Positions 1-64,000 of a stretch of DNA of 64,000 nt are shown here, one piece after another (position 1 is the first letter of the stretch; every line of letters starts with the position of its first letter). The stretch comes from an uncultured Candidatus Micrarchaeota archaeon. Lineage in GTDB: Archaea; Micrarchaeota; Micrarchaeia; Micrarchaeales; Micrarchaeaceae. The DNA lies in NCBI GenBank assembly GCA_963741095.1, contig CAVUGN010000005.1, positions 128,001 to 192,000 on the forward strand. The letters run 5' to 3'. The position numbers were made by a program, and so were the translations under genes. The notes under the pieces were generated by a model that saw nothing but the letters and a program-made list of their open reading frames with translations, was not told the origin of the DNA and searched no databases.

Positions 1-116
1 TACCAGCTGCAGTTAGGTGGTGACCAAGAGCCTGTCTTTGCGAACATATCCACGGCATCCATTGTCGTAAAGCGGGGTGGATAAAGCCCTCGGTCTTTAA
101 TGGTTAAGTGATAAAA

Positions 117-251
117 ATGGCAAAAAAAAGCAGAGGAGGCAGAATGGAAGCAGCCAAGAAGCGCGCTGCAAAATACGGGAAGGGCTCGAAGAAGTTGCAT
201 CCCCGCATGGTCAAGAACCGACCCGAGGGAAAACACATAATGAAGACTTAG
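117..251 (+). CDS. Small, highly basic 44-aa hypothetical protein (not in the ORF track)
   Basis: Manual translation from ATG 117 to TAG 249-251: MAKKSRGGRMEAAKKRAAKYGKGSKKLHPRMVKNRPEGKHIMKT. GTGA-like RBS and a TTTAAT box lie upstream. Confidence 0.55.
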   Translation: MAKKSRGGRMEAAKKRAAKYGKGSKKLHPRMVKNRPEGKHIMKT

Positions 252-438
252 TACGTATGGAATCCGGGCTGCGGTAATCCACCATCGCCGCAGCACAGGT
301 TCAATATTCCGTGCAGCCGTATTTATAAACAAATCAGATCAGGTGGCACTCTGAAAAATAAGCGACGCTTTCCAATTTATGGGGGTGCGATGCCTACGAA
401 TTTAAATATCCGGCATCAAAAGTAAAATAAGCGATAAA

Positions 439-1185
439 ATGGAAGCCGCAGTAAACAAAAGTCAAGATCCCGCGGTGGCAAATGCGGCACCACTGCAAAA
501 ACTGCCGTTCCAGCTGCAGGACGGGGAAAAAATCATCAGGGAGCTCAAACCCCAATTCCTTGGCTTCATGATATCAAGGGAATTTGGTGGTTATATGGCC
601 CTGCTGGCGCTTGTCATCCTTGCAATCGCCGTTGGCATCATACTGCTGAGCGGCGTGCTCATGGGCTTCCTGAGCTCCGTATTGCTGATCGAGATAAACG
701 AGAGCTTTGTGATCGGGCTGGCCATCATACCAATCACACTGTTCGTGATAATCTCAATAAAACCATTCATTTCATACGGCAAATCATGGTACTGGATCAC
801 AAACAACAGGGTTATAGGAAAGAGGGGGTTCTTGGGTTACAGCATAGACTCAATACCCCTAGAGAATGTGAGCGACGTGGTGCTGTCAAGGACGGTACTG
901 GACAGGCTGCTCGGCCTATCCTCTTTGATAATCGTCCCTATGGCTACTAGTTCAAGAGTGAATGGTGGCCCAGATGAAAGCGCCGAAAACCCCAACTTCT
1001 TCCCGGCATTGCCGCAGAAAATGGCCATGGAGCTGCAGAGAGTGCTATTCAACCTGAGAGACGAGCTAAGAAAGTCCCATGATAGCGCATCCGCCAGCAG
1101 CGGATCTACCCGCACTTCGATGCCCAAGCCCACGAGTTCAGAGCCCGCCCAACCCAAGAGCAATTCCCCAAGGGGGGTGCAATAA
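439..1185 (+). CDS. Membrane protein with a bacterial PH (bPH/DUF304-like) domain
   Basis: Two TM helices followed by YWITNNRVI..RG....SIPLENVSDV.....LDRLLG, a typical bPH_2 pattern. TTTAAATA box at 401-408. Confidence 0.75.
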   Translation: MEAAVNKSQDPAVANAAPLQKLPFQLQDGEKIIRELKPQFLGFMISREFGGYMALLALVILAIAVGIILLSGVLMGFLSSVLLIEINESFVIGLAIIPITLFVIISIKPFISYGKSWYWITNNRVIGKRGFLGYSIDSIPLENVSDVVLSRTVLDRLLGLSSLIIVPMATSSRVNGGPDESAENPNFFPALPQKMAMELQRVLFNLRDELRKSHDSASASSGSTRTSMPKPTSSEPAQPKSNSPRGVQ

Positions 1186-1258
1186 CCGAAATGAAGACGT
1201 CAAAACGACCGCATGATAGCATTTATATGCATTTGTTGTCCAATTCTATTGTGATACC

Positions 1259-1588
1259 ATGGAAAACAATCAGAATCAGCTCAACATCAACCTTTCACAA
1301 TCCAAGATAAAGCCGATATTTGCAGACGAGGTGGCGATAGCGCTCAGGATAAAGGCCTACAAGAACGAGAAGGGCAAGGTGGAGAAGGAGGCGCACTTCA
1401 GCCTGATATTCATAGACATGATGAAGCAGCAGCCCATCGGCGAGTTCGTGATAAACAGGACCACGGCCAAGGCCTTCGCCCAGATCCTGGCGCAGAACAT
1501 AGCTGAACTGGACAAGCAGCTGGCGAACAAGGACATGCCCAAGCCGCCGGAAGTGAAGACGACCGGGGACCAGACCTCGTACAGGTAA
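1259..1588 (+). CDS. DUF3467-like small protein
   Basis: PIFADEV...FSLIFID...VINRTTAKAFAQILAQNI pattern resembles DUF3467. TTTATA box at about 1222. Confidence 0.6.
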   Translation: MENNQNQLNINLSQSKIKPIFADEVAIALRIKAYKNEKGKVEKEAHFSLIFIDMMKQQPIGEFVINRTTAKAFAQILAQNIAELDKQLANKDMPKPPEVKTTGDQTSYR

Positions 1589-1819
1589 AAGGACTTAGAC
1601 AAGTGTCAAACCCCGCAAAAATGCGTATATATCTTCCATTCGTTATAGTATTGAAGGACAAGTAAGTTGGCTGAAAAACAGGAGGTTAAGTTTGCTTGCC
1701 TTCCCTGGTGCGTGCTTTCATGCACCCTTCCGTTCCGGCCCGAAATGTTCTACTTCTTCAACATCGAACGGCAACACAGCCTTTAATATACCCTGCAAAT
1801 AATCCTAAGCGTGCATCCA

Positions 1820-2605
1820 ATGATGAAGTTCGACAGGACAACGAGGCTGAACATAAAGAGCCGGAGCACGCTGTCCGCCGGCTACCTGAACGGCAGGAAG
1901 TTCTTCATCAAAGAATACTCGATAAGGAAGGGCAAGGAAAAAGGCGACCTGCTGAAAGTGAGGTGCGAACAGTTGTGCTACCGCAATCTTGGCACCTCCC
2001 TGAACCTTCCAAGGCTGGCCGAAGCGGATTACAAGAACCGACGCCTCATCCTTGATTTCGTGAAGTTCAGGAACGCGGACGTGTCAAAGAAGACGATAGA
2101 CGACATCATCGGCTTCCAATCCAGGGTCATGAAGCACGTCGACGCATCATTCCTTCCGACTGTCACCTACGCCTATTACGAGACAACGCTCCGCCAGCTT
2201 GCCGCAGAACTGGGGGACAAGGAAATAACAAAACTATCGAAGAACATGTTCAGGCAATTCGAGAAAAACAGGCAGACCATCTCGGAGGCGGAAAAACACT
2301 TCTCGCACGGGGACATGCGCCTCGAAAACGTGAAATACCTGGGCAAAAAGCTGACCGTGATAGACCTGGAGCATTCGCGAAAGGACAACATGATGACTGA
2401 CTTGGCATGCCTGTACGTGGATCTCTACGGGAACAAAAAACTGTCCGATTACCTGATGGGCAGGATCACAGCGATAAAGGAGTTCGACAGGAACCTCTTC
2501 GAGCTCATGCTGCTCAGGAGGTGCATCGAAGTGCTCCACGCCCTGAAGGACAACAAGGATTCCCGCGCCTACAGAATGGCAAAAAGATTGATGATCATCA
2601 TTTAG
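1820..2605 (+). CDS. Aminoglycoside/choline phosphotransferase-like kinase
   Basis: FFIK N-lobe lysine, HGDMRLENV Brenner motif, IDLE (DxE) and DLA. ATG at 1820 is preferred over GTG at 1811. Confidence 0.75.
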   Translation: MMKFDRTTRLNIKSRSTLSAGYLNGRKFFIKEYSIRKGKEKGDLLKVRCEQLCYRNLGTSLNLPRLAEADYKNRRLILDFVKFRNADVSKKTIDDIIGFQSRVMKHVDASFLPTVTYAYYETTLRQLAAELGDKEITKLSKNMFRQFEKNRQTISEAEKHFSHGDMRLENVKYLGKKLTVIDLEHSRKDNMMTDLACLYVDLYGNKKLSDYLMGRITAIKEFDRNLFELMLLRRCIEVLHALKDNKDSRAYRMAKRLMIII

Positions 2606-2712
2606 TGCAAGAGAACGAGAAAAAGTTCGCGTCAAATAAGGTGCTCCTATCGTTCTAGCGTGAAGATTTACCTGTGCCTGAAGAATATTATTTAATACCA
2701 AATAATAAGTAT

Positions 2713-3123
2713 TCAGTTGAACTTATTTCTTTGCGACCATGCGTATATTGCGAAAATAATGACGATTGCTGTCCCTAGGATTATGGCAAAGACCTGCTTG
2801 AAAGAGTTGGTCGGATAAAAACCCGTTAGGATAAGAAGAATTCGCCCGAGAACATCGATGCCAAGAAGTATCATGGCAAGCACTAATTCTCGCTTCTTCA
2901 TTGTCAGAATGAGCAATCCACTGACCACGTAAGAAACGCCGATTGTGACAGATGCATAAGTGGCCACCGCCGTGGTGCTGGTAGAAACTACACTCAAAAA
3001 GTTTCCTGTGAATCCCGTTGTGATCTCAGCAAGACCAAAGAGGATCATAAGCACTGCGACTATTGTAATTCCCTTATGGCGTATCCTATTTTTCGCGTTC
3101 TCACTTGAGATACTCGTAAACAT
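2713..3123 (-). CDS. Small 4-TM membrane protein
   Basis: Four hydrophobic segments. The start at 3123 minimises overlap with the RelE-like gene. Confidence 0.6.
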   Translation of the reverse strand: MFTSISSENAKNRIRHKGITIVAVLMILFGLAEITTGFTGNFLSVVSTSTTAVATYASVTIGVSYVVSGLLILTMKKRELVLAMILLGIDVLGRILLILTGFYPTNSFKQVFAIILGTAIVIIFAIYAWSQRNKFN

Positions 3124-3355
3124 CTTCACGACTTTTAAACATGAGTAATAGAAGTTTGTCTTCTTTTTCCATAATCTGGTAAACAAGACGTTTGTTTTCG
3201 ATACGGATAGAGAACACCTCTTTTAGATGGTGCAGTTGTTTCCCTTTTTTGCCAGAATGCGCAATCTCCGATATTATTTCACCAAGTCTCTGTTTTTCCT
3301 TAGCGGTGAGCTTTTTTATATCCTTGTCAAATTCGCCGGTCTTTTCTACGTCCAT
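3101..3355 (-). CDS. relE: Type II toxin, RelE/ParE family
   Basis: 84 aa. F.KDIKKL...GKQL...FSIRI..KRLVY...REDVY pattern. Lies directly downstream of the antitoxin gene. Confidence 0.75.
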   Translation of the reverse strand: MDVEKTGEFDKDIKKLTAKEKQRLGEIISEIAHSGKKGKQLHHLKEVFSIRIENKRLVYQIMEKEDKLLLLMFKSREDVYEYLK

Positions 3356-3359
3356 GCAC

Positions 3360-3596
3360 TCAGGCGTATTGTTTTAGGATGTATTTGCTAGTCTTTTCCC
3401 TTCCAGAACGAATTTCACTTAACATTTTCTGTGTCGCCTTCTCGTAAAGTTCATCTTCGGTGAGTTTGTGAATTTGGTCGAACTCGAAAAGGGCAAGCCG
3501 TATCGCCTCTGTCTTGGTTTTGGCATAGCCATCCGCAAGCATTTTTTCTATCACTTCTGAAACGTAACCGCTCAGTTCTATGTTTATGTTACTCAC
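3360..3596 (-). CDS. Ribbon-helix-helix antitoxin (CopG/ParD-like)
   Basis: INIEL beta strand, then IEKMLADGYAKTKTEAIRLAL RHH helices. Lies 4 bp upstream of the toxin gene. Confidence 0.7.
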   Translation of the reverse strand: MSNINIELSGYVSEVIEKMLADGYAKTKTEAIRLALFEFDQIHKLTEDELYEKATQKMLSEIRSGREKTSKYILKQYA

Positions 3597-3643
3597 GATA
3601 TCACTTATAAGAATATTATAATGAAATATTATAAATATCTTTC

Positions 3644-3718
3644 TGCTCCCATCGGGATTTGAACCCGAGTTTTAAGGTTGAAAGCCTCATATCCTTGGCC
3701 AGGCTAGATGATGGGAGC
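3644..3718 (-). tRNA. tRNA-Glu(TTC)
   Basis: Reverse complement GCTCCCA..TAGCCTGGCCAAGGATATGAGG-CTTTCAA-CCTTA..GGTTCAAATCC..TGGGAGC-A folds as a cloverleaf with anticodon TTC. No encoded CCA. Confidence 0.95.
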
Positions 3719-3725
3719 CATTTGT

Positions 3726-4181
3726 TCAGAGCCATACGTTGTTGCAAAGCATTATTCCGTAGGTCGCGTAATTCACCATGTCCATTATGGTGTCTTCGAC
3801 CTTCTCATCCAAGACCAGCGCGGTGTTGCCCTCCTTGAGCAGGTTGACCGCCCTTGAGATCTTGTCGTTCAGCCGCACTATCAGGCCGACGACGCCGTAC
3901 TTGAGTATGTTGACCGAGCCGTAGTCCCTGTTCTTGGCTATGCCTATCTTGTATGAGGCGTCCAGCACGTCCTTGACCTCGTGCTTGTACCTGGTGCTCA
4001 GCAGCGAGAGGGCGCCGTTCCTGACACCGTAGAAGACCGCCGCGTTGTCCTTCGCGGGCTTGGTCCCGGCCATTATCTCCTTGAAGTACTTCTGCAGTGC
4101 GGCCTCTGCCTCCGCCAGCGTGTAGCCGTCCTTCGCGTCGACGCCGTCGTACAGAAACCTCTTGAAATTCTCGTCCCACAT
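3726..4181 (-). CDS. DUF1599 / nucleotide-modification-associated domain (Nmad1-like) protein
   Basis: KNRDYG...RLNDKISR...EKVEDTIMDMVNY motif set characteristic of DUF1599. Confidence 0.8.
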   Translation of the reverse strand: MWDENFKRFLYDGVDAKDGYTLAEAEAALQKYFKEIMAGTKPAKDNAAVFYGVRNGALSLLSTRYKHEVKDVLDASYKIGIAKNRDYGSVNILKYGVVGLIVRLNDKISRAVNLLKEGNTALVLDEKVEDTIMDMVNYATYGIMLCNNVWL

Positions 4182-4244
4182 GCTACCGATTATCTCTTAG
4201 GCAGAAAGGTATAAAGTGCTTGTTGTAAAAGTTTCTGTGATAAC

Positions 4245-4784
4245 ATGATACTATCTGACGTCGACCTGATGGATGCGATCAAGAACAAGCGATTGGTGCT
4301 CACGCCCTTCTCCGCTGACACGGTACGGGAGAACGGGATAGACCTCAGGCTGGCCGATGAGATAGCCAGGCACGACGGGACAGGCAAGGATTTCGTGATG
4401 GACCCGACCGACGACAGCAGCATAACAAAGTGCTACAGGATAGAGAAGAATCTTGGCACGATGGTGCTGAAGCCCGGGGAGCACGTCCTGCTTTCGACGC
4501 ACGAGTACATGGAGATGCCTGACGATCTTGTTGGATTCATAGAATTGAGGAGCACTTGGGCGAGGCACGGGCTGTCACTGCCGCCCACGATCATAGACGC
4601 CGGCTTCAAGGGCACGGTCACGCTTGCAGTCTCCAACAACGCCTCTTACAGCATTGCGCTGAAGCCGCAGCAGAGGTTCGCCCACATTGTCTTCGTGAAG
4701 ACGAGCAGCAAGGTCAAGAAGCCTTATGCCGGAGGGTACTTCGAACAGAGAGGGATCAAGATACCGAAGGCAGTGAAGGGCTGA
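4245..4784 (+). CDS. dcd: dCTP deaminase
   Basis: MILSD, GIDLRL, RSTWARHGL, IDAGFKG, YAGGY..Q.G motifs. Confidence 0.92.
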   Translation: MILSDVDLMDAIKNKRLVLTPFSADTVRENGIDLRLADEIARHDGTGKDFVMDPTDDSSITKCYRIEKNLGTMVLKPGEHVLLSTHEYMEMPDDLVGFIELRSTWARHGLSLPPTIIDAGFKGTVTLAVSNNASYSIALKPQQRFAHIVFVKTSSKVKKPYAGGYFEQRGIKIPKAVKG

Positions 4785-4786
4785 TC

Positions 4787-5233
4787 TTACAAGAGAGAAG
4801 CCTCTTTTGCCTCCTTTTCCGCCATTCCCAGGACCTTTGCGCCCTCATCAAGCTGGTTGTTGTTGAGGAGATCGACAGCCGCAGCCGCGAACTCCTTGGC
4901 CGCGCTGGAACCGAGCGCTTTCACCTCCTTATTGGCGTGTCCCAGCTCCTTGGCGATTCTGGCGGCGCGCATGAAGGCGAGCGCGGCCTGATGATCAAGA
5001 CCTTTTGCCATCCTGTCAGCAGCGTATTCTGTATCATGAGTTAGTATCTTTTCGGCGATTTGCCTGGCCAGCTCGCCGTCCTTTGGGCTCAGCTTGGGGT
5101 CTTTTGAGGTACCGGAGGTCTCCGTGAGCCTCACAGTCTCCCTTATGACGTCAAGGGGCACGCCGCGAAGCATCTCGTTGAGGAAGGACATGTCTCCCCT
5201 GCTCCCGGTCACGATTGATTTCTCATTGAGCAT
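4787..5233 (-). CDS. Hypothetical helical protein
   Basis: 148-aa ORF filling the gap between dcd and sua5. No recognised motif. Confidence 0.6.
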   Translation of the reverse strand: MLNEKSIVTGSRGDMSFLNEMLRGVPLDVIRETVRLTETSGTSKDPKLSPKDGELARQIAEKILTHDTEYAADRMAKGLDHQAALAFMRAARIAKELGHANKEVKALGSSAAKEFAAAAVDLLNNNQLDEGAKVLGMAEKEAKEASLL

Positions 5234-5267
5234 GATCTCATCAGATTACGCTCAGATTAAGAGATAT

Positions 5268-6344
5268 TTATTGATTCTGTACAGCCTTTCCGTCTATAAA
5301 GCGGTCCAGTTCGGCCCTTGACCGCAGGCAGGCGTATGATGCCTTCGTTATCCTGTTCATGATTGCAAGGCCTATGCCGCGCTCGGGGAAGGTCTGTATC
5401 AGGCCCATTCGCGCACCCGTCCGGTCGAGCAGCCGGAATGAGTCGAAGAGGTTTTTGGCAATCTCGTAGGGGCTTTTCTCGCTACCCAGCCTTATCGCCT
5501 TCACGTTCCTGAGTTTAAGGCTCTTTGCCATCTCGTCGCTGCACAGGACCGCTATCTTCCAGTCTTTTGAGAGCCTTTTTGCGCCCTCCAGGAGCAGTTG
5601 CCTGCCGTCTATCGCCACGAGCCTTGTTCTGGGCGCATAGTGCCTGTACTTCATCCCTGGTGCTATTACCGCGCCCTTATGCTGCCTGTTGATACCCTTC
5701 GGCACCCTTATCTTTCCCAGATGCCTCTCAAGCTCCTCTACGGTGAAGGCACCGGGCCTAAGAAGCACGAACGGCCTCCTTGTCATGTCTATTATAGTGG
5801 ATTCCACGCCGAATTCGGTGTCTCCCCCGTCTATTATCAGGTCAGCCTTCCCGTCGAGGTCCTGTACGACATGCTCGGCCCTCGTGGGGCTCGGTCTGGT
5901 CGAAAGATTGGCGCTTGGAGCGGCTATGGGCACCCCGCTTGCCTCTATTAGACGTAGCGCGATGGGGTGGGCTGGCATCCTCACTGCCACGGTCTTCAAT
6001 CCCGCTGTTGCTGCTTTAGATATCCTGGCGTTCTTCTTCAGTATCAGCGTCACCGGCCCTGGCCAGACTATCCTGGCGGACTTCAGCACGGACCCGCTTA
6101 TGCCCTCGGCAACATCGTGCAGCTGCCTGATGCTGCAGATGTGCACTATCAGCGGGTTGTCGGCGGGCCTGCCCTTTATCCTGAATATCGACATGCATGC
6201 TTTTTGATCGAAGGCGTTCGCTCCGATGCCGTAGACAGTCTCGGTAGGAAAGGCCACGGTCCCCCCTGCCTTTATGACCTTCGCTGCCTTTTTTATCCTC
6301 TCGGCCTGCGGATTGATTGGATTTATCCTTATTACCTCCGTCAT
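5268..6344 (-). CDS. sua5: L-threonylcarbamoyladenylate synthase (Sua5: YrdC domain plus SUA5 domain)
   Basis: FPTETVYGIG, KGRPADNPLIVH, APSANLS, ESTIID and PGMKYRHYAP motifs. Confidence 0.95.
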   Translation of the reverse strand: MTEVIRINPINPQAERIKKAAKVIKAGGTVAFPTETVYGIGANAFDQKACMSIFRIKGRPADNPLIVHICSIRQLHDVAEGISGSVLKSARIVWPGPVTLILKKNARISKAATAGLKTVAVRMPAHPIALRLIEASGVPIAAPSANLSTRPSPTRAEHVVQDLDGKADLIIDGGDTEFGVESTIIDMTRRPFVLLRPGAFTVEELERHLGKIRVPKGINRQHKGAVIAPGMKYRHYAPRTRLVAIDGRQLLLEGAKRLSKDWKIAVLCSDEMAKSLKLRNVKAIRLGSEKSPYEIAKNLFDSFRLLDRTGARMGLIQTFPERGIGLAIMNRITKASYACLRSRAELDRFIDGKAVQNQ

Positions 6345-6406
6345 CAGTAACACTTGCCGCAGCAAAGTAATTTTATTGTTTCTGTGGCTATAATAATGAT
6401 GGTTTA

Positions 6407-6934
6407 ATGGGAGTGGATCAAGGAGAGATTAATGCCGCAAGGAGCGTGCTCTGGCCGGACGAGAAGGTCGAGCTGACAGTCACCCAGAGAAGGATCGGGC
6501 CCGGCGGCTCGGTGACAACGCCGACGACAGTGCTCACGACGGACAAAAGGCTGATAATACTCAACCGGGCTTCGATGGGCATGAGGAAGGACTACGAGGT
6601 GATACCGTACAGGCAGATAACCAGCGTGAGGCTGGAGCACGGCATCATATCCTCTTCCGTTTTCATACGAGTCCAGGGCTACGACAGGGACCAAGGACTA
6701 CTGAAGAACGGCAAGGAGGAGGGGGAGATAGACGGCCTGAGGAACAGCGACGCGAAGGCGCTTGCCGATTATCTCAGCAAGAGGCAGGAGCAGATCGAGC
6801 AGGTGGCGGAAGGGGACGAGCCGCAGGGCCAGCCGGACAACGGCATGGGCGCCTACGTCTATTGCAGCAAGTGCGGCACGAAGGACAACGCCGGAGCCAA
6901 GTTCTGCAGCAAGTGCGGCGCCAAGCTCGAATGA
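6407..6934 (+). CDS. PH-domain protein with C-terminal zinc ribbon
   Basis: LTTDKRLII...IPYRQITSV PH core. C-terminal YCSKCG...AKFCSKCGAKL. Confidence 0.8.
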   Translation: MGVDQGEINAARSVLWPDEKVELTVTQRRIGPGGSVTTPTTVLTTDKRLIILNRASMGMRKDYEVIPYRQITSVRLEHGIISSSVFIRVQGYDRDQGLLKNGKEEGEIDGLRNSDAKALADYLSKRQEQIEQVAEGDEPQGQPDNGMGAYVYCSKCGTKDNAGAKFCSKCGAKLE

Positions 6935-6974
6935 CGCCTTTTTATTCTTTTTTACCGTTTCTTGATATGGTTCA

Positions 6975-7520
6975 ATGAAAAAGCAGTTCCTGGTCTTTGC
7001 AGGACTCGTCCTGTTTGCGGCGGCGCTGTTTGTCCTGGAGTCCCATCTGTGCATAGCCAACAAGGATTGCAGCCTTAACTTCGCCCCCGCGCATCCCCAC
7101 TACGGGCCATCGATAGTGCTTTACGTATGGAGTCTGGCTCGCGGGACTCAGACGACCTACGACGTCTACACCGCCCAGACCCCCGGAGAGCTGCTGGACG
7201 GGCTGATGAATTATAAGTTCAACTGCACCCTGCCGAGCGCGTGCATAAACGGCATGATGTTCTTTTTCCCGAACGAATCGCAGCAGTGCTTCTGGATGAA
7301 GGACACCCCGGAGCCGCTGGAGCAGGCATGGTTCAACGCGAATGGGGTGGTGACCGCGGTGTACAACGCCACCCCCAATGACACAACAACGGTCTGCCAC
7401 GAGGGCAATGCGGTGCTCGAATTGTACCACAACATATCCGAACAAGTGCAGGTGGGCGATTACCTGCCGCCCGGAGGGATTTCTGCCATAAGGGACCAGC
7501 TCGTGGGCAAGATCCCGTGA
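6975..7520 (+). CDS. DUF192 family exported protein
   Basis: N-terminal hydrophobic signal, then GLM...GMMFFF...FWMKDTPEPL...VLEL. Confidence 0.85.
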   Translation: MKKQFLVFAGLVLFAAALFVLESHLCIANKDCSLNFAPAHPHYGPSIVLYVWSLARGTQTTYDVYTAQTPGELLDGLMNYKFNCTLPSACINGMMFFFPNESQQCFWMKDTPEPLEQAWFNANGVVTAVYNATPNDTTTVCHEGNAVLELYHNISEQVQVGDYLPPGGISAIRDQLVGKIP

Positions 7521-7566
7521 TCGGGGCAATGCCGTTGGTACAAACGGCGTATAAAGAATCCGGTGA

Positions 7567-8529
7567 ATGAGAGATTGCATTGATCAAAAGGTGCTAGCGA
7601 TGGACTTTCTAGAAGAACTGAGATTTCTGAAGGAGCAGCTGAGCTTCCGCGAGACGATAAAAAACATCAATTACGAAAAGGTTGTCTTGGCGGGGATGGG
7701 GAGTTCGGGCATAGCGGGCAGGATATTCCAAGAGCTGTACACGGAGAAGCCCACCTTCCTTGTCGATGATTACCGTGTACCGGGATTCGTTGACTCGAAG
7801 ACTCTTTTCATAGCGATAAGCTATTCCGGAAACACAGAGGAGACGCTGACCGCGACCGCAGCTGCGAGGGAGCGCGGAGCCAGGATAGCTGTGATAAGCT
7901 CTGGAGGAAAGCTGCAGGGAAGGGGCGACGAGAACATACTGATACCAAGGTCTGATTTCCAGCCGAGGGCCGCGATGGGCTGGCTGCTCATGCCGCTCCT
8001 GACGAGTTTCAAGGTCTGCACGGAGAGCGACCTCAAGCGCACGTATGAGCTGCTCTCGGAACTTGACAAGAACAACGAGGAATGCAGAAAACATGCAGAA
8101 GCCATATGGAAAGACAAGAGCCTGCCCTTGATCTACGCCTCGTCGCCTTTCAGGGGCGTTGCCTACAGGTGGAAGGCGCAGTTCAACGAGAACGCTAAGG
8201 TCCTCTCGTACGCGAACTACTTCCCGGAGCTGAGCCACAACGAGACCATGGCGCTGTCGAAGACTTATAGGAAGGAGCTCTTCTACTTCTTCGTCCTTGG
8301 CTCGGAGTATCCGGAGATAGGAAGGAGGGTGGATCTTACAAGCAGCATGACTAACACGGATTTCCACACGGTTGAGCCGAAGGGAAAGAGCATGACTGAG
8401 AAGACCTTCTACTTGATCCATTACGGCGACTATGTCACCTACCACCTGGGTAAATTGAAGAATGAGGATCCGGCAGACTGGAGCCTGGTGGAAGACCTGA
8501 AAAAGAAGCTTGCAGAAAAGGCCCCATGA
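7567..8529 (+). CDS. Bifunctional phosphoglucose/phosphomannose isomerase (SIS domains)
   Basis: GMGSSG, SYSGNTEET, QPRAA, RWKAQFNENAK and PELSHNE motifs. The start may be 7600. Confidence 0.9.
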   Translation: MRDCIDQKVLAMDFLEELRFLKEQLSFRETIKNINYEKVVLAGMGSSGIAGRIFQELYTEKPTFLVDDYRVPGFVDSKTLFIAISYSGNTEETLTATAAARERGARIAVISSGGKLQGRGDENILIPRSDFQPRAAMGWLLMPLLTSFKVCTESDLKRTYELLSELDKNNEECRKHAEAIWKDKSLPLIYASSPFRGVAYRWKAQFNENAKVLSYANYFPELSHNETMALSKTYRKELFYFFVLGSEYPEIGRRVDLTSSMTNTDFHTVEPKGKSMTEKTFYLIHYGDYVTYHLGKLKNEDPADWSLVEDLKKKLAEKAP

Positions 8530-8547
8530 AGTCCATGGGGTGCAGGA

Positions 8548-9483
8548 TCATTTCTTGCTGTTGTAGTGCTCGAGCAGCTTCGCTATCCCCTGGTCCAGGG
8601 AGTATTGCGCCGTGAAGCCCAGCTTCTCCCTGGCCTTCGTCGTGTCCGCCTGGGTGTGCTCGACGTAGTTCTTCAGCGGGTTGATTACGTACTTGGGCTT
8701 TATCTCCTTGCCCATCTGCTTGCCGAGTATCATTATCATCTCGTTTATCGTGTAGGCCCTTCCCCTGCCGGCGTTGAAGATCTCGAACTTGTCGAAGTCC
8801 TTCATCGCCGCGAGCTCAAGAGCATGGACGGTATCGTCGACATAGGTGAAGTCCCTTGTCTGGCTCCCGTCGCCGTAGATGACCGGGTCCTCGCCCTTCT
8901 GCGCGGCCCACATGAACTGGGTGACGAGGTTGGCATACTTGCCCTTGTACTCCTCGTTCTTTCCGTAGACCGAGAAAAATCTAACCGCCACGGCGTTGAG
9001 CTTGTCGAGCTTTCCGTACAGCTCCGCCAGCCTTTCGACGTTCAGTCGCGCCTCGGTGTAGAAATCTGTAACTAGCGGGACCATGTCCTCCCTGTGCGGA
9101 GGCAGCTGCCCGTTGTATATGGATGAGGACGAAGCTATGACCACCTTCGCGCCCTTCTTGACGCAGAACTCGTACATGCTGACCGCCCCGTCGACAACCT
9201 CGCCCACGAAGTGCCTGTTCGCGCCGTACATCGGAGTCGAAGAGTACATTCCAAGATGGAAGACCACGTCCGGGTTGAGGTCGTAGTTTCCTATGTTGCG
9301 CGCATCGTCCTTTATCAGGGTTGCGCCTTCCTTGAGTATGCCCTTTATGTTATTCTCGTTTCCGGTGTGTATCTTGTCTATGATCGTTATCTCGTTCTCC
9401 TTCGCCAGATGCTCGGCCAGGTTGCTCCCTATGAAGCCGGCACCGCCGGTTACGATGATTTTTAGTCCCTTCAATTCTCTCAA
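8548..9483 (-). CDS. NAD-dependent epimerase/dehydratase (UDP-sugar 4-epimerase-like)
   Basis: TGGAGFIG, ASSSSIY and YGDGSQTRDFTYVDD motifs. Confidence 0.92.
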   Translation of the reverse strand: MRELKGLKIIVTGGAGFIGSNLAEHLAKENEITIIDKIHTGNENNIKGILKEGATLIKDDARNIGNYDLNPDVVFHLGMYSSTPMYGANRHFVGEVVDGAVSMYEFCVKKGAKVVIASSSSIYNGQLPPHREDMVPLVTDFYTEARLNVERLAELYGKLDKLNAVAVRFFSVYGKNEEYKGKYANLVTQFMWAAQKGEDPVIYGDGSQTRDFTYVDDTVHALELAAMKDFDKFEIFNAGRGRAYTINEMIMILGKQMGKEIKPKYVINPLKNYVEHTQADTTKAREKLGFTAQYSLDQGIAKLLEHYNSKK

Positions 9484-9679
9484 TCAAACACCGTTGTCGC
9501 CAGCCAGCCCCGTCGGATGACCAGACACTGTATGTATGGTTTTCTATGTTTAAAATTGTTTCTTTTCGCTTCTTTGACCGTCATGATCGCCCTTTCCGTA
9601 CCGCATTTTACTATCTTCATCCGAGATATTTATGCATTTCGTCTCGAAATCGCCGCCGAAATGGGGTATTAAAAGCCTT

Positions 9680-9688
9680 GTCTGGTCA
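9680..9688 (+). repeat. Target-site duplication, left copy (GTCTGGTCA)
   Basis: An identical 9-mer lies at 15224-15232, abutting the right TIR. Confidence 0.9.
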
Positions 9689-9728
9689 GGTTCTGGTAAA
9701 TCTTAGGGTGGTAATTGACGGCTGGTAA
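9689..9728 (+). repeat. Left terminal inverted repeat (40 bp)
   Basis: GGTTCTGGTAAATCTTAGGGTGGTAATTGACGGCTGGTAA, the exact reverse complement of 15184-15223. Confidence 0.95.
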
Positions 9729-9738
9729 GCATCGGCTA

Positions 9739-12308
9739 TTACCAACTGTTCTCTTCGACGAGTTTTATCTGGTCTCGGTCTAACCCATAGAGCTTGTATA
9801 TCAGCTTATTTACCTCGTCTTTCATAGTCTCGCCATGATGAGAACTGCCCTTTGTTTCGATAATCTCTTTTACAAGCCTTACAACCTTGTCGTATTCTGG
9901 CTTGCCCTGATACTCGCATAGTGGTATCTTTGCCATATGGTATTTGTCGAACCGCATGGTTCTAATTGCTTTGGCATAAATGAATCTATACGCATACCAG
10001 TTAATCAGCTTTGAGTTGAGCAGGGCTACAACAAATTCGGGAGCTATCCCATCAAGGAATATGTTGCCTACGTTGTCTAAAGTTATCAGCCCCTTATCAT
10101 CTATCGTAGCCATCAGGATAATATGGTCTTTCGGATTCAATACATGGGCTACGATATTCTGAACAACCACCTTGGGCTTTTCTGTATATTGAACGGCCTT
10201 CTTTATCTCGTTGTAGTCAGATTTCGTTATGAAGTCCGTAACTTCCTTAATCTCGTATCTGCCTATGGATTTACCCCTCAGTATCGGTATTTCACCCGTT
10301 TCTTTTAGGTAGCTCTGTATAATCGCTCCCCTCTCTATGTTGGCGACTTTGGATAAGAACTCTCCCGTATTCAGAAGTTTTAGCCCTAATTTCAGTTCGT
10401 CCTCTGTAACGTCGTTTATGAAGTTCCCGAAAACGTCCACGAGCTTCTTGTCCACCGCTATCGGCTTTCTCTTTTCATCCAAGAACTCAATATGATACTG
10501 CTTGGCATTAGACCCTTTTTTCAAGATGATGATTACCTGTTCCAATAGAACGTCCTTGAAGGCTTTGCTTACGTCAACCAGCTTAATCAGGTCGTTCTTG
10601 ATTAGAAGCCTTGCACTAATCCATTTCTGGCTGTATATCAGGGGCTTAGGCACTATGAAACCCAAATATCCGTCCTTGTCCAACAGCAGATACGCCCTGT
10701 TAATGAACGCTATCGCAGTATCGGTATTGTTCTTGGTGGCTGGATAGTTCTTTAGCATATATTCTCTTTCGCTTGTATTAAGTTCAGCACCATACGGCGG
10801 ATTCCCTATTACTATGTTGAAGGACTTGACGTTTAATTCTTCGAGCCAATTATCCCAGTCAAAAGATTCTTTCGAGAGTTCCCTATCGTTTATTAGGCTG
10901 TTCCCAACCCTTACGTTATTTTTTAGTTCTGGCAATAGCGTAGTGTGGTCTGTTATCGTCTTTTGTTTCGTAGAGCCGAGTATCTTAAGGTAGATATTGA
11001 GTTTTGCTATTGATACTGCCCGTTCGTCTAAGTCCACGCCATAGATATTGTTCTTGATAAGTTCAAGTCTCTTAGAAGGCGAGAGCTGGCTGTAATTCTT
11101 AACCCTGTCATAATAGAACTTGTCGAACTCGGAGACTACTTTTATCAGGAAAGAACCCGAACCGCAAGCAGGGTCTAATACTTTGATTTTAGGTATGAAA
11201 TTATTTCGCCCCCCCTTTATACCATGTAATTCTTTTGCTATTGTATTCTCAACGATATAATCCACTATCGGCTTGGGTGTGTAGTATATCCCTTGCTCTT
11301 TTCGTGTTGACTTTCCGCCTATGAGTTTTCTGCCCTTTTGAATGTAGGCGAGATAGTTTTCGTAGATATTTCCCAGCACATCCACGTCTATCGCCGCAAA
11401 GTTGTATTCTATGTGCTCGCTCGGTTTCGATATACTGTCCAAAAGTTCTCGTATGACCTTATCAGGTATATCTATCGTCTCAAGTTCGGGTCTGCTGTCG
11501 GAAGCCCAAATATGTCAGTATCGTATTTCTGTCTGTATTTGGCAAAGACCACCTTACTGTTGTGTATATTTCCTTGTCGTCGTTTCGGTATATCTGCTCT
11601 AAAATTCTCTTTTCTCACTCTTCGGCCTCGACCTTTTTTATGAAGATTATCCTGTTTATTAACCCCTGTGTTAGCTCCTCTATTTGCTCTGGCGTTTTGT
11701 CTTTGGCTTCTGCTTGGAGAGACTGCTTATCTTTTCCCTGAATTTGTTTATGCTGTTAGCCAAGTCTGTGGTTATGTCTATTTGTTGAATCTTGTAATTG
11801 CTGACTTTCGCATATTTGTCCAAAGAGCCATCGAGTATGTTCTGGGCGTTGAGCAGTTGTAGCTTGTCCACCGAATAGGACAGATTCCCCGAAAGAAGGT
11901 CTATATTGCAGAACGGGTATATGCTATCCCTTGTTACATACCATCCTCGTATCCTTTTAAAGTCTGTTAGAATCGCCCAATTAACCGCCTTGCTGTAAGC
12001 ATAATCTTGAACCTGCTTATCGTATTTTCCGTTAGCAAGGTTCGCATCGCTCTTAAGTTTCTTTGCCTCAACTATCACTTTCGGGACGGGTTTAGGATAG
12101 CTGTAATCGGCACGTTTTATACTGCCTCTGTGTCTATTGGATTCTGTCTGTCTATCATGGGTTCCTCCCATTCCAAAACCTCTTTGAGTATCCTGTCAAC
12201 TAATTTAGAACGAGTATCGTCTTCGGATAGCGTATCATCCGAGTAGTCCTTCTTGTATGCGTCTATTATTTTGTTGAGCCTTAAGATAATTTCGTCCTTG
12301 TCTATCAT
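9739..12308 (-). pseudogene. Type IIG (Eco57I-like) fused restriction endonuclease / N6-adenine methyltransferase; frameshifted as assembled
   Basis: The pieces 12117-12308, 11680-12171 and 9739-11442 join into one protein. It has an N-terminal nuclease (DTR..RADY..VEAKK..QVQDY..AILTD), INRIIFIK, GIYYTP, DPACGSGSFL, IGNPPY and a TaqI-C-like target recognition domain. Confidence 0.85.
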
Positions 12309-12333
12309 AATTACAGTAGGAACTGATACTCTT

Positions 12334-13464
12334 TTAAGAGTTTATCTCAGGCTGTTCTGAAAGGGACTTTACAAGCAAGTCCCTCCAGTTCCCGCTCTCG
12401 TGTATCCCCGAAGCCTTAGCTGGCGTAGTTCCTAATGCCCCGTGAGGCTTGACAAAGTTGTAGTAGGTTTTGAAGTTCTTTGTAAAGTTCTCTGTTCCAG
12501 TATCCGTCTTAAAGCTCTTCATTACCTTGTCCCTCTGTCTGAACGTCCCGTGATACCTTTCCAGCTTGTTATTATTGCTCATTCCTTGCTTTAGGCTAAC
12601 GTAACGCTGGTGAGGATGCCTATTTGTGTAAGTCCAAAACTCATGCGTTATCGCCTTATTGTATGCGAAAGCCCCATCAGTAATTACAGTCTTGGCTTTG
12701 CTGTTAGCCGTCCGCTTTGCATCCTTGAATAGAGTCTGTGCGTCCTCTGTCGTCCTTGTCGGGCTGACATGGTTAGCGAGCAGAAAACGGGTATCGCTAT
12801 CGAGGCAGTTCCATACCCACTTATGCGAACCTTTTGTGATACATCTGCTCGTCAGCGTGCCATGTATCGCTAACGGCTGGGTGGTATTGCTTGACATACT
12901 GGTTTATTTTGTAAATGTATGCGGCCGCCGATTTCATTACTGAAACATGGGTTACCTTCAAGCTCATGAATTGCTTTAGGCTGTCCGCTATCGAGCGGTA
13001 GCTTACCCCCTTCATATATAAGTCCATAGCCATAACAACAGCGTCCAAGTCGCTCTTGATTTTCTGCAGAGGCTCTAATACGAACCTTGTTGCAGTTTAG
13101 GCATAGCCACCTCTGTTTCTTGCCCATAGTGGTCTTTCTTGTTCCGTCCTTTTGCAGTTTTGTAGAATTACAGTGAGGGCATGGCTGGTTTATGCTCGCT
13201 ATCTGATGTATCTCTGACGCCTTGACTTTGGCAGTAAGGTAGAACTTCAAGAGTATGATATGCTTGCAGAGATTACCTCTATGTTGTCCTCACAGTCGCA
13301 TACGCAAAAGCCGTTAGATTCTGTTCTACTTTGTGTTTTAACCCCTTAACGTTCTGTGATGGTATCCAATAAATCCCCTGTCCGTCCGATGCAGGCTTGA
13401 TACCTTCTTGTGCCATCTTTAGGCTTCTTTCCTTCCTCAATTCGTATGGTGTTTTATTCGTCAT
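12334..13464 (-). pseudogene. Transposase: SWIM finger + InsA-like Zn ribbon + HTH + IS6-type DDE core; frameshifted as assembled
   Basis: Read across frames: CDCEDN..CKH (SWIM), CPHC..KDG..QRWLCLNC, GVSYRSIAD (HTH), WHADE, VITDG, NNKLERYH and YYNFVKPHGAL. Confidence 0.85.
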
Positions 13465-13575
13465 ATAACCATCTTACTTGTATAGTATATTATTGTATGA
13501 GTATATATAAATACCTTTCGGGTAAGATACGATACCTTTATATACCTTAACCTAATATATTATAATGGTAATATT

Positions 13576-13716
13576 ATGGGTCTCGTAGAACTAAAAGTAA
13601 AGGGATATAGATGCGAGCGGTGCGGGCATGAGTGGGTTCCTAAAGGTTCAGAAGAACGACGAGTTTGCCCTAAGTGCAAAAGCCCTTACTGGAACAAACC
13701 AAGAAAGAAAAAGTAG
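13576..13716 (+). CDS. 46-aa zinc-finger micro-protein (not in the ORF track)
   Basis: MGLVELKVKGYRCERCGHEWVPKGSEERRVCPKCKSPYWNKPRKKK, with CxxCxHxW...CPxC. A TTTATATA box lies upstream. Confidence 0.8.
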   Translation: MGLVELKVKGYRCERCGHEWVPKGSEERRVCPKCKSPYWNKPRKKK

Positions 13717-13741
13717 GAATTATTACTTTATTACACACATA

Positions 13742-13769
13742 ATTACAAAAAGCTATATAGATTTGTAAT
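13742..13769. promoter_or_regulatory. Inverted repeat straddling a TATA-like box upstream of the RHH gene (candidate autoregulatory operator)
   Basis: ATTACAAA...CTATATAG...TTTGTAAT, about 30 bp upstream of ATG 13798. Confidence 0.5.
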
Positions 13770-13797
13770 AATTTTATAATCAAGAAAGGTAATAATT

Positions 13798-13944
13798 ATG
13801 ACAAAAAAAGAGACTGTGAGTATCAGGATGGACGCAGGAGTATGGAAAGAGGTAAAGATGCTTGCCGTTGAAAAAGATATGAAAATAAGCGACCTCGTAG
13901 AGACCTTACTTCTTAACTCTATTAAGCAGTTGAAAGGGAGGTAG
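13798..13944 (+). CDS. 48-aa ribbon-helix-helix regulator (not in the ORF track)
   Basis: MTKKETVSIRMDAGVWKEVKMLAVEKDMKISDLVETLL, a classic RHH pattern. Confidence 0.8.
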   Translation: MTKKETVSIRMDAGVWKEVKMLAVEKDMKISDLVETLLLNSIKQLKGR

Positions 13945-13986
13945 CCTTTTATACTTTGCTAACCATAACCTCAGCGGTAGGTCTCT

Positions 13987-15166
13987 ATGGAAAATGTAGA
14001 ATGGAAGTATCAGGATGGTGAGTCGCTGGCTCACATAAGTGAATTAACAGTAAATTCTAAGACAGTCTTATCGCCATTCCACTCAACAACGACAAGAGAG
14101 GATGCAACATACCTATCTGTTGTGGGGTCAAATAGGAGGGAACCTTCGATAAACATATCGGCAGAGTCCCTTAGTAAGACCACATTGGACCAAATAGGTC
14201 AGAGCATAGAATCTGCAAACGCTCTAATGGGTAGGTTGAACGAAAGGAAATCGCAATCGCACAAGGACATAAACCTGATTTATCCACGCATACCAAAGAA
14301 GTATGAGATAAAGAACGGACAGAAAAAGCAGTATAACTTTATCCCAAGAATAGACAACCTTCAGATTACTACGCTGGTAGATGTAGAACTTCAGTGTAAT
14401 GCTGATGCAATAATACCCGATACCGAGTTCCATAACGGAATTCGATCACTTCAAAGAGATATTGAGCAGAACCAACAGCCAAATTCAAACATTTAGCAAA
14501 AACAAGCCGATGATGGGATACATACCCAATATTGACGACAGGGCATTAGTAATAAAGATGATACAGGAATATCTGAAAAAGGATTATGATTGTAGGATAT
14601 TTGGCGTGGACTTTAGCGGTGCTTCTAACGCCCCGCTCCTTATTTCGACTGTCGTTGGAACAATTAGGGACGAATTGAAGATAAAAAAGAACAAAGAGAA
14701 CAACGAGAATTATTACCTTCATGTCTTTAACGCCTCAACAGCCAAAAAGTCAGAAAAGGATATATCCCCGATAAGCAACTTGCTTACCCAGCTCTACGGC
14801 GTGGACTCGGCGAGCGGGACTATCTGGGGCGGAGCGGGCGATAACCCACAGCCAGAGAATTCAAGATACATAGTTACTGAGGACTATGGTGCTTACAAGA
14901 AAAAGGCCATACACAAGATAACCTGCAAGTGCTATGTATGCTCTCACTATTCCCTTGACGAGATATATGACTCAGCCAACTACTTACAAAGGCTAAAGGT
15001 GCATACAGTATCAAAATATAGGACAGAATACACAGAGATAGGAGAGAAGATAAAGAACGACAAAGACCCGCTTGTGCCTTATGTCAATACCAAAGCCCAA
15101 ACCAAAACCGATGTTAGAAAGATAATGAACGACGTAAATGAGATTAAGGCGAGGACATCGGGGTAA
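13987..15166 (+). CDS. Divergent TGT (tRNA/DNA-guanine transglycosylase)-fold protein, with one frameshift near 14416
   Basis: N-terminal DGESLAHISEL...VLSP resembles TGT DG.AR.G.L...TP. Also LHVF, GVDS and a C-terminal CKCYVC...LKVH zinc site. No DSGG motif. Confidence 0.65.
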
Positions 15167-15183
15167 AATAAGACCGCCCCGAT

Positions 15184-15223
15184 TTACCAGCCGTCAATTA
15201 CCACCCTAAGATTTACCAGAACC
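15184..15223 (-). repeat. Right terminal inverted repeat (40 bp)
   Basis: TTACCAGCCGTCAATTACCACCCTAAGATTTACCAGAACC. Confidence 0.95.
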
Positions 15224-15232
15224 GTCTGGTCA
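15224..15232 (+). repeat. Target-site duplication, right copy (GTCTGGTCA)
   Basis: Identical to 9680-9688. It contains the stop codon of the 15230-15745 gene. Confidence 0.9.
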
Positions 15233-15745
15233 CTTCCGGATCACGCCCAGATTGCCCTCTTTTTCGACGTCAATCTTGGACCCTATTCCCCACGCGAATC
15301 CGATGAACATGGCGTTCTCCTTGTTCTGTATCCTGTGGCCGTTGTTTGCCGTTTCCTTTATCTCTTCGAGCTTGTTGACCAGGAGATCGACCGTGGCCTT
15401 GCTCGTCATTAACTCGATGGATTCCTGCGTTCCTGCCGTTTTTATGGCATAGAGGAAATCTGCGATATTGAAGGGCGTGCGCAACATCAGCGGATACAGG
15501 ACATGCGCGGCCTTTATCACATCGGGATTGCATGCCGTGTTTTGCATGTCCAGCACCTTTGCGGCCTGTATGTAGTCCAGGTTGAACCCCGTCGCCTGTT
15601 TCGGAACCACCTCTTTTATGCAGGAAAGGATATCCTTGCCGTTTGTCGCCTCCACCAGATCACCGTGCCACCCTCTATTTTTCGAGATATTTATGCCTAT
15701 GGTTGGATGACACTTGACGTACCCATGTTCGTCAAACGTTGCCAC
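15230..15745 (-). CDS. Hypothetical protein
   Basis: 171-aa ORF overlapping the thrC stop. Its own stop codon lies inside the TSD. Confidence 0.55.
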   Translation of the reverse strand: MATFDEHGYVKCHPTIGINISKNRGWHGDLVEATNGKDILSCIKEVVPKQATGFNLDYIQAAKVLDMQNTACNPDVIKAAHVLYPLMLRTPFNIADFLYAIKTAGTQESIELMTSKATVDLLVNKLEEIKETANNGHRIQNKENAMFIGFAWGIGSKIDVEKEGNLGVIRK

Positions 15746-16790
15746 CGCTGACCACGGAGACGATCAGCTCGCTCTTGCCGTACCTTGAGCTCCTTATCGC
15801 GGCGATGCCGGCGACGCCCGCGAGCTCTGCGACAAGCCCGTACTCTTCGTGGAATCTCTTCTGTTCGTTTTTCAGGTCCGCATCGCTCACGGCAACCGCA
15901 TCTCCCTTGCTCGCCTTTATGTCCTCGACGGCCTGGTTGCCGAAGGTCGGATAGCCCACCGCGATGGCATCGGCGGCGGTCTTAGGAACGACATACTTTA
16001 TCCATCGGTCATTTTTGTACGCGGTGACCAAGGGTGCGCATGATTTTGACTGGACGCCGACAAGCATCGGCATCCTGCTTATCCTGCCCGCGACCTTCAT
16101 CTCAGTCAATCCCTTGGCTATGCCGCTTATGAGCGTCGCATTGCCCACCGGTACCATTATGCGGTCCACATCGGGAAGCTGGTCCATTATCTCATAGGCC
16201 ATCGTCTTCTGGCCCTCCTTCCTGTAGCAGTAGTCGCCGACAAGGAAGGCCTTTGCCTTCTCCGAATACGCGAGGGCGAGCTTCTGCGCCTTTGTGAAGT
16301 CTCCCTTGACGTGCACAACGGTAGCGTCATGCTCCGCCATTATGAAGTTGATCTTGTCCTTGTTAGCGGCGTTGCTTATGAACGCCCTCACGCGCAGGCC
16401 CGCGAGCTTCGCGTAGTGCGCTATCGAATAGGCCATGTTGCCCGTCGATGCCACGGAAACTTCATTGTAGCCGTACTCCACCGCCTTGCAGATCTCTATG
16501 ATTGATCCGCGGTCCTTGAAGGACCTTGTCGGATTGTCGGTCTCCATCTTCAGGCACACGTTCTTCATGTCGTGGCTCCCCATCAGCCTTGTCGAGCCGA
16601 TCTCGTAATTCGGATAATCGCAGTCGGGAAGGGCTTGCCTGTAGTCCCAGAACCTGCCTGTGCCGCTTATCTTGGGCATTCTGCCGTCGTAAACCACCTC
16701 CAGCGAGCAGCCGCACCTCTTGCAGAACTGGCCGTCGTAGTCGCTGTCGTACTCCTCTCCGTGGTGATGGCATTTCAGGTGGTATCTCAT
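15732..16790 (-). CDS. thrC: Threonine synthase (PLP-dependent) with an N-terminal zinc knuckle
   Basis: NPTRSFKDRG, ASTGN, EGQKTMAYEI, VPVGNA and VSGGN motifs. True start is probably ATG 16790. Confidence 0.88.
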   Translation of the reverse strand: MRYHLKCHHHGEEYDSDYDGQFCKRCGCSLEVVYDGRMPKISGTGRFWDYRQALPDCDYPNYEIGSTRLMGSHDMKNVCLKMETDNPTRSFKDRGSIIEICKAVEYGYNEVSVASTGNMAYSIAHYAKLAGLRVRAFISNAANKDKINFIMAEHDATVVHVKGDFTKAQKLALAYSEKAKAFLVGDYCYRKEGQKTMAYEIMDQLPDVDRIMVPVGNATLISGIAKGLTEMKVAGRISRMPMLVGVQSKSCAPLVTAYKNDRWIKYVVPKTAADAIAVGYPTFGNQAVEDIKASKGDAVAVSDADLKNEQKRFHEEYGLVAELAGVAGIAAIRSSRYGKSELIVSVVSGGNV

Positions 16791-16899
16791 GCAATGACCG
16801 CTATGATCGTCAAATCTGGGCTTCAGTGCGTGTAATTGATAAGAGTAGTGAAATCGCAAAGTTAATATATCATATCTGCCACAGAAATAGTTAGGGTAG

Positions 16900-18051
16900 G
16901 TGGTAGGAATGATAAAGGTAGTGGGTAACAGGGAGATACTCGAAATAATAGCCATCTTCGTCATCGTCATGACGGTCGGCATACTGATAGCGATTGCCGC
17001 TGTCAGGACCCAGAGCGTCTCGATACTGTCCAACACCCTTCAGGATCCGAGGTTCGCGGATCTCTCCTACGCATTGGATGCCACGCTCGTTTTCATAATA
17101 GCGCTCCTGGTGCTGAGGAGGCACAGCCACCACAGCAACACCATACTGTTCGAGGCTTTGGAGGGCATAGTTATCTCGTTCACGTCGTTCTTCATGTTCC
17201 TGCTCCTGTTCGCCATACTGCTACCGCAGACCGTGACCACCGGTTACATCTACGTGTACGCTGCCGTTATGGCTATAATGCTCGTCATATTCAAGGACAG
17301 GTTCCACAAGCTGAGCGATCTCGCAACGGTGCTGTCGGCCGTCGGGGTCGGGTTGATACTCGGCTTCAACTTCGCCTTCAACTACGCGATACTTATATTC
17401 GCCGCGGTGGCAGTCTACGATTACATAGGAGTGTTCAAGAGCAACGAGATGATTAATCTGGCGAAGGCCTTCTCCTCCAGCAACGTCTCCTTTCTGATAA
17501 GCGTTTCTGATTTGGAGGCGGTGCCCGAATGGGGCCTGAGCCACAAGGAGATCGAGGACTACATGAATTACCTTTCAAGCATTCACGAGCTCAACGACCC
17601 GAAGTTCAAGAAGATACTGCAGAGCGGCAAGCTTCCGGTCATATGCCAGCTCGCGCTTGGCGAGGGGGACCTCAGCCTGCCACTCATGGTGGCGGTCAGC
17701 GCCTGCGTCTCCATCAGCCATGCATTTGCCGGGGTTGTTGTCATAGGCGCGGTTGCAGGCATCTTCCTCACGATGCTGCTGCTCAAGGAGTACAAGCATC
17801 CGATACCCGCAATACCGCCGCTGTTCTCTACGGTCGGCATCGTCTCAGGCATAGCCTTCCTTGTCATACACGCCACTGGCACGTCCCATCTGGGCAACGT
17901 CTCGGGCACCTATCAATTAGGCATATTGATGATTGCGGTGAGCTCGCTGATGATGCTCACAGACATAGTCACCATTGCAAGGAGGATGCACAGGAACAGG
18001 CTGCAGAAAGAGGCTAACATCAGGAGGGACATCAAGAGCGCAGCCATCTGA
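16900..18051 (+). CDS. Presenilin / signal-peptide-peptidase-like GxGD intramembrane aspartyl protease
   Basis: Multi-TM protein with YD (AVYDY), LGEGDL and PAIP (PAL-like) motifs. Confidence 0.9.
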   Translation: MVGMIKVVGNREILEIIAIFVIVMTVGILIAIAAVRTQSVSILSNTLQDPRFADLSYALDATLVFIIALLVLRRHSHHSNTILFEALEGIVISFTSFFMFLLLFAILLPQTVTTGYIYVYAAVMAIMLVIFKDRFHKLSDLATVLSAVGVGLILGFNFAFNYAILIFAAVAVYDYIGVFKSNEMINLAKAFSSSNVSFLISVSDLEAVPEWGLSHKEIEDYMNYLSSIHELNDPKFKKILQSGKLPVICQLALGEGDLSLPLMVAVSACVSISHAFAGVVVIGAVAGIFLTMLLLKEYKHPIPAIPPLFSTVGIVSGIAFLVIHATGTSHLGNVSGTYQLGILMIAVSSLMMLTDIVTIARRMHRNRLQKEANIRRDIKSAAI

Positions 18052-18054
18052 TCT

Positions 18055-20828
18055 TTATCTCTCTACTGCATCATCGTCGCTTCTCCTTCTCCTGCTGTAG
18101 GCCAAGCCTAGGGCTATTGCAACCGCTATGGCTATCCCGGAGCCCAGAAGCGGGATCAGGGCGTTTGAGCTGGAACCGCTCGTAGAAGTGGTCGAGCTGA
18201 TGGTTGTAGTTGTAGTGGATACCGTTGACGTTGAGGTCGAAGTGGCCTGCGTGGGCTGCTGTGCCGTGGTGGAGCCGGTCGTGCCCGTAGGGATGACGGC
18301 CTGCAGAACCACCGGCTGGCCGTTGATGCGCAGGGTTATCACGTCCTCGTGCATTATCGCCAGGTAGGATATGTTGAGCAGTTCGACATAATATCCGAAT
18401 CCGGTGTTGTTGTAGATCTCCACTGTTGCGTTCGGCGTCAGCACCAACGATTGTCCGTTTATCGTCAGGCCTGCCGAGGTTGGCGTTATGTAGTTGACCT
18501 GTATGTCGAAGATCACGTTCTCCACGTTCAGGCTCTCGGTGTTGTAGTCCGAGAAGTTCAGTATGGTGAAGCCCGTCTGGTTGCCGTTGGTGTAAGGTAC
18601 AACCGTCGGTTTGAATGCTCCGCCGCCTCCGCCCCCACCGCCGCCGCCAACGCCCGTTGGCACTATGGTGGTCGTCGTTGCAGGTGGATTGACCGTCACC
18701 TCTGTCGATGCACCGGTGTTGAGCATGTAGTTTGGCGAGGTGCCCGTGTCCGTCGCCTGTATTTCATAATAGACGCTTGTTGATGGTGTGTCAGTGCAGG
18801 TCACTATCCCGCTGCTGACCACGCAGTTCTGCGTAGATGCAGGGGCAAAGGTTGTGCCATCAGTTGATACCAATAATTGGTACGTTATCGTTCCGGTGCC
18901 GCCTGAAGCGGCGTTGGCCGTCACGGTCTCCGTCTGGCCGTCGGTTATCGGCGATGTTATCTGTATGCCTGAAGGCGCAATGAGCGCGTTGTTGACCGTG
19001 ACCTTTGTCGACGGGCCGGTGTTGAGCATGTAGTTGGGCGATGTTCCCGTGTCCGTGGCCTGTATTTCATAATATGTTCCAGTTGAGGGTGCATTTGTGC
19101 ATGTCACGGTCGCGCCGCTGACAACGCAGTTCTGCGTTGATGCAGGAGCGAAAGTGATGCCGTTGCTGGACACGAGTAATTGGTATGTTATGGGACCAGT
19201 GCCACCAGAGGCAGCGTTGGCAGTCACGGTTTCAGTCTGGCCCGAATCTATTGGCGAGGTTATCGTTATGCCAGAAGGCGCTATGAACGCACCGCTGACC
19301 GTTACGACGCCCGTGTTCGATTGCGCGTTTCCGACCGAATCTGTGACCGTGAGGGTCACAGTGCACATGACGGCCGAAGTGGGCGTGAACATGACTGAGT
19401 TGGTGGTGCTTGACAGTGACGAGCATGCAGGGTCTGAACCGCTGCCGCTCCAGGCGTACTTGACGTATGAAGATGAACCGCCGCTGACACCAGCGTGAAG
19501 CGTGATCGTCTGGCCCAGATCTATTGTAGGGTCCAGTATCACGACAACGAGCGGAGGATAAACGGTCACTTGTGACGAAGGTGCACTGGTTGTCGTTACC
19601 GCGTTGGATGCTGAATCTGTTGCGGTTATCTCGTAGATGTAGTTGCCCGCCGTAGTCGGCGAGTATGTGCATTTTACGGATGATCCTGAGAGCGCGCACG
19701 CCGCGCCGGTTGAGGCGTAGCCGCTGCCGGAATTTGCCAGCAGGCTGTACGTTACCGGTGCGCTTCCGCCCGTCGCAGCATTCGCGACGACGTTCTCGAT
19801 CTGGTTAGCATCTATCGGCGTGTTTGCCGAGGTTATAGAAGGTGTGCCTAGTGCAGGATTTGCGGTGACAGAAGCTGTTCTCTGCGTTGAAGTCGCGCCC
19901 AGCGAGTCCTTCACGATGATCCCGTAGGTCTCGGTGGTTGTCGACGCAACAGTAGGCACGGTTATAGTGCATGTCGGAGAAGTTGTAGAACATGAGCCAG
20001 TGCCTAGACCAGACCATGTGTAAGTGTAAGGCGATGTCCCGCCAGTCGGAGACGCAGTCAGTGTCAGTGCCTGCCCGCTGTCGGATGTCGAAGCGGATGC
20101 GGACAGCGTGACCGTCGGAGACGGTGCGATTGTAGTTGTCGTAGGAACGGTTGTTGTTGGTACTGTTGTTGAGACCGTTGAAGTTGTCGTGGTTGGAATC
20201 GTTGTGGTTGTCGATACAGTCGTGGGTATTGTAGTTGTCGGCACGGTCGTTGTCGGTACGGTTGTTGTCGATACAGTTGTCGAGACCGTTGAAGTTGTCG
20301 TGGTTGGAATCGTTGTGGTTGTCGATACAGTCGTGGGTATTGTAGTTGTCGGCACGGTCGTTGTCGGTACGGTCGTTGTAGGTACCGTTGTCGATGCGGT
20401 GGTTGTCGAAACCGTCGAGGTTGTCGTGGTTGACACGGTGGTGGTTATCCCGCAGTGAGTGGGCATTGGATCCTGTGTGCAGCTTGATTCAGTGCCGCCC
20501 GCACAGGTGCAGTGGTGGGATCCGCATTGCGGGCTTGTGCCGCTGCAGAACCAGTTCCAGCAATTCTCGTAGCTGTCGGCACCGTAGCAAACGACTATGG
20601 TTGTCGTGGGAGCCGTGGTTGTTGACGCCGTAGATGTTGTGGTTGAAGTCGTTGTGGTCGGATACCGTAGTGGAGATTGTCGTCGGCCACCGTGGTGGTC
20701 GTGGTTGAGCCTCTGCAGGCGTACGCTGCCCCCATGAACAGCGAGATGAAAACCAGGACAGACAGTACAAGCCTTAAGGGCCCTGCCGAGTGTGCATGCT
20801 CATCGAAGTTTCGCTTTGAGAAATTCAT
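18055..20828 (-). CDS. Surface glycoprotein: signal peptide, Thr-rich stalks, 8-Cys module, Ig/PKD-like domains, shared C-terminal domain and TM-RRRR tail; two frameshifts near 20660 and 20686
   Basis: The signal MNFSKR...LVLSVLVFISLFMGAAYA starts at 20828. The frame of the 18055-20466 ORF stays open to about 20660. Confidence 0.75.
20130..20440 (-). repeat. Thr-rich coding repeats including a 111-bp direct duplication
   Basis: GAGACCGTTGAAGTTGTCGTGGTTGGAATC... occurs at 20171 and 20282. It encodes TTTVP/TTTIP units. Confidence 0.8.
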
Positions 20829-21030
20829 CAAAATCCCGGAATATTTAGGACAGCCATGATGGCTGCATTTTCTTGCACTACGACTCTCATTCAGGAGATA
20901 CTTATGCGTTTGCACCACGTTCGCGGATCGCCGAACATCGAGTAGTGCCTGGCGGCATGCCGGGACTTGACTCCCTACAGCAGCCTAGGGGAGGTTGGGA
21001 TCGGATAACCGCGATGTTGTGGTGGAGCGG

Positions 21031-24000
21031 TTACCTTCTTCTCCTCCTGTTGCCCCTGGAATAGGCTAGGCCTATCGCTATTGCGATCGCAATCGCAACT
21101 CCGCTTCCTACCAGCGGTATGAGGGAATTGCTTGGCGTAGTGCTGCTCTGCTGCACCGTTGTGGTGGACAGCACCGTTGTGGGCAGCGTCGTCGTTGCAG
21201 TTGTAGTTGCCGTGGTCTGCACGGTCGTTGCGGGAACCTGCGTGGTTATGAACGGCCCGTTGGGCTGCCCCCATATCACCAGCGTCATCACGTCCTCGTA
21301 CGCTATCGGCAGGTACGCTATGCTCGTTATGTTCGCATAGTAGGTGTATCCCGCAGGGTCGTCAAGCTTGGTGACGTTGCCGAGCTGCAGCGTGTAGTTG
21401 TGTCCGTTTATCGTAACTCCCGCGCTCGTAGGCGTCAGGAAGTGCACGACAATGGTGAACGTCTTGTTGTTTATGACGACCTGCTGCGTCTCGTAGTCCG
21501 TCAGGTTGATTATCGACCAGCCGGTCTCGTTGTTGTTCGAGTACGACAGCACGGTCGGCTTGAACGTTCCGCCGCCCGCTCCGCCTTCCGCGCCTCGCCG
21601 GTCGAGCCGCTGTTGCTTCCTCCGCCTCCGCCGCCACCGTTGCCGCCACCGTTGCCGCCTGAGCCGCCACCCCCGCTGCCAGATGGTACGCTTGTTACGG
21701 TTATTGACGCGATTGCACTGTTAGCAGTTTCAGGTGATGCTGCCGAGTTGTCTGTGACTCCGACATCGTAGCTGAATGATCCGAGAGCGTTTGTCGTGAA
21801 CGTGCATGTGTTGCCCGTGCACCCCGTCATCACCAGCGCGTTGCCAGAAGTTGTGTTGAAGAAGGTATACGTGAATGGCGCTGTGCCTCTGCTGACGCTT
21901 GCGGTCAGCGTCTCGCTATCTCCAGTCACCGGGCTGGCTGCGCTAGGCGCTATTGATACACCAAGTGTGTCGCTAACAATCACTGTTGCTATGTTTGACA
22001 CCGACATGCCGTTGTTCGAGTCGGTGATCATGACGTTGTAGGTGAATGTTCCAAGCGAGTTGGCAGGCGCAGAGTATGTCGATGCTGTTGCTCCGGTTAT
22101 CGCATTTCCAGAGGTCATGTTGTACCACTGGAAGGCGTAGGTGCCAGAGCCTGGGTTGACAACCACAGTGCTAAGGGTGAATGTCTGACCCAAGTCAACA
22201 TCCACATTTGTAGGTATTGTCACCGCAGGCAGTGCATATACAATCATGGTGTTGCTTAGCGTCTCGCACCCATTCGCTCCGGTGCACGCTCCGCCTGGGT
22301 TGCTTGTGCTGTCCCTGACTTCCACATAAACGTTGTCAGGCCCAACGCCGCTTGACGTAGCAGTGAACACAGCATTACTCGATTGCGAGCTTGTTGGTCC
22401 GTTGAACTGCTGGAACGCAGTCACGCTGTTGCTGTTGACAACGATGAAGTTGTACGTGTACGGTGGAGTTCCGCCATGTATGCTTGCGGTCAGCGTCGAT
22501 AGCTGGCCCACATCGATGGAGTTAGGTATTGCCGCGAACAACGATCCAAGAGCTTCATTTACCTTTATCGTGCTCTGGCTCGTGATGAAAGCGTAGTTGG
22601 GTGTCGTGCCCTCATCTATTATCGCAGCATTGTAGGTGAATGAGCCAATAGCTCCAGTCAGGAAGGATAACCCTCCGCTGCCGCCTGGGCTCAATATGAC
22701 TGTGCTGATGCCCGTTGGAACAGGTGTTATGCCAGACATATTGATTAGCTGGACATTGAAGGGCCCAGTGCCCCCATTTACGGTCAGCTGGTACGTTTCT
22801 ATCTCGCCGGAGTCAAGCACTGACAGAATCGGCGTGAATGTTGCAGTCGGAGCCGGGTTGACCTGAACGTTTAACGAAGCTGCTTGAGTATGCGAAGCAG
22901 AGTCCGTAACGCTTACCGAATACGGTTCGGTAGTAGGTACACTCGTCGTAGGCGATACTGGGCACACGTCTGTCGTGCTTGCAGTAGTTGTATCGCACAC
23001 TGATGCACCAGCACCAGTCCAGGTGTAGGTGTAGCTAGGCGAGCCGCTAATCGCAGTGGCCGTCAGCGTCTCGGTCTGGCCAGAATCTATCGCAGGCGAT
23101 GAGCCCATAAGCGTGACTCCGAACCCTCCAACAGTCACCGTAGAGATTGTAGAGTTTACTATGTAAGGTACCGTTGTGCCCGTATCGGTCACCCGCATCT
23201 TAAAGGACCATGTTCCTTTGCTGTGCTCGGGGTGGTCACGAATGTGTAGAGGTTGCAGCTTGTAGCTCCGGCTATTGACAAGAATGTCGGGCTGCCTGGC
23301 TGCTCGGAGAACCACTGGCACGCAAAGTTGGCAGGGTTACTGCCTCCGGTCGTCGAGCCCGTTAGGATAGAGGAGTTGCCTCCGATGAGCTGTATTGGGC
23401 TGGCGCTCGAGAATGCCAACAGCTGTTGGTAGACAGTCACTCCCTCTTGGTTGATTGCGCTAGCCATCTCTGGCAGGGCGTTGGAACTGTCTGTTACGAA
23501 TACCTGGAACTCCCAGTCTCCTATGGCAGTTGAGGTGTCTGTCTGGAACAGCGTCTGGGTTATGACTGAGCTTGATGTTTGCAGGCTACCTGGGATCGTT
23601 GTGTATGTTAGGTTTGCCGGATCTTCATTTGCCCAGTAAGTGACATATGGCGCCGTGCCCCCCACCACTGAAGATGATTCGACCGAAAGCTGTCCCTGGT
23701 CGACCAGCGAGTGGCTTGATGTCGGCGGTTTGACTGCAAGCGGTTTGTTGACGTTCAGCGTTGAAGAGCTCGACGCAGTTTCAGCTGGAGTTCCAGCAGA
23801 GGCATCGGTCACTGTGACCGAGACAGAGTACCCACTATGCACAGTGGTTGACGTTACTTTGCACGTAGTATCGGATGTACCGCAGCCTGCTGTCTTGGTA
23901 AGGCCCGCTGGTACAGCCCAAGCGTAGGTGTACGGCATTGTGCCTTCAGTCGCTACTGCGGTGTAGGTGTATGACTGACCATTGTCAATGTTTATCGGGG

Positions 24001-27000
24001 TCGGAAGCGGAGCCAGAGCCAGTTCTGGGTTGACCACGATGGTGGTTATAAGAACTGTTCACCTCGCCAGACTTGTCAGTCACTGTAATAAGCACATTGT
24101 ACACTCCAGCCTCAGAGAACATTAGGTGGTTGTTGCCTTGATCGAGTATCTTTCCGCCTTCCGGTTCAGGGCCGCTGGCTAGCGAGTAAGAGGAGAAGAT
24201 GTTGCTGCCAGTGCCTCCGCTTGTATGGTTTGTGAACACTGAGGCCTGATCGATGCTTATCGGTGTATTTACGATGAATGATGTGAATTCGAGTACAGGG
24301 GTCACTGTTATTTTAGTTGATGTAGAGTTGGTCTCTCCAGATGCGTCAGAAACGTCCAGCGTCACCGTGCATGTGCCCTCGCCCGTCTGATGGTTGAACT
24401 GGTATGTGTTGGCGATGGATTCATTCAGGACCGGTGTTCCGCACGACTCTGAGAATTCGTATCCGAATTCATTGCTGCCCGTACCTCCCGATGTGTTGTT
24501 CGTAAAGGTTATCCACTGTCCGCTGCTGATCAGGTTCTGACTTGGGGTCAGTGTTGATAGGTCAAGTGGAGGAGTGACTGCGAGTTGTTCACATGAGCTC
24601 GTGTAGTTGTTGTTGTTCGCATCGCCCGAGAACTTCGCGTCCCAGTAGTATGTTCCAGCTGTTGAGTAAGGAACCGAGCTTGATGGACCGTAGGTTCCAT
24701 CGCTGGATATGGATGGAACAGAGCTCACTGTGGCTTGGCCATCGGTGCAGGCAGAATCGGTGTACGTGTAGAACGTTATTGTGCCTTCGCCTGTTGGATC
24801 AGCCGTGCCCGAAAGCGTCGCGGAATCCGTCTCTGTTTGGTCCGCGCTGATCGTGCCGCTGAGCGTTGTGGAAAGTGTTGGAGATGCCTTGTTGACTGTT
24901 AGAGGCTCGCATGAGCTGGTTGCGGCGTTGTTGTTCGCATCGCCGTTGTACACCGCGGTCCAGGAGTATGGCCCTGCGCTGAATGCCACCTCGGATGAAG
25001 TGGCTGATCCGCTTACCAGAGTCACAGGATCTCCAGCCTGACCAGTTCCGCTGCAGTCAGGGGTTGTGTATGTGTAGAATGTCACTGTGCCCGTTGGGGA
25101 GGCTCCGCCGGTGACTGACGCCATGTCCGTATCGGTCTGACCTGCGGTTATCGGGTTAGTCGTGAGTGTGGTCCCTACAGTTGGTGTTGCTGGGTTGACT
25201 ACCAGCACCTCTGTGTTGCTGTTGGAGCCCAACATTGCAGGTTCGAACGCCGTAGTTGGGATTATGTTAAAGTCGCTCGGTGAGCCGGTTGCCCATGACA
25301 GGTCTATTCCAGACTGCGAGTCGCACGTCTGGTAGTAGTCGATTTCGATCGGGTACCAGCCCGATTCGGCGACTGTGACTGCGCCGGAATGAGTTGGGCT
25401 GTGCCCCTGAATTCCTATACCAAGCCCAGTTGGGTTGGTGTTGGCATCGTTCAGCACCAGGTCCGAAGCGGAGATGGTTGAGCTACCCGGATTGGTGTTT
25501 ATGAAGAGCTGGGACCCGTCGTCACTGTCAAGTTGGAAGTAGTAGGTGGTATCGCCATTAAGATGGATGTACCCAGTCCATTCGGTGCTGAATTCTACAT
25601 TATAGAAGTTAGTATCGCCAACATTGAATCCTGGAGAGGTTTCAACCCAGTAGAAGTCAGAGGCTGAAGCCCCGTGGGCAATGTTTGGATCTATTTCAGT
25701 TGCAGTAGGCGCAGTGCTAGCAAAGCTGGAGCTGCCCTCTGGCCAAGACGCTTCCGATTTGCAGCCTGATGTCCACCCTGGGGCGGGTAGCGGGCTACCA
25801 TAAAAGGATCCTTCCCAGAACGCAGCGTAGAGTCCGGAGCCCGTAAGCGGTGCCGAACTACACGCAGTCGTGTACCCGTTGTTGTTAGTGTTACCATCGT
25901 ATGATGCTTCCCAATAGTATGTTCCCGTAGTTGCCGGAGTGAAAGTATCAGATGTGGCTTGACCTAAACTTACAGACACCGAATCAGGACCAAAAGCAGG
26001 AGTCGTGCAGGAAGAATCTGAGTATGCAGTAAACGTTACGCTGCCTGTTGGATTATCGCCCCCTGACAGGGTGGCCGTGTCTGTTGCGGAGCTGCCGATT
26101 ATAATCGACCCATCTGATGAAACCTGCGTTGAGACAGTTGGTGATGCTTTGTTGACTGTTAGTATCTCACCTTCAACGCCACATGAAGTGGTGGAGCCAG
26201 CGTTGTTGATGTCACCAGTGTAGGATGCCTTCCAGTAGTATGCGCCTGCAGTTGCAGGAGTGAATGAATCAGAGGTGGCAGAGCCGCCGCTAACCGAAAC
26301 TGGTCCGCTGGTGAAGGCGCTGTCAGTACAGGCTTCGTCCGAATACGCAGTGAAGGTCACAGTTCCGCCCACGGTACCGTAACCGCCGGATATAGTTGCA
26401 GTATCAGTTGTAGAACCGCCTATTGTGAACGATGGTGACGCAAGTGACGTACCAACCGATGGTGTTGCCTGCGCGATTGTGAATGGTTCACATGAATAAC
26501 CGGATCCCGCGTAGTTTGAATCACCAGTGTAGGCGCTGGCCTCGTATGAGTATGGTCCTGCATTGAGGTCTGTCATTGAGGTGGACTGAGCGCCGAGTGA
26601 AACGCCCGTCTGTGTGCTGACTGGGGTGCCTTCACATGAGGCACCGTTGTACAGTGTGACTGTCAATGTTCCCGTCGGGGTGAAGCCTCCCACCTGTCCA
26701 GTTGCAGTAGCGGTGTCGTATACTGAGGCGCCAAGTGCCGGAGTGGTCGATGGACTGACTTCAGTACCAATGGTAAGAGTGCCCTGTTGTACCGTGAATG
26801 GTTCACATGAATAACCGGATCCCGCGTAGTTTGAATCACCAGTGTAGGCGCTGGCCTCGTATGAGTATGGTCCTGCATTGAGGTCTGTCATTGAGGTGGA
26901 CTGAGCGCCGAGTGAAACGCCCGTCTGTGTGCTGACTGGGGTGCCTTCACATGAGGCACCGTTGTACAGTGTGACTGTCAATGTTCCCGTCGGGGTGAAG

Positions 27001-30000
27001 CCTCCCACCTGTCCAGTTGCAGTAGCGGTGTCGTATACTGAGGCGCCAAGTGCCGGAGTGGTCGATGGACTGACTTCAGTACCAATGGTAAGAGTGCCCT
27101 GTTGTACCGTGAATGGTTCACATGAATAACCGGATCCCGCGTAGTTTGAATCACCAGTGTAGGCGCTGGCCTCGTATGAGTATGGTCCTGCATTGAGGTC
27201 TGTCATTGAGGTGGACTGAGCGCCGAGTGAAACGCCCGTCTGTGTGCTGACTGGGGTGCCTTCACATGAGGCACCGTTGTACAGTGTGACTGTCAATGTT
27301 CCCGTCGGGGTGAAGCCTCCCACCTGTCCAGTTGCAGTAGCGGTGTCGTATACTGAGGCGCCAAGTGCCGGAGTGGTCGATGGACTGACTTCAGTACCAA
27401 TGGTAAGAGTGCCCTGTTGTACCGTGAATGGTTCACATGAATAACCGGATCCCGCGTAGTTTGAATCACCAGTGTAGGCGCTGGCCTCGTATGAGTATGG
27501 TCCTGCATTGAGGTCTGTCATTGAGGTGGACTGAGCGCCGAGTGAAACGCCCGTCTGTGTGCTGACTGGGGTGCCTTCACATGAGGCACCGTTGTACAGT
27601 GTGACTGTCAATGTTCCCGTCGGGGTGAAGCCTCCCACCTGTCCAGTTGCAGTAGCGGTGTCGTATACTGAGGCGCCAAGTGCCGGAGTGGTCGATGGAC
27701 TGACTTCAGTACCAATGGTAAGAGTGCCCTGTTGTACCGTGAATGGTTCACATGAATAACCGGATCCCGCGTAGTTTGAATCACCAGTGTAGGCGCTGGC
27801 CTCGTATGAGTATGGTCCTGCATTGAGGTCTGTCATTGAGGTGGACTGAGCGCCGAGTGAAACGCCCGTCTGTGTGCTGACTGGGGTGCCTTCACATGAG
27901 GCACCGTTGTACAGTGTGACTGTCAATGTTCCCGTCGGGGTGAAGCCTCCCACCTGTCCAGTTGCAGTAGCGGTGTCGTATACTGAGGCGCCAAGTGCCG
28001 GAGTGGTCGATGGACTGACTTCAGTACCAATGGTAAGAGTGCCCTGTTGTACCGTGAATGGTTCACATGAATAACCGGATCCCGCGTAGTTTGAATCACC
28101 AGTGTAGGCGCTGGCCTCGTATGAGTATGGTCCTGCATTGAGGTCTGTCATTGAGGTGGACTGAGCGCCGAGTGAAACGCCCGTCTGTGTGCTGACTGGG
28201 GTGCCTTCACATGAGGCACCGTTGTACAGTGTGACTGTCAATGTTCCCGTCGGGGTGAAGCCTCCCACCTGTCCAGTTGCAGTAGCGGTGTCGTATACTG
28301 AGGCGCCAAGTGCCGGAGTGGTCGATGGACTGACTTCAGTACCAATGGTAAGAGTGCCCTGTTGTACCGTGAATGGTTCACATGAATAACCGGATCCCGC
28401 GTAGTTTGAATCACCAGTGTAGGCGCTGGCCTCGTATGAGTATGGTCCTGCATTGAGGTCTGTCATTGAGGTGGACTGAGCGCCGAGTGAAACGCCCGTC
28501 TGTGTGCTGACTGGGGTGCCTTCACATGAGGCACCGTTGTACAGTGTGACTGTCAATGTTCCCGTCGGGGTGAAGCCTCCCACCTGTCCAGTTGCAGTAG
28601 CGGTGTCGTATACTGAGGCGCCAAGTGCCGGAGTGGTCGATGGACTGACTTCAGTACCAATGGTAAGAGTGCCCTGTTGTACCGTGAATGGTTCACATGA
28701 ATAACCGGATCCCGCGTAGTTTGAATCACCAGTGTAGGCGCTGGCCTCGTATGAGTATGGTCCTGCATTGAGGTCTGTCATTGAGGTGGACTGAGCGCCG
28801 AGTGAAACGCCCGTCTGTGTGCTGACTGGGGTGCCTTCACATGAGGCACCGTTGTACAGTGTGACTGTCAATGTTCCCGTCGGGGTGAAGTCTCCCACCT
28901 GTCCAGTTGCAGTAGCGGTGTCGTATACTGAGGCGCCAAGTGCCGGAGTGGTCGATGGACTGACTTCAGTACCAATGGTAAGAGTGCCCTGTTGTACCGT
29001 GAATGGTTCACATGAACTTGGACCACTTGCAGCGTAGTTTGAATCGCCGCTGTATGATGCATAATAACTGTACGATCCTGCCGCGAGTGCCGCAGTGGTG
29101 GACGAAGCAGGAGCAGTGCCTCCAGACAGTTCAACGGACTGAGTCGTACCAGTATCACTGCATGCGCCGTTAGTGAAGTATGTGTATGTTACTATTCCAG
29201 TCGGTGTAACGCCTGCGACCGTTCCGCCAATGGTGGCCGTGTCGTACTCGGTTGAACCGAGTGTGAGAGACGATGAAGTACCGAGTGTCGTTGAGATTGA
29301 TGAAGATGTCTTGCCGACTACCAGTGTTTCGCATGAACTCGTTGCAGGGTTGTTGTTTGCGTCTCCGGCGAACTTTGCATTCCAGTAGTATGTGGTTGCG
29401 CTCAATGTGCCTGAGCTGGCTGATGTGTACGGGCCGCTTCCCGATCCGGTTGAAGAGATAGCCGCTGATTGGCCTTCTGTGCATTGAGAGTCAGTGTATG
29501 TGTAGAAAGTAACTGCGCCTGTCGGGCTAGTTGCGCCTGAAAGCGTTGCGGTGTCGGTGTCCGACATTCCGGCAGTTGGAGCCGTGTTAGTGAATGCTGT
29601 TGAGATTGTGGGCGATGCCATGCTCGGGGTGACTACCAGCGATTCGCATGCGCTCGTTACAGTTTTGCTGCCCCCGCCGCAATCGCCTCCTTCGCCGCTT
29701 GGGGTATATACCGCATCCCAATAGTATGTTCCTGGTGTCGAGTAGGTGACCGAAGTTGATGGACCGTAGGTCCCATCTCCAGATACGGACTTGGAGCCTT
29801 CTTTGGTTCCCGTTCCTTTGCAGGCAGAGGTGCCGAAATAATAGAATGCAACTGTGCCCTTCGGAGTTAATTGGCCAGAGATGATTGCCTGGTCGCTATC
29901 GCTGGTTCCCGTGGTTATCGGACTTGGGGTTGTGAATGAGGTTGTAAGCGTTGGTGATGTGGGTGCAGCGTTGGAGCCAATCTGCGCAGGGACGAAGACG

Positions 30001-31757
30001 TATGTTGGGATTATGGTGAATCCGCTGGTCGCTGAGGTCGTCGACCAGAGCAGGTCTATTCCAGATTGTGAGTCGCATGTCTGGTAGTAGTCGACCTCTA
30101 TTGGGTACCAGCCCGTAGATCCAACAGTGACAGCAGTTGAAGTGCCATAGGTAGCTGGCTGTATTCCTATCCCGTAACCGGTCGGATTGGTGTTGGCATC
30201 GTTTATCCTAAGGTCTGAGGCAGAGATGGTTGAGCTACCTGAGGCAGTGTTGATGTAAAGCAGAGATCCGTCGTCACTGTATAACTGGAAGTAGTATGTA
30301 GTGCCCTTAGTAAGATAGATGTACCCCGTCCACTCGGTGCTGAACTCTGTGTTATAGAATTGAGTACTGCCAACAGTGAATCCAGGAGAATTCTCCATCC
30401 AGTAGAAGCCGGTTGAAGCCCCATGAGCTATGTTTGGATCGATCTCGGTTGCAGTTGGCAAGGTGCTGGCGAAGCTAGCACTGCCCTCAGGCCAATTCGA
30501 CTCTGATACACAACCTGCTGGATATGATGGAGCAGGAAGCGGGCTTCCGTAAAATGATGCTTTCCAGAACGCAGCATATAGTCCAGAGGGATTCACTTTT
30601 AACGTAGCCGTGTCTGAACCCGTTCCATAGTTGCAGTTATACTTTTTGTTGGAGCCGGATCCGCCGATTAAAGTGCAAACATCGCTGTTTGGATTCTTGC
30701 TCTGGCCAGTTATTATTGCATTTGCCGATGTTACGGCTGCAGTTATAGTATAAGTTTGTGAAGAGCCTACTTCGGGTGGAGAGAAGGTGCATGTAAAAGT
30801 GTAAGCTGATGTGCTAGAAGGAGAACAGGTTACAGGTACCGACAACGATGGTGAACCTCCTGATGTGGACCACTTGTACTTTATTGTCGGAGGTTGTATG
30901 TCCGCTGAAGGGATAGAATCCGAATTTAACTTCACTGTTGCAGTGTATATTGGGGTATTGCCCGGATAAATTATTAATGACGGTTCAAGGTCTACGCTCA
31001 GATGCCAAGGATTGGTCACAACTATTGTGAATCCACAGTCGACTACTGTGTTTCCCGTAGCGTCGGTAACAGTAAGATTGAAGTTATATTCTCCTGTTGA
31101 TAGTTTTGCCGCTGCTGCTGCATCTAGTACACACGGGGCCACCACGTTTGATGATACACCATTTCCAGAGCCGCAGTCCCAGGCAGGCGCAGGTGTGCTT
31201 CCATTATGGCTTTCCAGCCATTGATAGGTATATGGTTGAGTTCCGCCGCTTGCACCGTTGTCTAGTATTATAATGGTGTAATTTATTGTCTGGTTTTGCG
31301 TGATTGTAACGTTTGTTACAGTTGAATCGTTTATTACTGCGTATGGATCTTGTATTGTCAATGCAGGGCTGGTTATTACCGAAGTGTTTGCAGGTGCAAT
31401 CGTTGTTGCATTCGATTCTGGTGTAGAATTTGTTATGGGTGTGGAATTAGTTATGGTGGAACTTGTTGCGTTAGTATTATTATCAGCCGTCGAATTCGTA
31501 ATAGTGTCATTCGATAAGACCGTTGTTGATATTGTGATGTTCGACATCGCTGTGGCATTTATAGTGGTGGTTGCATTTATGATTGCAGTCGCATTGATTG
31601 TCGTGGTGAAATTCGACGGATTCGAAGCGGGACCAAACGTGGGATTTGGAAGCAGGAACAAGGAATGGAATAGCACCATTATCAGCGGAAGCGAAATAAC
31701 CAATGGCACGGCCATCAGCAGACTGCCTTTTAGATTCATTCCCATTTGTTTCACCAC
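21031..31757 (-). CDS. Giant (about 3,500 aa) surface adhesin-like glycoprotein with two PA14 domains and many disulfide-containing Ig-like repeats; split by about 3 frameshifts (near 24040, 23230 and 21590)
   Basis: ORFs 23985-31757, 23189-24037, 21510-23321 and 21031-21552 overlap and continue the same Thr/Ser-rich beta-sandwich sequence. There is a single N-terminal hydrophobic segment and a single C-terminal TM-RRRRR tail. Confidence 0.8.
26479..29016 (-). repeat. 8 tandem 315-bp (105-aa) coding repeats, nearly identical
   Basis: Units start at 26479, 26794, 27109, 27424, 27739, 28054, 28369 and 28684, with a partial unit at 28999. The only difference noticed is C>T at 28891. Confidence 0.95.
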
Positions 31758-32046
31758 GTTTAAAGCATCAATGAGGCTGGGTAATTCTGAGATAGCACAG
31801 CCTCAAGACAATTGTTGACAGACATTCCTTGTTTCCCCTTCACAGTGAGTTCACTTGAAGCAAACCCCATTTCAACTCAATATCCTACGACCCCCGCCGC
31901 GGAATATTTCGTATGCCGTATTGTTTAGGGCTTTGCAAACATAATATTTATACGTTCCGATTCGATAATATTTAGATGTTTCTCCGGCTTGTCGAGAGGA
32001 ACGCGATTTGAACTCATGCCTGCGATAGCTGCAGTTGCTTCAAGCC

Positions 32047-32076
32047 ATCTAAGTTATAATAAACTATAACTTTGGT
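32047..32076. repeat. Imperfect palindrome (12-6-12) downstream of the AbiE cassette
   Basis: ATCTAAGTTATA-ATAAAC-TATAACTTTGGT, with 10/12 arm complementarity. Confidence 0.7.
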
Positions 32077-32091
32077 GATTCTGTCATCAGC

Positions 32092-32676
32092 CTATTTGAT
32101 TAGCTTCTTCACCGCCGATTTTACTCGTGGAGGGTACATTTTGAGGTAAGCATTCAGTCTTCGTCTGTCGATCTGTTTTTTGAAAGAAGCCAGGACATCG
32201 CCGCTTATGTGGTGCTTGTAGTACACGAGGTCTATCAGGGTTTTTTCGCAATCGGACACTGGCACCCAGAAATCGTAGTACCTGACAAGCTCGTACCCGA
32301 AGAATAGTTTCCTGCTGAGGCGCTGGACCAGGTAATTGCCGTCTCCGAACTTCCTTTCGCCGGCTCGCACATTTTTCCATGTGATCACGACGGGATTCGT
32401 GTTTTGGTCCCAGAGTTTCAGGATGGTCAAGGCGTTCTCCAGGCCGTAATAGAAAGGCTTGAATGCGAAGCCCACAACGGTTATGTCGTTGTGGAACGTG
32501 TATGCGCCCTTGGCCACGCGCACCACCTCTCCTTTCCGCGACAGGTAGTTCAGCATGCGCTTAAGGTAGGCCTGCTTGATGCCCATAAGGCCCAGAGAAG
32601 CCCGCAGGTCGCTGATGCTGAAAACCGGAAACTTGGGATCGTCGAAGTTGCCCCTGACAAATTTTAGGTATTTCAT
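32092..32676 (-). CDS. Type IV TA antitoxin / transcriptional regulator, AbiEi-like
   Basis: N-terminal wHTH (VFSISDL...LSRKG.VVRVAKGAY), YYGLENAL and VSDCEKTLIDL. Confidence 0.8.
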   Translation of the reverse strand: MKYLKFVRGNFDDPKFPVFSISDLRASLGLMGIKQAYLKRMLNYLSRKGEVVRVAKGAYTFHNDITVVGFAFKPFYYGLENALTILKLWDQNTNPVVITWKNVRAGERKFGDGNYLVQRLSRKLFFGYELVRYYDFWVPVSDCEKTLIDLVYYKHHISGDVLASFKKQIDRRRLNAYLKMYPPRVKSAVKKLIK

Positions 32677-33329
32677 GCAAACCTATCTTTTATGCGCTTG
32701 ATCATGTTATCGAATGACGGAACCGGACCGGAGTATATCAGGCTGCGCAGCACCTCTGCGTTCACTGGCGGCTCGATGTTTGCCGTGAATTTCAGCACCG
32801 CTTTTCTTATCAGACTAGGTTCGGTGGCATTATCGCTCAGGATGTATATGTCGTAGATGTCCCTGATGAATTTCCTGTCACCGTATGCGCTGATTTTTTC
32901 TATTATCAGGTCTTCTGGAGACAGCGTCCTTATTTCTATATAGCCGCCGTCCACCCTTTCGAACCGGCCTGCGACAGGCTTTATCCTGGTCTCCCAATAG
33001 TTTATCTCTATCTTCAGGTATATGCCATTCAATGACAAGCCGATGAATACGAGATGCCCGGTGTCCTTTGCCTTTTCCATCGTGATGCCGTAGACATCCG
33101 CCATCTTTTCTATTCCGGCTTTGATCTTTTCAGTGTGCTCTTTGGACCTTAGGTATATGTCGATGTCGCTGGAAAAGCGGTTGCCACCGTAGCACCGCCA
33201 TATGGCAGTGCCTCCATGCAGCACCACGGTGCTATCGGTCTGGTACAGCATTTCCATTGCGGCGTCTTGGAAAGTTGCAAGATCGCGATATGCGCGTGTC
33301 TTGAGCAGTTTGATTATCGGCAGTTTCAT
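32673..33329 (-). CDS. Type IV TA toxin, AbiEii nucleotidyltransferase
   Basis: LHGGTAI..YG.NRFSSDID, EKISA..R..RDIYD motifs. Confidence 0.88.
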   Translation of the reverse strand: MKLPIIKLLKTRAYRDLATFQDAAMEMLYQTDSTVVLHGGTAIWRCYGGNRFSSDIDIYLRSKEHTEKIKAGIEKMADVYGITMEKAKDTGHLVFIGLSLNGIYLKIEINYWETRIKPVAGRFERVDGGYIEIRTLSPEDLIIEKISAYGDRKFIRDIYDIYILSDNATEPSLIRKAVLKFTANIEPPVNAEVLRSLIYSGPVPSFDNMIKRIKDRFA

Positions 33330-33335
33330 ATGATT

Positions 33336-33365
33336 ACCTAGGTTACAATATAATGTAACTTTGGT
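33336..33365. repeat. Imperfect palindrome (12-6-12) upstream of the AbiE cassette
   Basis: ACCTAGGTTACA-ATATAA-TGTAACTTTGGT, with 10/12 arm complementarity. Related to 32047-32076. Confidence 0.7.
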
Positions 33366-33376
33366 AGAAATAATAT

Positions 33377-34726
33377 TTAAACCTTTGTGTGGCTACTGTT
33401 TCTCGTCTCGTTCATCTCCCTGCCCCATATCACCACTTCAGGGTACCAGCGCTCCCTTGCCTCACCGACAAGGAAGACGGATCCGGTGACGCAGATCAAT
33501 GTGTCCGGGGTGGAGGCGTTGATCGCGGAGTCTATGGCCTCGTTGACGCCCATCACCGATATTGATTTCTTGCAGTACTTCGATGCCATGTCGGCGAGTT
33601 CGTTCGGGTCGACGGCCCTTCCTCCGACGTTGTGCTTCGTGGCTATTATCATGTCGGATATCGGGCCTATCTCCGCCAGCATCGCGGGTATCTGCTTGTC
33701 GGACGATATGCTCAGCACAGTTATGAGCTTGTCGTACTTGAAGATCTTCGTGAGGGAATCCTTCAAGGCCTTCATCGCAAGAGGGTCCTTCGCGCAGTCG
33801 AGTATCACTCTCGGATTTTCCTGCATCAGTTCAAGCCTTCCGGGCCAGACCACGTTCATGAGCCCGCTCCTGAAGGCCTCTTCGTTCACCGCGAATCCAT
33901 TCTGATTCAGGATTTCAATGGCGCCGAAGGCGCATCCGGCGTTGGAGAGCTGGTGCTCCCCGATGAGCTTGCACTGGACGTTCTTGTAGCTCTTGCCGAA
34001 GCCCTCTATGTCGAACGACTGATTCCGCTCGCTCGCGGCCAAGGGCTCCACCCTTATGTCGGAACCGACGAGGTAGATGCCGCTGTTCCGCTCCCTGCAT
34101 ATCCCGCTCAGCAGCGCGTATATCGCAGGGTCGGCGCTGGTGACAAGGCTGCTGTTGCTCTTTATTATTCCGGCCTTCTCACGCGCTATCTTCTCCCGCG
34201 TGTCACCGAGAATGTCTGTGTGCTCCAGCCCTATGTTCGTTATGACGGACACGATGGGGTCTATGACGTTCGTCGCGTCCAATCTTCCGCCGATGCCGAC
34301 CTCCATGACCGCTATGTCGACCTTGTTCTCCGCGAAGTGCTCTATCGCCAGCGCGGTCGCGAACTCGAAGAAGGTTATCCCGTCGCCGTCCTTCTCCATC
34401 CTTTCCGCTACGGGCATCAGCTTGCCGAACAGTCTTACCACATCTTCCTTGCCTATCTTCTTGCCCTTCACCGCTATCCGTTCCGTGAAATCCGTTAAGT
34501 GTGGCGACGTGTATGTGCCGACCTTGTACCCGGCGTAGGAGAGTATGGAAGAGACCATCGCGGCCGTCGAGCCCTTGCCGTTCGTGCCGCCGATGTGGAC
34601 GTACTTCAATGATCGCTCGGGATTGCCGATGCCGTCGAGCATGCGCTGCACTCGCTCAAGGCCCAGCTTCATGTCGCCGAACCTGCGCATGCCGAAAATC
34701 TGCTCGGTGACCTTGTCGTAGTCCAT
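33377..34726 (-). CDS. folC: Folylpolyglutamate synthase / dihydrofolate synthase
   Basis: HIGGTNGKGST, YTSPHL, EVGIGGRLDATN, WPGRLE and VTGSVFLVG motifs. Confidence 0.93.
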   Translation of the reverse strand: MDYDKVTEQIFGMRRFGDMKLGLERVQRMLDGIGNPERSLKYVHIGGTNGKGSTAAMVSSILSYAGYKVGTYTSPHLTDFTERIAVKGKKIGKEDVVRLFGKLMPVAERMEKDGDGITFFEFATALAIEHFAENKVDIAVMEVGIGGRLDATNVIDPIVSVITNIGLEHTDILGDTREKIAREKAGIIKSNSSLVTSADPAIYALLSGICRERNSGIYLVGSDIRVEPLAASERNQSFDIEGFGKSYKNVQCKLIGEHQLSNAGCAFGAIEILNQNGFAVNEEAFRSGLMNVVWPGRLELMQENPRVILDCAKDPLAMKALKDSLTKIFKYDKLITVLSISSDKQIPAMLAEIGPISDMIIATKHNVGGRAVDPNELADMASKYCKKSISVMGVNEAIDSAINASTPDTLICVTGSVFLVGEARERWYPEVVIWGREMNETRNSSHTKV

Positions 34727-34861
34727 CCCAACCAGCTTATGTTAATTCTGTACCCTCCGCTTATTTATAGTATTATTAGGGGCGGGAATTGATTGAAATC
34801 GAACACTTTAGATGCTAACTCTAGAGGATAAAAGAATTGGCAGAGCACACCGCTGACAGGG

Positions 34862-35347
34862 TCATCTCTTGCGCACGCCGGTTCCGACGACGATGCTGAG
34901 CAGCTTGTAGGCGGCCGCGGAGCTGGCCAGGGCGACGAAGATGTTCCCCAGGGCCGTGGATATCGCAAGGTTTATCAGCGGCGAGTTGATTATCGTGGTC
35001 TTCGAATAGACCGAGGTCGCGTAGGCGAGGAAGATGCTCGAATTGTTGACCAGCAGGAAGGTCAGGAGTAGGGTGAGTATTCCGGCAATCACTGAAACGA
35101 CTGTGGCATTGATGAGTGTCATCCCGAAGCTGAAATTCTTGAATGATTCCGCTCCGACCCAGAAGCCAAACGCGAATGTGAGTATGAAAGGCGCGCTGTT
35201 GCTCAGCAATGTCTGCTGCGCGAGATCGGGGTATGAAGTGAAGCCGAAAAGGAACGATAGAAGAAGGAAAGCGGCCCAGACTACAACCGGGTAGACTACG
35301 GCAGAAGTGAACGCGCCATTAAAATCATTCTTCTTACTTACGGCCAT
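34862..35347 (-). CDS. 4-TM membrane protein of unknown function
   Basis: Four hydrophobic segments. Confidence 0.7.
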   Translation of the reverse strand: MAVSKKNDFNGAFTSAVVYPVVVWAAFLLLSFLFGFTSYPDLAQQTLLSNSAPFILTFAFGFWVGAESFKNFSFGMTLINATVVSVIAGILTLLLTFLLVNNSSIFLAYATSVYSKTTIINSPLINLAISTALGNIFVALASSAAAYKLLSIVVGTGVRKR

Positions 35348-35514
35348 TGCAATCCCACATTATGTTATTTGAGAAGCTTTAATAAGTTTATGTTTATTAG
35401 TAGTAATAATTGGCTTCACGCCGTGTGCAATTTGTAGAATCTGGTTTCATGACGCAAACGAATGTTTTCCGAACAACTGGCGGCAAATGCCGCACGGAAA
35501 AAATCGTAAGCGGA

Positions 35515-36060
35515 ATGAGAGCGCAGAGCGCGATGGAGTACCTGATGACCTACGGCTGGGCTGTGCTCATCATCGGGGTCATTCTTGGCGCGATGTTCAA
35601 TCTCGGAGTCTTCAGTTCTTCCAGCCTGGCGGGAACGTCCTGCCTGGGCGCGACGGGCTTCACCTGCCAGAACCCTTCGATGATACCCACGGGGGTGATA
35701 ACCTTCCTTTTCGGCCAGGCGACGGGCAAGCCGATGTACAACGTCCAGTTCGAGTGCGTGGCCTCAACAGGAGCGAACAACCTGCCCAACCCAAGCAACG
35801 CTTTCAACAGCATGGCAAGCACGGGAGCGATGCTGCCCTATTCGGACAGCGGAAACACGCTCAGCAACGGGCAGTCGATAACCGTGTCCGCGCTGCAGTG
35901 CTACGATACGAACGGGAACCTGATAACCAGCCTTGCAGTCGGAGCTGCCTACAGCGGCTATGTCTACATAAATTACACCACCCTGAACGTGGCTCACAGC
36001 GGGCTCACCAACCCATGGTTCACCACGAAGGCATTGGTCATAAGGACAAAGGTAGTGTGA
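35515..36060 (+). CDS. Class III signal peptide (type IV pilin/archaellin-like) protein
   Basis: MRAQSAMEYLMTYGWAVLII cleavage motif plus a C-x6-C pair, typical of DPANN pilin-like families. Confidence 0.85.
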   Translation: MRAQSAMEYLMTYGWAVLIIGVILGAMFNLGVFSSSSLAGTSCLGATGFTCQNPSMIPTGVITFLFGQATGKPMYNVQFECVASTGANNLPNPSNAFNSMASTGAMLPYSDSGNTLSNGQSITVSALQCYDTNGNLITSLAVGAAYSGYVYINYTTLNVAHSGLTNPWFTTKALVIRTKVV

Positions 36061-36107
36061 ATCCTCGCGGCTGCTTTGCTTTGTAACGCCTGCCCCGTTG
36101 TGGGCAG

Positions 36108-37379
36108 TCAGAAATTGCTGCTCTTGCTTGAGTGCCTGAAGCCGCCGCGGACCGTCCGGTCGCGGTTCTCCCTGCCCTCCCAGCTCCGTGTGCGCCTGCC
36201 TATGTGGTCGTTCCTGTTGAACTGGCGCCTTGAGCCGTGCATCGGCAGTTCGAAGTCGCTGTACTTTTCAGGGTTGAGGTGCAATTCCTTCATCTGTATG
36301 TTGGCATCGTTCTGTATAGCCCTCAGCAGGCCCCTTTCGTCGAATCCGAGTATGGTGAAGGCCCTTCCCTCCTTGCCCATACGCGCGGACCTTCCGACTC
36401 TGTGGACGTAATCCTCGGACGCGTCCGGCGCGTCGAAGTTTATTATGTCGGTGATGTCGTCTATGTCAAGACCCCTGGCCGCGATGTTCGTCGCGATGAG
36501 GAATCTTGATCCCTCACGGAAGCTGCGCAGCGAGTATTCCCGCCTCGCCTGGGTCAGTCCGCCATGAAGCAGTGTAGCGTCAATCCCCTTCTTCAAAAGA
36601 AGTTCGTGTATCATCTCTGATTCATGCTTGGTCCTTGAGAAGATTATGCACTTCTTCGGCTGCATCTGGTCTATGTAAGCGAACAGCGTCGCGAACTTCA
36701 TCTTGCCTTTCGCGAATGCAAAGGTGTGCGATATCGTGTTCACAACAGGCTCCTCGTCCTTTCCGACAAGTATGGTCGCAAAGTCTTCGCGCATGTGGTG
36801 CCTCGCTATCTCCACTATCGCCCTCGGCATGGTGGCCGAGAACATCATCATCTGCTTGTGCATCGGCGTCTTCGAGAGGATGTAATCGACATCATCAATG
36901 AATCCCATGTCAAGCATTCGATCCGCTTCGTCCAGGACGACGAACTTCACCTGATCAAGCCTTAGCGCCCCCCTTTCTATTAAGTCTATCAGCCTGCCGG
37001 GAGTGCCAACGACTATGTTGACGCCCCTCTGCAGCATGCTGATCTGCACGTTTATCGAGGCTCCCCCGTAGACGGTCGTGGTGCGCATGCGCAGGTTCCT
37101 CCCCAAACTCTCGGAGAAGGTCGCGACCTGCAGTGCCAGCTCCCTGGTCGGTACTATGACAAGCGCGCTCACCGCGTTGGTGCGCGGCATGTTCTGCATT
37201 ATCGGCACTATGAAGGCCGCGGTCTTGCCCGTCCCTGTCTTCGCCCTGACTATCGCGTCCTTTCCTGACATCACTATCGGTATGGCGCGCTCCTGCACCT
37301 CCGTAGCGGTAGTGAATCCTATGCTTTCTATCGCATTTATCAGTTCTGGCTTCAGCTGCATTTCTCTAAATTGTTTCAA
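36108..37379 (-). CDS. DEAD-box RNA helicase
   Basis: Q motif, AKTGTGKT, PTRELA, DEAD, SAT, ARGLD and HRVGRSAR. Confidence 0.95.
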   Translation of the reverse strand: MKQFREMQLKPELINAIESIGFTTATEVQERAIPIVMSGKDAIVRAKTGTGKTAAFIVPIMQNMPRTNAVSALVIVPTRELALQVATFSESLGRNLRMRTTTVYGGASINVQISMLQRGVNIVVGTPGRLIDLIERGALRLDQVKFVVLDEADRMLDMGFIDDVDYILSKTPMHKQMMMFSATMPRAIVEIARHHMREDFATILVGKDEEPVVNTISHTFAFAKGKMKFATLFAYIDQMQPKKCIIFSRTKHESEMIHELLLKKGIDATLLHGGLTQARREYSLRSFREGSRFLIATNIAARGLDIDDITDIINFDAPDASEDYVHRVGRSARMGKEGRAFTILGFDERGLLRAIQNDANIQMKELHLNPEKYSDFELPMHGSRRQFNRNDHIGRRTRSWEGRENRDRTVRGGFRHSSKSSNF

Positions 37380-37539
37380 GCTAACACTGTTGTCGTATTT
37401 ACTAACAAGAGAAAAAGATGACTTTTTCCCAAGAGAAAAAGAAACTTTTCCTATGCTTGCCGTAGTATAATTGTGAAGGGTTAGATATATAGATGTTTTG
37501 AATGGAACGCCATGTTTTCATTGTTTCGGCGCTTCCGTC

Positions 37540-38079
37540 TCACTTTGTTTTCATCGCAGCGTCAAGCAGCACCCTTATCTCGTTCGAGGAGGGCAAAGCC
37601 CACATCCGCGCGGTCCTGCCTTCATTATCTTTTATGCCTGCATCCGCTTTGGCGTCCAATAGCGACTCAAGAATCTCCTTGTAGCCATAATAAGCAGCGA
37701 ACATCAGCGCCGTCAACCCATTAGGGTCTTGTACATCCGGATCGGCGCCAAAGTGCAGCAGCATCTCGACGACTTTATCGCGGCCCTTCCGTGATGCCCG
37801 CGTCAGCACGGTGTGGCCATTGAGAGTCGTGTTCGCGTCGGCGCCGCTTTCCAGCAGCAGCTTGATCTTATCCAGATCGGGCTCCTTTTCGCCAAGTTCA
37901 TTTATAATCGCATATCCGAACCTTTTCGCGTCCTCTTTATCCACGGCGAATTTCCTCAGCGCATTCTTCAGCCCGGCAATCTGTTTGTCGGCCATGCTGC
38001 CCGCACGATCGACGAACGCCTTTAGAGCCTCTACTCGGTCTGAGGTCATCCTTCCGCTTTGGTTCGTGTTGCGTTCCAT
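37540..38079 (-). CDS. Ankyrin repeat protein (copy 3)
   Basis: GADAN/GADPD and G.TALMFAA repeats, plus the shared N-terminal leader. Confidence 0.85.
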   Translation of the reverse strand: MERNTNQSGRMTSDRVEALKAFVDRAGSMADKQIAGLKNALRKFAVDKEDAKRFGYAIINELGEKEPDLDKIKLLLESGADANTTLNGHTVLTRASRKGRDKVVEMLLHFGADPDVQDPNGLTALMFAAYYGYKEILESLLDAKADAGIKDNEGRTARMWALPSSNEIRVLLDAAMKTK

Positions 38080-38101
38080 CTCACTTACCATTCATCACAT
38101 T

Positions 38102-38929
38102 CTAGAGCAGATTAACAGCATTACCGGTCGCGCGATCCTTTGGAGTCTTGCCGGCAGAATCCCTGATGCTCGCGTCTGCGCCGCCAGCCAGCAGCGCCCT
38201 CACGGCTTCGTCGTTTCCGTTTATTGCAGCGTACATCAGCGCGGTCTCGCCCGCGCTGTTTCTCAGGTCGACTTTGGCCCCGCTACCCAACAGTGCCTTG
38301 ATGACTTTGCCGTTACCACCATCTGCCGCAGCCCACATCAGCGCCGTTTCCCCGAAGTAACTTTTCGAATCCACTTTTGCTCCGCCGCTTAGCAGGATCT
38401 TAACCGTCTCGCAGTACCCATATTTCGAAGCACCCATCAGCGCGGTCCTGCCGCCATTATCTGCCCAGTTTACATCAGCGTTATTATCCAACAGCATTTT
38501 GACGACCTCGTCATAGCCATTCCTTGATGCTTCCGTCAGCGCCGTCAAGCCCGCGTTGCTGCTCAAATTTGCGTCGGCGCCCTCATCCAATAGCAATTTG
38601 ATCATGTCGGTGCCGCCGAAAGAAGAGGCGATGATCAATGGGGTCCACCCATTTGCGCCCAGTGTATTCACGTCCGCGCCTTTGGCTATCAGCTCTTTGA
38701 TCTTATTCGCGTCCGCATTCTTCCTCTTGCTCAGTTCCTGAATGATTTCGTTGTCAAGCCGCTTCGCCGCCTCCTCGTTGACCATTAATTTCCTTGGGTT
38801 GTCTTTCAACTTCATGACCTGATTGTTTATCTCGCCGCCTGACGATCCGTCAACCTTCCTGACGAATGCGCTTAGGGCGTCGACCCGGTCGGTGGTCATT
38901 TTTCCATTGCTGTTCGTGCTGCGTTCCAT
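38102..38929 (-). CDS. Ankyrin repeat protein (copy 2)
   Basis: About 5-6 G.T(P/A)L..A...G...VK.LL..GA.VN repeats. Confidence 0.9.
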   Translation of the reverse strand: MERSTNSNGKMTTDRVDALSAFVRKVDGSSGGEINNQVMKLKDNPRKLMVNEEAAKRLDNEIIQELSKRKNADANKIKELIAKGADVNTLGANGWTPLIIASSFGGTDMIKLLLDEGADANLSSNAGLTALTEASRNGYDEVVKMLLDNNADVNWADNGGRTALMGASKYGYCETVKILLSGGAKVDSKSYFGETALMWAAADGGNGKVIKALLGSGAKVDLRNSAGETALMYAAINGNDEAVRALLAGGADASIRDSAGKTPKDRATGNAVNLL

Positions 38930-38930
38930 T

Positions 38931-39560
38931 TTATTTCGCCCTCGAAGCGTGTTCGAGCAGCCTCTTTACGGCAGAATGCGCGCGGTCGGCTGCCGTCTTT
39001 CCCATAACGTCTTTTATGCTCACGTCTGCGCCATTGTTCAGCAGCGTCTTGATGATTTTTTCATTGCCGTATTCTGAAGCAAACATCAGCGCTGTTCTTC
39101 CATCGTTGGTCTTTGAATCTACAACGGCGCCGTTTCTTAATAGCAGCGTAACGATTTCCCCTTTATTGTGGAATGAAGCCAGCATAAGCGCCGTCCAATT
39201 TAGACTATCTATTGCATTCACGTCGGCACCGACGCTTAGCAGCGTCTTAACAAGATCGGTGTAACCGTTCTCTGAAGCGCGCATGAGTACGGTGCCCTGC
39301 TCGTCTCTCGTGTTCGGATCTGCACCACGTTTTATCAACTCCTTTATTTTATTGAGGTCGGGCCAATTGCTATTCGTCACTTCCTTGATGAGTTCAACGC
39401 CCAGAGTGTGCGCCTCGTCTTCGTCAACGCCGCTTCGGGTATTATTCTTCAACCCTTGGATTTCCTTGCTGACGGCGCTTTCCGACTGCCTGACGAAATT
39501 CCTGATCGCGTCCGCTCGGTCCTGAGTCATTTTCCCGTTCTGGCTTGCGTTGTGCTCCAT
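38931..39560 (-). CDS. Ankyrin repeat protein (copy 1)
   Basis: About 3-4 ankyrin repeats, plus the shared N-terminal leader. Confidence 0.9.
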   Translation of the reverse strand: MEHNASQNGKMTQDRADAIRNFVRQSESAVSKEIQGLKNNTRSGVDEDEAHTLGVELIKEVTNSNWPDLNKIKELIKRGADPNTRDEQGTVLMRASENGYTDLVKTLLSVGADVNAIDSLNWTALMLASFHNKGEIVTLLLRNGAVVDSKTNDGRTALMFASEYGNEKIIKTLLNNGADVSIKDVMGKTAADRAHSAVKRLLEHASRAK

Positions 39561-39756
39561 CTCACTTGCCCCTTGCTGCCTCTTCGAACAGGTTCTTTAT
39601 CTCGTTGCCTTTGTTGACACTGCCGTCCATCAAGAATCCTTGATATAAAAGCGCCTCAGGAGATACTTATACCCTGTTTTTGGGTTCGGCGATTGACGTT
39701 TTGCCGATAATCTGGGCCAGGATAAGCAGAATCGCGCCGGTAGGAATATCGTTGCG

Positions 39757-41331
39757 TCAAGCCGAGGTGATGTTCGCCTGCGCTATGCCCTCGCTGGTCA
39801 CGACAACCACACGATAGTTTCCGCCACTTGGCAGCGTGAGGAGCAACCCGCCGCCCATCATCCTCAATGTCCCGTTGTACGAGAGTGTGACGGAGGACTT
39901 CGGCATCAACAGATAGCCGGGCCTTTGCGTTGGCGTCATCATCGATTGTGGTGAGGGCATGAATAACGTTCCGTTCCCGCCCACAAGGAAATCGATGCCA
40001 GGCCAGCGTGTTATGTCCATGCTTTTGTTGATCACGAACATGCGCGCGTATGGCGCACCTATGTCACGTATCAGTATGTTGCCAGAGTGCCCGGGCATCC
40101 TTATCAGAACCGCATTAACCCCGAGGAAGGCGCCAGCTTCGCGGACTGCGGATTCGTTTATCGATACGTCAGAATCGTTGCGGTCGAACGGCCTTGGTCC
40201 CATGCGTCCGCCGGAACCCATCATGCCAGGGTTTGCGGGCGCATTGCCTTGCCATTGCTCGTTCCGGATGTCCGATGCGTTGACTATTGCGGTGCCGTTG
40301 ACGATCACCGCCTCAGGCATCTCGCTCGGAGTCTCGTTGCCGTAGATCATTACTGCCATGACGGTAATGTTGCCAGTGCCGTTGTTGAGCAGATCCAAGT
40401 TGAAGGTGGTGTAATTGCCGGATGAATGCAGAGTCGCACTTTCTATTGCGAGGCTGGCGTTGCCGCCCCTGAAAAGATCCTTGTACTGCTGCACTGAATA
40501 GCGTGCATGCCCCGAATTCTGAGTCGGCAGGGGGGAGTTCGCGTGCAGCCCGGGGTTCGACACCACGGCTGCCCTGAGCGAGGGGAATAGCGCGAACGAG
40601 GTCGAATTCTGCGAGTATGCAGGCACCACCACCGGAGAGAAATCAAGGAGTATGCTGGATGACTTGTTGATTATGTTGTTCTCCGCCTTTGCCACGACCT
40701 GTTTGGTCATGACCTGGACCGGGTAGGTGGCGTTGTCTATGGTTATGCTTGATGAGGTTATGTTGAATCGGACCATGTCGACAGTGGAGTTGGGGGTTAT
40801 CTTCACGTTGCCCAGCACCTGGCTGACGTTTATGAGGCTCATGAGATTCAGGCTTCCTGTCGCATTCACCGAGACCCATTCGGAGCTCCCGCCATAATTG
40901 AGGCGCACGCTCAGCGACGAATAGTTTATGTAAAGCGCCTGAGTGCCGGCCGGAACCTCTGGGGGATCCGTTAGGCTCACGGGTATGTAAACGGACTTGG
41001 AAGAATTGTTCTGCAGGTAAAGGAACGAGGCGCCAACAACGAGCGCGAGGATGACCACGAACGCGCCGGCCTTGAACAGGTTTCCGCTTGTTGCGAACCC
41101 TTCGTCCTTGCTCTTGCGCGGAGCGTTCTCCGAGTTCAGCTTGTAGTATTTCCATTTCTTTACGTAGGGGTTGTCTTTCTGCACTATCGCCCCGGAGACC
41201 TCCAGGTCCTGCAGATGCTTGCTGACAGTCGATGGCGCAAGATCGAGGCGCTGGCTTATGGCGCTCAGGTTGTTGTCGCCCTCGGATATAAGCTTCAGTA
41301 TCTTGTCTTTCGTGCTTCCCTGTTTGGCCAT
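39757..41331 (-). CDS. Membrane-anchored regulator: ArsR-like wHTH + TM helix + extracellular DUF4382-like domain
   Basis: ILKLI....LSAISQRLDLAPSTVSKHLQDL HTH, then a TM helix, then VSLTDPP (DUF4382 signature) and many N-glycosylation sequons. Confidence 0.8.
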   Translation of the reverse strand: MAKQGSTKDKILKLISEGDNNLSAISQRLDLAPSTVSKHLQDLEVSGAIVQKDNPYVKKWKYYKLNSENAPRKSKDEGFATSGNLFKAGAFVVILALVVGASFLYLQNNSSKSVYIPVSLTDPPEVPAGTQALYINYSSLSVRLNYGGSSEWVSVNATGSLNLMSLINVSQVLGNVKITPNSTVDMVRFNITSSSITIDNATYPVQVMTKQVVAKAENNIINKSSSILLDFSPVVVPAYSQNSTSFALFPSLRAAVVSNPGLHANSPLPTQNSGHARYSVQQYKDLFRGGNASLAIESATLHSSGNYTTFNLDLLNNGTGNITVMAVMIYGNETPSEMPEAVIVNGTAIVNASDIRNEQWQGNAPANPGMMGSGGRMGPRPFDRNDSDVSINESAVREAGAFLGVNAVLIRMPGHSGNILIRDIGAPYARMFVINKSMDITRWPGIDFLVGGNGTLFMPSPQSMMTPTQRPGYLLMPKSSVTLSYNGTLRMMGGGLLLTLPSGGNYRVVVVTSEGIAQANITSA

Positions 41332-41455
41332 AAGGAGATTTAGTGCCCACTAATATATATACCTTCATTAAACGTTTCGTTTTTATTTCGTTTTTTTTTT
41401 CAACAGGCAGAGGAATTTCTGTTCTTTTGGCCACGCTGCGCTTTTCGATGTTTCG

Positions 41456-41479
41456 CATTTCGCATCAAAAAGCGAAATG
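41456..41479. promoter_or_regulatory. Palindrome CATTTCGC-N8-GCGAAATG in the divergent promoter region
   Basis: Perfect 8-bp arms just upstream of the TTTATA box at about 41492. Several further TTTCG copies lie in 41375-41460. Confidence 0.55.
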
Positions 41480-41521
41480 TTAGAGATGGTATTTATAGAT
41501 GTTCGCAGCCTAAAGATTGTT

Positions 41522-42238
41522 ATGCCGGGTTATTCGGTAGAGGCGCGCAAGGTCACGAAGGTCTACAGGTCCGGATCCATAGAGGTGGATGCGCTGACCG
41601 ATGTCTCGTTCTCTTTGGAGCAGGGGGATTTTGCTGCGATAGTGGGCCCTTCTGGCAGCGGCAAGTCCACGCTGATGAACATACTCGGCACGATTGACAA
41701 GCCGACCAAGGGCGAAATCTACATCGACGGCGTGCCGACCTCGAAGATGGACGGCAACAAGCTTGCGGAGTTCAGGAACAGGAAACTGGGCTTCATATTC
41801 CAGGCATTCAATCTGATCAACGGGCTTGATGCGGAGAAGAATGCAGAGCTGCCGCTGATGGTTGACCCGATGCCCCAGGGCGAACGCCAGAAGAAGGCGG
41901 ATGCGCTGCTCACCAAACTCGGATTGGGCAACAGGCTGAAGCTGAACCCGACGCAGCTCAGCGGCGGAGAGCAGCAGAGAGTCGCGATCGCAAGGGCGTT
42001 GGTCAGGGATCCCGTGCTGATACTCGCGGACGAGCCGACCGGAGACTTGGATTCGAAGACCAGCGAGGATGTGGTAGAATTGCTCGACAGCATAAGCAGG
42101 GGAGGCAAGGTGACTATAATAATGGTTACTCACAACCTTGACCTGACAAAGTACTGCAACCGCATAATCCACATAAAGGACGGGAGGATAGAGAAGGACG
42201 AGTACCTGAAGGAGAGGCATTCGAAGAAGAGGTTATGA
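41522..42238 (+). CDS. ABC transporter ATP-binding protein (LolD/MacB-type)
   Basis: GPSGSGKST, LSGGEQQRVAIARAL, ADEPTG and VTH motifs. Confidence 0.95.
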   Translation: MPGYSVEARKVTKVYRSGSIEVDALTDVSFSLEQGDFAAIVGPSGSGKSTLMNILGTIDKPTKGEIYIDGVPTSKMDGNKLAEFRNRKLGFIFQAFNLINGLDAEKNAELPLMVDPMPQGERQKKADALLTKLGLGNRLKLNPTQLSGGEQQRVAIARALVRDPVLILADEPTGDLDSKTSEDVVELLDSISRGGKVTIIMVTHNLDLTKYCNRIIHIKDGRIEKDEYLKERHSKKRL

Positions 42239-42258
42239 TTGTAATTTATCGACGGTAG

Positions 42259-43563
42259 ATGAAAATGAAAACAAAAACAATGAAGGCAGGGATAAGGATA
42301 CTGGCTCTTTTTGCGATTCTCACCGCACTGGCAGGAACGATGGCGTTTGCGACCACGAGCGGCCCTACGCCGATCCCGCCCGCGCCCAACTTCCAGATAA
42401 ACACGACGATGAATATACTGTGCAAGGGCGTGACCAACAACATACCTGTGACAATAACTAATTACGGGAATTCTTACAACCCGGTGATGGAAAGCGTGCA
42501 GGTGAGCGTGAGCGGCACCGGACTTGAGGATGTGGGCCCGTCGATAGACATAGCCAACGTGGTCAACAGCGTGACGATAGACATCCCTGTTTTCGTATCA
42601 CAGAGCACACCTGCAACGCTCACGGTTGCGCAGGTTCCGATAAACTACAATTACCTGACCTATTATTCTGACAGCGAGACTAGGACATTGACATTTGAGG
42701 TGGAGAGCTGCCCGTCGCAGCTTGTCATGAACGTCTCCCCGACGGTCTTCGTGACCGGCCTTGTTAACAACGTGACGTTCAGCTTCACCAACACGGGCAA
42801 CACGACGCTGCGGAACATATCGGCCACGATGCAGGCGATCTCGAAGGACGTTGCGCAGGAGGTGCAGTTCCTGGGGGCGCAGCCGATAAGGATAGTCTCG
42901 CTTGCGCCGGGAAGCACGGTCAGGGTGAACCAGACCCTTTACGAGAACGTGTCAAGGACGTTCACGATAAACATGACCGCGGATCTGTTCAACGGCAGCA
43001 AACCGGAGGAGATCCTTAACAGCTTCACAGTGTTCTCGGAGGGCACGATCGACATGGTGCCATCAAGCATAACGGTCTCTCCGGCAAACGTGACTCCAGG
43101 CAGCATATTCTCCACCTCTTTCGTCGTCACCGATACCGGTACGGTCGGTGCATCGGGCGCGACGGCCACGGCAATAGTGCCGAAGGGCTTCAAGGCTTAT
43201 GGTTCAAGTTCCGAGTATCTGGGCGACATACAGACCGACACACAGACGCCGATAAGCATGACGCTGATCGCAAACGCATCAGTGAAGAGCGGTACATACA
43301 TCGTGCCGATAGTGATGACCTACCAGAACAACCTGAAGGACAATCTCAACACCACGATAGACGTGCCAGTGGCTGTTGTGGGCGGCGGCGTGGTCACCAC
43401 GACCGGAGGCCGCACATTCACGTCCAATTCCCCGAATGGCGGAGCGTACGTTAGAAGGAGCGGCGGAATCGGGTTGCTGATCGATGCCGTGCTCCTGATC
43501 GCGGTTGCGGCCCTGGCTTACATGTACCTCAAGGAGAGGAAGAAGACGCACGGCAAAAAGTGA
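42259..43563 (+). CDS. COG1361-like membrane-anchored extracellular (S-layer-domain) protein
   Basis: Signal peptide, repeated NxG beta-sandwich domains and a C-terminal TM with a basic tail. Lies between the ABC ATPase and the permease. Confidence 0.75.
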   Translation: MKMKTKTMKAGIRILALFAILTALAGTMAFATTSGPTPIPPAPNFQINTTMNILCKGVTNNIPVTITNYGNSYNPVMESVQVSVSGTGLEDVGPSIDIANVVNSVTIDIPVFVSQSTPATLTVAQVPINYNYLTYYSDSETRTLTFEVESCPSQLVMNVSPTVFVTGLVNNVTFSFTNTGNTTLRNISATMQAISKDVAQEVQFLGAQPIRIVSLAPGSTVRVNQTLYENVSRTFTINMTADLFNGSKPEEILNSFTVFSEGTIDMVPSSITVSPANVTPGSIFSTSFVVTDTGTVGASGATATAIVPKGFKAYGSSSEYLGDIQTDTQTPISMTLIANASVKSGTYIVPIVMTYQNNLKDNLNTTIDVPVAVVGGGVVTTTGGRTFTSNSPNGGAYVRRSGGIGLLIDAVLLIAVAALAYMYLKERKKTHGKK

Positions 43564-43570
43564 GCAGGCA

Positions 43571-44914
43571 ATGGATATAAAGGACATTTTCTGGATGAGC
43601 TCGAAGCAGCTGAATGAGAAGAGGGTGAGGACTGCGCTCACCATCCTCATGGTAGTCATAGGCGTGGCCTCGATAGTGGCGCTCACCTCCCTGACTGCAG
43701 GAGTGGGCCAGAGCATACAATCGACCCTGTCGTCATTGGGACCCACATCGATAATAGTAACGGCAACCAGCGGCACCGCTTTCACAACCGCGGACGTGTC
43801 CAATCTGGAGACGCTGCCGAACGTGAGCAGCGTGACGCCGATAGTAACCGGATCGGCACAATTGCTGCTGAACGGCAACACATCATCAGTAGAGATAATA
43901 GGCATATCGACAACCGGACTTGGAACTCTTCTCGGGGGCAACGTCAGCCTTTACCAGGGATCGATTTACCAGGACAACGTTGCGCCATTGGCGATCATAG
44001 GCCATGGAATTGCATTCTCGTCATCGACGGACACTAACCTGCAGACCGCGGAGGTGGGCCAGACAGGCACGGTAGAGATAAGCAGCGCCAGCAGGGGCGG
44101 AGTGACATCGAAGGTTGTAGTGCCGGTGGTGGGCATCCTGAACTCTTACACGTCCGTGCTGCCGATAGACAGCAGCGTCATAGTATCCATGCCCTTCGCC
44201 GAGGTTTTGCTTAATCGATTATCATTCAACGAGATACTGATAAAGGCGAAGAACACGAGCAGCGTTACGAGCCTTGCATCGCTCGTCACGACGATATACG
44301 GGAGCAAGGCCAGAGTCACCGACACGGAGTCGCTGGCGAGCACCGCGGCGTCAATAATCGGCGCGATAAGCCTGCTCTTCACGGCGATAGCGGGAGTGTC
44401 GCTGCTCGTGGCTGCCGTAGGAATCATGAACGTTATGCTCATGGCCGTCACCGAACGCGTGCATGAGATAGGCATATTCAAGGCTGTCGGATTCAAGAAC
44501 AGGATGGTGCTGATGATATTCCTCTTCCAGGCCCTGATCATCGGATTCATCGGAGGCGTCATAGGCCTGGGCGTCGGAGCAGGAGCGGCCTACTCGCTAT
44601 CGTCGGTGCTCAGTTCAAAATCTGCAACAAGCACAGCAGGCACGACCACGGGAGCACCCACAACGACTGCATCAAGCTCGTCAGGATTCAGCAGGACAGG
44701 AGGAGGCAGTGCGACCTTCACCGCAGGCGCGGGAGGCACACGACCCCCAACGACAGGTGCGGCCGCTTCGGGATTGTCGATACACCCGGTGTTCACGCTC
44801 GGCGTGATATCAGAGGCGATCATAATAGCGATGGTGGTGAGCGTGCTCGCCGGTGTCTACCCGGCGTGGAAGGCTTCGAAGATGGAGCCCATAGACGCGC
44901 TGAGGCAGCTTTAG
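43571..44914 (+). CDS. ABC transporter permease (MacB/FtsX-type)
   Basis: RTALTIL.VVIGVA, GIMNVMLMAVTERVHEIG and YPAWKASKMEPIDALR motifs. Confidence 0.93.
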   Translation: MDIKDIFWMSSKQLNEKRVRTALTILMVVIGVASIVALTSLTAGVGQSIQSTLSSLGPTSIIVTATSGTAFTTADVSNLETLPNVSSVTPIVTGSAQLLLNGNTSSVEIIGISTTGLGTLLGGNVSLYQGSIYQDNVAPLAIIGHGIAFSSSTDTNLQTAEVGQTGTVEISSASRGGVTSKVVVPVVGILNSYTSVLPIDSSVIVSMPFAEVLLNRLSFNEILIKAKNTSSVTSLASLVTTIYGSKARVTDTESLASTAASIIGAISLLFTAIAGVSLLVAAVGIMNVMLMAVTERVHEIGIFKAVGFKNRMVLMIFLFQALIIGFIGGVIGLGVGAGAAYSLSSVLSSKSATSTAGTTTGAPTTTASSSSGFSRTGGGSATFTAGAGGTRPPTTGAAASGLSIHPVFTLGVISEAIIIAMVVSVLAGVYPAWKASKMEPIDALRQL

Positions 44915-44967
44915 CTCGGTGCGTGATATTAAGGCCGCGATTGCCGCAAAATGAGTGCTGCTATTGC

Positions 44968-45480
44968 TTATTCGGATGTGACCGGAGGATTAAGCACCAG
45001 GTCTAGACCTTCCAGCACACCCCGTATTTTCTGTGCTGCGTTAGAATCCCATCCCTTGTGATGCCCGTAGATTCCCACTTCGATGAAGTTCTCTCTGGGG
45101 CAGTATTTCGTGTAGAGTGATACGAGCGCGTTATCCACTTTGAATTTATCATCCCTGTAGTATATCCCGCTGCCCGCGCGGACGTCTGCGGCCTCATGCT
45201 TTAGGTCCCTCCGCGGGTGCGGTATCCCGTGCGCGTCCTCAAGCTTCGCTTCCATGTCTTCCTGCTTGATCGAAGCGTCGATCCTGAAGAAGAATGAGAT
45301 TGAAGCGTATCCGAACTCATTGTGCTCATAGGTAAGCATGCATATCTTGCCTTTTGGCAGAACATGCTTATCCGATCCGCGCAGGAGCGATGACTCCGAG
45401 TGCTTTGTAGGCATGACATTGTGTATGGCGTTGTCGAACTGACTCGCGACGGATGCGTGCTTAGTGGTTTCTGTTGCCAT
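44968..45480 (-). CDS. Hypothetical protein
   Basis: 170-aa ORF with an upstream TATA-like box. No motif recognised. Confidence 0.6.
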   Translation of the reverse strand: MATETTKHASVASQFDNAIHNVMPTKHSESSLLRGSDKHVLPKGKICMLTYEHNEFGYASISFFFRIDASIKQEDMEAKLEDAHGIPHPRRDLKHEAADVRAGSGIYYRDDKFKVDNALVSLYTKYCPRENFIEVGIYGHHKGWDSNAAQKIRGVLEGLDLVLNPPVTSE

Positions 45481-45577
45481 GTTTTCACTGCTATAAGCAC
45501 AGCATTCTCTGGTTCAGATATTTATACGTTGTTGAGAGAGACGTCCATTGACGAACACTGTTGGATTTGCCCATGGG

Positions 45578-46939
45578 TCAGTCGTTCTCTATGTATTTTA
45601 GAGTGTCCGTGCTGCCGGGTATGTGCGGCGATCCCGAAACGACAATGTAGCGCTTGATGCCATTCCTCTTCGCGATCTCCCTGACTTCGTCGAACATGCG
45701 GTCCACTGTGCCGTACCTCCCTATCACTATCGACCGCACCCCATAGTACAGGCTCAGCCTCTTCTTGACCTTTTCGTTGATCGTGAGCGCTATGAGGTCA
45801 GTGTCCGGCCTGAGCCTCGATATCATCTTGGCGGTGTAGCCAGTCTGTGTGGGGATGAATATGCAGTCGGTCTTGTACTCGTCGGCAAGGTTCGAGGCGG
45901 CGAAGGCGATCCCTCCGTTGATCGAGGTTATCTTCGGGTATTCCTTTGCCAGCGTTGTTGGTATTCCCTCGGCGACCTTCGCGGCCTTTGAGAGGAATCT
46001 CACTGCTTCGACAGGGTGCTTGCCGACAGCAGTCTCATCGCTCAGCATCAGGCAGTCCGCGCCCTGGGCCACTCCGTTCGCGATGTCGTTCACCTCGGCC
46101 CTTGTGGGCGAGAGGTTGTTTATCATGCTGGTGAGGAGCTGCGTTGCGAGTATCGCAGGCTTTCCAAGCCTGCGCGCCGCGCTTATTATTTTCTTCTGAG
46201 CTTCAGGTATGTGCTCCAGGCTCACGCCCATCGCGAGGTCGCCCCTTGCAACCATCACGCCGTCGGCCTCCCTGGCTATTTCATCTATGTTGCGCACCGC
46301 GACCTTTCGCTCTATCTTCGCGACTATCGGCGCATCGCCGCAGGCCCTTCTCATCTTGATTATGTCCTTTCCGGACTTGACGAACGACATGCCTATGAGG
46401 TCGAAATCGTTCTTCAGGACAAATCTGGCGAGGGCCATGTCCGCGCTCGTTGGTGCGGATATGCTCATGTCCGCTCCGATGATGCTTATGCCCTTCCTGC
46501 TTGACATCTTGCCGTCGGCAACCGCCTTCGTTATGACCTTGGTTTTGTCTATCTCGTTTATGCGGAACTTCGCGTCGCCGTCGCCTATGTCCAGATAGGC
46601 TCCAGCCCTTGCGTCCTTGTGGAAGTTCTCGTGCTGCACCAGTATCGTGTTCTTTGTGGGGCTTGACGAGAATATCACAGTCTCGCCTTTCTTCACCATG
46701 ACCGGGGCGTCGAGCGCGCCTATCCTCACCTTCGGACCCGGAAGATCCGCGAGTATTGCGATGTCTTTATGCATGTCAGAGGCCATCCTCTTGATGGTCT
46801 CTGCGGTGGCCGCGCCGTCCTCTTTCTTTGCGTGGGAGAAGTTCACCCGGACTATGTCGGCGTACTTCAGCACCTTCTTCAGCGTGCCGGCCCTGCTTAT
46901 GCTCGGCCCGTAGGTCACGATTATCTTTGTCTTTATCAT
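45578..46939 (-). CDS. pyk: Pyruvate kinase
   Basis: TKIIVTYGP, RVNFSH, DLPGPKVR, AKIE, MVARGDL, ATQ and MLSDETA motifs. Confidence 0.95.
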   Translation of the reverse strand: MIKTKIIVTYGPSISRAGTLKKVLKYADIVRVNFSHAKKEDGAATAETIKRMASDMHKDIAILADLPGPKVRIGALDAPVMVKKGETVIFSSSPTKNTILVQHENFHKDARAGAYLDIGDGDAKFRINEIDKTKVITKAVADGKMSSRKGISIIGADMSISAPTSADMALARFVLKNDFDLIGMSFVKSGKDIIKMRRACGDAPIVAKIERKVAVRNIDEIAREADGVMVARGDLAMGVSLEHIPEAQKKIISAARRLGKPAILATQLLTSMINNLSPTRAEVNDIANGVAQGADCLMLSDETAVGKHPVEAVRFLSKAAKVAEGIPTTLAKEYPKITSINGGIAFAASNLADEYKTDCIFIPTQTGYTAKMISRLRPDTDLIALTINEKVKKRLSLYYGVRSIVIGRYGTVDRMFDEVREIAKRNGIKRYIVVSGSPHIPGSTDTLKYIEND

Positions 46940-47065
46940 GATATCACTGGTTCGTAAATCGCCTATTAAAAATAGCACGAAAACGTATTATGGCTTGCCA
47001 TCATGGGGAAATCCCTGCCCGATGTTATATAAATCCTGACTGCGTAATTTCCTGCAGGGGTTTTT

Positions 47066-47602
47066 ATGAGCATGGTAGACAGAAACGCACCGAATTTTGA
47101 GACGGATGCGTACGTTGATGGGGAGTTCAAAAAAGTTAGATTGGGAGATTACAGGGGGAAATGGGTGGTCTTGTTCTTCTATCCCGCGGACTACACCTTC
47201 GTCTGCCCCACGGAAATAGAGGGATTCGCCAACGAGTACGAGAAGTTCAAGAGCAAGGACTGCGATGTGCTCTCCGTGAGTGCGGACACGGAGTACGTGC
47301 ACATGGCCTGGGCCAAATCCGATCTGAGGATAAAGAAGGTGCGCTACCCGATGCTTGCCGACAGGACCGGGGCGATAGCAAAATCCTATGCGGTGTACAA
47401 TGAGGCCACCGGGAATGCCTTCCGAGGGTTGTTCATCATAAACCCGGACGGAGTGATCAAGTACGAGGTGATAACCGCGGACAGCGTGGGCAGGAGCACC
47501 GAGGAGACGTTCAGGGTTCTTTGCGCACTGCAGAACGGCAGCCTCTGCCCGGTCAACTGGCATGCCGGCGATCCGACGATAGACAAGACGAAAAAGTCTT
47601 GA
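47066..47602 (+). CDS. ahpC: 2-Cys peroxiredoxin (AhpC/TSA)
   Basis: FYPADYTFVCPTE and LCPVNW motifs. Confidence 0.93.
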   Translation: MSMVDRNAPNFETDAYVDGEFKKVRLGDYRGKWVVLFFYPADYTFVCPTEIEGFANEYEKFKSKDCDVLSVSADTEYVHMAWAKSDLRIKKVRYPMLADRTGAIAKSYAVYNEATGNAFRGLFIINPDGVIKYEVITADSVGRSTEETFRVLCALQNGSLCPVNWHAGDPTIDKTKKS

Positions 47603-47703
47603 TCTGAAGGTATCCTGGAATAACCGTGAAAGAGTCCCTCGGTTCTTCGATATCTTTATAAAGTTTGGAAGGGGTATTGTAGTATAGGAATCGTGATGAT
47701 GCG

Positions 47704-48657
47704 ATGGTAGGATCTATCGAAAAAGAGGGACCCAAAACAGGGGGGATTGATAGCAAAAGCATGATACCCGCAGTCAATCGCCTGTTCTCTGACATAGCGA
47801 AGTACAACAGCAACTTCTCGGTAGAATCGGTGTTTACCAGCAGCCTGGATGCGCTGCTTGGGATGGTTGACAAGGACGTCCCTGAAAATTCGAATCCCCT
47901 CAGCGACAAAAAGGAGGACCAGCGGGCGATGGCTTCCGCCCTGGTCATAATGCACAGTGAGACGCTCGACAGGATCGGGCTGGCACTGGAGCAGGTTTCT
48001 GGGAAAACCGCCGTGCTGATCGGCTTTGGCGAGAATATCGGCGACGGCCAGTTGAGGATAAACGTTTCCGACAAGAACAAATTCCTGTCGTTTCTGGAGG
48101 GCCTGGAGCCAAAGCAGATAGAGGATACCGGCCTTAAGCCGAACCTGGAAACCCTGCCGGGCATCCTGGCGCAGCAGATACGGGACAATTACGACCTGAA
48201 GGAGCCCAACGACTATGCACTGCAGCTGCTGAGCGGGTTCGGGCTAATAATAGAGCAGTACAAGAGGCTGGGCATGGCGGATTCGGTCAGCGAATTGGAG
48301 GTCTATCTTGGCCACGCAAAGCAAGGGGACCTTAGGGAATACGTCGCGATAGAGAGGAACAGCCTGTTGTCCAAGCCGAGGGAGGCCTTCGGCCCGGCCG
48401 ATTGGCAGAGGGATTCTACTCCAGAGTACCTTGAGAAGAGGTGGACCAGGGCGCTGAAGCTGCTGAGCGAGACCGAAGCCAATCCGAAGGCACAGGAGCT
48501 TCACCGCCAGCTGGCGGAGCACCTGCTGGATTGTGTGAAGATAGCAATAGCGGACATGCAGTCCATGCCGCGCCGCAATCCGGAGGACGTGATAAAGATG
48601 CGGCAGAAGAGCGAGATCCTCGAAGAGGTCTACAGCAAGCTGAACAAGGATGCGTGA
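47704..48657 (+). CDS. Hypothetical protein
   Basis: 317-aa helical ORF ending next to the tRNA-Thr 3' end. Confidence 0.65.
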   Translation: MVGSIEKEGPKTGGIDSKSMIPAVNRLFSDIAKYNSNFSVESVFTSSLDALLGMVDKDVPENSNPLSDKKEDQRAMASALVIMHSETLDRIGLALEQVSGKTAVLIGFGENIGDGQLRINVSDKNKFLSFLEGLEPKQIEDTGLKPNLETLPGILAQQIRDNYDLKEPNDYALQLLSGFGLIIEQYKRLGMADSVSELEVYLGHAKQGDLREYVAIERNSLLSKPREAFGPADWQRDSTPEYLEKRWTRALKLLSETEANPKAQELHRQLAEHLLDCVKIAIADMQSMPRRNPEDVIKMRQKSEILEEVYSKLNKDA

Positions 48658-48664
48658 TTGCAAA

Positions 48665-48736
48665 AGCCCTGGAAGGGAATTGGACCCTCGACCTATCGCT
48701 TACAAGACGATCGCTCTACCACTGAGCTACCAGGGC
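48665..48736 (-). tRNA. tRNA-Thr(TGT)
   Basis: Reverse complement GCCCTGGTAGCTCAGTGGTAGAGCGATCGT-CTTGTAA-GCGAT..GAGGGTCCAATTCCCTTCCAGGGC-T, anticodon TGT. Confidence 0.92.
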
Positions 48737-48780
48737 ATTGGTAAAATAGAATTGACGTTTTTGTATAAATCCTTTTGCTT

Positions 48781-50355
48781 TTACCCGATGAAGAATTCCG
48801 CGTATTTTAGTACGTATTCCATCAGCGCGCCCGCGAATCCGAGGGTTCCGGCGACGGTCCTTATGAACGCTATGCTCTTGTTGTCGATCGCCTTGAAGAG
48901 CACCATCAAAGGCGGATAGAGCAGCAGCATCAGCACCGCATCGATCAGTATCACAAGCAGTCTCTGTCCCAACGCTGCGGATATCAGCGTGGCGAGCGCC
49001 CAGAGCAGAAGCGACGGGATTATCGTCCTTATCATCCTTTCCTTATCGACCCCTATGGAGAACTGCCTCTCAAGAGCGTACATGAACACTATGTCGGACA
49101 GCAGCGGGGCTATCACGAACACGGCGAGAAGAGTGCCGGTGACGTTCAGCAAAGGAGTCAGCACTATCAGCAACACCAGTTCGACGGCGATGATCGCAAT
49201 CTGGTAGTACATGAACTTTTTCGTGTCGCCGTAGCTTATGATCAGCGTGCCTGCGAAGCTGCCTATTATACCGAGCGTTATGCCGAAGGCTATCACCGAG
49301 AGGTAGAAGGGCGCGAGGGTGTAGAGGTGCGAGAACAACAGATGGGTCAGTGGCGCAGAGGCAGCCATAACATACGCCAGCAGCGGTAGTATGAACACCA
49401 GTGAGTAGCGCAGGCTGCTGTTGTAGATGTGCTCTATCCTCTTCGACATGTTCCTGTCGGAGAAGGCCTTCGAGAATGATGCGAGCAGTATGAAAGTCAG
49501 CGACGACAGCACAATCGTGAATATGCTGCCGAGCCTGAACGCTGCACTGTAGTTGCCGACCACTACTGCGCTCGCGTACACTCCGAGTATGAGCACTGCG
49601 AAGTTGGTTGCTCCGAAGGCCGCGATGTTGGATACCGCTATGGGCACCGAGAAGCGGAAAAGTTCGCTCGTGGTCTTCTTGAGCGGTTTCGTGATCCGAT
49701 AGCCGATCTTGCTTACCAGATAGAAGATGCCCAATCCGATTCCGATCAGGAAGCCGAATGCATAGCCGACCATTGCGCCGGTTATCCCGTATCCGAGCAG
49801 GACAAGAGGCACTGAAGCGATGAGCTGGAATGTTGAATAGAGTATGTCTGCAACGGCGGCCTCCTTGACTTTGTCGACGCCGACGAGCGCGCCGAAGGTG
49901 GTGTTCATTATCACCGAAAGGAAGACGACCGCGGACGCGATCTGCAACGGCAATGAGAGCGATGCGTTGTTGTATATGTTAGTGGCTATCCAGCCGCTGA
50001 ATATTATTCCCAGTATTGATATCGCGAGAGCCAGAACGCAGGAGATGAAGTAGCTTCCGTTTATCAGATCCATGACGCGCTGCCTGTTCCTCAGGTTCTC
50101 GGGAAGCATCTTCCTCAATGCAGTGCCTATGCCGAAGTTGCCGCCCATGCCCAACACTGCGGCGAAGGCGACCGCGATGCTGTAGAGTCCGAAATCCGCT
50201 GGCTTGAGCAACCTCGTCATTCCCACCAGCAGCAGCAGGGTAACGACAGAGCTGAAGACCTGCGCGGAGACGAATATGACTGAGCCTTTTGCGGTGCTTA
50301 CGCCCAGTTTGTTTATCTCGCTCTTCGTCTTGTTGCTGCGCGGCATTGCATCCAC
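48781..50355 (-). CDS. Oligosaccharide flippase (Wzx/RfbX, MOP superfamily)
   Basis: About 14 TM helices, RLLKPADFGLYS and VGNYSAAF motifs. Confidence 0.88.
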   Translation of the reverse strand: MDAMPRSNKTKSEINKLGVSTAKGSVIFVSAQVFSSVVTLLLLVGMTRLLKPADFGLYSIAVAFAAVLGMGGNFGIGTALRKMLPENLRNRQRVMDLINGSYFISCVLALAISILGIIFSGWIATNIYNNASLSLPLQIASAVVFLSVIMNTTFGALVGVDKVKEAAVADILYSTFQLIASVPLVLLGYGITGAMVGYAFGFLIGIGLGIFYLVSKIGYRITKPLKKTTSELFRFSVPIAVSNIAAFGATNFAVLILGVYASAVVVGNYSAAFRLGSIFTIVLSSLTFILLASFSKAFSDRNMSKRIEHIYNSSLRYSLVFILPLLAYVMAASAPLTHLLFSHLYTLAPFYLSVIAFGITLGIIGSFAGTLIISYGDTKKFMYYQIAIIAVELVLLIVLTPLLNVTGTLLAVFVIAPLLSDIVFMYALERQFSIGVDKERMIRTIIPSLLLWALATLISAALGQRLLVILIDAVLMLLLYPPLMVLFKAIDNKSIAFIRTVAGTLGFAGALMEYVLKYAEFFIG

Positions 50356-51473
50356 TAATCGTGCACGACGTAGTCCTCGAAGTATTCCTTGTAATGCTCC
50401 TTCTTGCTCTGGTGGTGGCGCAGGAATGCGTTTATCTTCTCCGTAAGGTCGGCTTTGTGCTCACCTGCTAGAATCGTACCGTTGCGCTCTCCGTCAATTA
50501 TGTGCGCTAACTTCTTGTCGTCAGGCTCGAAGAAGAACTTGTTGTACTGGCATATGGTGCAGATGTCCGGATTGCCGCCGTACTTCTTCTGAAGCGCAGC
50601 GGTTGCCTGCTGGCCGGTGAATGCCCTGGCTACCTTCTCCTTGACCGCTTCCGGAGTGTCGTTGAGGTATATCGCGCCCCTTTCTTCGCTGGAGGACATC
50701 TTCGAGTCCCCGTTGAGCGAGGGCAGGAACTTCGAGTATATTATGGAGGGCTTGTAGTAGCCGAGCTTTGAGACCACGTCTCTTGCGACCCTGAAATGCA
50801 CGTCCTGGTCTATCGCCAGCGGTATCAGGCAGGGTATGTTATGGCCTTCTTCGACCGATTTCAGGAAAGTCGGGACGGCCTGCATGCTGGTGTAGAACAG
50901 CGTGCCTATGTTTGTGTCGTTGCCGAAGCCGAACGCATCCTTGACTGTAGAGAATGTTATGTGCTTGGCCACGCGCACGGCCTGCTTGTACATCTTGCCG
51001 GCGTACTGGGTGTCGAAGAATATCTTCGTCTTCTTCTTCTTGAAGCCCAGCGCCATTATGTCGAGGACATTGTCGACCGCTATCTTGTGTATGCCGTCGA
51101 GACTTTCATCTAAATTCTTTGCAAGGTACTTTTCCTCGTCAGGTATCTGTATGTAGATGTCGACGTCGAACTTGTCCTGCAGCCATTTCGCGAAGACGAA
51201 GGATATGAGATGGCCGACGTGCATCGGCCCGGATGGAGCCCTGCCCGTGTAAAGGTAGAAGGGGTTTCCGCTCTCGTACTGGTCGAGTATCCAGTTCAGC
51301 TCGCGGTGCGCATAGAATATCTTTCTCTTGAGCAGGAAATGCAATGGTCCGGTGTACTTCTCTATTCTTTCTTCCAATTCCTTGTCTATCTGCTTCAGGC
51401 CGTACTGTTCTGCGAAAATGTCATAGTCGACCTTGCCCTCCACTTTGTAGGCGCCAACATTGGACTGGACCAT
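50355..51473 (-). CDS. trpS: Tryptophanyl-tRNA synthetase (archaeal type)
   Basis: YTGRAPSG.MHVGH, AIDQD.HF and KMSSS motifs. Confidence 0.95.
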   Translation of the reverse strand: MVQSNVGAYKVEGKVDYDIFAEQYGLKQIDKELEERIEKYTGPLHFLLKRKIFYAHRELNWILDQYESGNPFYLYTGRAPSGPMHVGHLISFVFAKWLQDKFDVDIYIQIPDEEKYLAKNLDESLDGIHKIAVDNVLDIMALGFKKKKTKIFFDTQYAGKMYKQAVRVAKHITFSTVKDAFGFGNDTNIGTLFYTSMQAVPTFLKSVEEGHNIPCLIPLAIDQDVHFRVARDVVSKLGYYKPSIIYSKFLPSLNGDSKMSSSEERGAIYLNDTPEAVKEKVARAFTGQQATAALQKKYGGNPDICTICQYNKFFFEPDDKKLAHIIDGERNGTILAGEHKADLTEKINAFLRHHQSKKEHYKEYFEDYVVHD

Positions 51474-51530
51474 AGAACCAGTTATAATGAACGAGGAAGG
51501 CTTTTATTGGTTTTGCGCTGACGCCGAATC

Positions 51531-52484
51531 TCAGGGTTCGATTTTCGGAGGGAAGGTGCGGTACTCCGCCCCGAAATAGTCCGCCACCCTCTTCAGGTAC
51601 GAGTTCGTCTGCCTCACGGCCCTCCTGGCGGCGTTGTAGAGCACCAGCGGATCGACCAGCATGGGGTCGCTTTTGCCGAAGTGCTCGGAGAGCCTCTTCG
51701 CCTTGATGAGCCAGTATTTCTTGTTCATGTTGTCCTGCCGCACCGCGAAATCTATGCGGTCGCGCGACCCGTTCAATGTCGCCGTTGCGGTGATGCCGTA
51801 GTTCCCCCACGCAAGATCTGAGATCAGGTCGTCGATGGAGTCGTACGAATAGGTCATGCGGTCCCTGTGTTTTGGGATGTCGCATTTGCGGGTTAGGTAG
51901 TCCTCGTTGAAGCAGCTCCTGAAGCTGACGCGCCAGTCGCACAGGACCCTCAGGTCTGAAGGCCTTGGGGGCAGATTTGCCCTAAGCTGGCTGAACGGAT
52001 AGTTCATCCGCATTATCTCCCTGGGAAGCAACACATCGGTGCTCAATGTTGAATGGCCGTCTATGCCCGAATTCTTTGTTATTACCTGCATGCTATTTAC
52101 TATGTTTTGGTAGGTGCCATCCAGCAGAGCCTGCGGGCCCATCCTCCCGGAAACAAAAAGATCCTGCCTGTAGGGCGCGATCTCCTTAACCTTTTCGCAC
52201 AGTTCCAGCCATCTCGACCTCAAAAGCAGCTCTTCCAGGCGCCTCTCCGCTTTATCAATCGTGCTGCCGTCGGCATGGCATGCGCCGAAGAGATTGAGTA
52301 TAGTGTTCTCGTCGCCGTAATAGAATCCGTGGGTCGAATGGCGGTCCGCCTCCTTGAGCCACCATCCATTATTTCGAAGAAGGTTGAATGTGTCATCCTG
52401 GACTATCCTCGGTGACTTCCTTATGAGGGCGTTCGTCGCATCAAGGACCCGCTGTTCTCCCGGACTTATAGTGGCGGTGACCAT
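51531..52484 (-). CDS. Hypothetical protein
   Basis: 317-aa ORF with no recognised motif. Confidence 0.65.
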   Translation of the reverse strand: MVTATISPGEQRVLDATNALIRKSPRIVQDDTFNLLRNNGWWLKEADRHSTHGFYYGDENTILNLFGACHADGSTIDKAERRLEELLLRSRWLELCEKVKEIAPYRQDLFVSGRMGPQALLDGTYQNIVNSMQVITKNSGIDGHSTLSTDVLLPREIMRMNYPFSQLRANLPPRPSDLRVLCDWRVSFRSCFNEDYLTRKCDIPKHRDRMTYSYDSIDDLISDLAWGNYGITATATLNGSRDRIDFAVRQDNMNKKYWLIKAKRLSEHFGKSDPMLVDPLVLYNAARRAVRQTNSYLKRVADYFGAEYRTFPPKIEP

Positions 52485-52497
52485 GCCATCACTTTAT

Positions 52498-53205
52498 TTA
52501 GATTCGCAGCTGCAACTGCTCCGGCGGCTGGGGCGCTGCGCAGTAGACGTAAAGAACCCCATTGATGTCGGCAGCCAGGCAGTAGCCCTTCTCCCAGACC
52601 TCCATCCTTTTTTTAGCGTGATTCGTGTGGGTTTCCTTGAATAGGTAATTCAGGTCTTGCAGCACTATTGATCTCGCCATAAGCTTTGCGGCCGCTGCCA
52701 CATCCAAAGTTATTGCCTTTGCCGTGAGGTTTATCATGGATTCCAGGGCAACGGGCTTTTCGCGGACAGTTCCTTCGGGCATGACCTTGTCCTTTATCTC
52801 GTGCCATATCTCGAGCCGCGCCTTCCTCATTACAATATCTATTACGGTGTTCTGCAGTAGGTCCTTCGCCTCCTTCGAGGCTTCGGCCCTGCCTTTGCTC
52901 CTTGCGATGTTCAGCAAGGTCTCGTGAGTCTCCCAGTACTCGAGATTCCAGGCGTTACCCAGCCCATTAGTTCCCGACAGCCATAGCGTGTTGCCGGATG
53001 AGTGTTCAGCCTCAAAAATAGCCTTTCTTTTCGCCTCTTCAAGAGTTGGAGCGTAGAATATCTTCCATTCCAGATTGGGCTTTCCGTCGGGCTGGAACCA
53101 CCTTATGGTGGCTACATGGACGTTTAATTCATCCAGCTCCTTCTGAACCGCCGCGGGCAGGCTTCTCATTGCCGGCCCCCCCTGCAGCGTTTGCCCCCTC
53201 TGCAT
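52498..53205 (-). CDS. Hypothetical protein (WF.PDG ... EVWEKGY...DINGVLYVY)
   Basis: 235-aa ORF co-oriented with 51531-52484. Confidence 0.65.
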   Translation of the reverse strand: MQRGQTLQGGPAMRSLPAAVQKELDELNVHVATIRWFQPDGKPNLEWKIFYAPTLEEAKRKAIFEAEHSSGNTLWLSGTNGLGNAWNLEYWETHETLLNIARSKGRAEASKEAKDLLQNTVIDIVMRKARLEIWHEIKDKVMPEGTVREKPVALESMINLTAKAITLDVAAAAKLMARSIVLQDLNYLFKETHTNHAKKRMEVWEKGYCLAADINGVLYVYCAAPQPPEQLQLRI

Positions 53206-53360
53206 CCTTACACTTAGTTTTATCTTATAAGTTCTCTTCTCATCGATAATATTTATGCCTGTCTGCGGGGTTCGTCAACCCTGCAATTCCCCGAAAAGCA
53301 ACATATCTTTTTAAGCATTTCCTTCAATATAGTAGCGGATCTGCTTCAGGGGGTAAATGT

Positions 53361-53687
53361 ATGACCGATAGTGCAAAGTCTATAAATGAAGTCCAGGAAG
53401 CTGAGGAGCGCGCAGACAGATTGGTGGCCAATGCAAAGCAGGAAGGAGAACGGATGATAATGGAGGCCAAGGAGAAGGCAGCCAGGATGATCGCTGATGC
53501 TGAGAGCCGCGCGCGCGAGGACAAGGCCGAACGATTAAAGAAGTCTGCCGCCGAGCTCGATGGCATGAGGAAGAAGGCCGTTGAGAGGAGCGAGTCGGAG
53601 GCGAGGGCGATAAAGTCAAAGAAGCTGAGCGACCGCTCAAGGGCACAGATCGCAAAGAAGCTTACGGATCTCATACTCGGTGTGTAA
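53361..53687 (+). CDS. atpH: A/V-type ATP synthase subunit H (G)
   Basis: Coiled-coil (AE..A...A..E) protein and first gene of the operon. Confidence 0.85.
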   Translation: MTDSAKSINEVQEAEERADRLVANAKQEGERMIMEAKEKAARMIADAESRAREDKAERLKKSAAELDGMRKKAVERSESEARAIKSKKLSDRSRAQIAKKLTDLILGV

Positions 53688-55574
53688 GTGCTTTCCACAG
53701 AAAAAATGCAGAAGATTCGCATCATAGCGCTAGGCTCCGTGCGTTACGAGCTGGTCAGCGAGCTGCACCGGCTGGGCGTGATGCACCTGAGCAAGAGCAA
53801 GCTGCACCTGGCCGACGACGTCCCGTCAGCAAGGCTGCCTGAGATATCCGACCAGCTGGTCAGGATGAAGAGCGCGCTCTCGATGCTGGGAGCGCCGAAG
53901 AGCATTGACGCCAAGAAGCCGATGGCGCACCTGAGCCTGGATCCGCTGCTGGCCGAGACCAGGGGATTGAAGGTTGTTGACGAGATATTCAAGCTCACTG
54001 AAGAGAAGAGGGCGCTCAAGGAAAGCGTCAAGGAACTGGACAATGCGCTAATGCTTTCCGACATACTCGCGGGCCTGGGAGTCGACTTCAGCAAGCTGAA
54101 GAGCGATGTCCTTGCGTTCCGCGCCTTCACGGTCGACAAGGAGGGCATGGAGGAGCTGAAGGAACAGCTGAAGAGCAGCAACCTGAAGCACGAACTCATG
54201 ACCAAGAAGGTCGACAAGAAGCGCGAACTGGCCTTCATAGCATTCGACAAGAACCAGAACGCGAAGATCGAAGAGATCATGAAGGACATAAAGTCCATTG
54301 AACTTAACTTGAAGGACAGGTACATAACTTCGGCGCCAGAGGCGGAGGTGAGGAAGCTGGTCACGAAGGAGAAGGCCGACGCGCTGAAGAGGCTCAATCA
54401 GATAGAATCAAAGTTCAAGGAGATAAAGGACAGGCAGTACCTGCAGATCGCCGGCCTCACTGAGATGCTCGATGTTGAGTATGAAAGAGCAACTGTTAGT
54501 GCAGGATTCAAGAAGACCGGCAAGACCTTTGTTGTTGAGGGATGGGTGCCGAAGAAGGGATTGGCCGAGGTGAAGGCAGGGATAATGAAGGCCGCTGGGG
54601 GCAAGTGCGACATTTCGGAATTGGAGGCAGGCCATGAGGATGTGGCGCCGTCGATGATGAGCGGCAACCGGATATTGAAGCCCTTCGAGTTCCTGATGGA
54701 TTTCTACTCCGTTCCAAGGAGCGACGAGATCAATCCAACCATTATATTCATGATAACTCTTGCCATTGCATATGGCATAATGATAAGCGACGTGGGCTAC
54801 GGCCTGATGTCGCTGGTGCTGGCATGGTACGTTGCGAAGATCACTCTGCCTGACGACCTGCTGCACAACGTCGCGGAGATATGGATGATGTTCTCCATAC
54901 CGGCCATATTCTTCGGGTTCCTTTCGAACACCTTCCTGGGATTCGCATTCCTGCCGGCCGCGTACCAGGGGATAGTCGTGCTCGACTGGATACACGGGGT
55001 GCCGACGCTCCTGCTGATCACCCTGATGATAGGCATAATCGAGATACTGATAGGAGAGGTCTTCGGCTTCTTCAACAGGCTGAGGCACCACGAGAAGATG
55101 CTCGCGTTCAGCAAGCTGACCACGATACTTGTGATAATATTCGGCTTCTTCGCGGTTGGAGGCTGGTTCTTCAACGCCTTCAACCCGACTCTGACCTTTG
55201 ATTCTACTATAATAGCGATAGTCGCTCTTGTGCTCACTGCCGCAACGAGCGGCATGGAAGCTGCGGAGATTCCGACGCTGATCGCGCACCCGCTCAGCTT
55301 CTCAAGGCTTATGGGCTTCGGGCTCGCAAGCATAATACTCTCCGACCTGATAGACAAGGCCTTCACGCCGAGCCTCTCGCAAGGTCCGATCGTGTTTATA
55401 GTCTTCGGGATAATCTTCCTGGTGCTCCATTCGATGAACATGCTTCTCAGCATATTCGAGGGGATGGTGCAAGGGGCAAGGCTCGGCTTCGTGGAGTTCT
55501 TCTCGAAGTTCTACATCGGCGGCGGCCTTAAGTTCAAGCCTTACAAGTTCAACAGGCGTTACACTAAAGAATAA
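53688..55574 (+). CDS. atpI: A/V-type ATP synthase subunit I (a)
   Basis: EGWVP, EINPT, DVGYG, SFSRL (essential Arg) and RLGFVEFFSKFY.GGG motifs. Confidence 0.95.
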   Translation: MLSTEKMQKIRIIALGSVRYELVSELHRLGVMHLSKSKLHLADDVPSARLPEISDQLVRMKSALSMLGAPKSIDAKKPMAHLSLDPLLAETRGLKVVDEIFKLTEEKRALKESVKELDNALMLSDILAGLGVDFSKLKSDVLAFRAFTVDKEGMEELKEQLKSSNLKHELMTKKVDKKRELAFIAFDKNQNAKIEEIMKDIKSIELNLKDRYITSAPEAEVRKLVTKEKADALKRLNQIESKFKEIKDRQYLQIAGLTEMLDVEYERATVSAGFKKTGKTFVVEGWVPKKGLAEVKAGIMKAAGGKCDISELEAGHEDVAPSMMSGNRILKPFEFLMDFYSVPRSDEINPTIIFMITLAIAYGIMISDVGYGLMSLVLAWYVAKITLPDDLLHNVAEIWMMFSIPAIFFGFLSNTFLGFAFLPAAYQGIVVLDWIHGVPTLLLITLMIGIIEILIGEVFGFFNRLRHHEKMLAFSKLTTILVIIFGFFAVGGWFFNAFNPTLTFDSTIIAIVALVLTAATSGMEAAEIPTLIAHPLSFSRLMGFGLASIILSDLIDKAFTPSLSQGPIVFIVFGIIFLVLHSMNMLLSIFEGMVQGARLGFVEFFSKFYIGGGLKFKPYKFNRRYTKE

Positions 55575-55584
55575 TGGTGAGTTT

Positions 55585-55821
55585 TTGGCAATAGGAATGG
55601 AAACTGCGGTAGCGGCTATCGCCGGCGCGATAGCAATAAGCGGAGGAGCAATTGGAACGGGAATGGCGCAATCCACAATCGGAAGCGCGGGCATCGGCCT
55701 GATAGCCGAGAAGCCTGAAGCGCAGGGAATTGCGATATTGTTTTTGGTGCTTCCTGAAACAATATTGATATTCGGATTCGTCGTCGCGATACTCATATTG
55801 CTCGGAGCCGGCCTGGTGTAA
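55585..55821 (+). CDS. atpK: A/V-type ATP synthase subunit K (c), single hairpin
   Basis: GxxxG-rich helix, AEKPE loop and LPET. GGTGA RBS precedes the TTG start. Confidence 0.93.
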   Translation: MAIGMETAVAAIAGAIAISGGAIGTGMAQSTIGSAGIGLIAEKPEAQGIAILFLVLPETILIFGFVVAILILLGAGLV

Positions 55822-55840
55822 CCACACAGAGGTGTATGCC

Positions 55841-56518
55841 ATGGCACTCGGCGATATCAAGCACAACATAGAGGAGCAGGCCAGGAAGGAAGCCGGCGGC
55901 ATACGCGAAACCGCTTCGAAAGAAGCGGCTGCGATAATCGGCGAAGCCAAGGAGAGGGCGAAGGGCATTCTGCAGAGCCTGGACGGCCAGGTCGAGGCGG
56001 AGCTGAAGAGACTCCATGACGAGAGCGAGGCCAGCGGGGAGCTGGCCGCCAAGAACGTCACCCTCATCGCAAGGGAGGACGTCCTCTCGAGCGAGGCCTC
56101 GAAGATCAAGAGGCTGCTGGCGAACGACATAAGGAAGAGCAGCGGCTACGACAGGATCTTCAAGAACGCGATAAAGCAGGCGAAGGAGATAGCGCCGGCC
56201 GACGAGTTGGTCATAACCGTCGACAAGTCCGACAGGGCAAGGCTCGGGAACACCCAATCCAAGGTGGAAACCAGGAGCATGAGCGGAGGACTGGTGATAG
56301 GCTCCAAGAACGGCGACATAGAGATAGACGCTACGATCGATCGGCTGATAGACTCGAAGTCTGACCAGATAAGGAACGCGCTGCTTGACGAGCTGTTCGG
56401 CAGCGGCAAGCGGCAGGTGCGCACGGAGGTCGCGAAGAGACCGCGCAAGGCCGTGGCGAAAAAGCCGGCAAAGGCAAAGAAGAAGCCGGCAAAGAAGGCC
56501 AGGAAGAGCAAAAAATGA
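55841..56518 (+). CDS. atpE: A/V-type ATP synthase subunit E with a Lys-rich C-terminal extension
   Basis: Operon position, GGLVI...DAT motif and the KKPAKAKKKPAKKARKSKK tail. Confidence 0.88.
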   Translation: MALGDIKHNIEEQARKEAGGIRETASKEAAAIIGEAKERAKGILQSLDGQVEAELKRLHDESEASGELAAKNVTLIAREDVLSSEASKIKRLLANDIRKSSGYDRIFKNAIKQAKEIAPADELVITVDKSDRARLGNTQSKVETRSMSGGLVIGSKNGDIEIDATIDRLIDSKSDQIRNALLDELFGSGKRQVRTEVAKRPRKAVAKKPAKAKKKPAKKARKSKK

Positions 56519-57597
56519 TACCCATGGCGCTGTTGAAGAGCTACAAGGACGCCAAACTCTACGGTTACTCCAACGCCAGGGTGAAGGCAATGAAGTCCAA
56601 GCTCGTAGGCAAGGGAGTCCTGAACGAGATCCTCAAGACCGACAGCATACCCGCCATACTCGCAAGGCTGTTGCAGACAGACTACAAGGGCTACATCGAA
56701 GAGGTGGGTGACGTGTCGCAGCGCGCGGAGCTCGTAGACCTTGCGCTCAACAAGAGCCTTGTCGTGAACATTGAAAAGCTGGTGAGCATAGCCCCGAAGC
56801 GCGACGTGAAGATAATGGAGCGCATAGTCGGTGTGTGGGACATGTACGACATAAAATTGATACTCTACGCGAAGGCAACGAACAAGGACTTCAAGTACCT
56901 GTCAAGGTACCTGATCAAGACGAAGAACTTCGACGACCTGTTCGTGAAGGAGGCGCTGGGAGAGCAGGACTTCTACGCGACCGCAAATCGGTTGATGAAG
57001 ATAAGGAGCTACAGGGACGAGATAGGCGCGGCGGTCGAAGCTTACAAGAAAACAAGCAACATAACCGAGGTCAACTCCGCGATAGACAGGATCTTTTTCG
57101 AGGGTCTTGGCGACGCGATAGAATCCATACAGAAGAGGTCGCCGAATGCAGGAAAGCTCATAAGGTTCGACATAGAGATGAGGAACATACTCACGCTTCT
57201 GAGGTCCAAGAAGTCCAACGTGAAGCCGGAGGACGTCGCGAATCTCATAATAAGCAACGGGATAACCTCGCCGGCGCAGTTGATCAAGGTCTACACGGGA
57301 TCAAACGACCTGAAGGAGCTCATCAACAGCATCAAGAGCTTCGACCTGAGGCACGCACTGGAGAAATACCAGGCGGGCAAGTCGAAGGAGATGCTGCTCT
57401 TCGAGATAAGCATGAGAAACAGCATGTTCAAGAAGGCGATCTCGATACTGCACAGCACGGTGCTGAATTTCGGCGTGCTGATAAGTTACTTCTACCTCAA
57501 GGAGATAGAGGTGTTCACGCTCAGGATTTACATACTCGGAAGGATGCACGGCCTCACGAACGAAGAGGTAACAGGGATGGCTGAATGGCAGATATAG
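56515..57597 (+). CDS. atpC: A/V-type ATP synthase subunit C
   Basis: YSNARVKAMKSKL, D..NI..LLR and Y..LKE.EV motifs. Confidence 0.92.
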   Translation: MIPMALLKSYKDAKLYGYSNARVKAMKSKLVGKGVLNEILKTDSIPAILARLLQTDYKGYIEEVGDVSQRAELVDLALNKSLVVNIEKLVSIAPKRDVKIMERIVGVWDMYDIKLILYAKATNKDFKYLSRYLIKTKNFDDLFVKEALGEQDFYATANRLMKIRSYRDEIGAAVEAYKKTSNITEVNSAIDRIFFEGLGDAIESIQKRSPNAGKLIRFDIEMRNILTLLRSKKSNVKPEDVANLIISNGITSPAQLIKVYTGSNDLKELINSIKSFDLRHALEKYQAGKSKEMLLFEISMRNSMFKKAISILHSTVLNFGVLISYFYLKEIEVFTLRIYILGRMHGLTNEEVTGMAEWQI

Positions 57598-57938
57598 ACA
57601 ACCGCGCGAAGAACGGCAAGGTCGCAGTCATAGGCGACGCGCTGCTCACGAGGGGCATGTCCTTGGGAGGAGTGAAGCACATCTACCGCGCCGATACGCG
57701 CGAGGAGGTCGAGCGCGCCGTGAAGGACGCGATGGAGAACGGCGAGATAGGCATGGTGGTGATAAACGAGAGCCTTGTGAAGAAGATCACCGACAGGAAA
57801 TTATTGAACACGATAGACAGCAGCATAGCTCCGGTGTTCGTCTTCGTGACGTCGCAGAACGAGCATGAGGAGGAGGTTGACGTGCTTAGAAGGCTGATAA
57901 TAAGAGCGGTAGGAATAGACATAAGCAAAAGGAGGTGA
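57585..57938 (+). CDS. atpF: A/V-type ATP synthase subunit F
   Basis: VAVIGD...G..LGGV and RAVGID motifs. Confidence 0.92.
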   Translation: MADIDNRAKNGKVAVIGDALLTRGMSLGGVKHIYRADTREEVERAVKDAMENGEIGMVVINESLVKKITDRKLLNTIDSSIAPVFVFVTSQNEHEEEVDVLRRLIIRAVGIDISKRR

Positions 57939-57942
57939 ACTA

Positions 57943-59712
57943 ATGGGAACTATAATTAGAATCGCCGGTCCACTGGCCGTAGCGAGCGAGATGCGCGGAA
58001 GCAACATGTACGACGTGGTCAAGGTTGGATCCAAGGGCCTGATAGGCGAGATAATACAGCTGAAGGGCGACACCGCCGTGATACAGGTCTACGAAGACAC
58101 GAGCGGAGTCAGGCCTGGAGAGCAGGTCGAGAGCCAGAAGGTTCCGCTTTCAGTAGAATTGGGACCGGGGCTGCTGATGCAGATATACGACGGAGTGCAG
58201 CGACCGCTCGAGATAGTCAAGGAGAAAACGGGAGCGTTCATCGGCAGGGGAGTAACAGCACCGGCCATAGACAAGAAGAAGAGATGGCACTTCCACATAA
58301 ACAAGGGAGTCTCCAAGGGAACGCACGTCAAGGAGGGAGAGATAATCGGATTCGTCGAGGAAACTCCGCTGATAAAGCACTACATAATGGTGCCGTACGG
58401 CATAAAGGGAACGATAACGTCGATAAAGGAGGGAAACTTCACGATAGAAGAGACTGTAGCAACAGTCAAAACGGAAAAGGGAGAGGTCAAGCTTTCGATG
58501 CTACAGAAGAGGTCCGTGAGGGTCCCGTCGAAATATTTGGAGAAGATAGCAACCGACACGCCGCTGATATCCGGCCAGAGGGTCATAGACACCTTCTTCC
58601 CGGTGGCGAAGGGCGGAGCAGCCGCAATACCAGGGCCGTTCGGAGCCGGCAAGACGGTAATATCGCACCAGTTTGCACGACACTCGGACGCAAACGTGAT
58701 AGTTTATGTCGGTTGTGGAGAGCGCGGCAACGAGATGACAGAGGTGCTTACGGAATTCCCTGAGCTGAAGGACCCGAAGACGGGAAGGCCGCTTATGGAA
58801 CGAACAGTGCTGATAGCGAACACGAGCAACATGCCCGTGGCCGCAAGAGAGGCCAGCATATACACAGGGATAACGATAGCGGAGTACTTCAGGGACATGG
58901 GCTACGATGTGGCGCTCATGGCAGACTCGACATCAAGATGGGCAGAGGCCATGAGGGAGATATCTGCAAGGCTGGAAGAGATGCCCGGAGAGGAGAGCTA
59001 TCCGGCATATCTGCCGAAGAGGCTTGCCGAGTTCTATGAAAGGGCAGGAAGAGTCAAGACGTTGAACAACAACATCGGTTCGGTCACGATAGTCGGCGCG
59101 GTGTCGCCCGCAGGAGGAGACACATCGGAGCCAGTATCACAGGGAACGCTCAGGGTCGTCAAGACCTTCTGGAGCCTCAGCGCATCGCTCGCAGGATCAA
59201 GGCACTTCCCGTCGATAGACTGGCTGCAGAGCTATTCGCTCTACCTGGACAACCTGGCGAAATGGTACACCGCCAACGTCGGCGAGGAATGGTCGAAGGC
59301 GAGGGACGAGGCCATGGCGATACTGCAGAGAGAAGCAGAGCTCAAGGACATAGTGCAGCTGGTGGGAGCGGATGCGCTTCCTGACGCCGAGCGTGTGACG
59401 CTTGAGATAGGCAGGATGATAAGGGAGGACTTCCTCAGGCAGAGCGCCTACGACGAGATTGACACTTACGCTAGCCTGAACAAGCAGAAGCTCATGCTGA
59501 GCACGATACTGCACTTCAGGAGCAGGGCCTCGAGCGTGCTCCAGATGGAGGTCAACGCCGACACGGTCGTGAAGGCGAAGGTCAGGGCAAGGATAGCGAG
59601 AATGAAGGAGATAAAGGAGCAGGACATGGAGAAGGAGACGAAGTCGATAATGAACGAGATCGACAGCGAGTTCAACGAGATGGTAAAGGGAGGTGAAAGG
59701 GCGAGCCAATGA
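57943..59712 (+). CDS. atpA: A/V-type ATP synthase subunit A
   Basis: [17 protein letters not shown] and [10 protein letters not shown] motifs. No intein. Confidence 0.97.
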
Positions 59713-61094
59713 ACAATTTTGAAGTCGAATACAAGACGATAAGCAGCGTTGCTGGACCTTTGGTGGTGGTCGAGAAGGTCAGGAACGCAGCCTACAACGA
59801 AGTGGTAAGGATAAAGATGCCGAACGGCGAGGAGAGGCTTGGCCAGGTGCTTGAGAGCACGTCGAAGCACGCGGTCGTGCAGGTCTTCGGCCAGACCAGC
59901 GGCATGAACATCAGCGAGACCTCCGTGAGCTTCTTGGGGGAAACATTCAAGATCGGGGTGTCTGACGAGATGCTTGGAAGGGTCTTCGACGGACAGGGAA
60001 GGCCGAGGGACATAAAGTCGAATGTCGTTTACAAAGAAAGAAAGGACATAAACGGTGAGCCGATAAACCCGTCGGCGAGGGCGATGCCCAAGGATTTCAT
60101 CCAGACGGGCGTGTCAGCGATAGACGGATTGGCTACCCTGGTTAGGGGACAGAAGCTGCCGATATTCTCCGGCTCAGGATTGAAGCACAACGAGCTTGCC
60201 GCCCAGATAACGAGGCAGGCGAAGGTCAGGGGAACCACGGAGAATTTCGCAGTCGTGTTCGCCGGAATCGGCATAACCTACGACGACTCCGCGTTCTTCA
60301 TAAACGACCTCAGGAAGACAGGAGCGCTCAAGAGGACGGTCGCGTTCATCAACCTCGCGGACGACCCGAGCATAGAGCGTATACTCACGCCGAGGCTGGC
60401 ACTCACGACAGCGGAGTACCTTGCGTACAGCATGGACATGCACGTGCTTGTCATACTTACGGACATGACGAACTACTGCGAAGCGCTCAGGGAGCTCTCA
60501 AGCGCAAGGGAGGAGGTGCCGGGCAGGAGAGGCTATCCGGGATACATGTACACGGACCTTGCGAGCATATACGAAAGGGCAGGACTGATACTCGGCAAGA
60601 AGGGCAGCATAACCCAATTGAACATACTCACGATGCCCAGCGACGATATAACGCACCCGATACCGGACCTTACCGGTTACATTACCGAGGGCAACATATA
60701 CCTGAGCAGGGAGCTTTCCAACAAGAATGTCTACCCGCCGATAAACCCGCTCAGCTCTTTGTCGAGGCTTATGAACAACGGCATAGGCAAGGGCAAGACA
60801 AGAGAGGATCATAGGGGTGTCGCAGACCAATTGTACGGAGCATACTCGAAGGCGCAGGAAGCGAAGAGCCTCAGCTCGATAGTCGGAACCGAGGCGCTGA
60901 GCGAAAGCGACAGGCAGTACCTGAAGTTCGGCGAACGTTTTGAAAAGGAGTTCCTATCGCAGGGGCCTTACGAGGACAGGGACATAGAGAAGACGCTCAA
61001 CATAGGCTGGGACCTGCTTTCGATGTTCGACAAGACCGAGCTCACGAGAGTGAAGTCGGAGTACATCGAGAAGTACTACAAGCAAAAGGCATGA
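59709..61094 (+). CDS. atpB: A/V-type ATP synthase subunit B
   Basis: [26 protein letters not shown] and [14 protein letters not shown] motifs. Confidence 0.97.
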
Positions 61095-61098
61095 GATT

Positions 61099-61731
61099 GT
61101 GGCAATCAACCCGACAAGGATGAACCTCATCAGCACAAAGAAGAAGATAGGCCTTGCCAAGAGGGGGTACACGCTCCTGAAGAGGAAAAGGGAGGTGCTC
61201 GTCATAGAGTTCCTCAAGCTGCTCAACGATTCCACGAAGGACCGCGGCTACATGCAGGAAGTGCTGCAGAACTCCTACAAGACCCTGGCGCTCTCGTCCA
61301 CCTACATCGGCGACATTCCGCTTGACGAGGCTGCGAATTACATAAAGGAGCCGCAGCCGATAAGGATACAATCGAAGAACATCATGGGCGTGAGAATCCC
61401 AGAGATAGAGCACAGCAACGAGAACCCCAACATACTGGACAGGGGTTATTCGCTTCTGTCGACGAGCGTAGCGGTCGACGATGTCAACGAATCCTTCAAC
61501 GAGGTCTTGAACACAGTGGTAGACGTTGCGAAGAGGGAACAGGGCCTGAAGAGGCTTGTCCTCGAGGTCGAGAAGGTCAAGAGAAGGGTCAACGCGCTCG
61601 AGTACGTGCTGCTCCCGAACCTGAACAAGCAGACCAAGTACATATCGATGAGGCTTGAGGAGATAGAGAGGGACACCTTCTCGGGACTGAAGCACGTGAA
61701 GAAGAGGCTTGAGGAGAAAGAGGAGGACTGA
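61099..61731 (+). CDS. atpD: A/V-type ATP synthase subunit D
   Basis: PTRMNL, GYTLLKRKR and RRVNALE motifs. Confidence 0.95.
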   Translation: MAINPTRMNLISTKKKIGLAKRGYTLLKRKREVLVIEFLKLLNDSTKDRGYMQEVLQNSYKTLALSSTYIGDIPLDEAANYIKEPQPIRIQSKNIMGVRIPEIEHSNENPNILDRGYSLLSTSVAVDDVNESFNEVLNTVVDVAKREQGLKRLVLEVEKVKRRVNALEYVLLPNLNKQTKYISMRLEEIERDTFSGLKHVKKRLEEKEED

Positions 61732-61737
61732 TTCATC

Positions 61738-62481
61738 TTACTTTTTGCCGTGCTCGTCGAAAACCCTCTTGTAGGTGTCGAGAGTGCCTATGTCGTACCA
61801 CTTGCCATGGTAGACGTGGCCGCGCACCACAGTGTTTTCCGACAGCCATTTTATGAAATACCCGGGGCTGTCAGGGTTGTTCCCGTCCTTCAGGTATTCT
61901 TCGAATTTGCCCAGCGATTCCTTCGGAAATATGTATATCCCGGTGCTTATGAGCGTCGATTTCGGTTTTTCCGGCTTCTCCTCGAACGAGACTATCCGGT
62001 TGTTTTTCAGCGCGACCACACCGAATTTTTTCGCCTCTTTCTTGGAGCGTATGTTGTAGAGGCCGACCACAGGCTTCCGGTGCCTGTTGAAGTCGGCGAT
62101 CGCGTCCTTGAGGCTGAAGTCGTAGAGGTTGTCGCCCGCCACGATGATGAGATCGCTGTCGATGCGCGCCTTCTTGATCGCGTAGTTTATCCCTCGTATG
62201 GCCCCGAACTTCTCGGCGTTGCTCATTGTCTTCTCAATGACCATGTCTATCTTGATGTTGTGCTTGCGGGATATGTTGTTGATCCAGTAGCCGAAGTGGC
62301 CGAGGAACTTCGCGTTGGTCGAGAGCATTATGTCCTTCACTTCGGAGTCCAGCAGGTCCTCGAAGATGTACTCGACTATGGGCTTGCCGCTCCGGTCGGT
62401 GGGCAGCATTGCCTTTGGCATGAAATATGTTATCGGCTCGAGCCTTGTCGCGAAGCCGCCGCAGAGCATCAATGCTTTCAT
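61738..62481 (-). CDS. Sugar-phosphate nucleotidyltransferase
   Basis: LCGGFATRL...PKAML, AGDN, FEEKP and WYDIGT motifs. Confidence 0.92.
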   Translation of the reverse strand: MKALMLCGGFATRLEPITYFMPKAMLPTDRSGKPIVEYIFEDLLDSEVKDIMLSTNAKFLGHFGYWINNISRKHNIKIDMVIEKTMSNAEKFGAIRGINYAIKKARIDSDLIIVAGDNLYDFSLKDAIADFNRHRKPVVGLYNIRSKKEAKKFGVVALKNNRIVSFEEKPEKPKSTLISTGIYIFPKESLGKFEEYLKDGNNPDSPGYFIKWLSENTVVRGHVYHGKWYDIGTLDTYKRVFDEHGKK

Positions 62482-62532
62482 GTGATCATGCATGAAGATA
62501 TTCAAATTAATCTTTAAATATGCATTACCGGA

Positions 62533-63606
62533 TCAGAAAAACAGGCTGGGGATGTGCCCAGCTATTGACTGATAGGCCTCGCAGGAGGTCCAGCAGGCGG
62601 GTTCTTTGCCTTCCTTTATGAGCGATCTCACCCCTTCCGCGTCCTTGCTGCGCCATAGCGGTTCGAGGTCATAGGCGGTCTCGCGCACATTGCCGAGCCT
62701 CCAGTCCCACATTATCGAGGGGTAGACCTCTCCGCCGCTGGAAAGGAAGAGCGACGCCTCGAGGCTCCTGGTCCTCATCGGCGGCTTGCCCGTCTTGATG
62801 TAGTCCACGAGTCTCCTCAGATAGGCGCTCTCCATCATCTGCACCGGCCCGAATCGAAGCTCCCTCTTTCTTATGAAATTCCTGAGCTCTTCCGACATCA
62901 CGATGTTGTCGGCGTGCATGTCGGTGTCCTTGTTGCCGTAGTATATGTTGGAGACCTGGCTCAGGTTGACATGGAAGTCGTTGCGCGTGACCCAGTCATG
63001 CTCGCCCTTGACCGCCTTGTAGGTCTGCTCCAAGGCACCCTGGTTGAACTTGCTCATTGTGTAGCCGAACAGGAACGACACGCCCTTGTTCTGCCCGCGC
63101 ATTTCATGCAGGCGCCCCGCAAGGTCCATCACCCTGTCGAAGTTTCCCTTGACGCCGCGGATCCTGTCGTGCACCTCCCTGTAGCCGTCAAGGCTCAGCG
63201 TCAAAACTATGCGAGGCACGCCCAACTCGAGCATCTGCTCCACTCTTTTCGTGATCATGTCGCTGCTGCAGAGGGAGTTGGTCGGCGTAGAGATCAGGTA
63301 GAGGCCCTTCGAATTGGCCAGGAACGAATTGGCTATCTCGACAATCTCGCTCCTCAGGAACGGCTCGCCGCCGGTGAGCTCTATCCATTTGAAATAGCTG
63401 TTCTTCTTCGCGAACTCTGTTATCTCGTCCAGCGATAATTCCTTGCTGGGCTTCTGCTTCCATATGCTGCAGGTCTCGCACCTTGACTGGCATCGGTAGG
63501 TTATCGCGTAGTTCAGCTTGTAGGGATGGCTGAGCCGGGCCACGTTGCTCTTCAGGACCGTCATGCCGAGGCCCGCGAACCTGCTTGCAGATCTCAAGGT
63601 GTCCAC
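62533..63606 (-). CDS. Radical SAM protein with a SPASM/twitch-like C-terminus
   Basis: CQSRCETC, TGGEPFLR, SLDG...HDRIRG and GEVYP...LGNV motifs. Confidence 0.9.
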   Translation of the reverse strand: MDTLRSASRFAGLGMTVLKSNVARLSHPYKLNYAITYRCQSRCETCSIWKQKPSKELSLDEITEFAKKNSYFKWIELTGGEPFLRSEIVEIANSFLANSKGLYLISTPTNSLCSSDMITKRVEQMLELGVPRIVLTLSLDGYREVHDRIRGVKGNFDRVMDLAGRLHEMRGQNKGVSFLFGYTMSKFNQGALEQTYKAVKGEHDWVTRNDFHVNLSQVSNIYYGNKDTDMHADNIVMSEELRNFIRKRELRFGPVQMMESAYLRRLVDYIKTGKPPMRTRSLEASLFLSSGGEVYPSIMWDWRLGNVRETAYDLEPLWRSKDAEGVRSLIKEGKEPACWTSCEAYQSIAGHIPSLFF

Positions 63607-63661
63607 GCTGATACCACACTTTTTCCTTATTTAAACCTTCAGTGGCGGGATTTCGGAATCA

Positions 63662-64000
63662 TCATTTCTTGGCGCCGGGCTTCAGGGAGGATATTATCTG
63701 GTCGACTATGAGCTTCGCCAGCTTCTTGTTCTCAGGCGTGTTCTCGATGACCACCAGCTTCATGTCCTCGGGCATCCAGGGATAGCTGTTGGGGTTGCCC
63801 GCGTCCTTGAACGCTATGCTCTTGCGCTCCAGGACGTCGAAGTATTCGCTCGCATCCACGCCGTAGGCGACCTGGATCTCTTCCGGCGTCGTGGCGTCCG
63901 CGTACATCAGGGCGCCGCCCTCGAGCTCCGCCAGGGCCTCAAAATCGGAGAGCAGGCTCTTGGAAAGCACCTTGTCGTTCCCGCCCTTTCCGATCTTCTG
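63662..64000 (-). CDS. Partial hypothetical protein (5' end outside the window)
   Basis: The frame is open to the window edge. Confidence 0.55.
   Translation of the reverse strand, partial: QKIGKGGNDKVLSKSLLSDFEALAELEGGALMYADATTPEEIQVAYGVDASEYFDVLERKSIAFKDAGNPNSYPWMPEDMKLVVIENTPENKKLAKLIVDQIISSLKPGAKK

Follow-up and report, generated by a model that had tools for sequence, protein, structure and literature searches.

In a stretch of 64,000 nucleotides from an uncultured Candidatus Micrarchaeota archaeon (the window), a restriction-modification (R-M) gene, a transposase gene and three further genes lie between two inverted repeats. This raises the question of whether they form one mobile unit and, if so, of what kind and in what state. 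An earlier note on this DNA had proposed a complete cargo transposon with perfect 40-bp terminal inverted repeats (TIRs) and a 9-bp target-site duplication (TSD). Both turned out to be exact: the two arms are complementary at 40 of 40 positions and GTCTGGTCA lies immediately outside each (Table 1). Together they enclose a 5,535-bp insert of low GC content (approximately 0.42, versus approximately 0.55 outside), which is foreign to its surroundings. ORF and domain evidence gave the same gene order as had been read from the letters, with the outermost ORFs ending 10 and 17 bp from the arms. The 20-nt terminal word, allowing up to three mismatches, was found only at the two end sites in the window (0 expected from 100 shuffles), and the 40-mer end occurs only twice in the whole 1.08-Mb genome; the element is single-copy. 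We read the segment, with a probability of about 0.8, as a cargo-bearing unit transposon with a single transposase, from an archaeal family related to IS6. It would have inserted into intergenic DNA just past the stop codon of a 171-aa gene, some 200 bp upstream of an epimerase gene. An empty site was not found among 40 relatives, where flanks are only 64-72% identical and synteny is not conserved. No metagenome contig joins across the element; a separate contig has the same right TIR joined to another flank.

Table 1. Features of the element, in window coordinates.
Feature	Position	Strand	Remarks
Left TSD copy, GTCTGGTCA	9680..9688		Word found in the window only at 9680 and 15224
Left TIR	9689..9728	+	Starts GGTTCTG; hexamer TGGTAA at positions 6, 21 and 35
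Type IIG R-M gene	9739..12308	-	Assignment probable: nuclease, N6-adenine methylase (NPPY) and TaqI_C target-recognition domain; several frames in window
Transposase	12334..13464	-	SWIM finger, IS1/IS1595-type Zn ribbon, HTH, IS6-type DDE; four frame changes in window
AT-rich divergent control region	13465..13575		TTTATATA on + strand at 13537 and on - strand at 13504-13511
46-aa CxxC...CxxC Zn-ribbon protein	13576..13716	+	Homologues in 38 of 153 unique loci
48-aa ribbon-helix-helix (RHH, CopG-like) protein	13798..13944	+	Weak CopG_antitoxin match
TGT-fold protein	13987..15166	+	CxCxxC...H zinc site; one frameshift near 14417; intact relatives 390-404 aa
Right TIR	15184..15223	-	Complement of left arm
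Right TSD copy	15224..15232		Last three bases are the minus-strand stop codon of the flanking 171-aa gene

Proteins of approximately 380 aa make up the large archaeal family to which the transposase belongs, with at least 806 representative clusters at E ≤ 1e-30; an intact relative of 378 aa (P0001) is 97% identical to the transposase. Invariant in 38 aligned relatives are C56, C58, C67 and H69 of the SWIM finger, C96, C99, C122 and C125 of the Zn ribbon, and the DDE triad D206, D265 and E304. The SWIM finger had been claimed from the window, where its CxCxnCxH signature is legible over two frames, and the invariant residues bear the claim out; PF04434 scores above its gathering threshold in three of six relatives, just below it in P0001 (18.0 vs 19.6), and gives no match in two. 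The catalytic domain falls within the IS6 type, at its border. Four of six relatives score 126-137 bits with the NCBIfam IS6 model NF033587 (cut-off 125; P0001, at 126.3, is borderline) and two score below (115.6 and 98.2); the window fragments reach 61.8 and 35.1 bits, and Pfam DDE_Tnp_IS240 matches the window transposase at 48.7 bits against a threshold of 27. The Zn ribbon is of the IS1/IS1595 type and passes NF050000 (35.7 vs 28 bits). Of the mixture of IS6 and IS1 traits first proposed, the IS6-type DDE domain stands, and the IS1 trait resides in the Zn ribbon within the transposase rather than in an InsA-like small gene.

The small Zn-finger gene, initially taken for cargo or an InsA relative, has to be reassigned as a partner that is conserved in divergent orientation to the transposase: all 38 homologues lie directly upstream of the transposase gene and are read from the other strand, and a Pfam search with the 46-aa protein gave no InsA match. 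The protein is probably a regulator or an accessory DNA-binding protein. In the intervening region, the two copies of TTTATATA resemble back-to-back archaeal TATA boxes and may serve as promoters.

On one side of this core, the assignment of a probable Type IIG R-M gene is supported by PADLOC, whose REase_MTase_IIG match (E 8e-46) covers a 567-aa part, and by Pfam matches to Eco57I, N6_Mtase and TaqI_C; the N-terminal piece has a weak MmeI_N match only (21 bits vs 27). Intact relatives of 852-858 aa span all the pieces in the window, and one of them (P0245, 858 aa) is 91% identical to the window protein. On the other side, the RHH and TGT-fold genes form a pair that is conserved in G232 (62% and 64% identity). 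The predicted structure of the TGT-fold protein (pLDDT 84.3) was compared with the PDB by Foldseek, and all of the 50 matches listed are TGTs (best E 8e-10, TMq 0.62). Zinc-site residues C314, C316, C319 and H340 do not vary across 26 sequences, and a profile match to ArcTGT 1iq8 (E 2e-5) extends over the zinc region. As modelled, the protein has a genuine TGT fold, with its TIM barrel and zinc site. By sequence it lies outside the family defined by PF01702: the protein has no Pfam match, a PF01702 search of the genome gave none (controls 14/14), and its TgtA match is weak (24 bits vs 350). The description of this gene as TGT-like defence cargo is correct as to the fold, while a role in defence would be conjectural.

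About ten frameshifts interrupt the R-M, transposase and TGT-fold genes in the window. Bases are missing after 12124, 11723, 11562 and 11499 in the R-M gene, and after 13318, 13281, 13085 (2 nt), 12841 and 12831 in the transposase gene; every difference listed for the three genes is a deletion of 1-2 nt in the window, and most of them fall within short base runs. A bog-metagenome contig with the same R-M and transposase arrangement (approximately 92% identity) has extra bases exactly at the window frameshift sites. A short-read contig from the same strain, with a depth of 3.8, has the base missing after 11499, restoring the frame; it covers one of the approximately ten sites, the remainder being judged against the 92%-identical relative. 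Because all of the changes are 1-2-nt deletions and one is absent from the same-strain contig, the frameshifts are probably consensus errors of the assembly. If they are, the element is probably intact and recently active. The alternative that survives best, albeit as an unlikely one, is a real but dead transposon, in which the frameshifts are genuine mutations and the relic can neither move nor restrict. In its favour, three genes are out of frame in the window sequence itself, the same-strain contig contradicts only a single site, at low depth, and the element is single-copy. As the transposase is also low-copy across the phylum (present in 21 of 301 genomes), activity in this host would be no more than putative. 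However, genuine decay with so many indels should yield far more amino-acid changes than are seen: in-frame stretches are 97-99% identical in protein to intact relatives, despite approximately 8% DNA divergence from the bog contig. Besides, the deletions are of one type, the same-strain contig repairs the frame at 11499, and the TIRs (80 nt) and TSDs (18 nt) show zero changes.

The reading as a unit transposon also draws support from sibling elements. These were delimited, among 160 related loci examined, by inverted repeats together with an exact 8- or 9-bp TSD. Forty loci (33 unique) were so delimited, against 0-2 loci at control positions 70-200 nt further out. The 33 relatives range from 2,059 to 8,333 bp and all carry extra ORFs, none being cargo-free. 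Siblings with different cargo had been anticipated, and it is indeed the transposase and ends that are kept while the cargo changes: 12 of 12 related pairs are alike only in the transposase and approximately 50-60 bp of the ends, with the exception of one pair that also has a methylase stretch of 63% identity in common. DNA methyltransferase or R-M genes occur in 10 of the 34 elements and PDC-S33 in one more. The TSD measures 8 bp in 25 relatives and 9 bp in the window element and eight further unique elements, which form a single clade in the transposase tree (SH-aLRT 100). Consensus ends read GGTTCTG in the 8-bp elements (50 ends) and GGTATTG in the 9-bp elements (18 ends). Inverted repeats are 40-51 bp long across the family, and the hexamer at end position 6 is repeated at 21 and 35, or at approximately 34-41, and co-varies between elements. 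Judging from these sequence comparisons, the backbone is made up of two 40-bp ends (GGTTCTG start, three spaced hexamers), the approximately 378-aa transposase and the divergent Zn-ribbon gene; all other genes are, by the same token, exchangeable cargo, with R-M on one side and the RHH and TGT-fold pair on the other.

It is very improbable that the segment is instead a piece of some integrated plasmid or virus whose DDE enzyme serves as an integrase, outside any transposon family. Archaeal plasmids and viruses often carry small Zn-ribbon and RHH genes as well as R-M genes, but replication, capsid and conjugation genes are absent from the element, none of 28 IMG/VR candidates proved related to the transposase and none of 88 to the TGT-fold gene, and elements can be as short as 2.06 kb. 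Least probable of all is an ordinary IS6 compound or pseudo-compound transposon, or a pair of independent insertions, whose cargo does not move as a unit: canonical IS6 elements do mobilise cargo through paired IS copies (Varani 2021), but here there are a single transposase gene, two end copies only in the whole genome and perfect inverted repeats inside one 9-bp duplication, and 33 relatives share this single-transposase layout, with cargo within the TSD, in keeping with the unit transposon first proposed.

Comparison with known systems places the family near, and apart from, IS6/IS26 (IS26, IS257, IS6100). The likeness comprises the DDE_Tnp_IS240/NF033587 catalytic domain, GG at end positions 1-2 and G at 7 (pattern from Harmer and Hall 2019; GGTTCTG in the window element), and an 8-bp TSD in 25 of the 33 relatives. 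Canonical IS6 elements are described as 0.7-0.9 kb long, with 14-bp IRs, a transposase of approximately 235 aa and no cargo of their own, such cargo as they mobilise being moved by paired copies (Varani 2021). Unlike them, the archaeal family has a SWIM and Zn-ribbon transposase of approximately 380 aa, 40-51-bp iterated ends and constant cargo, and the clade of the window element has a TSD of 9 rather than 8 bp. For size, IS6 was taken as approximately 0.7-0.9 kb, up to 1.76 kb, with the transposase gene only; the window element has 5,535 bp. Matches to IS26 and IS6100 in tblastn are 25-28% identical, and a long branch separates the archaeal family from both in the tree. The nearest catalogued type is the long clostridial IS6: a 340-aa 'IS6 family transposase' of that origin shows 33% identity over residues 134-357, and the tree places it as the closest outgroup. 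The ISfinder archaeal IS6 elements, of the ISH14, ISC774 and ISPfu1 types, share the archaeal hosts and the IS6 assignment, and NF033588 (ISC774 type) gives a weak match of 30 bits. Some of those clades, however, are described as 700-750 bp long, and their signature E--F---K-R (Harmer and Hall 2019) differs from the family consensus IERxHGTFRQR, which has H at +3 and R at +7 and is closer to the bacterial pattern. Varani 2021 includes an IS6 clade (h) with a zinc finger, and ISDsp3, the only IS6 'tIS', with one passenger gene; the long clades are bacterial, and the word 'SWIM' does not appear in that review. ISDsp3 is one element with one passenger gene, in contrast to the systematic, varied cargo of the archaeal family.

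IS1 and IS1595 have an N-terminal Zn ribbon of the same type, whereas the IS1 transposase model gives 48-77 bits against a cut-off of 100, and the ends are IS6-like. The 9-bp TSD is a further resemblance, and IS1595 includes tIS members; the length of the TSD is real but, as an IS1 trait, it dissolves into the property of one clade nested among 8-bp relatives. Tn3-family unit transposons have a single transposase, TIRs of approximately 38 bp, internal cargo and a replicative cointegrate pathway, with an unrelated transposase, a 5-bp TSD and a resolvase with its res site; domain searches detected no resolvase inside the window element. R-M genes within inverted repeats and a short target duplication are found in the units of Furuta, Abe and Kobayashi (2010), who report bacterial cases, e.g. 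a 65-bp IR with an 8-bp TSD; unlike those units as described, that of the window has a dedicated transposase family.

These features suggest how the element would move. Transposase protomers may bind the terminal and sub-terminal hexamers through the Zn ribbon and HTH, possibly with help from the SWIM finger. The ends would then be paired and the target attacked with a 9-bp stagger, 8 bp in sister clades. Transposition, judging from the kinship with IS6, is most likely replicative in the IS6 manner, forming a cointegrate to be resolved by recombination in the host. The 46-aa partner protein might control the divergent promoters or help in binding the ends.

In a survey of mobile elements in archaea from 2019, passenger-carrying DNA transposons are spoken of as known in bacteria and undetected in archaea; the IS6 reviews name a single passenger-carrying member. 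The view of an under-described archaeal family shuttling defence genes is supported, the family being widespread, mostly unannotated and varied in its cargo, which is often of defence type (DNA methylase or R-M genes in 10 of 34). Hosts include Woese-/Nanoarchaeota, Micrarchaeota, Aenigmatarchaeota, Bathyarchaeia, Thermoplasmata, Hadarchaeota, Nitrososphaerota and Halobacteria. We tentatively suggest, while regarding it as somewhat doubtful in its entirety, that the element typifies a widespread group of always-cargo archaeal unit transposons (SWIM, Zn-ribbon and IS6-type DDE transposase, multi-site 40-50-bp ends, divergent DNA-binding partner) that might be a main vehicle by which R-M and other defence genes travel between archaea, DPANN included. 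In one clade the stagger would have moved from 8 to 9 bp, and the RHH and TGT-fold pair could be a new mobile nucleic-acid base-exchange module acting in defence or counter-defence. With 34 archaeal elements cleanly delimited and their cargo exchangeable, this one family offers a concrete route by which R-M and other defence genes could pass horizontally into very small DPANN genomes. The 8-bp and 9-bp clades provide a natural pair for asking what determines the stagger with which a DDE transposase attacks its target, and the iterated, co-varying end sites a system for the study of end recognition by SWIM and Zn-ribbon domains.

The element is a real, complete unit transposon. Its arms at 9689-9728 and 15184-15223 are exact inverted repeats of each other (40/40), as the earlier note had claimed, and this terminal inverted repeat (TIR) has two matches in the window where none is expected (100 shuffles). 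Across the 1.08-Mb, 11-contig genome, the check proposed in that note likewise returned the element's own two ends; no further copy or solo end was found there, nor any DNA or protein likeness elsewhere. Directly outside each arm lies GTCTGGTCA, which bears out the proposed 9-bp target-site duplication (TSD). The stop codon of a 171-aa minus-strand gene falls within the right copy, and the left copy precedes a gene for an NAD-dependent epimerase by about 200 bp. GC content is about 0.42 within the element versus about 0.55 around it.

An empty site, ...AAAAGCCTT-GTCTGGTCA-CTTCCGGA... with a single GTCTGGTCA, was sought in two collections. The DNA of 40 relatives yielded flank pieces only, 64-72% identical, on different contigs and unusable; in contigs from four public sequencing runs no joint spanning the element was found, and a 220-nt contig that stops at 9680 is uninformative. 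The target site is itself one arm of a 10-bp host inverted repeat (TGACCAGACA at 9518-9527, TGTCTGGTCA at 9679-9688, about 150 bp apart), which could be due to chance or be a host regulatory site. The reverse complement of the target 9-mer occurs nowhere else in the window. The target also holds TGGTCA, resembling the hexamer iterated in the element ends.

Features annotated in the window, with coordinates and strand
Feature	Position	Strand	Remarks
ParE-like toxin ORF	3101-3355	-	in low-GC patch
Upstream partner of ParE-like ORF	3360-3596		78 aa
tRNA-Glu	3644-3718		adjoins ParE-like ORF pair
DUF1599 ORF	3726-4181	-	'nucleotide modification associated domain 1'
dCTP-deaminase-like ORF	4245-4784		faces DUF1599 ORF
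Type IIG restriction-modification (R-M) gene	9739-12308	-	Eco57I, N6_Mtase, TaqI_C; PADLOC REase_MTase_IIG, E 8e-46
Transposase gene	12334-13464	-	DDE_Tnp_IS240; Zn ribbon passing NF050000
Zn-ribbon gene		+	46 aa
RHH gene		+	48 aa
TGT-like gene		+	~393 aa; appears split, 169 + 234 aa

Outside the element, the window has a low-GC patch (about 0.42-0.44) at 2713-3718, where the ParE-like ORF and its partner resemble a small islet of toxin and antitoxin beside a tRNA gene. The DUF1599 and dCTP-deaminase-like ORFs may form a nucleotide-modification pair. Within the element, TTTATATA is found on both strands between the divergent starts, preceding the two ATGs by 32 and 40 bp; we infer that these two words are archaeal TATA boxes. 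The TGT-fold, transposase, Zn-ribbon and RHH proteins drew no PADLOC match. Intact relatives of the Type IIG R-M protein measure 852-858 aa, P0245 among them being 91% identical. To read the genes through, the frame must change four times in the transposase, four or more times in the R-M gene and once in the TGT-like gene, at about 14417.

These frame changes could reflect decay of the element or errors in the consensus. In every public run, at most 20% of the sampled words were present; contigs of four of the ten listed runs were compared with the window. In a bog run (X5), a 3,917-bp contig aligns to 9705-13604 with 310 differing letters and 12 gaps, a divergence of about 8%. The listed gaps are extra contig bases after 11225, 11236, 11499, 11562, 11723, 12124, 12831, 12841, 13085 (2 nt), 13281 and 13318; they cover every inferred frame change, and most lengthen short base runs. 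A soil run (X1) agrees with the window letter for letter over the flanks, inner pieces and the right junction (15161-15372), and thus has the same strain carrying the insertion. The only X1 contig to cover a frameshift site, at 11384-11556 with a depth of 3.8, carries an extra G after 11499 that restores the frame. Among the in-frame parts, the C-terminal part of the transposase is 97% identical to an intact relative (P0001), and the TGT-like protein 97-99% identical to its intact relative P0064. A genome-wide sliding measure of long-ORF cover, which cannot show local error, did not single out the element (13th percentile). Since about ten small deletions, all one-sided, accompany so few amino-acid changes, these alignments favour consensus error over decay as the probable source of the roughly ten frameshifts (probability about 0.8).

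The same comparisons yielded three side observations. At about 12905-12935, five of the differences between the transposase and P0001 are packed in ten codons (MKSAAAYIYK versus MNWVAAYMDK), overlying the word GCGGCCGC in a protein otherwise 97% identical; this could be an error in the local sequence or a patch of recombination. A contig in X5 continues from the same right TIR (15178-15223) into other flanking DNA; the element therefore occupies another site elsewhere. Also in X5, the contig that carries the segment 13661-14021, from the Zn-ribbon end through RHH to the TGT-like start, has a depth of 77, versus 11 for the contig with the R-M gene and transposase; this module seems to be common to more elements than the R-M and transposase backbone.

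A search for longer proteins related to the transposase gave 63 matches among 296 candidates, most of them unnamed and 360-410 aa long; two carry NCBI names, one being 'IS6 family transposase'. In the 38 matches aligned, the SWIM residues (C56, C58, C67, H69), the Zn ribbon (C96, C99, C122, C125) and the catalytic triad (D206, D265, E304) are invariant. Tested on six relatives, the IS6 model NF033587 scores 126-137 bits in four (cut-off 125) and falls to 116 and 98 bits in the remaining two, and SWIM is above Pfam's threshold in three; the IS1 model reaches 48-77 bits against a cut-off of 100. In the mixture of IS6 and IS1 traits first proposed, the IS1 trait corresponds to the Zn ribbon within the transposase, which passes NF050000. 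At E <= 1e-30, a profile search of 1.84 billion representatives returned at least 806 proteins; at E <= 1e-10 it returned 3,925. Some, of about 285 aa, begin at the Zn ribbon and lack SWIM. On plasmids, a clostridial protein of 340 aa named 'IS6 family transposase' comes closest, at 33% identity; IS26 and IS6100 are 25-28% identical. No relative was found in IMG/VR. In the host's phylum, the transposase occurs at E <= 1e-30 in 21 of 301 sampled genomes, the host's included, generally once.

Of 242 candidates on genome contigs 171 were relatives, and of 598 on metagenome contigs at least 352; 80 loci were kept from each, and 1,203 inverted-repeat candidates bracketing the transposase were tested for an exact 8- or 9-bp direct repeat. 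Such a repeat abuts the ends in 40 of the 160 loci. Controls placed 70, 100, 150 and 200 nt further out gave 2, 1, 0 and 0 loci; these distances were adopted because offsets of 12, 20 and 30 nt (1, 3 and 10 loci) were contaminated by inner sub-alignments of long ends. Seven loci were duplicated between the collections, leaving 33 unique elements of 2,059-8,333 bp, none a bare IS. The TSD is 9 bp in eight of them and the window's, and 8 bp in 25.

Placement of the transposase in a tree, also suggested earlier, was carried out with sibling elements and IS6 transposases. The 37 rows comprise 31 elements (L015 and L034 were omitted for their truncated ORFs), P0002, P0001 in place of the window, and four IS6 transposases from bacteria. 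By this quick method, with several long branches flagged, the seven 9-bp rows group into a single clade (SH-aLRT 100) inside the 8-bp rows; the nearest outgroup is a clostridial long IS6, and IS26, IS6100 and the Priestia sequence lie across a long branch. The ends follow a consensus of GGTTCTG in 8-bp elements and GGTATTG in 9-bp elements. In L053 and the 9-bp clade, the hexamer at end position 6 returns at 21 and 35; in many other elements it returns once, at about 33-41. Its sequence varies by element (TGGTAA, TGGTCA, TGTCGC, TGTAAC, TGTTGC and others) at constant spacing. Homologues of the 46-aa Zn-ribbon gene are present in 38 of 153 unique loci, always (38/38) directly upstream of the transposase and on the other strand. 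In some further elements this position is taken by a MazE/AbrB-like or RHH gene.

The cargo scan covered 46 of 90 ORFs in one set and 83 of 87 in the other; the ORFs set aside were those for the transposase, a number of small ones, those within the initial limits of L066, L073, L077 and L078, and an antisense artefact in L073. Genes for a DNA methylase or for R-M turned up in 10 of 34 elements (window, L015, L034, L053, L112, L119, L130, L133, L146, L166), in keeping with the defence-type cargo ascribed to the window's element. L034 additionally carries DUF4411 and an RmrA-like M78/HTH gene, and L023 a candidate defence gene, PDC-S33, in full length (E 4e-117); L064, outside the count for one mismatch in its TSD, has SspD-like and ParB-like genes. 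The remaining cargo is mostly without family assignment. In all 12 related pairs compared, DNA likeness is confined to the transposase, the upstream ~150 bp and the ~50-64-bp ends, one pair additionally sharing a 63%-identical methylase stretch. Sibling elements with differing cargo, as anticipated, therefore exist. L130 and L133 have identical ends at different target sites.

As described in the available part of Varani et al. (2021), IS6 hallmarks are 8-bp repeats and 14-bp inverted repeats, ISDsp3 is the single passenger-carrying member, and longer clades have a zinc finger; SWIM is absent from that text. The accessible portion of Harmer & Hall (2019) gives 37 archaeal ISfinder IS6 members the signature E--F---K-R, which is not in the window family's consensus. 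Bacterial R-M units with inverted repeats and TSD appear in the portion available of Furuta et al. (2010), with no archaeal case retained; the terms SWIM and passenger are absent from the available part of a 2026 archaeal IS survey, and Krupovic et al., likewise available in part, was a further paper compared. No account of the family turned up in the literature searched on SWIM with IS6 and archaea, on DPANN cargo transposons and on archaeal cargo DDE transposons. We file the window transposon as IS6-related. It departs from IS6 in size, content and, with its clade, the 8-bp duplication; further additions are a SWIM finger, ends with several sites and cargo that is systematic.

The reading of the last cargo gene as TGT-like is borne out at the level of fold. 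Its intact homologues (390-404 aa) are unnamed and without Pfam domains, and the CxCxxC...H zinc residues C314, C316, C319 and H340 do not vary among the 26 sequences aligned from 32 matches. With an AlphaFold model (pLDDT 84.3), all 50 Foldseek PDB matches listed are TGTs (best E 8e-10, TMq 0.62, 8-16% identity), and a profile match to ArcTGT spans the zinc region (E 2e-5). The ESM Atlas gave unnamed archaeal clusters only, a TGT-bearing cluster at 0.84 being a lead only; no relatives of the gene were found in IMG/VR. Enzymes of the TGT superfamily carry out base exchange on DNA or RNA. A DpdA-like, preQ0-dependent role is speculation, to which the host lends no support since its 94%-complete assembly (G000) contains no canonical TGT (PF01702); all 14 control genomes have one.

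The TGT-fold gene is rare, occurring in 2 of 301 genomes of the phylum. In the second of these (G232), the RHH and TGT-fold pair is kept, at 62% and 64% identity, next to a different transposase (DDE_Tnp_1 type) and an N6_N4 methylase; hence the pair is itself a mobile module. At this locus (L182, G232:C52, 7790-11523) the transposase is an IS4/IS5-type protein of 425 aa, and its N-terminus is 36% identical over 73 aa to the IS6-like family's SWIM region. Both this N-terminus and the RHH/TGT-fold module appear to be common to unrelated transposases.

Follow-up and report, generated by a model that had tools for sequence, protein, structure and literature searches.

A decayed transposon in a Micrarchaeota genome carries a dead copy of an RHH and TGT-fold gene module

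The 64,000-nucleotide stretch of Micrarchaeota DNA analyzed here (hereafter, the window) contains a dead copy of a two-gene module, consisting of a ribbon-helix-helix (RHH) regulator and a protein with a TGT fold. The TGT-fold gene is a frameshifted pseudogene from an unnamed archaeal family, and the low-GC island in which it lies (9689-15223) is a decayed transposon of 5,535 bp that carries the module as cargo. It is quite possible, if not quite probable, that the intact relatives are base-directed effectors of a mobile conflict module serving defence or addiction. For the genome in question the finding is an ordinary one, namely a transposon that entered a small archaeal genome of DPANN type and decayed afterwards, with its three large genes dead.

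The island has a GC content of 0.38-0.45, compared with about 0.55 outside, and shows the inverted repeats, target duplication, and internal transposase that define a DNA transposon (Table 1). Its 40-nt terminal repeat occurs in only two copies in the genome, and contigs from other sequencing runs join the right end of the element to different flanks. The transposase was recognized by DDE_Tnp_IS240 (1.1e-12), NCBIfam IS6 (7e-17), and the IS1/IS1595 zinc domain (6.8e-8); its parts are spread over three frames and therefore imply two frameshifts, and no further copy was found in the genome. In the Type IIG restriction-modification gene, the methyltransferase and target-recognition part matched Eco57I (1.7e-29), N6_Mtase (8.2e-24), and TaqI_C (1.3e-12) in Pfam as well as REase_MTase_IIG in PADLOC (8.1e-46), and the N-terminal third holds at least three frame changes and one in-frame stop (at least four lesions). 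The Type IIG gene, the transposase, and the TGT-like gene are all broken, and the flanking host genes are intact. A search for the empty target site found none, and the left flank gave matches of 63-68% inside the neighbouring gene in 20 relatives. The perfect 40-bp inverted ends, the 9-bp target duplication, and the low GC content support the mobility that the earlier note had claimed for the gene. The same note had also paired the gene with the Type IIG enzyme, and here we disagree: both are cargo of one transposon, the pairing is repeated at no other locus, and the association is incidental. The 40-nt inverted repeat was absent from all other loci, and the module had no comparable bounding inverted repeats in L001, L004, L007, L009, L018, and L019.

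The TGT-fold gene is now read as two ORFs on the + strand whose frames are offset by one base, the second being called at 14462..15166 (234 aa) within an open frame that begins at 14414. An intact homologue of 393 aa (P0001), which is 97% identical, reads through the split uninterrupted as ...NADAIIPPIPSSI..., and alignment with a contig that is 99% identical (L006) shows two nucleotides missing from the window after 14416. Two additional nucleotides were likewise present at the deletion site in the contigs of all three other sequencing runs covering it, in a check made against the contigs of relatives from runs with small shares (at most 0.20). The homologue, the L006 contig, and the contigs of the other runs place the deletion, and therefore the proposal of a single gene with a frameshift near 14416 proved exact. 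The features attributed to the joined protein in the earlier note, namely a TGT-like N-terminus, LHVF, GVDS, and CxCxxC...H, were all located, the first as a TGT-like N-terminal hairpin. Decay has been seen separately in three copies: besides the frameshift in the window, the L006 copy has a TAA stop at codon 153 together with R101L, and the L018 copy is split into two abutting ORFs.

Table 1. Coordinates in the window of the transposon, its genes, and the features of the RHH and TGT-fold module.
Feature	Position	Strand	Remarks
Left target-site duplication, 9 bp, GTCTGGTCA	9680..9688	.	Same 9 nt at 15224-15232
Left terminal inverted repeat, 40 bp	9689..9728	+	100% complementary to 15184-15223
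Type IIG R-M gene, methyltransferase and target-recognition part, still intact	9739..11442	-	Open frame 9742-11514
Type IIG gene, decayed N-terminal third (MmeI_N-like nuclease)	11483..12329	-	MmeI_N, E 4.6e-4; stop-to-stop frame map
IS6-like transposase pseudogene (Zn finger, HTH, and DDE parts)	12337..13289	-	Three frames
Zn-ribbon ORF, 46 aa, CxxC...CxxC	13576..13716	+	Zn-ribbon matches sub-threshold only
Candidate operator/promoter of the RHH operon	13742..13769	+	ATTACAAA and TTTGTAAT (8-bp inverted repeat) flank CTATATAG; read from sequence
RHH protein, 48 aa	13798..13944	+	Conserved partner of the TGT-like gene; fold from AlphaFold
TGT-fold gene, N-terminal piece	13987..14496	+	169 aa; residues 1 to ~144 in frame, remainder out-of-frame read-through
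TGT-fold gene, C-terminal piece	14414..15166	+	Residues ~145-393; holds LHVF, GVDSAS, and CxCxxC...H
2-nt deletion site splitting the TGT-fold gene	14415..14419	+	L006 alignment; contigs of the other runs (X1, X2, and X5) longer by 2 nt here
LHVF motif	14717-14728	+	TGT-fold C-terminal piece
GVDSAS motif	14798-14815	+	TGT-fold C-terminal piece
CxCxxC motif	14924-14941	+	TGT-fold C-terminal piece
Zinc-site His	15002-15004	+	Read directly from sequence
Right terminal inverted repeat, 40 bp	15184..15223	-	Pairs with left repeat, 40/40 nt
Right target-site duplication, 9 bp	15224..15232	.	Copy of left duplication

According to the models, the TGT-like protein is a genuine TGT fold in which the catalytic set has changed. 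The AlphaFold model (pLDDT 95.8, pTM 0.94) found arcTGT and QTRT1 as its best Foldseek matches (E 5e-11), and the whole 393-aa protein superposes on the catalytic domain of arcTGT (PDB 1iq8/1j2b), with a VIA-align Z of 26.1 against residues 7-360 of 1iq8 (rmsd 3.5 A, 320 residues, 16% identity). The (beta/alpha)8 barrel, N-terminal hairpin, three-stranded lid, and C-terminal helical zinc subdomain by which the TGT superfamily is recognized at the level of fold are all present. Sequence profiles agreed: the family profile matched 1iq8 among the PDB sequences at E 8.6e-9, the sole match with E under 0.07, and hhalign against 24 diverse TGTs gave a probability of 97.3% and E 2.8e-11 over 315 columns. 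The more diverse profile of 24 sequences was needed because an earlier hhalign comparison with only four Thermoplasmata arcTGTs had covered only the C-terminal third, with a low probability (E 0.0049, one alignment). The AlphaFold, Foldseek, and profile-profile checks therefore bear out the assignment of the earlier note, with arcTGT as the best match. No Pfam model covers the family; PF01702 scored 14.6 bits against a gathering cut-off of 26.3, and all 16 close members and all 87 representatives stayed below this cut-off (best, 25.8 bits). NCBIfam gave only weak arcTGT matches for both pieces and no match of its ArcS model to P0001, and phmmer found nothing significant for the C-terminal piece in the PDB. 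The best viral model (BFVD, DpdA-type) reached E 3e-5, compared with 5e-11 for arcTGT in the PDB, indicating that the viral proteins are more distant.

The residues that TGTs use for catalysis have largely been replaced. The DSG(G) motif is absent, and two profile-profile alignments put S277 at the position of the nucleophile, which in TGTs is the second Asp of GxDxFD; the missing motif and the Ser had been noticed from the sequence beforehand. Across 102 members the nucleophile column contains no Asp at all, being occupied by Ser in 46, Gly in 45, and other residues in 11. At the general acid/base Asp of DSG, where column confidence is low, hhalign sets S73; among the 16 close members this column reads S (9), N (4), D (2), and K (1), and in the wider family 45 of 102 members have Asp there. 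For the base-recognizing Asp at the end of strand 4 (LD motif), hhalign gives no counterpart, only a gap of four residues between P144 and P145; P145 itself is shared by 96 of the 102 members. The guanine-binding Asp of TGTs therefore appears from the alignments to be deleted in the family, which weakens any reading specific to 7-deazaguanine. The zinc ligands C314, C316, C319, and H340, which align with those of TGTs, are invariant in all 16 close members and kept in only 44-46 of the 102 wider-family members. A different polar set is newly conserved, consisting of D209, H246, N249, D274, R294, Y301, E348, and K370; among the 102 members D274 is kept in 93, D209 in 83, N249 in 82, and H246 in 77. 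Members are 380-410 aa long, lack the C1, C2, and PUA domains of arcTGT, and fall into about 116 mostly archaeal clusters at 50% identity.

Of the 18 loci whose upstream sequence was usable, 17 have an RHH gene immediately before the TGT-like gene (about 11 distinct versions), and so does the window. The AlphaFold model of the RHH protein (pLDDT 91.2) comprises an extended strand and helices at residues 13-25 and 30-46, and its best fold matches were Arc, CopG, PutA-RHH, and the CopA antitoxin (TM 0.7-0.86); at the level of sequence, the CopG matches were sub-threshold. The RHH proteins are 45-61 aa long throughout, with the fold filling residues ~5-46 of the 48 in the window protein, and a toxin-neutralizing C-terminal extension is absent from them. 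A position upstream of the larger gene and in one operon with it, as in type II toxin-antitoxin systems, was found, and a complex prediction for the TGT-like protein with two RHH copies, run without controls, scored 0.00 and gives no verdict. Judging from the sequence, the 8-bp inverted repeat that encloses CTATATAG, some 40 nt ahead of the start of the RHH gene, is a candidate operator and promoter of the RHH operon. A narrow RHH HMM detected no RHH in 29 loci of distant members (L029-L057), its sole match, L028, being the same place as L002; therefore, the RHH partner is specific to the subfamily of the window. The gene had been described as standing behind a zinc finger and an RHH micro-ORF; the RHH gene is borne out as a partner, and the Zn-ribbon ORF is no conserved partner, being specific to the window lineage and found upstream, among the loci, in the nearest relative L006 alone.

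The distribution of the TGT-like gene is that of an accessory gene and not of a housekeeping gene or a tRNA housekeeping enzyme. Among 61 genomes of the order, the family was found only in that of the window and in none of the 60 relatives, and PF01702 was detected in none of 31 genomes of the order, whereas all 14 control genomes scored. We found no other TGT in the window genome and no canonical TGT match in the Micrarchaeota hosts G000 and G061. A separate canonical arcTGT is present in four of the five host genomes of L001-L005, that is, in all four Thermoplasmata. In the phylum of the Thermoplasmata hosts, the family was patchy and sometimes multi-copy, occurring in 30 of 401 sampled genomes at E <= 1e-12. 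The view of the earlier note that this is no ordinary tRNA enzyme is thus upheld, as far as a housekeeping function is concerned, by the absence from the 60 relatives searched and by the separate arcTGT of the Thermoplasmata carriers. Its observation that the window lacks queuosine/preQ0 genes also stands: none was found there, and in the whole-genome check for the preQ0 pathway QueC yielded only a partial PP-loop match. Additionally, PADLOC and PHROGs returned no match for the TGT-fold pieces, and none of 43 pattern matches in IMG/VR viral contigs was confirmed as a relative. The sensor or excisor of modified bases and the anti-viral purpose suggested in the earlier note are hypothetical, no model of the defence library having matched.

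The neighbourhoods of the relatives contained various genes of mobile elements and conflict systems. DDE transposases occur near L001, L002, L004, L009, L013, L018, and L019, DNA methylases near L001 and L009, an HNH gene directly downstream of the TGT-like gene in L007 and L018, an AAA-TIR protein at L019, and a HerA-like ATPase at L005. Transposases commonly adjoin many accessory genes. In 29 loci of the wider family, UPF0175 proteins were found in 10 and DUF3368 (PIN-associated) in four, and BrxL lies immediately upstream in L043; DUF4258, NOV_C, and a Type I S subunit were also found. Three of four tested partners of the UPF0175 type weakly match the toxin-binding C-terminal region of DarG (E 2.5e-4 to 5.4e-3). 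With the model being a TGT barrel and the homologues lying in neighbourhoods of mobile or defence type, neither of the outcomes that had been set against the original reading (a different fold, or ordinary housekeeping genes) was encountered. The neighbours are heterogeneous, and a role in defence is guilt by association, because only the RHH gene is constant among them in the subfamily of the window.

In the intact relatives, an RHH dimer would repress the promoter of its own operon, and the 393-aa protein would be the working part of the module. It retains the barrel, the three-stranded lid, and the zinc subdomain, which TGTs use to grip a nucleic acid and turn one of its bases into the mouth of the barrel. 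The catalytic set appears to have been exchanged, with Ser or Gly at the nucleophile in most members, the guanine-binding Asp deleted, and the DSG Asp mostly Ser or Asn in the subfamily; therefore, the protein should be unable to swap bases through a covalent ribosyl-enzyme intermediate. Acting on DNA or tRNA, it might work by hydrolysis in the manner of a glycosylase, or it might flip and tightly bind a base in support of a neighbouring nuclease. A broader proposal, which we regard as doubtful, is that these proteins form a new class of TGT-fold effectors that have abandoned covalent Asp catalysis, remove or trap bases in DNA or tRNA in another way, and are plugged modularly into RHH operons on transposons, three-gene sets with UPF0175 and PIN, DUF4258 sets, HNH cassettes, and a BrxL operon. 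If this were true, base-flipping TIM barrels would be a recurrent weapon or sensor in archaeal immunity and addiction.

The protein may instead be a pseudoenzyme that, as in QTRT2, keeps the TGT fold without catalysis and binds nucleic acid or a modified base as a sensor, adaptor, or specificity subunit for HNH or PIN effectors. This is unlikely, but it is the explanation that we place nearest to a base-directed effector: all three catalytic or base-binding Asp positions of TGTs are changed in the subfamily, and nuclease genes adjoin many members (HNH in L007 and L018, DUF3368 in four of 29 loci). Nevertheless, the conserved polar set of D274, D209, N249, and H246 resembles an active site more than a scaffold, and a constant nuclease partner is absent both from the lineage of the window and from Thermoplasmata. 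A classical type II toxin-antitoxin pair, in which a TGT-fold toxin damages, for example, tRNA or DNA bases and the RHH protein both neutralizes it by binding and represses the operon, is less probable again. The small RHH gene does abut or nearly overlap the large gene downstream of it, its best sub-threshold family matches are CopG and RHH antitoxins, and wider-family members adjoin UPF0175 and DUF3368, with weak DarG matches of the UPF0175-type partners. The pattern of decay fits as well, the large gene being broken and the RHH gene intact in the window and L006; in L018 the large gene is split and an RHH-like open frame lies upstream, with a TTG start only. However, lesions are expected by chance in a gene that is 8-fold longer, and the RHH protein is a bare DNA-binding fold without the extension that RHH antitoxins use to cover their toxins.

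Very improbable is a DpdA-like DNA transglycosylase that inserts 7-deazaguanine or another base as the modification half of a system resembling restriction-modification. Such insertion is carried out by TGT homologues of Dpd systems, and the occurrence of TGT homologues in loci related to BREX has been reported (PMC12839542); in addition, a Type IIG gene lies on the same element, and DNA methylases lie near L001 and L009. Set against this are the lack of the nucleophile Asp in all 102 members, the apparently deleted guanine-binding Asp, the failure to find a preQ0 pathway in the genome beyond the partial QueC match, the lack of a Dpd match in PADLOC, and the greater distance of viral DpdA-type models than of arcTGT. 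We can hardly credit that the gene is a divergent but ordinary arcTGT or ArcS of this archaeon, or that it is active and its frameshift an assembly error. The closest solved fold is indeed that of arcTGT in a genome without another TGT, and the evidence on the deletion comes from contigs of relatives. On the other hand, the gene lies inside a low-GC transposon, was not found in the 60 relatives searched, in an order that shows no TGT, and lacks the C1, C2, and PUA domains as well as the catalytic Asp residues, and the Thermoplasmata carriers have a separate arcTGT. An assembly error is further opposed by the six additional lesions in the other two large genes of the element, next to intact flanking host genes.

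The family is confined to accessory, mobile parts of genomes in archaea, where very few conflict systems have been characterized, and word searches of open-access full texts returned no description of a nucleophile-less TGT-fold family paired with an RHH gene. P0001 and P0008 are intact, small, confidently folded, and accompanied by a single constant partner, so their function is directly testable.

The placing of 7-deazaguanines in tRNA is the textbook task of TGT enzymes, and the entry of these into DNA (DpdA) and even a protein (Cap10) has been shown more recently. With arcTGT the family shares the N-terminal hairpin, barrel, three-stranded lid, GxD motif, the His of the HLFG strand, and CxCxxC...H; it differs in that the nucleophile and the DSG Asp are both Ser here and the strand-4 Asp is deleted. 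Moreover, unlike arcTGT (~580-650 aa), it has no C1, C2, or PUA domain, and it is mobile, patchy, and coexists with true arcTGT in Thermoplasmata. DpdA still has its catalytic aspartates and occurs in association with DpdB, DpdC, or preQ0 genes, whereas no member of the family has the nucleophile, no DpdB, DpdC, or preQ0 partners were found, and the constant partner is RHH. Both are single-domain TGT homologues in mobile or defence settings, and for DpdA such settings, apart from tRNA metabolism, have been described (PMC12839542; see also PMC6884629, PMC10164549, PMC10516641). Cap10 of type IV CBASS is, according to its description, a barrel of the TGT family that an immune system has taken up and that has been reshaped for a partner other than tRNA; D73/S74, D122, H226, and the catalytic D248 are preserved in it, neither the zinc site nor the tRNA surface remains, and it is partnered with the QueC-like Cap9 and a CD-NTase (10.1101/2025.04.06.647259). 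Compared with Cap10 as so described, the family presents the opposite pattern, the zinc site and lid being retained and the aspartates lost, with no Cap9 or CD-NTase neighbour. QTRT2 and ArcS have kept the TGT barrel and lost the transglycosylase nucleophile, a state that the family shares. QTRT2, a non-catalytic subunit, pairs with the catalytic QTRT1, and ArcS (archaeosine synthase) carries a PUA domain and acts on preQ0-tRNA, whereas G000 and G061 have no canonical TGT match to pair with or to make preQ0-tRNA. The family would be a fourth offshoot of the TGTs, one in which the nucleic-acid clamp and the zinc site are kept and no member has the nucleophile, so that a different way of working is required.

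The homologue P0001, an intact protein of 393 aa with 97% identity, was the best match of a word-index search and reads continuously through the break point of the split TGT-like gene (...CNADAIIPPIPSSI...); residue numbers refer to the intact protein. The nearest relative of the window gene (L006:396-1100, on a metagenome contig) was 99% identical over 235 codons, and its alignment showed that 2 nt are missing from the window after position 14416 (CCCG versus CCACCA). Two extra bases were present at this site in all three covering contigs of other public runs (X1, X2, and X5, one at a depth of 2.3). The frameshift placed near this position by the earlier note is thus located exactly, and the 2-nt lesion is specific to the window's genome or to its assembly. 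L006 carried lesions of its own: codon 153 is a TAA stop, and the otherwise invariant R101 is replaced by Leu; therefore, the gene is decaying independently in sister strains. Independent decay is also seen in other family copies, including L018 (a gene split into two abutting ORFs), the truncated L038 and L046, and L057 with an internal TAG. The LHVF, GVDS, and CxCxxC...H motifs were all located in the gene that had been named for them, and no DSG motif was found in the protein sequence.

Features of the transposon island and the TGT-like gene in the window
Feature	Position	Strand	Remark
9-bp direct repeat GTCTGGTCA	9680-9688 and 15224-15232		flanks the inverted repeats
Terminal inverted repeats, perfect, 40 nt	9689-9728 and 15184-15223		sole two copies in the genome
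Type IIG methylase and specificity part	9742-11514	-	intact open frame, 591 codons
Type IIG nuclease-side N-terminal third	11483-12329	-	at least 3 frame changes and 1 stop
Zn-ribbon ORF	13576-13716		recurs in L006 only
8-bp inverted repeat	13742-13749 and 13762-13769		between Zn-ribbon ORF and RHH start; around CTATATAG
N-terminal piece, TGT-like gene	13987-14496	+	ORF, 169 aa
C-terminal piece, TGT-like gene	14414-15166	+	adjacent frame; open from 14414, first start codon 14462
LHVF motif	14717-14728	+	window sequence
GVDSAS motif	14798-14815	+	window sequence
CxCxxC motif	14924-14941	+	window sequence
Zinc-site His	15002-15004	+	window sequence

With the 250-aa C-terminal frame as query, the word-index search yielded 19 proteins, mostly of 389-408 aa, none of which had a precomputed Pfam domain and every named one of which was annotated as hypothetical. 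The single sequence gave sub-threshold matches to PF01702 (E 0.017, 14.6 bits; cut-off 26.3) and TIGR00432 arcTGT (E 1.1e-5; cut-off 350 bits), and a profile of 16 close homologues matched the arcTGT 1iq8 at E 0.0016. When 1.84 billion cluster representatives were searched exhaustively with HMMER, 116 proteins matched the family at E <= 1e-3, of which 43 passed 1e-10 and 18 passed 1e-30; none of the 87 long representatives scanned reached the Pfam TGT cut-off, and seven had sub-threshold matches. The alignment of 102 members matched 1iq8 at E 8.6e-9 via the N-terminal hairpin and the zinc region, and this was the sole PDB sequence under E 0.07. The AlphaFold2 model built from the same alignment (pLDDT 95.8, pTM 0.94) had arcTGT, QTRT1, and bacterial TGT as its best Foldseek matches (E 5e-11 downward), viral models being more remote (best E 3e-5), and was aligned by VIA-align with residues 7-360 of 1iq8 (Z 26.1, rmsd 3.5 A, 320 aligned residues). 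Additionally, hhalign against a profile of 24 diverse TGTs, comprising bacterial-type and archaeal sequences, gave a probability of 97.3% (E 2.8e-11, 315 columns, residues 1-374). These results establish the TGT fold suspected for the split protein, and they make the family a new variant in the TGT superfamily.

In TGTs, the nucleophile is the second Asp of GxDxFD, roles are also assigned to the DSG Asp and a strand-4 Asp, and the latter ('LD') reads the guanine edge. GVD274-S-A-S277 aligned onto G-x-D-x-F-D in the 24-TGT hhalign and, independently, against four Thermoplasmata arcTGTs, so that Ser277 occupies the position of the nucleophile Asp, in agreement with the earlier reading of this motif. 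Among the 102 members, this column held Ser in 46, Gly in 45, Asn in 4, other residues in 7, and Asp in none. In the 24-TGT hhalign, the strand-4 Asp corresponded to a gap between P144 and P145, and S73 aligned with the DSG Asp in a stretch of low column confidence; within the close subfamily, the S73 column was occupied by S (9), N (4), D (2), and K (1), and 45 of 102 members of the wider family had Asp there. The His of the HLFG strand was kept (H246, 77/102; alignment with the four Thermoplasmata arcTGTs), as was the first Asp of GxD (D274, 93/102). All four zinc ligands were present in 16 of 16 subfamily members and in just 44-46 of 102 in the wider family. Newly conserved positions, counted per 102, were D209 (83), N249 (82), R294 (81), Y301 (97), E348 (98), K370 (100), P30 (101), and P145 (96).

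The window's own genome (1.08 Mb, 11 contigs, 94% complete) had no PF01702 match, and the same was true of all 31 genomes analysed in its order, itself included (27 were at least 90% complete); 14 of 14 control genomes scored. Archaeosine and queuosine transglycosylases thus seem to be absent altogether from this DPANN-type order. The TGT-like family occurred in one of 61 genomes of the order, that of the window itself. The nearest named relative came from a Micrarchaeota MAG and the next ones from Thermoplasmata. A canonical arcTGT (about 650 aa), distinct from the family member, was present in four of the five host genomes of loci L001-L005, i.e., all four Thermoplasmata, and was not found in the Micrarchaeota host. 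In the phylum of the Thermoplasmata host, 30 of 401 sampled genomes had a family member at E <= 1e-12, some with two to four divergent copies; among the 68 matches at E <= 1e-5, the remaining weak ones were mostly the zinc region of ordinary arcTGTs. The gene is therefore not housekeeping, in line with the non-tRNA role supposed earlier, judging by its rarity in the order and the separate arcTGT of its Thermoplasmata carriers.

The island coincided with a low-GC stretch, roughly 9500-15200, in which GC content was 0.38-0.45 instead of about 0.55. Its perfect inverted repeats and the 9-bp direct repeat together mark a 5,535-bp transposon containing three large genes, namely the Type IIG R-M gene, an IS6-like transposase spread over three frames, and the broken TGT-like gene. 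A second copy of the transposase was not found in the genome, and the flanking host genes were intact. In three other runs the right end continued into different sequence, consistent with insertion at other sites elsewhere. In the window, both the TGT-like gene and the transposon that carries it are dead. The pairing of Type IIG and TGT-like genes was repeated in no other locus scanned; the two genes thus share a vehicle rather than forming a system.

Several further features were observed in the window. Loss of the nuclease side with an open methylase frame is the usual route to an orphan methyltransferase. An unannotated host ORF of 171 aa (15230-15745, minus strand) has its stop codon within the target-site duplication at 15224-15232; therefore, the transposon landed exactly at the 3' end of this ORF. 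A few kb downstream, 18055-23321 (minus strand) encodes two very large secreted or surface proteins of 803 and 603 aa that are rich in Thr/Ser and contain poly-Gly linkers as well as repeated domains. A second low-GC stretch (2500-4000, 0.42-0.44 versus about 0.55) surrounds tRNA-Glu 3644-3718 and may be an integrated element.

A small ORF with the pattern ...K-x-V/I-S-I-K/R...W-K-x-x-K...L-V-E... lay directly upstream on the same strand, abutting the TGT-like start or within about 45 nt of it. This RHH ORF, already noticed in the window, recurred in 17 of 18 loci with usable upstream sequence, in about 11 distinct versions (L010, L011, L013, and L017 repeat L003, and L012 repeats L002; L008 and L015 had too little upstream sequence to be counted). 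The exception, L020, was a gene fragment. The RHH gene is thus the constant partner of the TGT-like gene. Its Pfam and PDB sequence matches were all sub-threshold and all to RHH or CopG families. The AlphaFold model (pLDDT 91.2) showed an extended strand at the N-terminus and then two helices (13-25 and 30-46), and matched Arc, CopG, PutA-RHH, and the CopA antitoxin DNA-binding domain best (TM 0.7-0.86, probability 0.97-1.0), with E values of 0.07-0.5 in the range expected for 48 residues. The inverted repeat and CTATATAG are a candidate operator and TATA box. The Zn-ribbon ORF, mentioned in the earlier note, lies outside its conserved part, given the single recurrence.

Neighbouring genes were scanned for 41 ORFs of L001-L005, 44 of the 72 ORFs of the metagenome loci, and 73 of 135 ORFs, the longer ones being chosen, in 29 loci of distant members. 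DDE transposases were near or adjoining the module in seven loci (L001, L002, L004, L009, L013, L018, and L019); in L018 and L009, the transposase closely preceded the RHH gene. DNA methyltransferases were found in L001 and L009, an AAA-TIR protein in L019, a HerA/FtsK-like ATPase in L005, and DUF3800 in L015. A 120-aa HNH nuclease, with HNH domains of IscB and Cas9 as its best family matches, was encoded 36 nt downstream of the TGT-like gene in two loci (L007:2363-2725 and L018:4695-5057). Distant members were recurrently adjoined, in variable orientation, by two paired proteins, each about 190 aa long (L029-L036, L041, L042, and L045; probably L049-L051 and L055). One had a C-terminal UPF0175 domain (10 of 29 loci); the other had a PIN-type toxin tail, DUF3368, in four loci, with more unannotated partners of equal size. 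The N-terminal region of three of four tested UPF0175-type partners weakly matched (E 2.5e-4 to 5.4e-3) the C-terminal half of DarG, which binds the toxin; this likeness is only a lead. The TGT-like member and this pair may form a three-gene system. In L043, brxL (BREX Lon-like protease, 29-1483) ended 6 nt before the TGT-like member (1489-2652) on the same strand. DUF4258 and a winged-helix protein occurred in L052 and L056, and other neighbours were NOV_C, a Type I S subunit, a deaminase, and an OGG-like glycosylase. The mobile and conflict context of the family is coherent.

Taken together, we tentatively favor a mobile conflict module in which the TGT-fold protein is the effector. The RHH protein would autoregulate the operon, and the TGT-fold protein would still engage nucleic acid and a flipped base, and then either act by hydrolysis or serve as a binder coupled to nearby nucleases. 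With its nucleophile position altered, the protein might instead be a pure pseudoenzyme or sensor, which we consider rather unlikely; the conservation pattern of its polar residues still looks like that of a functional site. A classical toxin-antitoxin pair, for which the constant RHH partner could be invoked, is less likely again, since the RHH protein is little beyond a bare DNA-binding fold, unlike a neutralising antitoxin.

DNA modification in the manner of DpdA is improbable. With the nucleophile Asp missing and the catalytic set changed, transglycosylation by the known covalent route is impossible for the protein. The family is patchily distributed. A housekeeping gene or an assembly error is hardly credible. 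In the earlier interpretation, the fold, altered catalytic set, accessory status, mobility, and RHH partner held, and the Type IIG link and the Zn-ribbon were lost; the effector of a mobile conflict module remains our preferred reading.

Full-text searches of open-access papers yielded no description of this TGT-like family. TGT homologues have been documented in immunity as DpdA and in BREX-related 'BRC' loci (PMC12839542), and as Cap10 in type IV CBASS, in a preprint (bioRxiv 10.1101/2025.04.06.647259) that also backs the Asp roles for QTRT1 and Cap10. Cap10 has kept the aspartates and lost the zinc site, whereas the TGT-like family has the reverse pattern.
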